NCBI GenBank assembly: GCA_035632135.1
Contig: DASQHK010000491.1
Span: 1-34,690 of the forward strand
Length of the DNA: 34,690 bases
Origin: Bryobacterales bacterium
Lineage (GTDB): Bacteria > Acidobacteriota > Terriglobia > Bryobacterales > JACQDG01
Reading direction: 5' to 3'
A model generated the notes under the pieces. It was not told the origin of the DNA. It did not search any database and worked only from the letters and a program-made list of their open reading frames with translations. How positions within the stretch are numbered: the first letter of the stretch is position 1; every line of letters starts with the position of its first letter. The translations under genes and the position numbers were made by a program. This document shows positions 1 through 34,690 of the stretch, in pieces.

Positions 1-126
1 CTTCGGCGCGGCCGGATCGCCGAGCGGATAGAACGCTCGGAATTTTTGCGGGTAGGTCCCGAGAACCAACGGCTGCGCGGAAGCGAGCAGCGAAAGAAGA
101 AGCAAACCCAACAACGCGCGGGGCAT
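1..126 (-). CDS. hypothetical exported protein, N-terminal 42 codons only (gene continues past window start)
   Basis: Not in the ORF track because it runs off the edge. The reverse complement of 1..126 starts with ATG (126..124) and reads MPRALLGLLLLSLLASAQPLVLGTYPQKFRAFYPLGDPAAPK. This looks like a signal peptide: Arg n-region, Leu-rich core, ASA-Q cleavage-like site. Confidence 0.5.
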   Translation of the reverse strand, partial: MPRALLGLLLLSLLASAQPLVLGTYPQKFRAFYPLGDPAAPK

Positions 127-149
127 CAGGGCGACTCGCTCCCGTAGTG

Positions 150-155
150 TAGAAT
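150..155 (+). promoter_or_regulatory. candidate -10 hexamer TAGAAT, 13 nt upstream of the S41 peptidase ATG
   Basis: TAGAAT lies in the 42-nt divergent gap, with no Shine-Dalgarno between it and ATG 169. On the opposite strand the overlapping TATTCT (156..151) could serve the divergent gene. Confidence 0.3.
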
Positions 156-168
156 ATTTGTAGTCTTC

Positions 169-1503
169 ATGCGGCGTTCCCCACCATTGCGGCTTCCGAT
201 TGCAGTGCTCTGGCCGGTGCTGGCCGTTCTGGTGGCGGCGCGGGCGGCAACAGCGCCGGCGCTCACGGCCGAGCAGCGGCGGCTCAACGTCGAGTCGTTT
301 GATTACGTGTGGAGCGCCATTCGCGACCACCACTGGGACCCCAAGCTCGGCGGCGTGGATTGGGACGCCGCTCGCAACGAACTGCGGCCCAAAGTGGAAC
401 AGGCCGGCACGATGACCGAGGCGCGCGCGGCGATGAACGACATGATCAGCCGGCTGCATCAGACGCATTTCGGCATTGTCCCCGCCGAGGTTTACGAAGA
501 CATCGGCCCCCGCCCAGGAGCCGGCCGAGAAGAAAGCGGCGAGGGAACAGTCGGCATCGACGTGCGCGTGATCGGCGGCAACGCGCTCGTCACTTCCGTG
601 GAGCACGGCTCGCCGGCCCAGGCGGGCGACGTCCACCCCGGCTGGCAGATTGTCAGGATCGACGGAGCCGCGCTCGAGCCGGTGCTGCGCAAAGTGGCCG
701 AAACTTACAAGAACTCGACCATGCAGGGGCTGATGCTCTCGCGCGCGGTCACCTCCAAGCTTGATGGAAAAGCCGGCGAGAAAGTGCGCATCGAGTTTCT
801 GGATGGACAAGACAAGACTGTTTCGGTGGAGATTGCCCGCGAGCAGCCGCGAGGCGCGCGGGTCCAGTTCGGCTATCTGCCGGTCCGCTACGTGTGGATC
901 GAATCGCACCGGCTCGGCGGCAACATCGGCTACATCCGCTTCAACTTCTTTCTAGACCCGGCGCGGCTGATGGCGGCGTTCGCCGATGGAGTGAAGTCCT
1001 GCGCGGATTGCCGCGGCATGATCATCGACCTGCGCGGCAACCCCGGCGGCATCGGCGTGATGGCTATGGGCATGGCCGGCTGGTTCCTCGACCACGCAGG
1101 CCAGGAACTAGGCACTATGTATACCCGAGAGGCGCCGCTGAAGTTCGTGGTGAACCCGCGCCTGGAAACGTTCGGCAAGCCCCTGGCGATTCTGGTGGAC
1201 TCGAACTCCGCCTCGACCTCGGAGATCTTCGCCGAGGGGATGAAGGACCTGCACCGCGCGCGCATCTTCGGCACGCGGACGGCCGGCGCCGCGCTGCCCT
1301 CGGTGTTTGAACGGCTCCCGAACGGCGACGGCTTTCAGTATGCGATCGCCAACTATATTTCCGAAGGCGGCAAGCCGCTGGAGGGCGTGGGCGTCACTCC
1401 GGATGTTGAAGCGCCGCTGAGCCGCGAGGCGCTGCTCGCCGGGCGCGACCCGGTGATTGACGCCGCCGCTGATTGGCTTCGCCAAACCAAGGAGGCACAG
1501 TGA
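169..1503 (+). CDS. S41 family (C-terminal processing/tail-specific-like) serine peptidase, secreted
   Basis: N-terminal signal peptide (MRRSPPLRLPIAVLWPVLAVLVAARA). PDZ-like segment (GIDVRVIGGNALVTSVEHGSPAQAGDVHPGWQIVRIDG). S41-type motifs DLRGNPGG and SNSASTSEIFA. Confidence 0.85.
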   Translation: MRRSPPLRLPIAVLWPVLAVLVAARAATAPALTAEQRRLNVESFDYVWSAIRDHHWDPKLGGVDWDAARNELRPKVEQAGTMTEARAAMNDMISRLHQTHFGIVPAEVYEDIGPRPGAGREESGEGTVGIDVRVIGGNALVTSVEHGSPAQAGDVHPGWQIVRIDGAALEPVLRKVAETYKNSTMQGLMLSRAVTSKLDGKAGEKVRIEFLDGQDKTVSVEIAREQPRGARVQFGYLPVRYVWIESHRLGGNIGYIRFNFFLDPARLMAAFADGVKSCADCRGMIIDLRGNPGGIGVMAMGMAGWFLDHAGQELGTMYTREAPLKFVVNPRLETFGKPLAILVDSNSASTSEIFAEGMKDLHRARIFGTRTAGAALPSVFERLPNGDGFQYAIANYISEGGKPLEGVGVTPDVEAPLSREALLAGRDPVIDAAADWLRQTKEAQ

Positions 1504-2300
1504 TTTACTCAACATTGCCGGCCCGGCTTGTTTCTGGGACCGTTCTACTTGCCTGGGTTACCGTGGGTGTCCGCGCGCCGGCGGCGGCTCCAGCGCCGCC
1601 CAAGGCCGAGACGATCCTCGATCAGTACGTGGAGGCAACCGGGGGGCGCGCCGCGTACAAGAAAGTCCACAACGAAATCACGACGGGGACCATGGAGTTC
1701 GTCGGCAAAGGCCTGAAGGCGGCGCTGACCTCGTATAAAGCTGAGGGCGGCAAGAGCTACAACCTGGCAGAGATTCCGGGCGTGGGCAAGATCGAGCAGG
1801 GGACCGACGGCGAGGTAGCCTGGGAGCGCTCGGCGCTGCAAGGCCCGCGCATCAAGCAGGGGGAGGAGCGCGCCGCCGCCCTGCGCGAAGCTGCTTTCAA
1901 CGCTGACTGGCGCGACCTCTTCAAGAAAGCCGAGCTGGCCGGCGAGGAGGACGTCGACGGCACCGCCTGCTACAAGGTAATCCTCACGCCCAACGAAGGC
2001 CGGCCCGAAACGCGCTACTACGACAAAAAGACTCACCTGCTGGTGAAGGCGAGCAAGATCGTCAAGACGGCCATGGGCGAGATTCCGGCGGAGATCGCCG
2101 TCAGCGAATACAAGGCGGTGAACGGAATCCTGAGCGCCACCAAGGTGCGGCAGGTAGCCATCGGCCAGGAGTTTCTGATTACCATCAGCTCCATCGAGTA
2201 CAACGCCGGGCTGCCCGGGAACCGCTTCGACCTGCCGGACGACGTGAAGGCGCTGCTCGAAAAGTCCAACGGCGCGGGCAAAGCCGCGACGAGCAAGTAA
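1500..2300 (+). CDS. secreted LolA-like / lipoprotein-sorting-fold hypothetical protein
   Basis: AAGGAGG at 1489..1495, a 4-nt spacer, then GTG at 1500 overlapping the upstream TGA (GTGA). I prefer this to the track's ATG at 1473. Hydrophobic signal sequence (LVSGTVLLAWVTVGVRAPAAA). The body (ILDQYVEATGG..., GTDGEVAWE...) resembles LolA/outer-membrane lipoprotein-sorting-like proteins from memory only. Confidence 0.65.
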   Translation: MIYSTLPARLVSGTVLLAWVTVGVRAPAAAPAPPKAETILDQYVEATGGRAAYKKVHNEITTGTMEFVGKGLKAALTSYKAEGGKSYNLAEIPGVGKIEQGTDGEVAWERSALQGPRIKQGEERAAALREAAFNADWRDLFKKAELAGEEDVDGTACYKVILTPNEGRPETRYYDKKTHLLVKASKIVKTAMGEIPAEIAVSEYKAVNGILSATKVRQVAIGQEFLITISSIEYNAGLPGNRFDLPDDVKALLEKSNGAGKAATSK

Positions 2301-2302
2301 AA

Positions 2303-4063
2303 ATGGAAAACGCTCTGCGTGGTATCAATACCTACCTCAACAGCAAGGTTCGGAACTGCGAGCTGACCGACGAAGTGCGGCGCGAGGCAGCCAAAGCGGG
2401 GCCGCAAGGGGATGGTTTGCGCGCGCATTACGCTTCGCTCGAGCGCGACCCCAAGTCGCCCAAGATCTATTATCTCGCCGCTGACTGCAAGGGCCCGCAC
2501 CTGCTGCGCTGCCGGCCCGACGGCATCGATGTGCTCCCATTCGCCTCCGCCGACCGCGAAGCTGTGCGGCATTTTGCCGAAACCATCAACCGTGCGTTCC
2601 TGCCGCGGCCGCAAAAAGACCTGTCGGCGGTGGCGGTGGGCAACCGGCACCCGGAAATCTCGCTGCCCGCCGCCTTCGACGCTTTCGGCAAAATCCTGGC
2701 GGCCAAGGGCGTGAACATGGCCAGCACCGTGCAGCTTTCGGCGACGCGCGAGATGACCACCGACGAGCGGCTGGCCTCGCGCAGCGGGGAGAACCCAACC
2801 GAGATCGGCCACACGCGCGTGTCGATCGAGCACCTCTACCACGCCGGGCTGTGGGCAGCGATTCGCGCCGGCTGGCGAGCGGGGTACAACGCCGAGGCCG
2901 ACCACTTCATCATCAGCGGGGCGAGCGACGCCGAGATCGCGCGCTCCATCGACCAGACGAAAGCCGCCATCCGCGCCGCCACCGGCTACACCAAGTTCAC
3001 CACCGACACATCGCGCCTGTTTCGCCTGGAGGCCGACACGCGCCACCCGCGGGCTTGGAACGACGCTGAAGTCGAGCGCGAGTTTGAACGCATCCTTTCG
3101 CCCGAAGAGCGCTCCTGGGTACTCAGCGAGTTCTCGCGGCCCTTCCCAATCGCCGGCCGCACATATTCTTTTAGCCCCGCGGAAATCTGCCGTTTGGCCG
3201 TGAAGTTCAGCCAGAGTCTCAAGCTCAACGAGCAGCTTTTCGATTACATCCAGCAGGCCAAGCGCGAAAGCGGCCGCGCGGTGGAGTTCGACTTCGAGCC
3301 GTCCATCGACGAGGCGGACACGCTGACCACCGCGCGCGAGCTGATCTTCTACATGCACTGGCTCGCCGCGCGGGGCCGGCGGGCGCAACTGGTGCCGCCC
3401 AACCTCGGCTTCAAGAAGCGCCAGGCGTACCCGGAGACGTCCGACGCGCTCGCCGCATACGTCGCTCACAAGATGTGGCCGGAGCTGCTGCCGCGCGTGA
3501 AGAGCGAGTTCGGCGGGCGGCCCGTCGAGGAGCTGGGCGCGCGCGTGCGCGAGCTGGCCGAGGTGGCGCGGTTCTTCGATGGTACTCTCAGTATCCACTC
3601 GGGCAGTGGCAAGCAGGCGGCCGTGCTCCAGATGATCGGCCACTCGACCGGCGGCCGCGTGAACTATAAGATTTCGGGCGAGCTGCAGCTTCAGTTGCTC
3701 GACGTGCTTTCCGAGCAGCCGGCGGGTTCGCCGTGGCGCAAGCTGTACGAGCGCATGGTGGACCGCTGCGTCGAGTTCGCCGCTGCCGGCGCGTTCGGCG
3801 AGGAGAGCGAGCTGGCGCGCATCTATCGCGGCCGCGGCCTCGCTTACTCTCTCGGCGACCGGCGCAAGGGCCGCGTGGACGGGAACCTGTTCCTGGTTTT
3901 TTGGATCGGCAACCTGGTCGGCTCGCGCGACACGGCAGACCCCGGCGGCGACCAGCGCTTCTTCAAGGAAAAGCTCGACGAGCTGCCCGCCGATCTGCTG
4001 CAAGAAGTGCAGCGGCGCAACAGCGAGTACATCGTCTGGCTCGCGGAACAATTACTCGCATAG
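2303..4063 (+). CDS. divergent UxaE-like (tagaturonate/fructuronate epimerase family) TIM-barrel protein, putative
   Basis: 586 aa with balanced amino-acid composition; the 672-aa antisense ORF is R/A/L/G-rich. The motif order AEADHF ... EPSIDEADTLTTARE ... PPNLGFKKRQAYPE ... SIHSGSGKQ ... NYKISGE recalls UxaE motifs (DADH, SxDET, HSGSDKF, KTAGT) as I remember them. Starts 2 nt after the upstream stop. Confidence 0.55.
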   Translation: MENALRGINTYLNSKVRNCELTDEVRREAAKAGPQGDGLRAHYASLERDPKSPKIYYLAADCKGPHLLRCRPDGIDVLPFASADREAVRHFAETINRAFLPRPQKDLSAVAVGNRHPEISLPAAFDAFGKILAAKGVNMASTVQLSATREMTTDERLASRSGENPTEIGHTRVSIEHLYHAGLWAAIRAGWRAGYNAEADHFIISGASDAEIARSIDQTKAAIRAATGYTKFTTDTSRLFRLEADTRHPRAWNDAEVEREFERILSPEERSWVLSEFSRPFPIAGRTYSFSPAEICRLAVKFSQSLKLNEQLFDYIQQAKRESGRAVEFDFEPSIDEADTLTTARELIFYMHWLAARGRRAQLVPPNLGFKKRQAYPETSDALAAYVAHKMWPELLPRVKSEFGGRPVEELGARVRELAEVARFFDGTLSIHSGSGKQAAVLQMIGHSTGGRVNYKISGELQLQLLDVLSEQPAGSPWRKLYERMVDRCVEFAAAGAFGEESELARIYRGRGLAYSLGDRRKGRVDGNLFLVFWIGNLVGSRDTADPGGDQRFFKEKLDELPADLLQEVQRRNSEYIVWLAEQLLA

Positions 4064-4145
4064 GCGGGGCGGGCCTCGGCACAGGGTTCGAAGCCGCGCG
4101 CAGGCGTGCGATCGGGCGGACGCAGCATTGCCACACGCGCCGGTG

Positions 4146-4154
4146 TGCTAAAAT
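4146..4154 (+). promoter_or_regulatory. candidate extended -10 (TGcTAAAAT) 10 nt upstream of ATG 4165
   Basis: TGCTAAAAT matches the TGnTAnAAT extended -10 pattern. No SD lies between it and the start codon, implying a very short or absent leader. Confidence 0.35.
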
Positions 4155-4164
4155 CCGCAGCGTC

Positions 4165-5373
4165 ATGAATCGCAGAAAATTCCTGCTCGCGGCCGGCGGG
4201 GCGGCGGCCGCCTCGCTTGCGCCCGCCCAAACTAATCGCGGTAATCGCGGTTACGACATCCTGATCCGCAACGGGGACGTTCGCGATCCGGGCCGCGGAT
4301 TTCGCGCCCGCGCCGACGTCGCCATTCTCGACGGCAAGATCGCCGCCATCGAATCGAGCATCCCGCCCGAGCGCGCTCGCGACGTGATCGACGCCAGCGG
4401 CCTCTACGTGACGCCGGGGCTGGTCGACCTGCACACCCACTGCTACTTGGGAGGCACGGGCCTCGGCATCGAGGCGGATCGCGTCGGCGCGCGCTCCGGC
4501 GTCACCACCTGGGTGGACGCCGGCAGCTTCGGCTACGACACGTTTCCCGGTTTCAAGCGCTTCATCATCGAGCCTTCGCAGGCGCGCATTTTCGCCTATG
4601 TCTACCTGTATCCTAGTGAGCGCAATCCCGATATCGACGAGGTGAAATACGTCCGCAGCGTGATGCGGCCGACCGGGGAAACCGCTGTCGCCAACCGCGA
4701 TCTCCTCATCGGCGTGAAATTCCAGGTTGGCTCGAACATGAACGGCCGCTACAGCCTCGATTTTCTGAAAATCGCACGCGAGCTTTGCGACGCGTACAAG
4801 CTGCCGCTGATGGCGCACATCAGCTTCGCGCCGCCCGAGACGCCGGAGGTGATGGCGCTAATGCGATCGGGCGACGTGGTCACGCACTGCTACAACGGCC
4901 ACACGCTGGGCCTGGTGGACGCGCAGGGCAAGCTCAAGCCGGGCGTCGCCGAAGCACGGGCGCGCGGCGTGCTGTTCGACGTCGGCCATGGCCTGGGCAG
5001 CTTCAACTTCGCAGCGGCGCGCAAGTGCCTCGATGCGGGCTTCGTGTGCGATTCCATCTCCACCGACATTTACAACCTCAACATCAACGGCCCGGTGTAC
5101 GATCTGCCCACCACCATGTCAAAGCTGATGTATCTGGGGATGAGCTTCGACGACGTGCTGCTGCGCACCACGGCCAATCCGGCAAAAGTGGTGGGCCGCG
5201 TAGACGGCCTGGGGAGACTGCGCCTGGGCGGCCCGGCCGACATTGCGCTGCTGGCCATCGAGGAGGGCGAGTTTCAGTTGGTCGATTCGCAGAAAAACGC
5301 GGTCACGGCGAAGCAGCGGATCGTGAGCCGGCTGACGATTTGCCGGGGAAAACGACTCCTCGCGCCGCTCTGA
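4165..5373 (+). CDS. amidohydrolase/deacylase-family metallohydrolase with twin-arginine signal
   Basis: The internal ATG at 4165 gives MNRRKFLLAAGGAAAASLAPAQ, a Tat-type RRxFL motif. Amidohydrolase hallmarks are GLVDLHTH, a later HISF and DVGHG. The track's 144 upstream codons are Arg/Ala-rich read-through. Confidence 0.8.
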   Translation: MNRRKFLLAAGGAAAASLAPAQTNRGNRGYDILIRNGDVRDPGRGFRARADVAILDGKIAAIESSIPPERARDVIDASGLYVTPGLVDLHTHCYLGGTGLGIEADRVGARSGVTTWVDAGSFGYDTFPGFKRFIIEPSQARIFAYVYLYPSERNPDIDEVKYVRSVMRPTGETAVANRDLLIGVKFQVGSNMNGRYSLDFLKIARELCDAYKLPLMAHISFAPPETPEVMALMRSGDVVTHCYNGHTLGLVDAQGKLKPGVAEARARGVLFDVGHGLGSFNFAAARKCLDAGFVCDSISTDIYNLNINGPVYDLPTTMSKLMYLGMSFDDVLLRTTANPAKVVGRVDGLGRLRLGGPADIALLAIEEGEFQLVDSQKNAVTAKQRIVSRLTICRGKRLLAPL

Positions 5374-5817
5374 TCACTTGACAAAAATCAATCCAAATTG
5401 GTTGTCCACCACTTCGCCGCCGGGGCCGAAGGTGAAATTCGACGTGATCAGCCCGCTCGCCCCGGCAAACTGCCCTTCGCCGCCATCGATCCGCCACATC
5501 ACCGCGCCGTGCCGCAGCGCCGGGTCCGCGCTGGGCCCCGTGTGTCCCTCGCCCACGGTACTGAAGCGCAGCCGGTTGCCGGCCCCGAAGGTGATGGTCC
5601 CTTTCTCCTGAAACGAATCGTGGCCGGTGATAGTCACCTCCGACTCGAACGTCGCCGTACCGCCGGCCGCAGGCTCGATGCTGCCGCTCAATCCTCGCGC
5701 GCCGACGATGCTGGTGATGGAGCAGCTCGGCGCGCTGGTGGCCGCCTTCCGTGCGTTCGATGCGCTCAGCGGCCCGGCCGAACCCTTAAACTGCATCGCG
5801 TAAATGAGCTGTCGCAT
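5374..5817 (-). CDS. small beta-barrel protein, allene-oxide-cyclase/dirigent-barrel-like (tentative)
   Basis: The start at ATG 5817 (MRQLIYAMQF...) has GGGAGGA 10 nt upstream on the - strand. The track's start at 5886 would overlap pta. The C-terminal IDGGEGQFAGASG motif resembles the GGTGxFxxAxG of AOC/dirigent barrels. The stop abuts the stop of the convergent amidohydrolase (TGATCA). Confidence 0.6.
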   Translation of the reverse strand: MRQLIYAMQFKGSAGPLSASNARKAATSAPSCSITSIVGARGLSGSIEPAAGGTATFESEVTITGHDSFQEKGTITFGAGNRLRFSTVGEGHTGPSADPALRHGAVMWRIDGGEGQFAGASGLITSNFTFGPGGEVVDNQFGLIFVK

Positions 5818-5854
5818 GACTCGCGTGTCCTCCCGGATTTCACATGGTAGATAG

Positions 5855-5860
5855 TAAGAT
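5855..5860 (+). promoter_or_regulatory. candidate -10 TAAGAT exactly 6 nt upstream of the pta ATG (leaderless-type geometry)
   Basis: The + strand sequence (5851..5869) is ATAGTAAGATgcttgtATG. On the - strand TACTAT (5856..5851) overlaps it by 2 nt and could serve the divergent gene. Confidence 0.35.
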
Positions 5861-5866
5861 GCTTGT

Positions 5867-6841
5867 ATGTCCATCGAGGACTTCACGACGAAGCTGGTCT
5901 CGCGAGCGCGCGTTCTGCAGAAGCGGATTGTATTTCCAGAGGGGACCGACGAGCGGGTGCTGGTGGCCGCGGCGCGCCTGGCGCAGGAAAAGATCGTGCA
6001 GCCGATCTTGATCGGCCCGGCGCGCGAGGGCTTGGCCGGGGTCGCCTTCGTCGAGCCGGAGAAATCGGAAAAGCTCTCCCGCTACGCCGCCATCTATCAC
6101 GAGCGGCGCAAGGCTCGGGGCGTCACCGAGCGAGAGGCGGCCGAAGTCGCGCATCGGCCGCTCTACTTTGCCGATTTGATGCTCGCCAACGGCGACGCCG
6201 ACGGCTGCGTGGGCGGCGCCGTCAACAGCACCGCCGAGACGGTGCGCGCGGCGCTGCATTGTGTCGGCGTGCGGCCGGGCTTTCGGCTTATTTCCAGCTT
6301 CATGCTCATGGTGTTTCGCGATGGCCGTGGCATCGCCTTCGCCGACTGCGCCGTCAACCCCAACCCCAGCTCTGCGGACCTGGCCGACATTGCCATCGCC
6401 GCCGCCGAAAATGCCCGCACGTTTCTCGAGGCCGAGCCGCGCGTGGCGCTGCTCTCTTTTTCCACCAAGGGCAGCGCGAAGCACCCGATGGCCGACAAGG
6501 TCGTCGAGGCGGTGAAGATCGTTCGCGAGCGCGCGCCGCAGTTGTGCGTCGACGGCGAATTGCAGGTGGACGCCGCGCTGGTGGAGGCCGTGGGCCGCTC
6601 GAAGGCGCCTGGCTCGCCGGTGGCCGGGCGCGCCAACGTGCTCATCTTTCCTGATCTCGACGCCGCCAACATCGGCTACAAGCTGGCCGAGCGGCTCGGC
6701 GGCGCGCTCGCCCTGGGGCCGTTCCTGCAAGGATTGAACAAGCCGGCTAATGACCTCTCGCGGGGCTGCTCGGCGGACGAGATTTTTTATGTGGCTGCGG
6801 TGACCGCGCTGCAGGCTCATGCCGCCGCGCACAGTTCCTGA
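5867..6841 (+). CDS. pta: phosphate acetyltransferase (short-form Pta)
   Basis: 324 aa. Typical Pta N-terminus ([31 protein letters not shown]) and C-terminus ([25 protein letters not shown]...[19 protein letters not shown]). Confidence 0.92.
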
Positions 6842-7758
6842 TGCTTCCCTTCAAGCTGGTCTACTCCAACCGCTACGACCTCAACCTGGGCCAGCACGTT
6901 TTTCCTTCGCAGAAGTACCGGCTCATCCACGACCGGCTGCTCGAGAGCGGCATCGCCTCGCCGGAGGACTTCCTGGAGCCCACGCCCGCTACCGACGAAG
7001 ATATTCTGCTCGTCCACGAGCCCGGCTACGTGCAGCGCCTCAAGACCGGCACGCTCAGTTACCACGAAATCATTCAGATGGAAATTCCTTACTCGCGGCA
7101 GATGGTCGAGGCGGTGTGGCTGGCGACCGGCGGGACGATTCTAGCGGGGCGCCGGGCGCTGGCCGACGGCCTGGCCATGAACATCAGCGGCGGCTTTCAC
7201 CACGCCTTTCCCGACCACGGCGAAGGGTTCTGCGCCATCCACGACGTGGCCGTGGCCATCCGCCGGCTGCAAGCCGAGAAGGCCATCGAGCGGGCACTGC
7301 TGATCGATTGCGACGTACACCAGGGCAACGGCACAGCCGCCATTTTCGCGGGCGATAACTCGGTGTTTACCATTTCCATTCATCAGTACGACTACTACCC
7401 GTCGGAGAAGCCGGAGAGCGACATCGACATACACCTCGACGACCGCACCGGCGACGCAGATTACCTGGTAGCCCTTTCGGCCCGCTACGTTCCGGCAGTC
7501 GAAAGCTTCCGGCCGCAACTTGTCTTTTATTTGGCTGGAGCCGATCCCTATTACCAGGACCAACTGGGAGGCCTGTCACTGACGATGGAGGGGCTCGGGC
7601 GCCGGGACAAGCTTGTCATCGGGGCCGCGCGCCGCGCCGGGGCTGGCGTGGCCATTACGCTCGCCGGCGGCTATGCGGTCCAGGTGGAAGACACGGTCGC
7701 CATCCACTGCAACACGGTGGCGGCGGCGAAGGAAGCGCTGGAGGGGGCGTCAGCATGA
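6841..7758 (+). CDS. histone deacetylase-family Zn-dependent deacetylase (AcuC/HDAC-like)
   Basis: Motifs ISGGFHHAFPDHGEGFCAIHDVAVAI, LIDCDVHQGNGT and YLAGADPYYQD. The ATG at 6841 overlaps the pta TGA by 1 nt (TGATG). Confidence 0.9.
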   Translation: MLPFKLVYSNRYDLNLGQHVFPSQKYRLIHDRLLESGIASPEDFLEPTPATDEDILLVHEPGYVQRLKTGTLSYHEIIQMEIPYSRQMVEAVWLATGGTILAGRRALADGLAMNISGGFHHAFPDHGEGFCAIHDVAVAIRRLQAEKAIERALLIDCDVHQGNGTAAIFAGDNSVFTISIHQYDYYPSEKPESDIDIHLDDRTGDADYLVALSARYVPAVESFRPQLVFYLAGADPYYQDQLGGLSLTMEGLGRRDKLVIGAARRAGAGVAITLAGGYAVQVEDTVAIHCNTVAAAKEALEGASA

Positions 7759-7841
7759 CAGCATTGCTCGCGCCCCGCAACCACTCCCTAACGGTCGTGG
7801 CTCGGTATCGGATTCTGAGCGCGTGACGTGTGACGCCGGGC

Positions 7842-9011
7842 CTAAACGCGGTCCAGGTTCTTGTAGACCTCGCCGATGTTGATGTTCACGTCTTCCTGCA
7901 GCGGACGGGCGGGGCCGTAGTTGGGGAAAAACTTGTAGAGATTGGCCACTACATATTCTTTATATCCATTCGCTTGCAGAGAGTTGAGCGAGGCCACGGT
8001 GATCGTCTTTTGCAGCTCGGCGAGCGAGCGGCCGGCCCGCTTGCCTTGTTCCACCCGCCCCACCAGCTCCTCGATGTAGTTCTTCATGCCCATCATGCGC
8101 TCGCGGTTGTGCTGCACCGGGCCGTGGCCGCCGATGAGCTGGGCGAAGTCGCGCTGCGCCACCGAGTCCATCGTCTTCGCCCACGCCTTGGGGTAGCCGT
8201 CGCCGATGTAGGGCAGGAAGCCGTGGATCATGTCGCCGGTGGCGACCACGCGCTTTTGCGGGCAAAACACCACCACGTCGCCGGCCGTGTGCGCGTGGCC
8301 GTGAAACTCCACGTGCAGATCGTGCGCGCGGTCTTTGATTACGTGCGAGCGGGCAAAGGTGAGGGTCGGCAGCACCAGCTCGAAGCTCTTCATCTCCGCC
8401 TGGTAGGCCTGGAGCTGGCGGATCTGCTCCCGGCAGAACGCCTTTTCGCCGGCCGAGGACGCTTTGCTCAGGCGCGCCTGGAGGGCGTCGATCTGCTTGG
8501 GAACGCCGTCGAGCGATTCTTGCAAGCGTTTTTGAGCTTCTTGCTCCATCAACTGCTTGGTCGGCTCGCTGGCGATGAAATCGACCTTGCTTTCGGCCGA
8601 CTTGTAAGCTGCGTTGCCCTGCTGGTGGTCCCAGTGGAAGTGCGAGTTCACCACGAAGCGCACCGGCTTGGGGGTGACCTCTTTCTTGAGCTGGGCGATG
8701 AGCGACGCGGCGGCAGAGGGCTTGGAGTGGGCATCCACCACCAGCACGTCTTCGGAGTTCACGAAGATGGCCGCGTTGGAGTTGATCATCGCCTGCGCGC
8801 GGGCGATGGCGGCGTAAACGCCGTCGGCGACCTTCTCGATGTCGAAGAGCTTGGTACTGGCCGTAGGCGCGAGCGCCCGGGCCCAGGCCGCGCGATGGAA
8901 GCCAAGCTCCAGCACCGAAGCGCCGGCGAGCGCGCTCCCCAGAGCGATCTGGAAAAAGTCGCGACGCGAGAACGGGTCCGCGTGATGGCTACGGTGAGAG
9001 TGGTTGTGCAC
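7842..9011 (-). CDS. MBL-fold metallo-hydrolase with Tat signal and His-rich N-terminus
   Basis: The GTG start at 9011 is preceded by AGGAGG (9022..9017) with a 5-nt spacer. The N-terminus reads MHNHSHRSHHADPFSRRDFFQIALGSALAGA (SRRDFF Tat motif). The MBL motif is NSHFHWDHQQGN (HxHxDH). Confidence 0.85.
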   Translation of the reverse strand: MHNHSHRSHHADPFSRRDFFQIALGSALAGASVLELGFHRAAWARALAPTASTKLFDIEKVADGVYAAIARAQAMINSNAAIFVNSEDVLVVDAHSKPSAAASLIAQLKKEVTPKPVRFVVNSHFHWDHQQGNAAYKSAESKVDFIASEPTKQLMEQEAQKRLQESLDGVPKQIDALQARLSKASSAGEKAFCREQIRQLQAYQAEMKSFELVLPTLTFARSHVIKDRAHDLHVEFHGHAHTAGDVVVFCPQKRVVATGDMIHGFLPYIGDGYPKAWAKTMDSVAQRDFAQLIGGHGPVQHNRERMMGMKNYIEELVGRVEQGKRAGRSLAELQKTITVASLNSLQANGYKEYVVANLYKFFPNYGPARPLQEDVNINIGEVYKNLDRV

Positions 9012-9025
9012 AAGGTCCTCCTGTC

Positions 9026-10030
9026 TTATTTAATGGCCAGCATGGCATCCAGGTGGCGGCCGGTCGATCGCGCGTGAAATTCCCGAAATCCCGCTCGCCG
9101 CAGCAGCGCTTCATATTCGGCCGCGGTGCGCTCCTTGCCTTCGGTCACCACCAGCATGTTCAAGGATTGCAGGTTGGCGCTGGCCGGGCCATCCTTGCGC
9201 GGGTAGAGAATCTTCTCGGCGACCAGCAGTCCGCCCGCCGGCGGCAGTTGCCGGTAGATCCGTTCGAGAAGCGTCACAATCTTAGGCTCCGACCAATCGT
9301 GAAGGATGCGGCCCAGGCTGTACAGGTCCGCTTCCGGCAGCGGATCGGAAAAGAAATCGCCGTTGCAGGTGTCCATGCGCCCGGCCAGGGCCGCAGCCTC
9401 GATGTACTGTTGCGCCACCGCCGCGACCCCGGGCAGATCAAAGATCGTTGCCCGCAGCTTGGGATAATGCCGGCAAGCTTCGATGGCCAGGTGCCCGGTC
9501 GCGCCGCCCAAATCGCACAAGTGGCTGAAGCGAGACAAATCCAGCGCTGCGATTACCGCCGGCGAGCTGAGCAGGCCCATGCCGTGCATACCGGCCAGAA
9601 ACGTCAGCTTGCTGTCTTCGGTCGAAAACAGCTCGTCAAAAATGCCGGCTTTGCCGCCGAAGGTCTGCTCCCAGCGGTGCGTGCCCTCGCGCACGGCGTC
9701 CTCGAGATGGCCCCAAATCGGATAGAGAATGCGGTCGGAATAAAGGATGTAGCCGGTGAGCGTGTCCGGCGACTCGCGCCGCAGATACCGGCTTGCCACC
9801 GGCAGGTTGCGGCAGCGATCGCCCGCGCGCTCGAGCAGCCCCAGCGCCACGCAGGCGTCGAGCAAGCGCTCCAGCGCATTCGCGTCCAGGTTTTGCTCCC
9901 GCGCCAACTCCGCCGCGTCGGCCGGTGATTTTTCCAGGCGGTCGAAAAGGCCGAGCGAGACAGCAGTAAACATCACCTTAGAGCGGCGAAAGGCTTCGAT
10001 CAGGTCAAGTACCGGCTGGGCGTCGGCCAT
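9026..10030 (-). CDS. class I SAM-dependent O-methyltransferase (COMT/ASMT-like family 2, with N-terminal dimerisation domain)
   Basis: SAM motif LCDLGGATGHLA. DLYSLGRILHDWSEPK is typical of family-2 O-methyltransferases. No signal peptide. The stop lies 14 nt upstream of the MBL start. Confidence 0.85.
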   Translation of the reverse strand: MADAQPVLDLIEAFRRSKVMFTAVSLGLFDRLEKSPADAAELAREQNLDANALERLLDACVALGLLERAGDRCRNLPVASRYLRRESPDTLTGYILYSDRILYPIWGHLEDAVREGTHRWEQTFGGKAGIFDELFSTEDSKLTFLAGMHGMGLLSSPAVIAALDLSRFSHLCDLGGATGHLAIEACRHYPKLRATIFDLPGVAAVAQQYIEAAALAGRMDTCNGDFFSDPLPEADLYSLGRILHDWSEPKIVTLLERIYRQLPPAGGLLVAEKILYPRKDGPASANLQSLNMLVVTEGKERTAAEYEALLRRAGFREFHARSTGRHLDAMLAIK

Positions 10031-10040
10031 GCAGGAGCGC

Positions 10041-11255
10041 CTAGAGCGGCAGGATCTCCTCGCGCACCGGATCGAACTTGAGCCGCCGCTTCTGCACGTA
10101 AGCGATGTTGCCGAGGTGCGAGGCCTGGGCGGAGCGGTGGCCGATGAGTACGTCGCCGTTCGGGAGCTGGCGCGAGCGGACGCAGTCGAGGAAGTTGTTC
10201 ACGTGGAAGACGGTCATGTCGATCGGGTCGGCCTTCACCACCACGGGCGGCGCCTTGCGGTCGAGTGTGTAGTACTCATAGCGAGCGCGGCTGATCCACA
10301 GGCGCCCCTCGGTGCCGAGCATCTCGATCGCCGCGCCGGTCGCGCCAGGGGCGAGCGTGGCCTCGAAGGTGGCCGTCCACTCGCCGGGATATTCAAGCAG
10401 CACATTGATCGTGTCGGGGGCGGTGCGGCCGTCCTTGTAATGGTAAACGCCGCCGGCGGAGACCGCCGACTTCGGAACGTCCTGGCCCATGAACATATGG
10501 ACCACGTCGATCCAGTGCGTGAACAGGTCCGTCACCTGCCCGCCGCCGAAATCGAGATAGGCGCGGAAGTTGTAATACTGCTGCGGATCCCAGTCGCGCC
10601 ACTTGAGCGGTCCGAGATAGCGCGCCCAATCCAGGTTGTCGGGCTGTGTTGCCAGCGATGGCGGGGCCTTGCGGAGGTGATAGCTGTTGCCGTGCCACCA
10701 GGTGCGGGCCAGAGTGATCTTGCCCAGCTTGCCGCTGTCAAAATACTCGCGCTTGGCCTGGAGATAATGCGGGCCGGACCGCTGCTGCATGCCCACCTGG
10801 CAGATGCGCTTGTTCACGCGCGCCGCTTTGACGATCTGGGGACCCTCCTCGATCTTCAATGTCAGCGGTTTTTCTACGTAGACGTCCTTGCCGGCGTTGA
10901 GCGCGTCAATGGTGATGGCGGCGTGCCAGTGGTCGGGCGTGGCGATCAGCACGGCGTCCACGTCCGACATGTCCAAGAGCTTGCGGTGCTCAGTGAAGCT
11001 GCGGGCGCCGGGCGCCAGGGAGAGCGCCTTGTCGGTCTGCGCGCCGTAAATGTCGCAGACCGCCGACACGTTGACGCTGCTGTTTTTTTGGAAGTCTCTC
11101 ATGTCGGAGAGGCCGCGGTTGCCGCAGCCGATCACCCCGAGCTGAATCTTGTCGTTCGCTCCGAGCACGCGGGAATAGGAAGCTGCGGTGAGCGCCAGCG
11201 CGCCGGTGGCGGCAGTACGAAAAAGATCTCGGCGAGCAATAGATGTGTCTGGCAT
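10041..11255 (-). CDS. Gfo/Idh/MocA family oxidoreductase with Tat signal
   Basis: MPDTSIARRDLFRTAATGALALTAAS is a twin-arginine signal. The Rossmann motif is IQLGVIGCGNRG, followed by the EKPL motif (VYVEKPLT). Confidence 0.9.
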   Translation of the reverse strand: MPDTSIARRDLFRTAATGALALTAASYSRVLGANDKIQLGVIGCGNRGLSDMRDFQKNSSVNVSAVCDIYGAQTDKALSLAPGARSFTEHRKLLDMSDVDAVLIATPDHWHAAITIDALNAGKDVYVEKPLTLKIEEGPQIVKAARVNKRICQVGMQQRSGPHYLQAKREYFDSGKLGKITLARTWWHGNSYHLRKAPPSLATQPDNLDWARYLGPLKWRDWDPQQYYNFRAYLDFGGGQVTDLFTHWIDVVHMFMGQDVPKSAVSAGGVYHYKDGRTAPDTINVLLEYPGEWTATFEATLAPGATGAAIEMLGTEGRLWISRARYEYYTLDRKAPPVVVKADPIDMTVFHVNNFLDCVRSRQLPNGDVLIGHRSAQASHLGNIAYVQKRRLKFDPVREEILPL

Positions 11256-11261
11256 ACCGGG

Positions 11262-11267
11262 ATTATA
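11262..11267 (-). promoter_or_regulatory. candidate -10 TATAAT exactly 6 nt upstream of ATG 11255 (leaderless-type geometry)
   Basis: The - strand reads cgcTATAATcccggtATG. There is no SD and the hexamer is a perfect consensus. Confidence 0.45.
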
Positions 11268-11369
11268 GCGCCGGCCGCGGTAAAAGACGAAAGCCCGGCC
11301 ACCCTCAGCGGGCGAACCGCGCGCCGTCCGCCGCCCGAATCGGCAGCAGGCGGCGCGATCCCGCTAGGC

Positions 11370-11375
11370 TAGAAT
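11370..11375 (+). promoter_or_regulatory. candidate -10 TAGAAT exactly 6 nt upstream of GTG 11382
   Basis: The + strand reads ggcTAGAATagacttGTG, with no SD. Confidence 0.4.
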
Positions 11376-11381
11376 AGACTT

Positions 11382-12764
<1,383 letters not shown>

Positions 12765-12766
12765 AA

Positions 12767-12850
12767 TTGACGACCGTTTCCCTTGACGATGGAGGATTGC
12801 CCCGGTCTCCGGCGCGCAATCGTCCATCGTCAATCCGGTAACCGTCAATC
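12767..12850. promoter_or_regulatory. two-tier inverted repeat / predicted RNA hairpin filling the regulator-kinase intercistronic gap
   Basis: Inner arms TTGACGATGGAGGATTG (12784..12800) and CAATCGTCCATCGTCAA (12818..12834) pair at 16 of 17 positions around a 17-nt loop. Outer arms ATTGACG (12767..12773) and CGTCAAT (12844..12850) pair 7 of 7. The outer right arm ends 1 nt before the kinase ATG. Confidence 0.55.
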
Positions 12851-14701
12851 ATGAGTTTCAAGCGCCGCTTAACGCTCTCTATCGTCGGTCTCGTCCTGGT
12901 TCTGACGGCGGTACTGTCGGTGGTCTACCTGCGGCACCTGCTGCGGATGCAGTTGCAGTTCGCTTTTGAGCAGGCGCGGATGGTGGCGCAGCAGGTCGAG
13001 AGCGCCACGCTGGACACCATCTCCGAGCCGCCGCCTTCCTCGACCATCGAAGAAAGCATGGCCTTCTGGCGGCAGGCGGTGAGCGAGGACGACCAGCTCC
13101 GCGACGTGATCCTGCGCTCCATAGGCAGTTTTAATACCATCGCCGAGATCGCCGTCACCGACGAGAACGGCGTGATCCTGTCGGGCTCGGCCGATTCCAT
13201 GGCCGGGCACCATTGGATCGGCCGGCCGGAATTCCAGGAGCTTTCGCAGAAGGGTTTTCTCGAGCAGTTGCGCTCGGTTTACGCGCCGCGGCGGGACTAC
13301 GAGATCTCGCAGACATTCGGCTACGAAGGCCGGCCCGTCCTGAGGCTGCACGTGGCGGTGTCCACGGCGTTCCTATGGGGAGAGCTGAAGCCGCAGATCC
13401 GCGTGCTGGGCCTTTGGGCGCTGCTGAGCCTGCTGGCCGCCCTGGCGCTAGCAATTGTGTTTTCGCGGATCGCTTTTCGGCCGCTCGACCGGCTGGGTGA
13501 GGCCATCGACCGCATGACGCGCGGCGAGTATGCGGTATCGCTCCCCTCGGACGCGCCCAAGCGCGATGAGTACGCGGCCATCACTTCCAAGCTGAGCCTG
13601 CTCGGCCAGCAGTTCCGCAGCGCGCGAGAAGGCATGTCCTCGCTGCGCGGCAACATGGAACAGTTGATGCGCAAGCTGGAGGGCGCGGTCCTGCTGTTCG
13701 ACCCCAACGATAAGCTCATCATCGCCAGCGCCGCGGCGGACCACTTCCTGGGGCAGGGGCGCTGGCAGATGATGGGGCAGTCGCTCGAGGAGGTCTTTGC
13801 GGCCGGCACCAAGCTGGGCGCGCTGGTGACGAGCGCGGTGCGGTTGCGCCAGCCCATCGAGAACCAGGTTGTCGATATCGAGCCGGGCGAGGAGGGCGCC
13901 GGCCGCACCACGCGCGTGCTGCTCAGCGTGGAGGTGATGGAGGACTTCGCCAGCCGCCGGCGGCTCGGCACGCTGGTGCTTTTGCGCGACGCCGAAACCC
14001 GCCGGCAGATCGAGACGCAGGTCGAAGTTTCCAATCGCCTGGCCGCCATCACCCGGCTCACCGGCGGCGTGGCGCACGAAATCAAGAACCCGCTGAACGC
14101 CATCACCCTGCACCTGGAGCTGCTGAAAAACCGCCTGTCCGGTTTGCTCGCCGCCCAGCCGCCGGAGCTGGACGTGATCGTGCGCGAGATCGCGCGGCTC
14201 GACCGGGTGGTGAAGACGTTCCTGGATTTCAACCGTCCGGTCGAGTTGCGGCTGGCCGAAGTGCGGCTCGACCGGCTCATCGAAGAAATCGCCGCGTTGG
14301 CCAGGCCCGAAGCGGTCCAGCGCGGCGTTCGCATCCAGGTGATGAGCGGTTGCCCCGACGGCGTGGTGAAGGCCGATCGGGACCTGTTGAAGCAGGCCGT
14401 GCTGAATCTGGCGGTCAACGGCATCCAGGCGATGCCGAGCGGCGGAGAATTGAAGCTTGCGCTCGAGCGCGCCGGGCCGGAGGTGGAGCTGTCGGTGTCC
14501 GATCAGGGCGTGGGGATCGCGGCGGAGAACCGGGAGAAGATTTTCCGGCTGTATTACACCACCAAGAAGAACGGATCAGGCGTCGGGCTGGCCATGACGT
14601 TCCGTGTCGTTCAACTGCACAATGGTACAATCGATTTTTCCAGTGAAGTGGGCCGAGGCACGACTTTCCGCGTGAGGTTGCCGGTGGTGGAGGCCAGGTG
14701 A
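12851..14701 (+). CDS. sensor histidine kinase (TM - extracytoplasmic domain - TM - HAMP - PAS-like - HisKA - HATPase_c)
   Basis: Two hydrophobic segments (LSIVGLVLVLTAVLSVVYL and VLGLWALLSLLAALALAIVF). H-box GGVAHEIKNPLNAI. N, G1 and G2 boxes (LNLAVNGIQAM, DQGVGI, GSGVGLAM). Confidence 0.9.
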   Translation: MSFKRRLTLSIVGLVLVLTAVLSVVYLRHLLRMQLQFAFEQARMVAQQVESATLDTISEPPPSSTIEESMAFWRQAVSEDDQLRDVILRSIGSFNTIAEIAVTDENGVILSGSADSMAGHHWIGRPEFQELSQKGFLEQLRSVYAPRRDYEISQTFGYEGRPVLRLHVAVSTAFLWGELKPQIRVLGLWALLSLLAALALAIVFSRIAFRPLDRLGEAIDRMTRGEYAVSLPSDAPKRDEYAAITSKLSLLGQQFRSAREGMSSLRGNMEQLMRKLEGAVLLFDPNDKLIIASAAADHFLGQGRWQMMGQSLEEVFAAGTKLGALVTSAVRLRQPIENQVVDIEPGEEGAGRTTRVLLSVEVMEDFASRRRLGTLVLLRDAETRRQIETQVEVSNRLAAITRLTGGVAHEIKNPLNAITLHLELLKNRLSGLLAAQPPELDVIVREIARLDRVVKTFLDFNRPVELRLAEVRLDRLIEEIAALARPEAVQRGVRIQVMSGCPDGVVKADRDLLKQAVLNLAVNGIQAMPSGGELKLALERAGPEVELSVSDQGVGIAAENREKIFRLYYTTKKNGSGVGLAMTFRVVQLHNGTIDFSSEVGRGTTFRVRLPVVEAR

Positions 14702-15339
14702 TCGGTCGGAGCCGGGCGAGGGTCGGCAGAGCTGGTGTAGCGGCAATGGTGGTGTTGGCGAGCCTCGCCGGCTGCGGGGGAAGGCACAAGGCGCCGGCCG
14801 TAGCGGCAGCGCCGGCAGTTGCGGCTCCAGCGGTTTCGTCGCCGCAGGTCACTGACCGGTTGCCGCCGGAGCAACCGATCCCGCCCGGGGCGGTGCCCCC
14901 GGAGCAGCCCGTGCAGAGGCCGGCGGCCGCGCCCGCGAGCCCGCCGCAGCCCCCGCGAACGGTGCCGCGCAGCCGGCCCGCCACTGCGACGGCAGAGCAA
15001 GCGCCGGCGGCCACGCCAGAGAGCGGCCCGCCGGTTGGGGAACCTGCTACGGCGCCTGCCGCGCCCGGCCCGGCTCCCCAGCTTCGGCCCATGCTCAGCC
15101 CGGCGCAGGAGCGGGAGCTGCGCCGCAGCATTGACCGCAGCCTGGCAGCCGCTGAGCAGCATCTGAAGCAGCTCCGAGCGCAGCCGTCGGACAAGGAGCG
15201 ATATGCTTCCGCAGAACGGGTGAGGGCATTCATCGCCCAGGCCCAGCAGGCGCGCCGCCAGGGTGACCTGAATCGCGCCCGCAGCCTGGCCGAGCGCGCC
15301 GAGCTGCTGGCCTCCGATTTGGCGCGGGCTTCGCAATAA
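14698..15339 (+). CDS. Pro/Ala-rich lipoprotein with C-terminal helical domain, hypothetical
   Basis: GTG at 14698 overlaps the kinase TGA (GTGA). Lipobox LAGC in MIGRSRARVGRAGVAAMVVLASLAGCGG. A long P/A-rich linker is followed by a charged helical tail. Two long antisense ORFs cover the same DNA, so coding is less certain than for its neighbours. Confidence 0.6.
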   Translation: MIGRSRARVGRAGVAAMVVLASLAGCGGRHKAPAVAAAPAVAAPAVSSPQVTDRLPPEQPIPPGAVPPEQPVQRPAAAPASPPQPPRTVPRSRPATATAEQAPAATPESGPPVGEPATAPAAPGPAPQLRPMLSPAQERELRRSIDRSLAAAEQHLKQLRAQPSDKERYASAERVRAFIAQAQQARRQGDLNRARSLAERAELLASDLARASQ

Positions 15340-15384
15340 CGGGAGCGCTCGGCCGGCCGCGCAGCGCTTCAGGCATTTAGAACC

Positions 15385-16365
15385 GTGGGCATTTTTGGCA
15401 ATTCGTCGCTGGTCGGGCTGGACGTCGGCTCCACGATGATGAAGGCTGTGGAACTCGGCAACCGGCGCGGCAAGCCTGTGGTCGAGCATGCGGGCATCGT
15501 GGCGATGCCTTCGGGCGCGCTGGCGGATGGCATCCTCATCGACCGCGCCGCCGTGGCCGACTGCATCCGGCAGCTCTATCGCAACCAGAGACTGCACAGC
15601 AAACACGTGGCCGTGGGGCTGGCGGGCGAAGACATCTTTGTCGCCCGGGTGAAGGTGGAGCGCGCCAACGGCGACGACCTCGCCGAGCTGGTGCGCCGGG
15701 AGGCGGCGCGCCTCGCGCCGTTTCCCCTCGAGGGGGCCAGTGTGGATTTCCAGGTGCTCGACACCCTGTTGAATTCACGATGGATCCACGCCCTGGTGGT
15801 CGCCGCCAAGCCGGGCAAGGTCGGGCGGCTGGAGGATCTGCTCCGGGAGGCCGGCAAGACGCTCGAGGTAGCCGACTCGACAGCCTGCGCGCTGGTCAAC
15901 GCCTTCGAGGTCAACTACGAGCCGGCTCCCACCGACGTCACCGCGCTGGTTCACCTCGGGGCAGCGTTGATGACCGTGTGCGTGGTGCGCGGCTCGACGC
16001 CTCTTCTGGCCAAAGACCTCTCACTCGCCCCGTCGCAGTTCTCCGAAGAAGAATGGAGCACGACCGACCGCATCGCCGTGCAACTGGAGCGGGTGTTTGA
16101 GCTGATGGACGAGAGCGCCGACGAGCATCCGCTCGAGCCCCGATCCAGTCAGATCCAGCGGCTGCTGCTTTCGGGCGGCAACGCGCGCCTGCGCGGGTTG
16201 CGGGAGGTGCTCGAAGAGCGCATCCACCTGCCGCATGAGGAAATGAATCCGTTTCGCCGCATCGAGTTCGAGGGATCCGACGCTTTGGCCCGGCTGGTTT
16301 GGGACCATGCGCACTGCATGCCGGTGGCAGTGGGCCTGGCGCTCCGAGGCTTTGACGGGACATGA
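15385..16365 (+). CDS. pilM: type IV pilus assembly protein PilM (actin-like ATPase fold)
   Basis: GTG start. The N-terminus (SLVGLDVGSTMMKAVEL), the central region (VAVGLAGEDIFVARVKV...AELVRREAARLAPFPL) and the C-terminus (LLLSGGNARLRGLREVLEE) are typical of PilM. Confidence 0.85.
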   Translation: MGIFGNSSLVGLDVGSTMMKAVELGNRRGKPVVEHAGIVAMPSGALADGILIDRAAVADCIRQLYRNQRLHSKHVAVGLAGEDIFVARVKVERANGDDLAELVRREAARLAPFPLEGASVDFQVLDTLLNSRWIHALVVAAKPGKVGRLEDLLREAGKTLEVADSTACALVNAFEVNYEPAPTDVTALVHLGAALMTVCVVRGSTPLLAKDLSLAPSQFSEEEWSTTDRIAVQLERVFELMDESADEHPLEPRSSQIQRLLLSGGNARLRGLREVLEERIHLPHEEMNPFRRIEFEGSDALARLVWDHAHCMPVAVGLALRGFDGT

Positions 16366-17159
16366 TTCGCATTAATCTGCTCAAACCGGGCCGCGCCCCC
16401 AGTGCACCCGCCACCCCGGGGCTGGATGCCCCTCGCAACCGGCCTCCCAAGGTGGTCGGCAGCCACTGGATCAGCCGGGGCGAGGTTTGGACCGGAGTCG
16501 CCCTGCTGGCGATGGTCTTGGGGGTGCTGGCTTATCTGATCTCCTTGCCAAAGGCGCCCACGCCGGCTGACGCAAGGTCGGCCGAGCCAAAGCCGGTGAG
16601 TTCGCGGGAGGTGGTCCCGGCCGCTGCTGCGCCGGAAGAGCAGAACCCTCCGGCCACCGCCAGGGCCTCGTCGCCCGAACTAGCCGTGATGCCCCCGCCG
16701 GCGGCCGCCGCAGTCACCCCGGAGCCGCAGCGGCCCGCGACTCCAGCGCCCGCCGCAACTGACACCATCCCAGCGTCGAAACCCGCCCCGCCGCGGGAGG
16801 ATGTCCGGCCCCCGTCGCCGCTCGCCTCCGGTTTCCAGGTGAGCGGTATCTCCATGCGGCGCCAGCCAAGCGCCCTGATCGTCGCCATCGAGGTTGAGGC
16901 AGGCGTGAAGTACCGGGCGATAGAGATGAAGAACCCCAGCCGGCTGGTTCTCGATCTTGCCGACTGCCGCTTGGTGATGCCGGCGCCGCTCCACACGCAG
17001 TCGGTCAGCAGTCCGCTCATCCAGCGCGTGCGCGCGAGCCAGTACCAGGTGGAGCCCGCCGTTTGCCGGATTGTGCTCGACGCTATCAGCTTGCCGCGAT
17101 ACGAGGTCCGCCCCGGGGCGAGCGGTCTCGAAATTCAGATCGCGGACGGCGGTCGGTGA
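16362..17159 (+). CDS. PilN-type N-terminal peptide + TM helix + Pro/Ala linker + AMIN domain protein
   Basis: ATG overlaps the pilM TGA (ATGA). MIRINLLKPGR matches the conserved PilN INLLP N-terminus. One TM helix (VWTGVALLAMVLGVLAYLISL). About 95 residues of P/A-rich low complexity follow. The C-terminal ~105 aa (VSGISMRRQPSALIVAIEVEAGVKYRAIEMKNPSRLVLDLADCRL...VCRIVLDAISLPRYEV...LEIQI) have the AMIN-domain pattern. Confidence 0.75.
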   Translation: MIRINLLKPGRAPSAPATPGLDAPRNRPPKVVGSHWISRGEVWTGVALLAMVLGVLAYLISLPKAPTPADARSAEPKPVSSREVVPAAAAPEEQNPPATARASSPELAVMPPPAAAAVTPEPQRPATPAPAATDTIPASKPAPPREDVRPPSPLASGFQVSGISMRRQPSALIVAIEVEAGVKYRAIEMKNPSRLVLDLADCRLVMPAPLHTQSVSSPLIQRVRASQYQVEPAVCRIVLDAISLPRYEVRPGASGLEIQIADGGR

Positions 17160-18244
17160 GCGGCCCGCCCGCGGTGTGGGAAGCCCGTCTGGATCGCGTG
17201 CGGGCCGCGTTCGCCGGGGCACGCGTGGACGCGCTGCTCGTCTCCGGCCTCCCCAACATCCGCTACCTTACCGGCTTCACCGGTAGCAACGCGCTGCTGC
17301 TAGTGACCGATCACGATGCCGTTTTCTTCACCGACGGCCGCTACAAGCTCCAGGCGGCGGAGGAAGTCCGGGCCGCCCGAGTGGTAGTACCAAGAAGCAG
17401 CCTGCTGCGGGCCGCGGCTGGCTCGGTGAAGCGGCGGCGTCTCAGACGCCTGGGCTTCGAGTGGCGGCGCGCGAGCTTTGAACTCTATCACGCCTTGCGC
17501 TCGGAGCTGCGCGGCTGCCGTCTGAAGCCTGTTGCCGGTGCGGTCGAGGAGCTGCGCGCTATCAAGAGCGCCGGGGAGATCGCCGTCATCCGCCGCTCCG
17601 TCGCGTTGAACTCGGCGGTGTTTGAGAAGTCCCTCCGCCAGATTCGTCCCGGGCGGAGCGAATCGCAAGTGGCGGCGACGATCGAACACCACATGCGACT
17701 GGCAGGCGGCGAGAAGCCTGCGTTTGAAACAATTGTTGCCGCCGGTGAGCGTTCCGCCCTTCCCCACGCCCGGCCGACGCATAACTTGTTGAGAAAAAAC
17801 CAGCTAGTCATCATTGACCAAGGTGTTATACTCGAAGGATATTCGAGCGACATGACCCGCACGGTAGGCTTGGGCGATCTTGGCGCTCGGGCACGCGGGT
17901 TGTATGATGCAGTGCTGGAGGCTCAATTAGCAGCCATTGCGGCCGTGCGCGCCGGGGTGAAGGCCGGAAAGGTCGACCGGCAGGTTCGAATGTCACTCCG
18001 GAAGCGTGGGCTGGAAGAGGCTTTTGTCCATTCCACCGGCCACGGGGTGGGGCTCGAGATTCATGAAGCCCCGCGGCTGGGGAAGAATGACAAGACGGTG
18101 CTGGAGGCGGGGATGGTGATCACCATTGAGCCGGGCGCCTACCTCCAGGACTTCGGAGGCGTGAGGATCGAAGATATGGTGCTGGTCACCGAGCGTGGCT
18201 GCGAGGTCTTGACGCCCACGTCCAAGGACCTGCGGATTCTATGA
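17156..18244 (+). CDS. M24 family Xaa-Pro aminopeptidase/dipeptidase
   Basis: GTG at 17156 overlaps the upstream TGA (GTGA); the track's 31 upstream codons overlap the AMIN gene. Creatinase-like N-domain (VDALLVSGLPNIRYLTGFTGSNA). M24 metal-ligand motifs are DQGVILEGYSSDMTRT, HSTGHGVGLEIHE and ITIEPG...VRIEDMV. Confidence 0.85.
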   Translation: MSGPPAVWEARLDRVRAAFAGARVDALLVSGLPNIRYLTGFTGSNALLLVTDHDAVFFTDGRYKLQAAEEVRAARVVVPRSSLLRAAAGSVKRRRLRRLGFEWRRASFELYHALRSELRGCRLKPVAGAVEELRAIKSAGEIAVIRRSVALNSAVFEKSLRQIRPGRSESQVAATIEHHMRLAGGEKPAFETIVAAGERSALPHARPTHNLLRKNQLVIIDQGVILEGYSSDMTRTVGLGDLGARARGLYDAVLEAQLAAIAAVRAGVKAGKVDRQVRMSLRKRGLEEAFVHSTGHGVGLEIHEAPRLGKNDKTVLEAGMVITIEPGAYLQDFGGVRIEDMVLVTERGCEVLTPTSKDLRIL

Positions 18245-18729
18245 ACCTCAAGGAAATCAAGGAACTCATCGACGCCCTGACCGAGAGGGACATTGCCGAG
18301 TTCGAGCTTGAGCGGGGCAACGAGAAAATCCGCATCAAGCGCGCCACCGCCGCCAACGGAGCCCCGCAGATCGCCTTCGCCCACGTGACCCCGGCCCTTC
18401 CGGTTGGTCCCGGAGCGCCGGCTGCCCTGGCCGCCCCCGCTGCTGGAACAATGGAAGCCCCGCCAGCGCGGCCCCCCGAAGAAGAACTCCATATCGTAAA
18501 ATCACCCATCGTAGGAACATTCTATGAGGCCTCCTCGCCGGGATCCCCGCCCTTCGTGCAAGTCGGTGATTCAGTCGAGGCGGGCCAAGTGCTCTGCATC
18601 ATCGAAGCCATGAAGCTGATGAACGAGATCGAGTCGGACGTGGCCGGTGTGGTTGAGAAGCGTTTCGTCTCCAACCAGCAGCCGGTCGAATACGGCGAGG
18701 CTCTGTTCGGCATTCGAAAGAAGGGTTAA
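18241..18729 (+). CDS. accB: acetyl-CoA carboxylase biotin carboxyl carrier protein
   Basis: ATGA overlap with the upstream gene. P/A-rich linker and biotinylation motif [13 protein letters not shown]. Confidence 0.93.
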
Positions 18730-18772
18730 ACGGTGTGGCGCGGGGCGCAGGCCCGGCGCCATTTTCATTTTT

Positions 18773-20146
18773 ATGTTTCGAAAAGTGCTCATCGCGAATC
18801 GCGGAGAAATCGCTCTGCGAGTGATTGCCGCCTGTAAGGACCTGGGCATCCGAACGGTGGCCGTCTACTCGGAGGCCGATCGGACGTCGCTCCATGTGCG
18901 CTTCGCCGATGAGGCGCTGTGCATCGGTCCGGCCAAAAGCGCCGACAGCTACCTCAACATCCCCGCCGTGATCAGCGCCGCTGAAATCACCGACGTGGAT
19001 GCCATCCATCCCGGCTACGGCTTCCTCAGCGAGAACCCGGGCTTCGCCGAAGTTTGCGAGATGTCCGGCATTACTTTCATCGGGCCGCGGCCCGATGTGG
19101 TGCGCCTGATGGGCGAAAAGGAGCAGGCGCGGCGGGCGATGGCGGCGGCGGGCTTGCCGGTGCTGCCGGGGTCCGACGGCCTGCTCAAGAGCGAAGACGA
19201 TGCTCTGGGCGCGGCGGGCGAAGTTGGCTACCCGGTGATCATCAAGGCGGCGGCGGGCGGCGGCGGGCGCGGCATGCGCATCGTCCGCGAGCCGGGAGAG
19301 ATGGCCGCGGCGTTTCACCAGGCCCAGCACGAAGCGGCCGTCAGTTTCCAAAGCTCCGACGTGTATCTGGAAAAGTACATCGAGCGGCCCCGCCACATCG
19401 AGTTCCAGGTGCTCGGCGATAGCGACGGCGCAGTGGTTGTGCTCGGCGAGCGCGAATGCACCATCCAGCGCCGCCACCAGAAGCTGCTCGAAGAGTCACC
19501 TTCACCCCGCATCGACGCCGCCACGCGCAGCATGATGAGCCGGCGCGTCGCCAAGGCCCTGCAAGAGGTCAGTTACACCAACGCCGGCACGGTCGAGTTC
19601 CTCATGGACGAGGACGGCACGCTCTACTTCATCGAGATGAACACCCGCATCCAGGTGGAGCACCCGGTTACGGAGATGGTGACCGGCGTCGACCTGGTGA
19701 AGGCGCAGATCCTGATCGCGGGCGGCGAGCCGGTTTCCGCCCTGGTCAGCGAGCCGGTCGAACTCCACGGCCACGCCATCGAGTGCCGCATCAACGCGGA
19801 GAGCCCGCAGACCTTCGCGCCCTCCGCCGGCCGTATCACCAAGTTCTGCCCGCCGGGCATGACCGGCATCCGCCTCGACAGCGCCGCCCACGCCGACTGC
19901 ATGATTCACCCCTATTACGACTCCCTGGTGGCCAAGCTGATCGCCCACGGCCGCGACCGCACCGAGGCCATTACGCGCATGCAGCGCGCCCTCGATATGT
20001 TCGTTATCGAGGGCATCCTCACATCCATTCCCATCCACCAGCGGATCATGGCCGACCCCGACTTCGTGCTGGGCAACTTCGACACCAACTACGTCAAGAG
20101 ATTCATCGAGGTCCAGGGCCAGAAGGTCGGGGCGGGGAAGGGCTGA
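18773..20146 (+). CDS. accC: acetyl-CoA carboxylase biotin carboxylase subunit
   Basis: The internal ATG at 18773 gives [26 protein letters not shown]. The ATP-grasp region includes [18 protein letters not shown] and [14 protein letters not shown]. The track's 42 upstream codons overlap accB. Confidence 0.95.
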
Positions 20147-20255
20147 GCTTCGGGAAAAGGCTCAACGACCCCCCTTTCCGCCGCTTAAGGTTCCCGATCC
20201 ACCCTATACTTTTTGCGGCTTTGTCCGATAAGAACATCGGAGGAGATCTCTGACC

Positions 20256-20459
20256 ATGCTCAATTCCATCAGCGCATTGAACTCCAGCTTGTTGTCTCAA
20301 ATCCAGCAGACTGGCTCGCCACAGAACACGCAGCGTCCCGCTGCCAGCCAAAAAACCACGTCCCCTCAGGGGGATACGGTGCAAATCAGCCAGGCCGCCA
20401 AACAGGCGCTTACCGCGCAAAAGACGACGGACGCCGACGGAGATAACGACGGCCATTGA
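20256..20459 (+). CDS. hypothetical 67-aa Q/S/T-rich small protein with acidic C-terminus
   Basis: GGAGGAG at 20239..20245 lies 10 nt upstream of ATG 20256. Third codon positions are mostly G/C by eye, as in neighbouring genes. There is a possible TATACT -10 at 20205..20210. No signal peptide. The segment GDTVQISQAAKQAL faintly recalls the N-terminal part of FlgM-type proteins. Confidence 0.5.
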   Translation: MLNSISALNSSLLSQIQQTGSPQNTQRPAASQKTTSPQGDTVQISQAAKQALTAQKTTDADGDNDGH

Positions 20460-20719
20460 GGCGCTCCTGATCGAGAGAGATCAACCACGCCCCGATCCCA
20501 CATTCTGGCCCCGGGGGCCGGTTTCCGGCCCTCCTACCGTTCAACTGCAAACCACGATTAAGCCACATTGAATCAATAGTTTAGCTTTCTAGCTTGGCCG
20601 ACCCCGGGGGATCTAGCCCGTACCGTCCGCGCCACCCCGTGGCCTTGCCGGCGGGGGAAAGGTGCGCTTGGCCCAGGGGATGCCCTCTTTCGGCGCGGGC
20701 CGGTTGGTATTACCATGGG

Positions 20720-21394
20720 ATGAGACAAACGTCCGACGTGGCTGACGAGCAAAACCCGCAACTTTCTATACCCGTGGGGGTTAGTGGAGATATGGAAGCG
20801 GTCGCCGCGCTTGAGCACGATGCGCAGTTGATGCTTCGTGTCAAGGAAGGCGACGGCGAGAGCTTCGAGCTCCTTCTGGAAAAGTACCGCTCTCCGGTGA
20901 TCAGCTATCTGTATCGCATGGTCCAGAACCAGGGGGTGGCGGAGGAGCTGGCGCAGGAGGTGTTTTTCCGGGTGTACCGTTCGCGGGCGAGCTACGAGCC
21001 GACCGCGAAATTTACAACCTGGCTGTTTCGCATCGCCACGCATCTGGCGCTAAACTCGCTTCGGGATCACCGCAACGAGCGCCACCAGGAAAGCCTCGAT
21101 GAGCAGTTCGAGGACTCGCGGGGCATCCAGGTGATGGATCAGCGGCGCAACCGGGAGCAGGAACTGGTTGCGGAAGCGCGCCTCGCAGAGGTGCGGCGGG
21201 CCGTGGCGGCGCTGCCCGAAAAACAGCGTGCGGCAGTACTAATGCATAAGTATCAGGAAATGGATTACGCGCAGATCGGCAGCGTCTTGGGTTGTTCGAC
21301 TTCGGCGGTGAAGTCATTGCTGTTCCGGGCCTATGAGACTTTGCGCGTGCGGCTGCGTCACATGGACGAGCAAGCGGAGCAGGAGGAATTATGA
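20720..21394 (+). CDS. ECF-type RNA polymerase sigma-70 family factor
   Basis: Region 2 (LMLRVKEGDGESFELLLEKYRSPVISYLYRMV...AEELAQEVFFRVY...FTTWLFRIATHLALNSLR). Region 4 (LPEKQRAAVLMHKYQEMDYAQIGSVLGCSTSAVKSLLFRAYETLR). The start is uncertain: ATG 20720 or ATG 20792, neither with a well-spaced SD. Confidence 0.85.
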   Translation: MRQTSDVADEQNPQLSIPVGVSGDMEAVAALEHDAQLMLRVKEGDGESFELLLEKYRSPVISYLYRMVQNQGVAEELAQEVFFRVYRSRASYEPTAKFTTWLFRIATHLALNSLRDHRNERHQESLDEQFEDSRGIQVMDQRRNREQELVAEARLAEVRRAVAALPEKQRAAVLMHKYQEMDYAQIGSVLGCSTSAVKSLLFRAYETLRVRLRHMDEQAEQEEL

Positions 21395-21879
21395 ATTGCC
21401 AGGCATTCATCGAGCAGATCATTGAACAGACGGGGCGGCCGGCGCCCCGGCCGGAGCTGGGGGCCCACTTGGCCGCGTGCGCCTCCTGCGTGAAACTGTA
21501 TCGCGAGCAGAGGGCTTTGTGGACGGCGATGGACGCCTGGGAGACGCCGGATATCTCGGCGGGATTCGACCGGCAGCTTTACGGCCGCATTGGCCGGCGC
21601 GCCTCCGGGCCGCTCAGCTCGCTTGACTGGCTGCTGGGGCTGCTACGCCCGCTGCTGCAGCCGGCCTTCGCCACCGCCTTGGCCTGCATGCTGATCATCG
21701 CCACGGTGGTGGTGGAGAAAGACCGGCATGCGCCGGCGCCCCCGCAGGATGCGGCGGTGGCCATTCACGCGCACGAGCGCGATGACCCGCAGCAGATCCA
21801 GCTCGCGCTCGACGATATTCAGATGCTGAGCGATTTCGACGCCTTGCCGGTGGGGCAGGGTGATCCCGGGAGAACCTGA
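21391..21879 (+). CDS. zinc-binding (ZAS-type) anti-sigma factor, single-pass membrane protein
   Basis: ATGA overlap with the sigma gene, with AGGAGG at 21381..21386. C3-x22-H26-x3-C30-x2-C33 (HLAACASC) is the HxxxCxxC ZAS signature. TM helix AFATALACMLIIATVVV. Confidence 0.8.
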   Translation: MNCQAFIEQIIEQTGRPAPRPELGAHLAACASCVKLYREQRALWTAMDAWETPDISAGFDRQLYGRIGRRASGPLSSLDWLLGLLRPLLQPAFATALACMLIIATVVVEKDRHAPAPPQDAAVAIHAHERDDPQQIQLALDDIQMLSDFDALPVGQGDPGRT

Positions 21880-22469
21880 TGTTTTGGCGGCACAGGGGTG
21901 CGGTCTGGCTGCTGGCGCTGGCCGGCTCGGTCGCGCTGGCCGGAGCGCAAGCCATGCAGCGCGGCGAGGGTCCGCGCGGCGGCCCGCGTTCCGGTGTGCG
22001 CCTGCGCGGAACCCGCCCGCGCGGCCCGGGCATGGCGCCGGCCGGCCCGCGCGCCCACCAGAACATGATCGACCACCTGATGTCGCTGCCGCCCGAGCAG
22101 CAGCAGCAGTTCATGCGCAACAATCCGCGCTTTCAGAGCCTGCCCCCGCAGCAGCAGCAGAACGTCCAGCGGCGCCTGGAGCAATTCAACAACCTGCCGC
22201 CGCAGAAGCGCGACGCGCTGCGCGAGCGCTACGAGCTGTTCCGCCAGCTTCCGCCCGAGCAGCAAGACCGGGCGCGCGCCCTCTATCGCCAGTGGAACCA
22301 GGAGCCGGCGGACCGCCGGCAAGAAATGCTGCGCTCGTTTCGCCAGTTGCGCGACGCTTCGCCCGCGGAGCGCCAGCAGATGATGCAGAGTGACGAGTTT
22401 CGCAACCGCTTCAGCGACCGGGAGCAGCAGACGCTGAGGGGGTTGGCGAACCTGCTGCCGCCGGATTGA
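21879..22469 (+). CDS. DUF3106-like repeat protein, secreted
   Basis: TGATG overlap with the anti-sigma gene. Signal peptide (VWLLALAGSVALAGAQA). Repeated LPPEQQ/LPPQQQ/LPPQKR...R helical units (LPPEQQQQFMRNNPRF, LPPQQQQNVQRRLEQF, LPPQKRDALRERYELF, LPPEQQDRARALYRQW). Confidence 0.75.
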   Translation: MFWRHRGAVWLLALAGSVALAGAQAMQRGEGPRGGPRSGVRLRGTRPRGPGMAPAGPRAHQNMIDHLMSLPPEQQQQFMRNNPRFQSLPPQQQQNVQRRLEQFNNLPPQKRDALRERYELFRQLPPEQQDRARALYRQWNQEPADRRQEMLRSFRQLRDASPAERQQMMQSDEFRNRFSDREQQTLRGLANLLPPD

Positions 22470-22492
22470 TCCCTTCCTGGCGGCGCACAGCC

Positions 22493-22559
22493 GCTACGCC
22501 ATCCTGCTACATCATCGCGCGCTACGCCATCCCGCCAGATCATCCCGCTACACCATCCA
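22493..22559. repeat. five tandem ~13-15 nt units (GCTACGCCATCCT / GCTACATCATCGCGC / GCTACGCCATCCC / GCCAGATCATCCC / GCTACACCATCCA)
   Basis: Read directly from the sequence. Odd and even units alternate, so this can also be read as ~2.5 copies of a ~27-nt unit. The last unit supplies the final codons and TAG stop of the GH57 gene on the - strand. Confidence 0.7.
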
Positions 22560-24743
22560 ATCCCCAGGCTCGGCCAGGTCCATCTCGATCCAGCCTTCGG
22601 TGGGCAGCGCATCAATGGGGAGCCCTTCCTGCCAGAGCGAGAACTGGAAGCGGAGCTTGCCGCCGTCGTGAGGCAGCAGGTCCAGGGGAACACGCACCTC
22701 GAGAATGCGGCCGAGGCGGGCTTCGAGCTGTTTCCGATCGCTCGGTTGCGCGGCCGTGTCGCCATCGGTGATGGCCACCTCGCTGACCTCTACGCCGCCC
22801 TCGGAGAGACGAAGCGAGATGCGAGCCAGCGCCTGGAGCTGGAGCGTCAGGCGGGCCTCGATGCCCGGCAAGTGCTCCTGGACGCCGGGAAGAAAATCCA
22901 CACGCAGGAAAAAGCTTGCCCCGTCAGTGCCGTAGTGCAGCTCCTGCACCAGGAAGCGTTTGCCGTGCATGGCGCCGAGGCGCTGGTTGGCGCGGTAGAG
23001 GCCGGCGCCGATCCACTCGAAGTAGGTGCTGATCTCGCCGTCGATGATGGGGCGCACGTAGCCGGTCGGCCCGACGCTCAGCGCGCTGCCCCGCGCGTGC
23101 AGGATCGGCTGCGCCAGCTCCTCCGGCGGCTGGCTGTCGAGGGCGCGATAGATGTTCGACAGGTGATTGCGAAACAGCTCGTCAAACTCGATGCGGTTGG
23201 CGGTGTCGTGCTCCGGGCCATACCACCAGCACCAATCGCTGCCCTCGGCGATCAGCAGCTCCTGGTAGGCCAGTTCCCGCGCCTCCGCCGAGCAGGACCC
23301 GGCCGGCGCTGCGGAAGCGGCTGCCGTGGCGGCGCCCGGCGCCGGGCAGGCGCGATCGAAAAACTGGCGCGCCTCCCACAGCAGGTTCCAGGCGCGGTTG
23401 TCCTCCTCGGCGCCGATCCAGATGTCGAAGTTGGCGTTGATCCAGGAGCCCGGCGCGATGGTGTGCAGCGGCTCGGCCGGCAGCCGGTTAATCGCCTCGC
23501 TCACGGTCACGGCGCGGAAGCGCTGGTCACTCTGGATGCGCCGGTAGAGCGCGCGCAGAAACGGCCGGCCGTTGCGGTCGTAATACTCCCATGCGTTTTC
23601 TCCGTCCAGGATGATCGGGATCAGCGCGTCGCGGCCGGAGGCGAGAAACGGCTCGCCGATGGCCGCCAGGCGCCGCGCGAAATCTTCGGCCGCCTCCTCC
23701 GGCCCCATCCGGGAAAAAACAAATCCGATCAGGTCGCTCAGAAAGTGGTCGCGGAAGAGCAGCGACAGCCGGTGCCCGTCCCGCTCCCACAGGTAGGGCC
23801 GATAGAGCGCTCCACCGGGGCCGGTGGTTGCCATATGCAAGGTCTTCTCAAGCACGCCCTGGTCGGTGGCAGCCCACTGAAACTCGTTTTCCGCCGCCAG
23901 CGCCAGGGCCTCGTTCGAAACCGAGCCCTCCGACGGCCACAAGCCGACGGGCCGCCGCCCGAACCGCTGCTCGATGAAGTCCCGGGCGCGCCGCAACTGC
24001 TCGCGGGCGTCCTCGGGGCGCCGAAAACGGCGCGGCAGAGGCAGGCCCGGATGCGCCTCAGCCCCCACGTCGGTGTCGCAAAGCAGCGGCAGGATAGGGT
24101 GATAGAACGGCGTGGTCGAGATCTCAATCTGGCCGCGCACGGCCGCGCTGCGATAGGCCTCCAGAACCGCGTTGAGAATCTCCCGCTCTTTGCGGGCCAC
24201 CGTTTTCTGGTCCTCCAGGCGGTAGTCGGAGACGCGTTCCACGAGCGCCTTCACCTCCGCATCGTGCTCGAGAAACTCTTCGTCGAACCAGGCCAGTTGC
24301 GACAGCACTTGCAGGTCGCGATAGTCCTGCGTCGAAAAGTAATGCGTGGCGCGCCCCGGGTCCATGCCCGAGCCTTCCCATTGCTCGTACAGCTCCCGGT
24401 AGCGCGGATAGCGGTGGATCATGTGCTCGCGGTTGGCTTGAAAGAAGTACTGCAGCATGAACTGGCGCTGCTCCTCGCTAAGATTTTCGGCGGGAGTCAT
24501 GGCCGCGCTCCAGAACGGATCATGCACTTCATTCCGCGCGTAGTCCTCCACCTGCAGCACCAGGGAGGGTACCAGATTGAAGGTCTGCCGCATGCCCGGA
24601 AACTCATCGAGAATCTTGACCATCCCGTAGTAATCCTTGAGCGCGTGCAGGCGCGCCCATGGAAGACGGTACTCGCCGGTGAGCAGATCCTTGTAAAACG
24701 GCTGGTGCATGTGCCACAGGAAGCAGAGATAGATCTGGGCCAT
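22548..24743 (-). CDS. glycoside hydrolase family 57 protein (alpha-amylase/4-alpha-glucanotransferase-like, with C-terminal extension domains)
   Basis: The N-terminus MAQIYLCFLWHMHQPFYKD is the GH57 hallmark (HQP.Y). It is followed by WARLHALKDYYGM, ISTTPFYHPILPLL and GLWPSEGSVS. Confidence 0.88.
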   Translation of the reverse strand: MAQIYLCFLWHMHQPFYKDLLTGEYRLPWARLHALKDYYGMVKILDEFPGMRQTFNLVPSLVLQVEDYARNEVHDPFWSAAMTPAENLSEEQRQFMLQYFFQANREHMIHRYPRYRELYEQWEGSGMDPGRATHYFSTQDYRDLQVLSQLAWFDEEFLEHDAEVKALVERVSDYRLEDQKTVARKEREILNAVLEAYRSAAVRGQIEISTTPFYHPILPLLCDTDVGAEAHPGLPLPRRFRRPEDAREQLRRARDFIEQRFGRRPVGLWPSEGSVSNEALALAAENEFQWAATDQGVLEKTLHMATTGPGGALYRPYLWERDGHRLSLLFRDHFLSDLIGFVFSRMGPEEAAEDFARRLAAIGEPFLASGRDALIPIILDGENAWEYYDRNGRPFLRALYRRIQSDQRFRAVTVSEAINRLPAEPLHTIAPGSWINANFDIWIGAEEDNRAWNLLWEARQFFDRACPAPGAATAAASAAPAGSCSAEARELAYQELLIAEGSDWCWWYGPEHDTANRIEFDELFRNHLSNIYRALDSQPPEELAQPILHARGSALSVGPTGYVRPIIDGEISTYFEWIGAGLYRANQRLGAMHGKRFLVQELHYGTDGASFFLRVDFLPGVQEHLPGIEARLTLQLQALARISLRLSEGGVEVSEVAITDGDTAAQPSDRKQLEARLGRILEVRVPLDLLPHDGGKLRFQFSLWQEGLPIDALPTEGWIEMDLAEPGDWMV

Positions 24744-24755
24744 GTCGTGGCGCGA

Positions 24756-27203
24756 TCAGCGCGGCGCTCTCGCAAAATAGCTGCGGGTGGCGGCGGGCGG
24801 GTTGGAGCCGCGGATGGCGCTCCACAAGATGCGGTTCAGCGCGTCGTCGTCCACGCGGTCCTCGGCGGAAAAGTCCATGCGGGCCGAAGCCGCCGCCGCC
24901 GGCGCTTCCGCCGCGTTACGATCCTCGAGGCTGATGCGGGGCTTCTCGGCGGTGTAGGGGCGCGCGTCAGGGACGGCGGCGAAGCAGTTGGCCATGGGCG
25001 TCGCGGCGGCGTCAAACTGCGTCATAGGACGCAGGCCCAGCAGCAGCTCCATGGTGCGCAGCATGGAGACTGTGGCGTAGTGCGTGCTGTCGACAAAGCC
25101 GCGCTTCGAGTAGGCGCTCAGCACGAACGCCGGACTGCGGTGCGAATCGACGTGGTCGGGGCCGTTTTGCGCATCGTCCTCCACGACGAAAATAGCGATC
25201 TGGTTCCACACCGGACTGCGGCTGATGGCTTCGACAATGCGCCCGAGGGCGTAATCGTTGTCGGCGGCCAGCGCCAGCGGCGTGTGCTTGCCGGCGGCCG
25301 TGCCGGCCGTGTGATCGTTGGGAAGCCGCAGCAGGATCAATTGCGGCAGCGCGCCCTTTTTCACGAACTCGTTGAATTCACGCAGAAACTCGTCGGCCCG
25401 CTTCTGGTCGGGATAATCCAGGTTGAAGGTTACAAAGTTCTTATCGGTGTAAGGCGCGAGCGCCGGATCGCGGACTCGCTCAACGCCGGTGAGAGCCTTG
25501 TTGTTCTGCACCCACATGCCATAGTTGCGCAGCGTCAGGCCCGCCGAAAGAGCGTTGGTCCACAGGTATCCGGCCGGCGGAAAAGCCGCCGGCTCGCCGC
25601 CTTCAAAGTCGTAGATCTTGCGGCGGTGGCCGTAGCGCGAGGGCCACATCTTCTCAACGTAGTCGTTAGCGATGGCGGCCATGGTCCAGTTGTGGCCGTC
25701 GGCGCTCACGTCGGCGTTGACGTAGAAATTATCGAGCAGCACGAACTCGCGCGCCAGCTTGTGATGGTTGGGCGTGATCTGCTCGCCGAACAGCACCAGC
25801 GACGGGTCGCCGTTGCCTTCTTTCAGGTCGCCCAGCACCTGGTCGTACGTCCGGTTTTCTTTGACGATGTAGAGGGCGTGCTTGATTTCGGAGGGCAGCT
25901 TCACGCCGGGGTCGTGGAGCTTGTCGTCGTTGTAAGGACTGTTGAGAACCGCCTGGCGCGAGTAAGCATCGAGTTGCTCGTCGCCCGGCGGCGGCACGAT
26001 CGACAGCGACCCGGTCTGCATGCGGCCGACGTACTGGCTCGTGCCCCCGCCCTTGACGGTTGGGTTGGGCCCGGCGGGATTGGCAAAGCCGCCGCGGCCG
26101 CGCCCGTTGAGAATGAAGATCCGCCCGTCGCTCATGGCGCGCACGGCCGTGGGGTACCACGCCGTGGGAATGAAACCCTGCACCGCGGCCTGATACTCGC
26201 TCACGTCGACCACCGCCACCGTGTTGTTGTCCGAGCACACCACGTAGAGCCACTTGCCGTCCGGGCTCAGCGCCAGCGCCGATGGCGTGGAGCCGGCCGG
26301 GGCGCGCGGCGCGAGCGCCACGTTGAGGCGCTCGATCAGGCGCGCCTGATTATCATCCGTAATGCCCAGGACCATGACGCTGTTGGTGTTGGCGCAGGCG
26401 ACAAACAGGCGGCCGACAAAGGCGGTCTCGTCGCCGGAAGCCTCGTTCTTGCCGGGCAGGTACACCATGTCGGTCGGATGCATGCCCACGGCGATGGTGC
26501 CGAGCCGGGCATTGGCCGCACGCTCGGGAATGCTGGCCGCGGCCGCGTCATATTCGCCCACCCCGGCGTCGGCCCAGTGGCTCACGTAGAAGGTTTTCCC
26601 GTCCGGCGCAAACAGAATGCGGTAGGGCCGGCGGCCGGTGGGAATCTCCGAAACGCGGAAACCGCTGTAGGTGTTCAGCACGACGATGGAGTTGCGGAAA
26701 AGGCTCGCCACATAAAGTAATCGGCCGTCGGGTGAAACCGCTACATCGCCGACGTGATCGGTGGGCCGGGGGTCCGGCATCACCGCGAAGCGCCGCGCCG
26801 GCTTCAGCTCGCCGCCGGCAAAGCTGAACTCGAAGACGAACGGCTGGGACCCGCCCCCGACGTACACGCGGTCGCCCTTGCGGTTGAAGGTGAGGCCCAG
26901 CCAGCCGTCCTCGACCGGGACCCGCGCCGTCTCGCGCTCCGCCGCCACGTCGATCACGCTGATCGAGGGCGGCAGGTAGCCGCCGTTGAGGACCAGCAGA
27001 TATTTCCCGTCCGGCGACAGGGCCGTGGACATGGGCAGCGTGCTGAGCGGGATCTGCTTGCCGGCCGGAGTGAGCCGCCAGCCGTTGTGCAGGACGAAAG
27101 CGCCATCCGGCTGCTGGCCGACGCGAGCGGGAGGCGCGGGCCGCGAGATGAGCAGGCCGGCGGCGGCCGCCAGCAAAACGAAAGCTGCAACTGTTTTACT
27201 CAT
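24756..27203 (-). CDS. bifunctional YncE-like beta-propeller / phosphoesterase (PLC-AcpA) family protein, secreted
   Basis: Signal peptide MSKTVAAFVLLAAAAGLLI. The N-terminal half has repeated SPDGK.LYV propeller blades. The C-terminal half has HALYIVKENRTYDQVLGDL and LPNDHTAG, typical of the phosphoesterase (phospholipase C/acid phosphatase) family. Confidence 0.85.
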   Translation of the reverse strand: MSKTVAAFVLLAAAAGLLISRPAPPARVGQQPDGAFVLHNGWRLTPAGKQIPLSTLPMSTALSPDGKYLLVLNGGYLPPSISVIDVAAERETARVPVEDGWLGLTFNRKGDRVYVGGGSQPFVFEFSFAGGELKPARRFAVMPDPRPTDHVGDVAVSPDGRLLYVASLFRNSIVVLNTYSGFRVSEIPTGRRPYRILFAPDGKTFYVSHWADAGVGEYDAAAASIPERAANARLGTIAVGMHPTDMVYLPGKNEASGDETAFVGRLFVACANTNSVMVLGITDDNQARLIERLNVALAPRAPAGSTPSALALSPDGKWLYVVCSDNNTVAVVDVSEYQAAVQGFIPTAWYPTAVRAMSDGRIFILNGRGRGGFANPAGPNPTVKGGGTSQYVGRMQTGSLSIVPPPGDEQLDAYSRQAVLNSPYNDDKLHDPGVKLPSEIKHALYIVKENRTYDQVLGDLKEGNGDPSLVLFGEQITPNHHKLAREFVLLDNFYVNADVSADGHNWTMAAIANDYVEKMWPSRYGHRRKIYDFEGGEPAAFPPAGYLWTNALSAGLTLRNYGMWVQNNKALTGVERVRDPALAPYTDKNFVTFNLDYPDQKRADEFLREFNEFVKKGALPQLILLRLPNDHTAGTAAGKHTPLALAADNDYALGRIVEAISRSPVWNQIAIFVVEDDAQNGPDHVDSHRSPAFVLSAYSKRGFVDSTHYATVSMLRTMELLLGLRPMTQFDAAATPMANCFAAVPDARPYTAEKPRISLEDRNAAEAPAAAASARMDFSAEDRVDDDALNRILWSAIRGSNPPAATRSYFARAPR

Positions 27204-27210
27204 AGGCAGG

Positions 27211-28860
27211 CTACTCTTCGAACGTTTGTGCGATCGGGAAGCGGCGGCCCATGCCGAACGCCTTGCTGGTCACGCGCAGGCCCGGCGCAGCTTGCTGGCG
27301 CTTATATTCGTTGCGGTCGACCAGGCGGGCGATCCGCCGCACCAGCTCGAGCGGCCGGTTGAGCCGCCGGGCGATGCACTCGGCCGGCTCATTGTCCTCG
27401 ATGTAGGCCTTGAGGATCGGGTCGAGAATGTCGTACTCCGGAATCGAGTCGCTGTCTTTCTGGCCGGGACGCAGCTCGGCCGAAGGCGGCTTGGTGAACA
27501 CGGCCTCCGGAATGGCGCCGTCGTGCCGGCAGTTGGCGACCCTCGCCAGCTCGTAGACCATAACTTTCGGAACGTCGCTAATCACCGCCAGGCCGCCGCA
27601 CATGTCGCCGTAGAGCGTGCAATAGCCGACGGCCAGCTCGCTCTTGTTGCCGGTGGTGAGCACCAGGGCGCGGAACTTGTTGGACAGCGCCATCAGCGTC
27701 GCGCCGCGGAGGCGGGCCTGAAGGTTTTCTTCCGTCACGTCGGGCGCGTGGCCGGCGAAAACCGGCTCCAGCGTCTCCCGAAATGCTCCGTAGACCTTAT
27801 TGATATCTATAATCTGGAAGCGGATGCCCAGTTTTTCGGCGAGCGTGCGGGCGTCGCGGACGCTGCCCTCTGAAGAATACGGCCCCGGCATCGCTACGCC
27901 GGTGACGTTCCCGGCGCCCACGGCATCGACCGCGATCACGGCCGTCAGCGACGAGTCGATGCCGCCGCTCAGCCCGAGCAGCACGCGCTCGAAGCCGCAC
28001 TTGCGCACGTAGTCACGCGTGCCCAGCACCAGCGCCTGGTAGACGGCCTCACGCTCGTCCGGCAAGGTCTCGTGCTGGTCGCCGGCATTGGTTTCCGTGT
28101 CGTAGAAGACCAAGTCCTCCTCGAACGATTTGGCCAAGGCGCGTACGCGGCCCTGCGCGTCGAGCACGAAGCTGGTGCCGTCGAAGACGAGCTGGTCGTT
28201 GCCGCCTACCTGGTTCACCAGCACAACGGGAGTCTGGTGGCGGCAGGCGATGGCAGCTAGCATTTCCCGGCGCAGCCGCCGCTTGTGCATGTGGTAAGGC
28301 GACGACGAGATGTTGATCAGAAGGTCGGCCCGGGCGGCCATCAGCTCCTCGACCGGATCGCGCGGGTAAAGTTGCCGCTCCCAGAATTGCTTGTCGTTCC
28401 ACACGTCTTCGCAAATGGTGATGGCGAGCTTGCAGCCAAGCGTTTCGAAGACGGTCTCTTTTTCTCCGGGGGCGAAGTTGCGGCTCTCGTCGAAGACGTC
28501 ATAGGTTGGCAGCAGCATCTTCTGCTGCGTGAAGCGGACCTCGCCGCCGGCGATGTAGGCGGCGCAATTAGCGGCCGTCTTGCCGGTGCGGGCGGTGTTG
28601 CGGCGCGGGAAGCCGCAGATCAGGTCGAGCGGCAGCGACGCTGTCTCCTGCGCCAGGCGCGACAGCTCGGCCTGCGTCTGGTCGAGGAACGACGGCTTCT
28701 CCACCAGGTCCCGAGGCGGATAGCCGGAAAGGGAAAGCTCGGGAAAAATGATGAGCCGCGCCTCCGCCTGCGCCGCCTCGCGCGCGAAACGAACCATCCG
28801 GCTGGCGTTGCCGGCCAGGTCGCCGACAGTCGGATTGATCTGCCCCAACGCGATTTTCAC
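27211..28860 (-). CDS. nadE: glutamine-dependent NAD+ synthetase
   Basis: GTG start. N-terminal CN-hydrolase domain (MKIALGQINPTVGDLAGN...IFPELSLSGYPP...ICEDVW). C-terminal synthetase domain with the PP-loop LGLSGGIDSS. Confidence 0.93.
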   Translation of the reverse strand: MKIALGQINPTVGDLAGNASRMVRFAREAAQAEARLIIFPELSLSGYPPRDLVEKPSFLDQTQAELSRLAQETASLPLDLICGFPRRNTARTGKTAANCAAYIAGGEVRFTQQKMLLPTYDVFDESRNFAPGEKETVFETLGCKLAITICEDVWNDKQFWERQLYPRDPVEELMAARADLLINISSSPYHMHKRRLRREMLAAIACRHQTPVVLVNQVGGNDQLVFDGTSFVLDAQGRVRALAKSFEEDLVFYDTETNAGDQHETLPDEREAVYQALVLGTRDYVRKCGFERVLLGLSGGIDSSLTAVIAVDAVGAGNVTGVAMPGPYSSEGSVRDARTLAEKLGIRFQIIDINKVYGAFRETLEPVFAGHAPDVTEENLQARLRGATLMALSNKFRALVLTTGNKSELAVGYCTLYGDMCGGLAVISDVPKVMVYELARVANCRHDGAIPEAVFTKPPSAELRPGQKDSDSIPEYDILDPILKAYIEDNEPAECIARRLNRPLELVRRIARLVDRNEYKRQQAAPGLRVTSKAFGMGRRFPIAQTFEE

Positions 28861-28910
28861 GGGACGCGCGCGCCGCGAGCGTGCATATGTGGCATTTTAG
28901 CAAGGTGGGC

Positions 28911-30128
28911 ATGCTGAAGAGCTTTCTGGATTGGCGCGACTCGGGCGAGAAGACCGAAGCGGAGCTGCTGGAGCTTTGCCTGGCGCGCATTCGCGAGCAA
29001 GAGCCGCGGATCCAGGCGTGGGTGGAAGTTTGCCCGCAGCCTGCGCAGACACAGGGTCCGCTGCGAGGTATTCCGTTCGGCGCCAAGGACATCTTCGAAA
29101 CCGCTGGTATGGCGACCGAGTACGGCTCCCCGATCTATGCCGGGCGCAAGGGGCGGCAAGACGCGGGGCTGGTACGCGAACTCAAGGAGCGCGGCGCGGT
29201 ACTGCTTGGCAAGACCCAGACCACGGCGTTCGCCTACTTCGACCCCGCGCCCACGCGCAACCCGCGTAATCTCGAGCACACCCCCGGCGGCAGCTCCAGC
29301 GGCTCGGCGGCGGCGGTAGCGGCGGGCATGGTTCCCTTTGCCCTGGGCAGCCAGACGCAGGGATCGGTGCTGCGCCCGGCTTCGTTCTGCGGCGTGGTGG
29401 GGTTCAAGCCCACACACGGCCTTCTGCCGCTCGAGGGCGTGCTCAGTTTCGCGCCCAGCCTCGACACCGCGGGTCTGTTTACCCCAACCGCCGAAGACAT
29501 GCGCCTGCTGTGGGAGCGGATGGGATTTCCGGTGGATCGCACCGACACGCCGCCGCGGCTGGGCGTGCCGGCCGCTCTGCCGGAACTCGACCCGGCGATG
29601 GAGTGGGAATTCCGGCTGACCGCCACGCGGCTGCGCGCCGCCGGGCTGCGGGTGGAGACGATCGAGTTGCCGCCGGACTTCGCCAAGTTGCGCGCCGCCT
29701 CGAAGCTCATCAATGACTATGAGGGCGCGCGCACGCACCGGGAGCGCTGGCGCGAGCACGGCCTGCGCATCGGCTGGAAGCTCGCGCAGATGGTCGCCGA
29801 AGGCCTGCGCATCCCGAGCGAGGAGTATGCCGCGGCGCTCGGGACGGTGGCGCAAGTGAAACAGGAAATGGCGAAGATGTTTGAGCAAGTCCCGGTGATC
29901 CTGACGCCCGCCGCCCCCGGGCCGGCCCCGGCCGGACTCGCGTCAACCGGCGATCCGCGGATGAATTCGCCCTGGACGGCATTAGGAGTACCTGCCATCT
30001 CCATCCCCATGCCGGCGGGGGACGGCCTCCCGCTCGGCTTGCAGATGACGGCGGGCGCAGGGCGTGACGGTTTCCTGGTGGCAGTGGCGGGGGAATTGGA
30101 ACCACAGATGAACACAGATGAACACTGA
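28911..30128 (+). CDS. amidase-signature (AS) family amidase
   Basis: GIPFGAKDIFETAGMATEYGS and the AS motif GGSSSGSAAAVAAGMVPFALGSQTQGSVLRPASFCG. The start is uncertain: ATG 28911 preceded by AAGGTGG, or alternatively 28881/28887. The last residues (EPQMNTDEH) and the TGA stop lie inside inverted-repeat copy A. Confidence 0.85.
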   Translation: MLKSFLDWRDSGEKTEAELLELCLARIREQEPRIQAWVEVCPQPAQTQGPLRGIPFGAKDIFETAGMATEYGSPIYAGRKGRQDAGLVRELKERGAVLLGKTQTTAFAYFDPAPTRNPRNLEHTPGGSSSGSAAAVAAGMVPFALGSQTQGSVLRPASFCGVVGFKPTHGLLPLEGVLSFAPSLDTAGLFTPTAEDMRLLWERMGFPVDRTDTPPRLGVPAALPELDPAMEWEFRLTATRLRAAGLRVETIELPPDFAKLRAASKLINDYEGARTHRERWREHGLRIGWKLAQMVAEGLRIPSEEYAAALGTVAQVKQEMAKMFEQVPVILTPAAPGPAPAGLASTGDPRMNSPWTALGVPAISIPMPAGDGLPLGLQMTAGAGRDGFLVAVAGELEPQMNTDEH

Positions 30129-30134
30129 TTAGAA
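30098..30134. repeat. inverted-repeat copy A (GGAACCACAGATGAACACAGATGAACACTGATTAGAA)
   Basis: Matches the reverse complement of 30483..30519 at 33 of 37 positions, counted by hand. Internally it contains the 10-mer CACAGATGAA twice in tandem. Confidence 0.85.
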
Positions 30135-30482
30135 CCCGTTGATGACGCGCTTAATCTGGAGCTTCGGAGCGCCGAAGTTGACCAAGAGACAAATGCCGAG
30201 GCCGGCTGCCTTGAGGTAGTTCAGGCACTGCGCCATGTGGACCTCATCGAACTGGCGGACCACCTTTAGCTCCACGAGCACGCTATCTTCAACGAGCAGG
30301 TCGGCGACATATTCGCCCACGATCACGTCCCGGTATCGCACGCGGAGTGCCTTCTGCTGTTCCACGGCAAGCCCGGCCTGCCGCAATTCGTAGGCCAGCG
30401 AGTTTTCGTAGACCTTTTCGGGGAAACCGCAACCCAAGGTGTTGGCCACCACATAACAACGCCCAATGATTTTTTCGGTCAT
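30129..30482 (-). CDS. GxxExxY protein (PD-(D/E)XK nuclease-like superfamily)
   Basis: MTEKIIGRCYVVANTLGCGFPEKVYENSLAYELRQAGL carries the G-F-P-E-K-V-Y signature. DLLVEDSVLVELK is a D...E-x-K nuclease-type motif. The alternative start at 30521 would add MEPQMNTDKHGSE, encoded by repeat copy B, and would overlap comEC. Confidence 0.8.
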   Translation of the reverse strand: MTEKIIGRCYVVANTLGCGFPEKVYENSLAYELRQAGLAVEQQKALRVRYRDVIVGEYVADLLVEDSVLVELKVVRQFDEVHMAQCLNYLKAAGLGICLLVNFGAPKLQIKRVINGF

Positions 30483-30519
30483 TTCTGATCCGTGTTTATC
30501 TGTGTTCATCTGCGGTTCC
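30483..30519. repeat. inverted-repeat copy B (reverse complement GGAACCGCAGATGAACACAGATAAACACGGATCAGAA)
   Basis: Partner of 30098..30134. Lies immediately upstream of the GxxExxY ATG (30482). Contains most of the last four codons (WNRR; the W codon runs 1 nt past the repeat) and the TGA stop of comEC. Confidence 0.85.
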
Positions 30520-33106
30520 ATTCGTATGCCCCAACCGACAGCCGGTGACCGTCGGTTTCGATGCTTACAGCGCCGTCGCGGTCGGTGCGAAAAACGGTCG
30601 CGCGATGGTCGGCCAGGCGTGAGAGCACGTCGCCATTGGGATGGCCGTAAGGGTTGTCGAAGCCGGCCGAGACCACCGCGAACCAGGGACGCACTCCATC
30701 GAGGAAGGTTTCGCTCGACGAGGTCTTACTGCCGTGGTGAGCCACCTTGAGAACGTCGGCATGCCCCAGCAAGCCGTCGTCGGCAAGGCGGCGCTCGGAC
30801 CTCTGCTCGATGTCGCCCGTCAGCAGGAAACTGCGGTCGCCGAAACTGGCTCGCAGCACGATCGAATCGTCGTTAGCGGGCTTGGCGCGCGGCACATAGT
30901 CAGGGGGCGGCGCGAGCACCGTGAACCGGACTCCGCCCAATCGCCGCTCCTCGCCGCGGCAGAGGCGCACCAGGCGCACGCCCCGCCGCCTGGCCGTATC
31001 GAGGGCGCGATCGTAGTCGGGCGAAGGCGGGTTCGAGCCGATCCACAATTCGCGCACGCGAAAGTTTTCAAGCAGCGCCGGCAGGCCTCCAATGTGGTCG
31101 TAGTGGGCATGCGAGACGACGACCACGTCGAGCGTCCGAATCTCCCGCGACCACAGATAGGGAGAGACCACCTCCTCGCCGATGTCCGGCATCTGCGTAT
31201 TCGTTCCGCCAAAGGTGGCGAGGCCGCCGGTGTCCACCAGCATGGTTTGACCCTGCGGCAGGGCGAGGAACAGCGCATCGCCCTGGCCCACGTCAAGCGC
31301 GGTCACCTCGAGTTTTCCCCGGTCCAGATGCGGGGCAAAGGGCGACACCGCCAGCCCGGCGACGGCGGCCAGCAAAGCCAGGAACGCGGCGCCCACGGCC
31401 AGCCTCGGCCAAAACCCGGCGCGCGGCCGGGGACGATTGCGGCCTTCTACGATAACCCGCGGCGGCCGCTGCCGGTCGAGCAGCCAGGCCACGGCGGCGA
31501 GCGCTGCCGCAAACGCCACGGCGAACCAAGCTGGCGGGATGGGCACGCGCGCCTCGAGCCACCGCCAGCGGGCGTGCCACTCGACGATCCAGACCATCGC
31601 CGCCACCAGCAGCGCCAGCGCGTGCCCCAGCAGAGGCCAGCCGGTAAGTACGGTTGCAAAGCCCAGCGGGACAATCAGGCCGATCAAGGGTACTACGAAT
31701 ACATTTGCGGAAAGGCCGCTCCACGCCAGACGGTGGAACTGGATCGCCATGGGCAGGGCGAGGCCAATCTGCACCGACGCCGAAACCACCACCAGTTCGG
31801 CGATGGCCACCAGGGGCCGAACCGCCCAGCAAAGCACCGCCATGGAAATCCGCGGCACAAACGGCAAACGGCCGGCTGCGGTGCGCCACGCGACGCGGAT
31901 GTGCGCGACTTTCGGCTCCAGATGCATGTCACGGCTGCGATCTGGCAGATCGGCCAGGGCCAGCCGATAGGGCTCCAGCGTTCGCTCCAAAATCGGAACG
32001 GCCAGGGCGGCGATCGTGCCTACCGAGAGAAACGACAACTGGAAGCTGACGTCAAACAAACCGGCCGGGTCGGCGGCAAGCATCGCCAGCGCGACGCCCG
32101 CCATGATATTGAGCGCCCGGCGCTGGCGGTAGAAGACGCGGGCCAGCAGATAGGCCGCCACCATCGCTGCCGCGCGAACCGTGGGCAAGCGCGAGCCGCA
32201 CAGCAAGACGAAGCCTATTAGCACGACCATCACCGCCAGCGACGCCAGCCCCCGCGGGACCCGCAGCAGCCGGAACAGAAAAAGAAAGAACCACGCCAGC
32301 GCGCCAACGTGGAGGCCGGCGACCACCAGCGCGTGGTAGGCGCCGGTGCGCTGGAACGAGACGCCGAGGCTGCGATCGATATAGGCTGCGTCGCCCAGCA
32401 GCATGGCTTTCACGACGCCGGCCGCAGTGGACCCCGCGCCCAGCAGCCGGTCGATTCGCCCCTCGGCCCACTCGCGCGTTGTCCAGATGAGCGCCAGAAC
32501 CCGGCTGCCGCGCCGGCCCGCGAGGCGCCGGAAGGGAACGCCGGCGCGCACCGTGGCCGTCATCTCGATGCCCTGGCGGCGCAGGAAGGTCACGCGGTCG
32601 AAGCCGCCCGGGTCCTGGAAGTTGTGAGGAAGGCGCAGACGGGCCAGAAACTCTACATGGTCGCCGTAGTGCAGATCGGCCGGAGGCTCGCCTGGACGGC
32701 GGACCACCGTCACGCGCACGCCGCCGCCGGCCGGAGTGCTCTGGCCGATCGCTTCCACGGCCAGCGCGAACTGATCGCGATCGGCGCGGACCGTGGGTGG
32801 AACGCGCACCCAGCCGCTTAAGCGAACGGGATCCCGCAGGTCGAGCCGCTCGCGCGCCACCACAAAGTCGATGCGATCCGGTTCCAGCGGCGCAGGCTGC
32901 GATGCCGCCAGGGCGCCGGCGAGAGCAAAGCCGGCGAGGCAGGCGGCCGTGCCCGCGTGCGGCGCTCCACGCCACAACCCGAGCAGAGAGAGGGCCAGCA
33001 AAAGCAGAACGCCCAGGGACAGCTCGCGGAAGGAGAACGTGGCGCATTGCGCTGCCACGACGCCGGCCGCATAAGCCGCGAGCGGCGCCACCAGCGGATA
33101 TTTCAT
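30506..33106 (-). CDS. comEC: DNA internalisation-related competence protein ComEC/Rec2 (with C-terminal MBL domain)
   Basis: 866 aa, polytopic membrane N-terminal and central region. C-terminal metallo-beta-lactamase domain (LDVGQGDALFL...VVVSHAHYDHIGG...LKVAHHGSKTSS). The start lies 6 nt after the rumA-like stop. Confidence 0.9.
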   Translation of the reverse strand: MKYPLVAPLAAYAAGVVAAQCATFSFRELSLGVLLLLALSLLGLWRGAPHAGTAACLAGFALAGALAASQPAPLEPDRIDFVVARERLDLRDPVRLSGWVRVPPTVRADRDQFALAVEAIGQSTPAGGGVRVTVVRRPGEPPADLHYGDHVEFLARLRLPHNFQDPGGFDRVTFLRRQGIEMTATVRAGVPFRRLAGRRGSRVLALIWTTREWAEGRIDRLLGAGSTAAGVVKAMLLGDAAYIDRSLGVSFQRTGAYHALVVAGLHVGALAWFFLFLFRLLRVPRGLASLAVMVVLIGFVLLCGSRLPTVRAAAMVAAYLLARVFYRQRRALNIMAGVALAMLAADPAGLFDVSFQLSFLSVGTIAALAVPILERTLEPYRLALADLPDRSRDMHLEPKVAHIRVAWRTAAGRLPFVPRISMAVLCWAVRPLVAIAELVVVSASVQIGLALPMAIQFHRLAWSGLSANVFVVPLIGLIVPLGFATVLTGWPLLGHALALLVAAMVWIVEWHARWRWLEARVPIPPAWFAVAFAAALAAVAWLLDRQRPPRVIVEGRNRPRPRAGFWPRLAVGAAFLALLAAVAGLAVSPFAPHLDRGKLEVTALDVGQGDALFLALPQGQTMLVDTGGLATFGGTNTQMPDIGEEVVSPYLWSREIRTLDVVVVSHAHYDHIGGLPALLENFRVRELWIGSNPPSPDYDRALDTARRRGVRLVRLCRGEERRLGGVRFTVLAPPPDYVPRAKPANDDSIVLRASFGDRSFLLTGDIEQRSERRLADDGLLGHADVLKVAHHGSKTSSSETFLDGVRPWFAVVSAGFDNPYGHPNGDVLSRLADHRATVFRTDRDGAVSIETDGHRLSVGAYEWNRR

Positions 33107-33112
33107 CCGAAG

Positions 33113-34366
33113 CTACGGCGCAGCCAATTCCACCACACTCTCAATATGGTAGGTTTGCGGGAATAAATCAACGAGTTTTACGGAAATGATCTGAAAGGTG
33201 GCTTCCAAAAGCGCCCGGAGATCGCGCGCCAGCGTCGCAGGGTCGCAGGAGACAATGGTCAGCCGGCGCGGCTTCAGACGCGCCAGCGAGGCAGTGACCG
33301 CTCGGCCCAGGCCGGCGCGGGGCGGGTCGGCCAGCACAAAGTCGGCCGCCTCGTCGAAACCGGTCAGGAAGCTCTCGGCGGAAGCCTGATGAGCCTCCAC
33401 CGCGACACCGGCGCGTTGCGCGTTGCACTCCAGGTCGCGGCAGGCGCTGCGATTGGAGTCGGCCGCCACGGTGCGCGAGAAGCGGCGGCCTAGAGACAGG
33501 CTGAACAAGCCGACTCCGGCGAAAAGATCAATGGCTGTTCCGCCGCCCGCGCTGCCCACGGCCGCCTCCGCCAAACGCGCCGCCAGGAATCGGTTCACTT
33601 GAAAGAACGAGCGGCTGCTCACGCGGTACACGTCGGCGCCGGCGGCGTAATCGAGAGAATCACCCCGGCAGACCCCTTCGATCTCGCCCGCGCACCAGTC
33701 AAAGAATCGGCGGGCCAGCGGCCGCGTCGTTTCGAGCACGTTGAGCTGCACATCGCGCTCGTTGGTGAACAATTCGATTTCTTGGATGAAATCGGGGAAC
33801 CGGCGGTCCAGTCCCATCCGGGCCAGCGCGGCGATGGTCCGGTTGATCGTAGGGGAGCTGATCGGGCAGGCGTCGATCGGTCGCAGGCGATGGGAGCCAA
33901 ACTCGAAGTAGCCAAGCTCGAGGCGGCCGCGCCGCTTGCTCAGCCGAAGCTGCACGCGGTTGCGATAGCCCCACGGTTCGGCCGAGAGAATCTCGACCGG
34001 CTCGCTCCACTCGATTTTGCCCAGGCGCGCCAGCGTTTCCAGCAGAATGCCCCGCTTTGCTTCGAGTTGCCGCTCGTAACTCATGTGCTGGTAGTGGCAG
34101 CCGCCGCAGATCGCGAAGTGGGGGCAGGCCGGCGGCACTCGCCACTCCGAGCCGGCCTCGACCGCGAGCGTGCGGGCCGCAATCAGGCCGGCGGACTCTT
34201 TCTCCGCCTCGACGATCGCGCGTTCCCCCGGCAGCACGAACGGCGCCAGCACGACCCGCCCGTTCGAGCGCCCCAGTCCCTGGCCGCCGTAAACCAGCTT
34301 TTCGATCTCGATCTCGAAGCTCACGACGGTTGTTTCGTCCCCATGTGCCACTATAGAATGAAACAT
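33113..34366 (-). CDS. 23S rRNA (uracil-5)-methyltransferase RumA/RlmD-like, TRAM + Fe-S + SAM-MTase
   Basis: The ATG at 34366 is preceded by AAGGAGG (34383..34377) with a 10-nt spacer. TRAM-like N-terminus ([14 protein letters not shown]). Cys cluster [17 protein letters not shown] motif [12 protein letters not shown] and C-terminal [15 protein letters not shown]. The track's 93 upstream codons are antisense to trpS. Confidence 0.85.
34354..34359 (+). promoter_or_regulatory. candidate -10 TAGAAT 25 nt upstream of the trpS ATG
   Basis: ctaTAGAATg lies inside the first codons of the divergent rumA-like gene. There is no SD before the trpS ATG. Confidence 0.3.
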
Positions 34367-34384
34367 TCGGCCCGTGCCTCCTTT

Positions 34385-34690
34385 ATGAAACCACGCGTAT
34401 TTTCGGCGATGCAGCCGTCCGGCAACCTGCATATTGGCAATTACCTGGGCGCGCTGAAGAACTGGGTCCAAATCCAGCGTGACTACGAAACCATCTTCGG
34501 CATCGTCGATCTGCACGCCATCACCGCTTATCAGAACCCGGCCGAGCTGCAAAAGAAGATCGAGGAAGTCGCCGCCATCTACATCGCTTGCGGCATCGAC
34601 CCCCAGCACTGCGCGATCTTCGTGCAGTCCGCGGTGCCCGCGCACGTCGAGCTGGCCTGGGTGCTGACCTGCGTCACCCCGGTCGGCTGG
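34385..34690 (+). CDS. trpS: tryptophan--tRNA ligase, N-terminal 102 codons (continues past window end)
   Basis: Not in the ORF track because there is no stop in the window. My translation from ATG 34385 reads [102 protein letters not shown]. It has the class I HIGH-type motif (LHIGNY) and a TrpRS-typical DLHA. Confidence 0.9.

Follow-up and report, generated by a model that had tools for sequence, protein, structure and literature searches.

The window analysed here, a stretch of 34,690 nucleotides from a Bryobacterales bacterium (contig DASQHK010000491.1), carries at positions 30097-30520 a member of a palindromic element family that is widely distributed, and on balance we favour a mobile nuclease cassette as the best overall explanation for it. 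The gene-bearing form appears to be a promoterless, probably mobile nuclease cassette that is accompanied by non-autonomous hairpin derivatives, with a mobilisation mechanism that we infer from the comparisons below. As far as we could find, this hairpin family has no published description: literature searches with GxxExxY, PF13366, TIGR04256, the repeat sequence and the peptides that it encodes returned none, and the cyanobacterial small dispersed repeats of Elhai et al. 2008 may overlap with it. The features of the locus are:

28881..30128, + strand: amidase (PF01425, profile match), convergent with the cassette gene
30097..30134, no strand: left inverted repeat (arm A); after TGGAACC come three 10-mer units in tandem, at 30103-30112, at 30113-30122 and, in decayed form, at 30123-30132
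30102..30128, + strand: C-terminal residues of the amidase (PQMNTDEH) and its TGA (30126-30128), both encoded by the arm
30129..30482, - strand: GxxExxY / PDDEXK_3 gene, 117 aa plus stop, annotated as 'GxxExxY protein', with E22/E26, D61, E71xK73 and Q85xxxY89 intact
30483..30509, - strand: residues MNTDKHGSE-, encoded by arm B, which extend the GxxExxY ORF in frame at its upstream end
30483..30520, no strand: right inverted repeat (arm B), with 89% complementarity to arm A
30506..30520, - strand: arm-encoded C-terminal tail and stop of ComEC (W-NRR, TGA 30508-30506)
30506..33106, - strand: ComEC/Rec2 (TIGR00361, profile match), co-directional with and directly upstream of the GxxExxY gene

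A repeat search delimited the two inverted arms at 30097-30134 and 30483-30520 (38 nt each, 89% complementary, 348 nt apart), in agreement with the 33 of 37 matching positions counted in a preliminary description of this DNA, and the insert between amidase and comEC amounts to 428 bp. The tandem 10-mer noted earlier in arm A was recovered as CACAGATGAA, present twice at 30103-30112 and 30113-30122. Within the window a 23-mer core is found in the two arms only, and two matches were obtained in 0 of 100 dinucleotide shuffles. The cassette is also the lowest-GC 428-nt stretch of the window. ATT stands outside both arms and had been considered too short for a target-site duplication; this holds, because direct repeats at the flanks of 81 hairpins of the family have the same lengths as those of controls, and no duplication was detected at empty versus occupied junctions of the lolC-lolE site described below.

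Both host genes terminate inside the arms, as had been proposed: the amidase ends as ...ELEPQMNTDEH with a TGA at 30126-30128 in arm A, and ComEC as ...WNRR with a TGA at 30508-30506 in arm B. The arm-encoded amidase tail stands in place of the native tail of homologs, and the native ComEC tail in an ortholog reads ...AWEQRSARAPR. On the + strand arm A contains stops in all three frames (TGA at arm positions 13, 23 and 30, TAG at 34), while on the - strand arm B closes two frames (TGA and TAA) and the GxxExxY frame stays open. The ATG of the GxxExxY gene at 30482 lies directly against arm B and its stop (TAA, 30131-30129) falls within arm A, adjoining the amidase stop, which also bears out the earlier reading. 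In the upstream extension, the ATG at 30509-30507 overlaps the ComEC stop as ATGA. This overlap is true in the window and uncommon beyond it (about 2/40), and we dropped it as a general coupling device; for most homologs, the arm ATG is the sole start codon available. Because no promoter-like site was found at 29600-31000, including inside the cassette, comEC transcription is the likely source of GxxExxY expression.

The sole gene between the arms had been identified by eye as a GxxExxY gene, and profile searches, which the preliminary description had called for, now assign the 117-residue product firmly to this family (PF13366, E=2e-39; TIGR04256, E=2e-41), with full-length scores of 134.9 bits (cut-off 22) and 141.1 bits (cut-off 35), respectively, that exceed the curated cut-offs. 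The protein contains G19-F-P-E22-K-V-Y25, D61 and E71-L-K73, and the GxxExxY motif, D61, ExK, Q85 and Y89 are invariant across 60 homologs. A structure model (pLDDT 96) shows a minimal RecB/Cas4/lambda-Exo-type nuclease fold, for which Foldseek returned LHK-Exo, Cas4 SSO0001 (TMq 0.62, rmsd 3.6 A), lambda Exo and MGME1 as best matches. In our reading, Q85 and Y89 would form the QxxxY motif that follows the ExK strand, and by its predicted fold and invariant catalytic motifs the protein looks like an active nuclease. Purifying selection acts on it (pN 0.18 vs pS 0.89). A sequence search of the PDB gave no match, profile searches recognised no transposase family (PDDEXK_3 is the sole Pfam match), and among defence-system models the protein belongs to none, with a faint Cas4 echo as the only signal (PADLOC, E=0.017). 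The family comprises 13,833 clusters at 50% identity (E<=1e-3) and has been carried as 'function unknown' since at least 2012.

The repeat recurs well beyond this locus. Each arm consists of about three tandem 10-mers of the form R-C-n-G-A-T-r-a-A-C; the exact arm 21-mer occurs in >120 genome stretches, and hairpins were found in at least 8 phyla of bacteria. Complete genomes with the motif include CP019169.1 and AP018269.1. The majority of copies carry no gene and measure 50-250 nt, and in every loop large enough to hold a gene, GxxExxY is the only cargo. Conversely, when GxxExxY genes were selected on the protein alone, such arms enclosed 60 of the 69 that could be tested, so that the flanking repeat seen in the window extends to other members of the gene family; related arms also accompany distant members in Bacteroides, Treponema and Fusobacteria. 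The hairpins are predominantly of one orientation (+/- 71 times vs -/+ 9), and their stems are predicted to be very stable, with dG between -23 and -103 kcal/mol and for the most part at or below -40. No gene remnants were detectable in gene-less loops, which counts against the mobile-cassette reading. Just outside the arm, gene-less hairpins have at least 5 T in 8 nt in 53% of cases vs 12% for background, and the sequence upstream of them is A-rich. Phages and plasmids were rejected as the vehicle on grounds of rarity (13 hairpin matches and 1 gene match in 2.9 M viral contigs; 5 plasmid records). Likewise, archaeal spread was rejected: the match in Methanolobus is a solo tandem array with no hairpin, and we therefore limit the family claim to Bacteria.

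Constraint on the unit follows a 10-nt period, with positions 2, 4-6, 9 and 10 fixed and positions 3, 7 and 8 differing between arms 17-27% of the time, and the units within one element are homogenised. Stop codons are a recurrent property of the arms: 130 of 226 close three frames and a further 83 close two, and a long frame from upstream ends in 35% of arms as opposed to 7% of controls. In 40 of 53 elements, both non-gene frames are closed by the gene-proximal arm. That the distal arm stops all three frames holds in the window but in only 7 of 53 elements, and it was dropped as a rule. Arm variants do not track protein similarity (0.597 vs 0.586), which counts against tight enzyme-site co-specialisation, and co-specialisation of protein and arm variant was rejected as essentially absent.

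Relatives with empty sites, whose existence the preliminary description had left to comparison, were found at two loci. The orthologous amidase/ComEC junction of one relative (L224) is empty and spans 44 nt; the sequence of an empty junction reads, for example, ...GAGTAATCGGATGACC.... In two other genomes (L201 and L203) the amidase is kept and the comEC neighbour is absent, and these are uninformative for the empty site. At lolC-lolE, a site with a 2-6 nt spacer, three relatives (L240, L241 and L242) are empty, two (L208 and L216) are occupied by two different intact cassettes, and in another (L243) the cassette is decayed; occupied and empty alleles thus coexist at one conserved site among relatives, with precise boundaries. 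The flanks of this site are 81-89% identical and the cassettes 60-66%, and synonymous divergence is saturated in the cassettes and unsaturated in the flanks. A locally raised mutation rate, rather than replacement, could partly account for this excess divergence. The window's closest relatives are only about 66-73% identical in neighbouring proteins, and the boundaries of its insertion can therefore not be set to the base. Insertions were also found in unrelated loci, including a mid-operon position. On the other hand, many samples of a lineage retain the same insertion, so movement is not fast. Together with the dispersal of the repeat and the arms that flank 60/69 GxxExxY genes, the empty sites uphold the view that this is a discrete insertion module and not ordinary intergenic DNA.

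Several other explanations have to be weighed against a mobile cassette. A domesticated mutualism of the REPIN/RAYT kind, which we regard as rather unlikely, would have the hairpins useful to the host as bidirectional intrinsic terminators, three-frame stops and stabilisers of mRNA 3' ends, and GxxExxY as a vertically kept 'caretaker' nuclease that replicates or homogenises them, with no selfish autonomous element involved. The frequent T tracts of gene-less hairpins and the A-rich sequence upstream, the location of hairpins at gene 3' ends, the homogenised units within an element, the retention of one insertion across many samples of a lineage, and the precedent of REPIN doublets, which likewise have A/T flanks and an enzyme gene flanked by repeats (PMC3337134), all point in this direction. 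Yet GxxExxY cassettes turn over, decay and are missing at orthologous sites, their GC content looks foreign, near-identical arms across phyla suggest horizontal spread, and arms that are about 350 nt apart, as in the gene-bearing form, make a poor geometry for an intrinsic terminator; moreover, no T tract or terminator-like site was found at the window copy. The related suggestion of a bidirectional stop or insulator is supported for translation, with arms that close two or three frames and end long upstream frames more often than controls; terminator-like T tracts are often present at gene-less copies, whereas the window copy is without a terminator-like site.

Unlikely as well, in our estimation, is an RNA element, in which the arms of the comEC transcript form a ~38-bp stem round the ORF and an RNase III cut releases or insulates a monocistronic GxxExxY mRNA, comparable to the ORF-enclosing intervening sequences (IVS) of 23S rRNA. 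The arms do pair in the minimum-free-energy fold of the gene-sense strand (-192.6 kcal/mol, z = -6.0), a start codon within the stem would permit structural control of translation, and the Coxiella IVS (428 nt, cut by RNase III, with a 28-bp terminal stem round a small ORF) offers a parallel (PMC4990558). However, a stem maintained as RNA is not what the mismatches indicate: wobble-compatible ones are equally frequent in sense and antisense (48 vs 48), 73 of the 169 are transversions, and conservation is position-specific with a 10-nt period and not pairing-wide. The element is also symmetric and found in all gene-orientation contexts, scans against Rfam with the window element and with six short hairpins gave sub-threshold look-alikes of miRNA precursors and no family match, and presence/absence, turnover and dispersal would be left unexplained; the RNase III stem proposed earlier folds in silico but gains no positive support. 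More improbable is that GxxExxY is an ordinary cellular or defence nuclease of Cas4-like type, immobile in an odd conserved expression cassette, and that the dispersed hairpins are an unrelated repeat family that shares its sequence. Strong conservation of the protein and weak Cas4 similarity by sequence (the PADLOC match) and fold are consistent with it, and set against it are the position of the protein outside every known defence-system model, its rarity on plasmids and viral contigs, the sharing of one arm type between the 60/69 genes and the gene-less hairpins, and the unrelated, partly mid-operon insertion loci with their empty sites. Finally, the origin of the contig from a MAG is all that speaks for a chance inverted repeat or an assembly artefact, a reading of negligible probability that is refuted by the shuffles (pair reproduced in 0/100), the >120 stretches with the 21-mer, the 60/69 flanked genes and the presence of the same architecture in hundreds of independent assemblies and in isolate genomes.

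We thus return to a mobile nuclease cassette. Of the readings offered in the preliminary description, a small selfish cassette with its own nuclease is the best supported: in its favour are gene-less derivatives, the turnover of cassettes, one copy in decay, low GC and selection on an intact nuclease. The accompanying term MITE-like needs to be qualified, as there is neither a target-site duplication nor a transposase of a known family. In the mechanism that we propose, the long and presumably autonomous form carries the promoterless 117-aa GxxExxY gene in its loop, and the gene-less 50-250-nt hairpin is the far commoner short form. At the present locus the cassette was, on this view, inserted as DNA into the junction where amidase and comEC converge, replacing their last codons and the short spacer. 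GATGAAC/GATAAAC places TGA or TAA at three offsets and hence in three different frames, and therefore any host ORF that enters an arm is closed at once, here the amidase by arm A and ComEC by arm B. The gene-proximal arm leaves the nuclease frame alone open and supplies its ATG, which here overlaps the ComEC stop; from the arm-supplied ATG and the open frame, expression by read-through transcription from comEC is probable, possibly with translational coupling. GxxExxY, as a predicted RecB/Cas4/lambda-Exo-type nuclease, would act on the arms or on target junctions and start recombination-based copying by homing or gene conversion, with no target duplication. On this basis we infer that the nuclease drives mobility; gene-less hairpins would be non-autonomous or decayed derivatives of gene-bearing ones, and some of them may have been co-opted as bidirectional terminators.

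Among known systems, REPIN/RAYT shares the dispersed hairpin doublets, composed of two inverted repeats with a short spacer and mostly extragenic at gene ends (PMC3337134). REPIN doublets have A runs upstream and T runs downstream, and their enzyme, an IS200-like Y1 transposase with HUH and Y motifs, is encoded by a gene flanked by the same repeats (PMC3337134). The present family likewise has A/T flanks, a small enzyme gene flanked by dispersed inverted repeats and gene-less copies that far outnumber gene-bearing ones. By contrast, the enzyme here is a 117-aa PD-(D/E)XK protein of RecB/Cas4-like type and not an HUH/Y1 transposase, the arms are tandem 10-mers whereas REPs are short and self-palindromic, the gene resides inside the hairpin loop with start and stop codons drawn from the arms, and the arms are near-identical across phyla whereas REPs are lineage-specific. 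RAYT enzymes are single-copy per genome, vertically inherited and each paired with its own repeat type; cassette turnover at one site and the missing correlation between protein and arm variant argue against this here, and we detected no specific enzyme-repeat pairing.

Like IS elements and MITEs, the family has terminal inverted repeats round a single small gene, plentiful short non-autonomous forms that share these ends, copies in decay and a low-GC, foreign look. It departs from them in the lack of a target-site duplication and of a DDE, serine or tyrosine transposase, and in insertions that are non-disruptive and lie at ORF boundaries; to our knowledge, no known transposase is nearly as small as the GxxExxY protein. 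Free-standing homing endonuclease genes, including those of PD-(D/E)XK type, resemble it in a small nuclease gene that precisely occupies a conserved site empty in relatives, in the missing target duplication, in a cycle in which one site is invaded, the copy decays and is lost, or the site is invaded anew, and in purifying selection on the protein while intact. They differ from it in that the present family has long inverted tandem-repeat arms, lies outside introns and inteins, occupies many unrelated sites and has abundant gene-less hairpin relatives. The IVS of 23S rRNA are similar in size (~430 nt), in a terminal inverted-repeat stem of ~28-38 bp, in one small, decay-prone ORF (S23p in Coxiella burnetii) and in their sporadic, horizontally acquired look (PMC4990558). 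The present element, however, is located in protein-coding loci and not in rRNA helices, encodes a nuclease as opposed to the four-helix-bundle S23p, and has no RNA-type mismatch bias. The Cas4/RecB/lambda-exonuclease group shares the fold, the motif set E, D, ExK and QxxxY and the faint Cas4 HMM echo, but GxxExxY is about half the size, lacks both an Fe-S cysteine cluster and any helicase or Cas partner, and is a stand-alone gene embedded in a hairpin.

More tentatively, since we hold it to be possible at most, the cassette could represent, in its autonomous form, a new class of mobile elements in prokaryotes, in which a minimal RecB/Cas4-like nuclease of ~117 aa, expressed parasitically from host transcripts, recognises the 10-bp-periodic repeat and copies its hairpin-bounded cassette with no target duplication into ORF-boundary junctions or resident gene-less hairpins, and the arms end host ORFs in any frame and start the nuclease ORF. 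Such a mechanism would be distinct from DDE, HUH, serine/tyrosine recombinase and Cas1-based mobility. The link between GxxExxY and a specific cross-phylum hairpin repeat provides a testable role for an orphan family, and with it a possible second, enzymatically unrelated counterpart of REPIN/RAYT and a possible new route of DNA mobility. The arm is a compact natural module for three-frame translation stop and restart and hence a lead for tools, and the tiny, sequence-associated predicted nuclease could interest tool developers. The repeat also explains a pervasive annotation artefact, namely repeat-encoded tails of host proteins, N-terminal extensions such as MNTDEHR and spurious ORFs of the ICVHL type. 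The multi-copy GxxExxY families and repeat-encoded peptides mentioned in the preliminary description agree with the homologs and their arm-encoded starts.

The preliminary description had claimed that a GxxExxY gene is the only one between two inverted repeats, that each repeat contains a tandem 10-mer and that both neighbouring genes end inside the repeats. An inverted-repeat search of the window bore this out: arm A (30097-30134) and arm B (30483-30520), 38 nt each and 89% complementary, are separated by 348 nt, and the 10-mer (CACAGATGAA) stands twice in tandem at 30103-30122. A 23-nt core occurs twice in the 34.7-kb window, both times as the arms, and none of the dinucleotide shuffles had two core matches. 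The genes concerned are:

28881..30128, + strand, amidase, running into arm A with the C-terminus ...ELEPQMNTDEH-TGA
30129..30482, - strand, GxxExxY gene, 117 aa, matching PF13366 (E=2e-39) and TIGR04256 'GxxExxY' (E=2e-41) over the full length
30506..33106, - strand, ComEC, running into arm B with the C-terminus ...WNRR-TGA

The profile matches, a check that the description had proposed, agree with the existing NCBI annotation of the gene ('GxxExxY protein'). The window is the entire contig of a Bryobacterales (Acidobacteriota) MAG, and the cassette (the two arms and the gene between them) has a GC content of 0.544 versus 0.657 ± 0.033, the lowest of any 428-nt stretch on it. No promoter-like or terminator-like site was found at 29600-31000. 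The ComEC stop codon (30508-30506) overlaps an in-frame ATG (30509-30507) as ATGA, an exact stop/start overlap that is uncommon among other elements.

The window element is a discrete DNA insertion. An empty orthologous site, which the preliminary description had proposed to look for, was found in locus L224, the nearest relatives of the window being distant: there the NAD-synthase / amidase -> <- comEC order is kept (ComEC 66% identical to that of the window), the amidase and comEC stop codons lie 44 nt apart without hairpin or gene, and both proteins carry longer native C-terminal tails than in the window. At this junction (L224:3741-3751) the amidase ends ...GAG CAC AGA TGA, the stop being provided by a solo unit-like CACAGATGA; the expectation for the entire locus is about 0.04 9-mers of this kind, and this one may be what is left of a lost arm, or else a proto-target. 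The divergent NAD+ synthase / amidase pair (window:27211-30128; L201, L224, L225) is kept across Bryobacterales relatives, and the gene downstream of the amidase differs among them (ComEC, MBL-fold protein or permease).

Base-level resolution of insertion comes not from the window junction but from a site in peat Acidobacteria, where GxxExxY is located between lolC-like and lolE-like genes. This site is empty in three loci (L240, L241, L242), with a spacer of 2-6 nt (...ACGGAGTAA TCGG ATGACC...); exactly within the spacer, L208 has a 437-nt and L216 a 430-nt cassette, both flanking ORFs being intact and no flanking base duplicated relative to the empty sites. There is no target duplication. 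The L208 and L216 cassettes have different arm variants. Nucleotide identity is 60-66% for cassettes, versus 81-89% for the flanks; pS is 0.41-0.48 in the flanking genes and 0.89 (saturated) in GxxExxY, where pN is 0.18. In the closest relative, L243 (1626-2000), a third cassette is decaying: arms and GxxExxY motif are kept, but it has lost the catalytic D...ExK segment, and no gene was called there. One site exists in empty, occupied, replaced and decayed states.

GxxExxY is an intact, selected, RecB/Cas4-like predicted nuclease. An AlphaFold2 model from 60 homologs (pLDDT 96.1) has as its closest solved folds the lambda-Exo-like LHK-Exo, Cas4 SSO0001 (TMq 0.62, rmsd 3.6 A), lambda exonuclease and MGME1, with Hjc and tRNA-splicing endonuclease structurally further away. 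The invariant residues (E22/E26, D61, E71-x-K73, Q85-xxx-Y89) fit, by our own assignment, the RecB-family motif set. A search by sequence found no solved homolog, and PADLOC defence components gave no match except a faint Cas4 echo. The family comprises 13,833 cluster representatives (50% identity) at E<=1e-3; in four library representatives (P0361, P0362, P0375, P0390) of 250-270 aa, which have two GxxExxY stretches each, the nuclease is fused or duplicated in tandem.

Pairing of such repeats with other GxxExxY genes, likewise raised in advance, proved to be the rule. In 80 metagenomic loci picked by protein similarity only, 60 of the 69 testable genes were spanned by an inverted repeat that exceeded the 99th percentile for shuffled sequence. 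The arms are nearly all tandem 10-mers (ACAGAT, GCAGAT, GCCGAT, ACGGAT or ACCGAT, then RAAC), and distant members (36-48% identity) retain the hairpin architecture. Arms are shorter in Treponema and Fusobacteria (CACACGGAT or CACAGAT). On a Bacteroides finegoldii plasmid (NZ_OY725952.1; L206:1425-1896), a 40%-identical gene between radA and a FAD-dependent protein gene has the same architecture with a related but different unit, its 30-nt, 90% complementary arms being tandem 9-mers (ACAGAGGAC).

Host ORFs end, and the nuclease ORF begins, in the arms. TGA/TAA is repeated at a spacing of 10 nt, which is not a multiple of 3, so that three units stop all three frames; all three are closed in 130/226 arms and two in 83 more, and an upstream open frame of >=100 codons terminates within 35% of arms versus 7% of control positions. 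Arm A of the window closes three frames and arm B two, leaving the nuclease frame open, a pattern (both non-nuclease frames closed) shared by 40/53 elements. Met is absent at the conserved core start in most homologs, and the arm-unit ATG is the start there (e.g. MNTDEHRLNE, MNADERRLNE). The unit profile is R-C-n-G-A-T-r-a-A-C, with positions 2, 4-6, 9 and 10 nearly fixed; positions 3, 7 and 8 disagree between an element's two arms in 17-27% of cases, and position 1, at which elements are split about evenly between A and G, is nevertheless concordant between arms. This position-specific profile shows selection on particular bases at 10-nt intervals rather than evenly on pairing.

The repeat is not unique to the window: a degenerate 21-mer (CAGATGAACACAGATRAACAC) fitting both window arms matched at least 120 stretches of species-representative genomes in a genome search of the kind that had been suggested. 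Among the matches listed, hairpins occur in Acidobacteriota, Planctomycetota, Cyanobacteria, Gamma-, Beta- and Deltaproteobacteria, NC10, Chloroflexota, Abditibacteria and Bacteroidales; archaeal and Cloacimonadota matches are solo arrays, not hairpins. One such array, in Methanolobus sp. WCC5 (L114:6852-6882), lies partnerless downstream of glnA within a different 15-nt inverted repeat, and another, in a Cloacimonadota MAG (L098:2867-2897), also lacks a partner arm. Neighbouring copies among the matches listed are predominantly convergent (+/- 71 vs -/+ 9), so the unit reads 5'-..CC(ACAGATGAAC)x3..loop..(GTTCATCTGT)x3GG..-3', with loops mostly of 2-200 nt. The stems are highly stable: dG ranges from -23 to -103 kcal/mol and is in most cases -40 or lower. 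Gene-sized loops number only four among these matches (window, L018, L034, L118), all four holding GxxExxY, and when ORFs of any kind enclosed by hairpins were scanned for, arms of this type had no other cargo.

Palindromic repeat plus associated enzyme is an already-known kind. Nearest in layout is REPIN/RAYT, which has inverted doublets, repeats on either side of an enzyme gene, and A/T flanks (PMC3337134); however, the GxxExxY family lacks the defining HUH/Y1 transposase, and its arm structure, its turnover and the identity of its arms across phyla are different. It is also like IS/MITE pairs, but without target duplications or any known transposase; like homing endonuclease genes in site behaviour, but hairpin-bounded and multi-site; and like 23S rRNA intervening sequences in shape (PMC4990558), but different in location, protein and RNA-type evidence. 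A 2012 PD-(D/E)XK survey entered PDDEXK_3 as 'Unknown', and full-text literature searches (family names, accessions, repeat, peptides) found no description, work on cyanobacterial small dispersed repeats possibly overlapping. There is a minor but real chance that the family is a class of mobile element with a new mechanism.

We favour, by a modest degree of belief, a DNA-level mobile cassette. The nuclease may be expressed via host read-through, comEC abutting in the same direction, and would initiate recombination-type copying of the cassette, like homing or gene conversion; gene-less hairpins (the same arms with a short loop) would be non-autonomous or decayed derivatives. T tracts, as in bidirectional terminators, accompany many gene-less copies (53% vs 12%), making host co-option plausible, and a domesticated, REPIN/RAYT-like mutualism is an unlikely but serious alternative. 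A primarily RNA-level (RNase III) function seems slightly less probable still: arm mismatches favour G-U on neither transcript (48 vs 48; a further 73 are transversions), and no Rfam family matched. A non-mobile cellular nuclease we consider improbable, and chance negligible. Viral contigs and plasmids seldom carry the hairpins or the gene.

Several individual hairpins have features of their own. A near-identical pair lies 30 nt apart (L015:5568-5674 and 5705-5811) and in an array at L084:1-250 a single 5' arm is combined with several 3' arms, apparently through local amplification. The loop of a ACAGATGAAC-type hairpin in L046:446-609 contains a nested hairpin of a second repeat type (CCACAGGGGACACAGAG... 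/ ...CCTCTGTGTCCTCTGTGG); loops may thus serve as insertion targets, or hairpin families may stack. On both strands, gene-less hairpins (e.g. L053:2948-3047, L068:3493-3601) have a purine-rich SD-like tract followed by an ATG and a potential 7-codon mini-ORF (MNTDEHR-stop). The outer ends of some hairpins (L080:7889-7968; L083:2957-3103) are TTATCCACA / TGTGGATAA, a perfect match to the DnaA-box consensus of E. coli, perhaps by coincidence. Finally, an IMG/VR contig with the 21-mer has a ~216-aa ORF (L227:9244-9894, - strand) with its own 37-nt flanking palindromes and RRLPHW and HVHVLL motifs, as are characteristic of Y1 REP-associated transposases; this seems to be a classical RAYT-like unit beside the new hairpin type.
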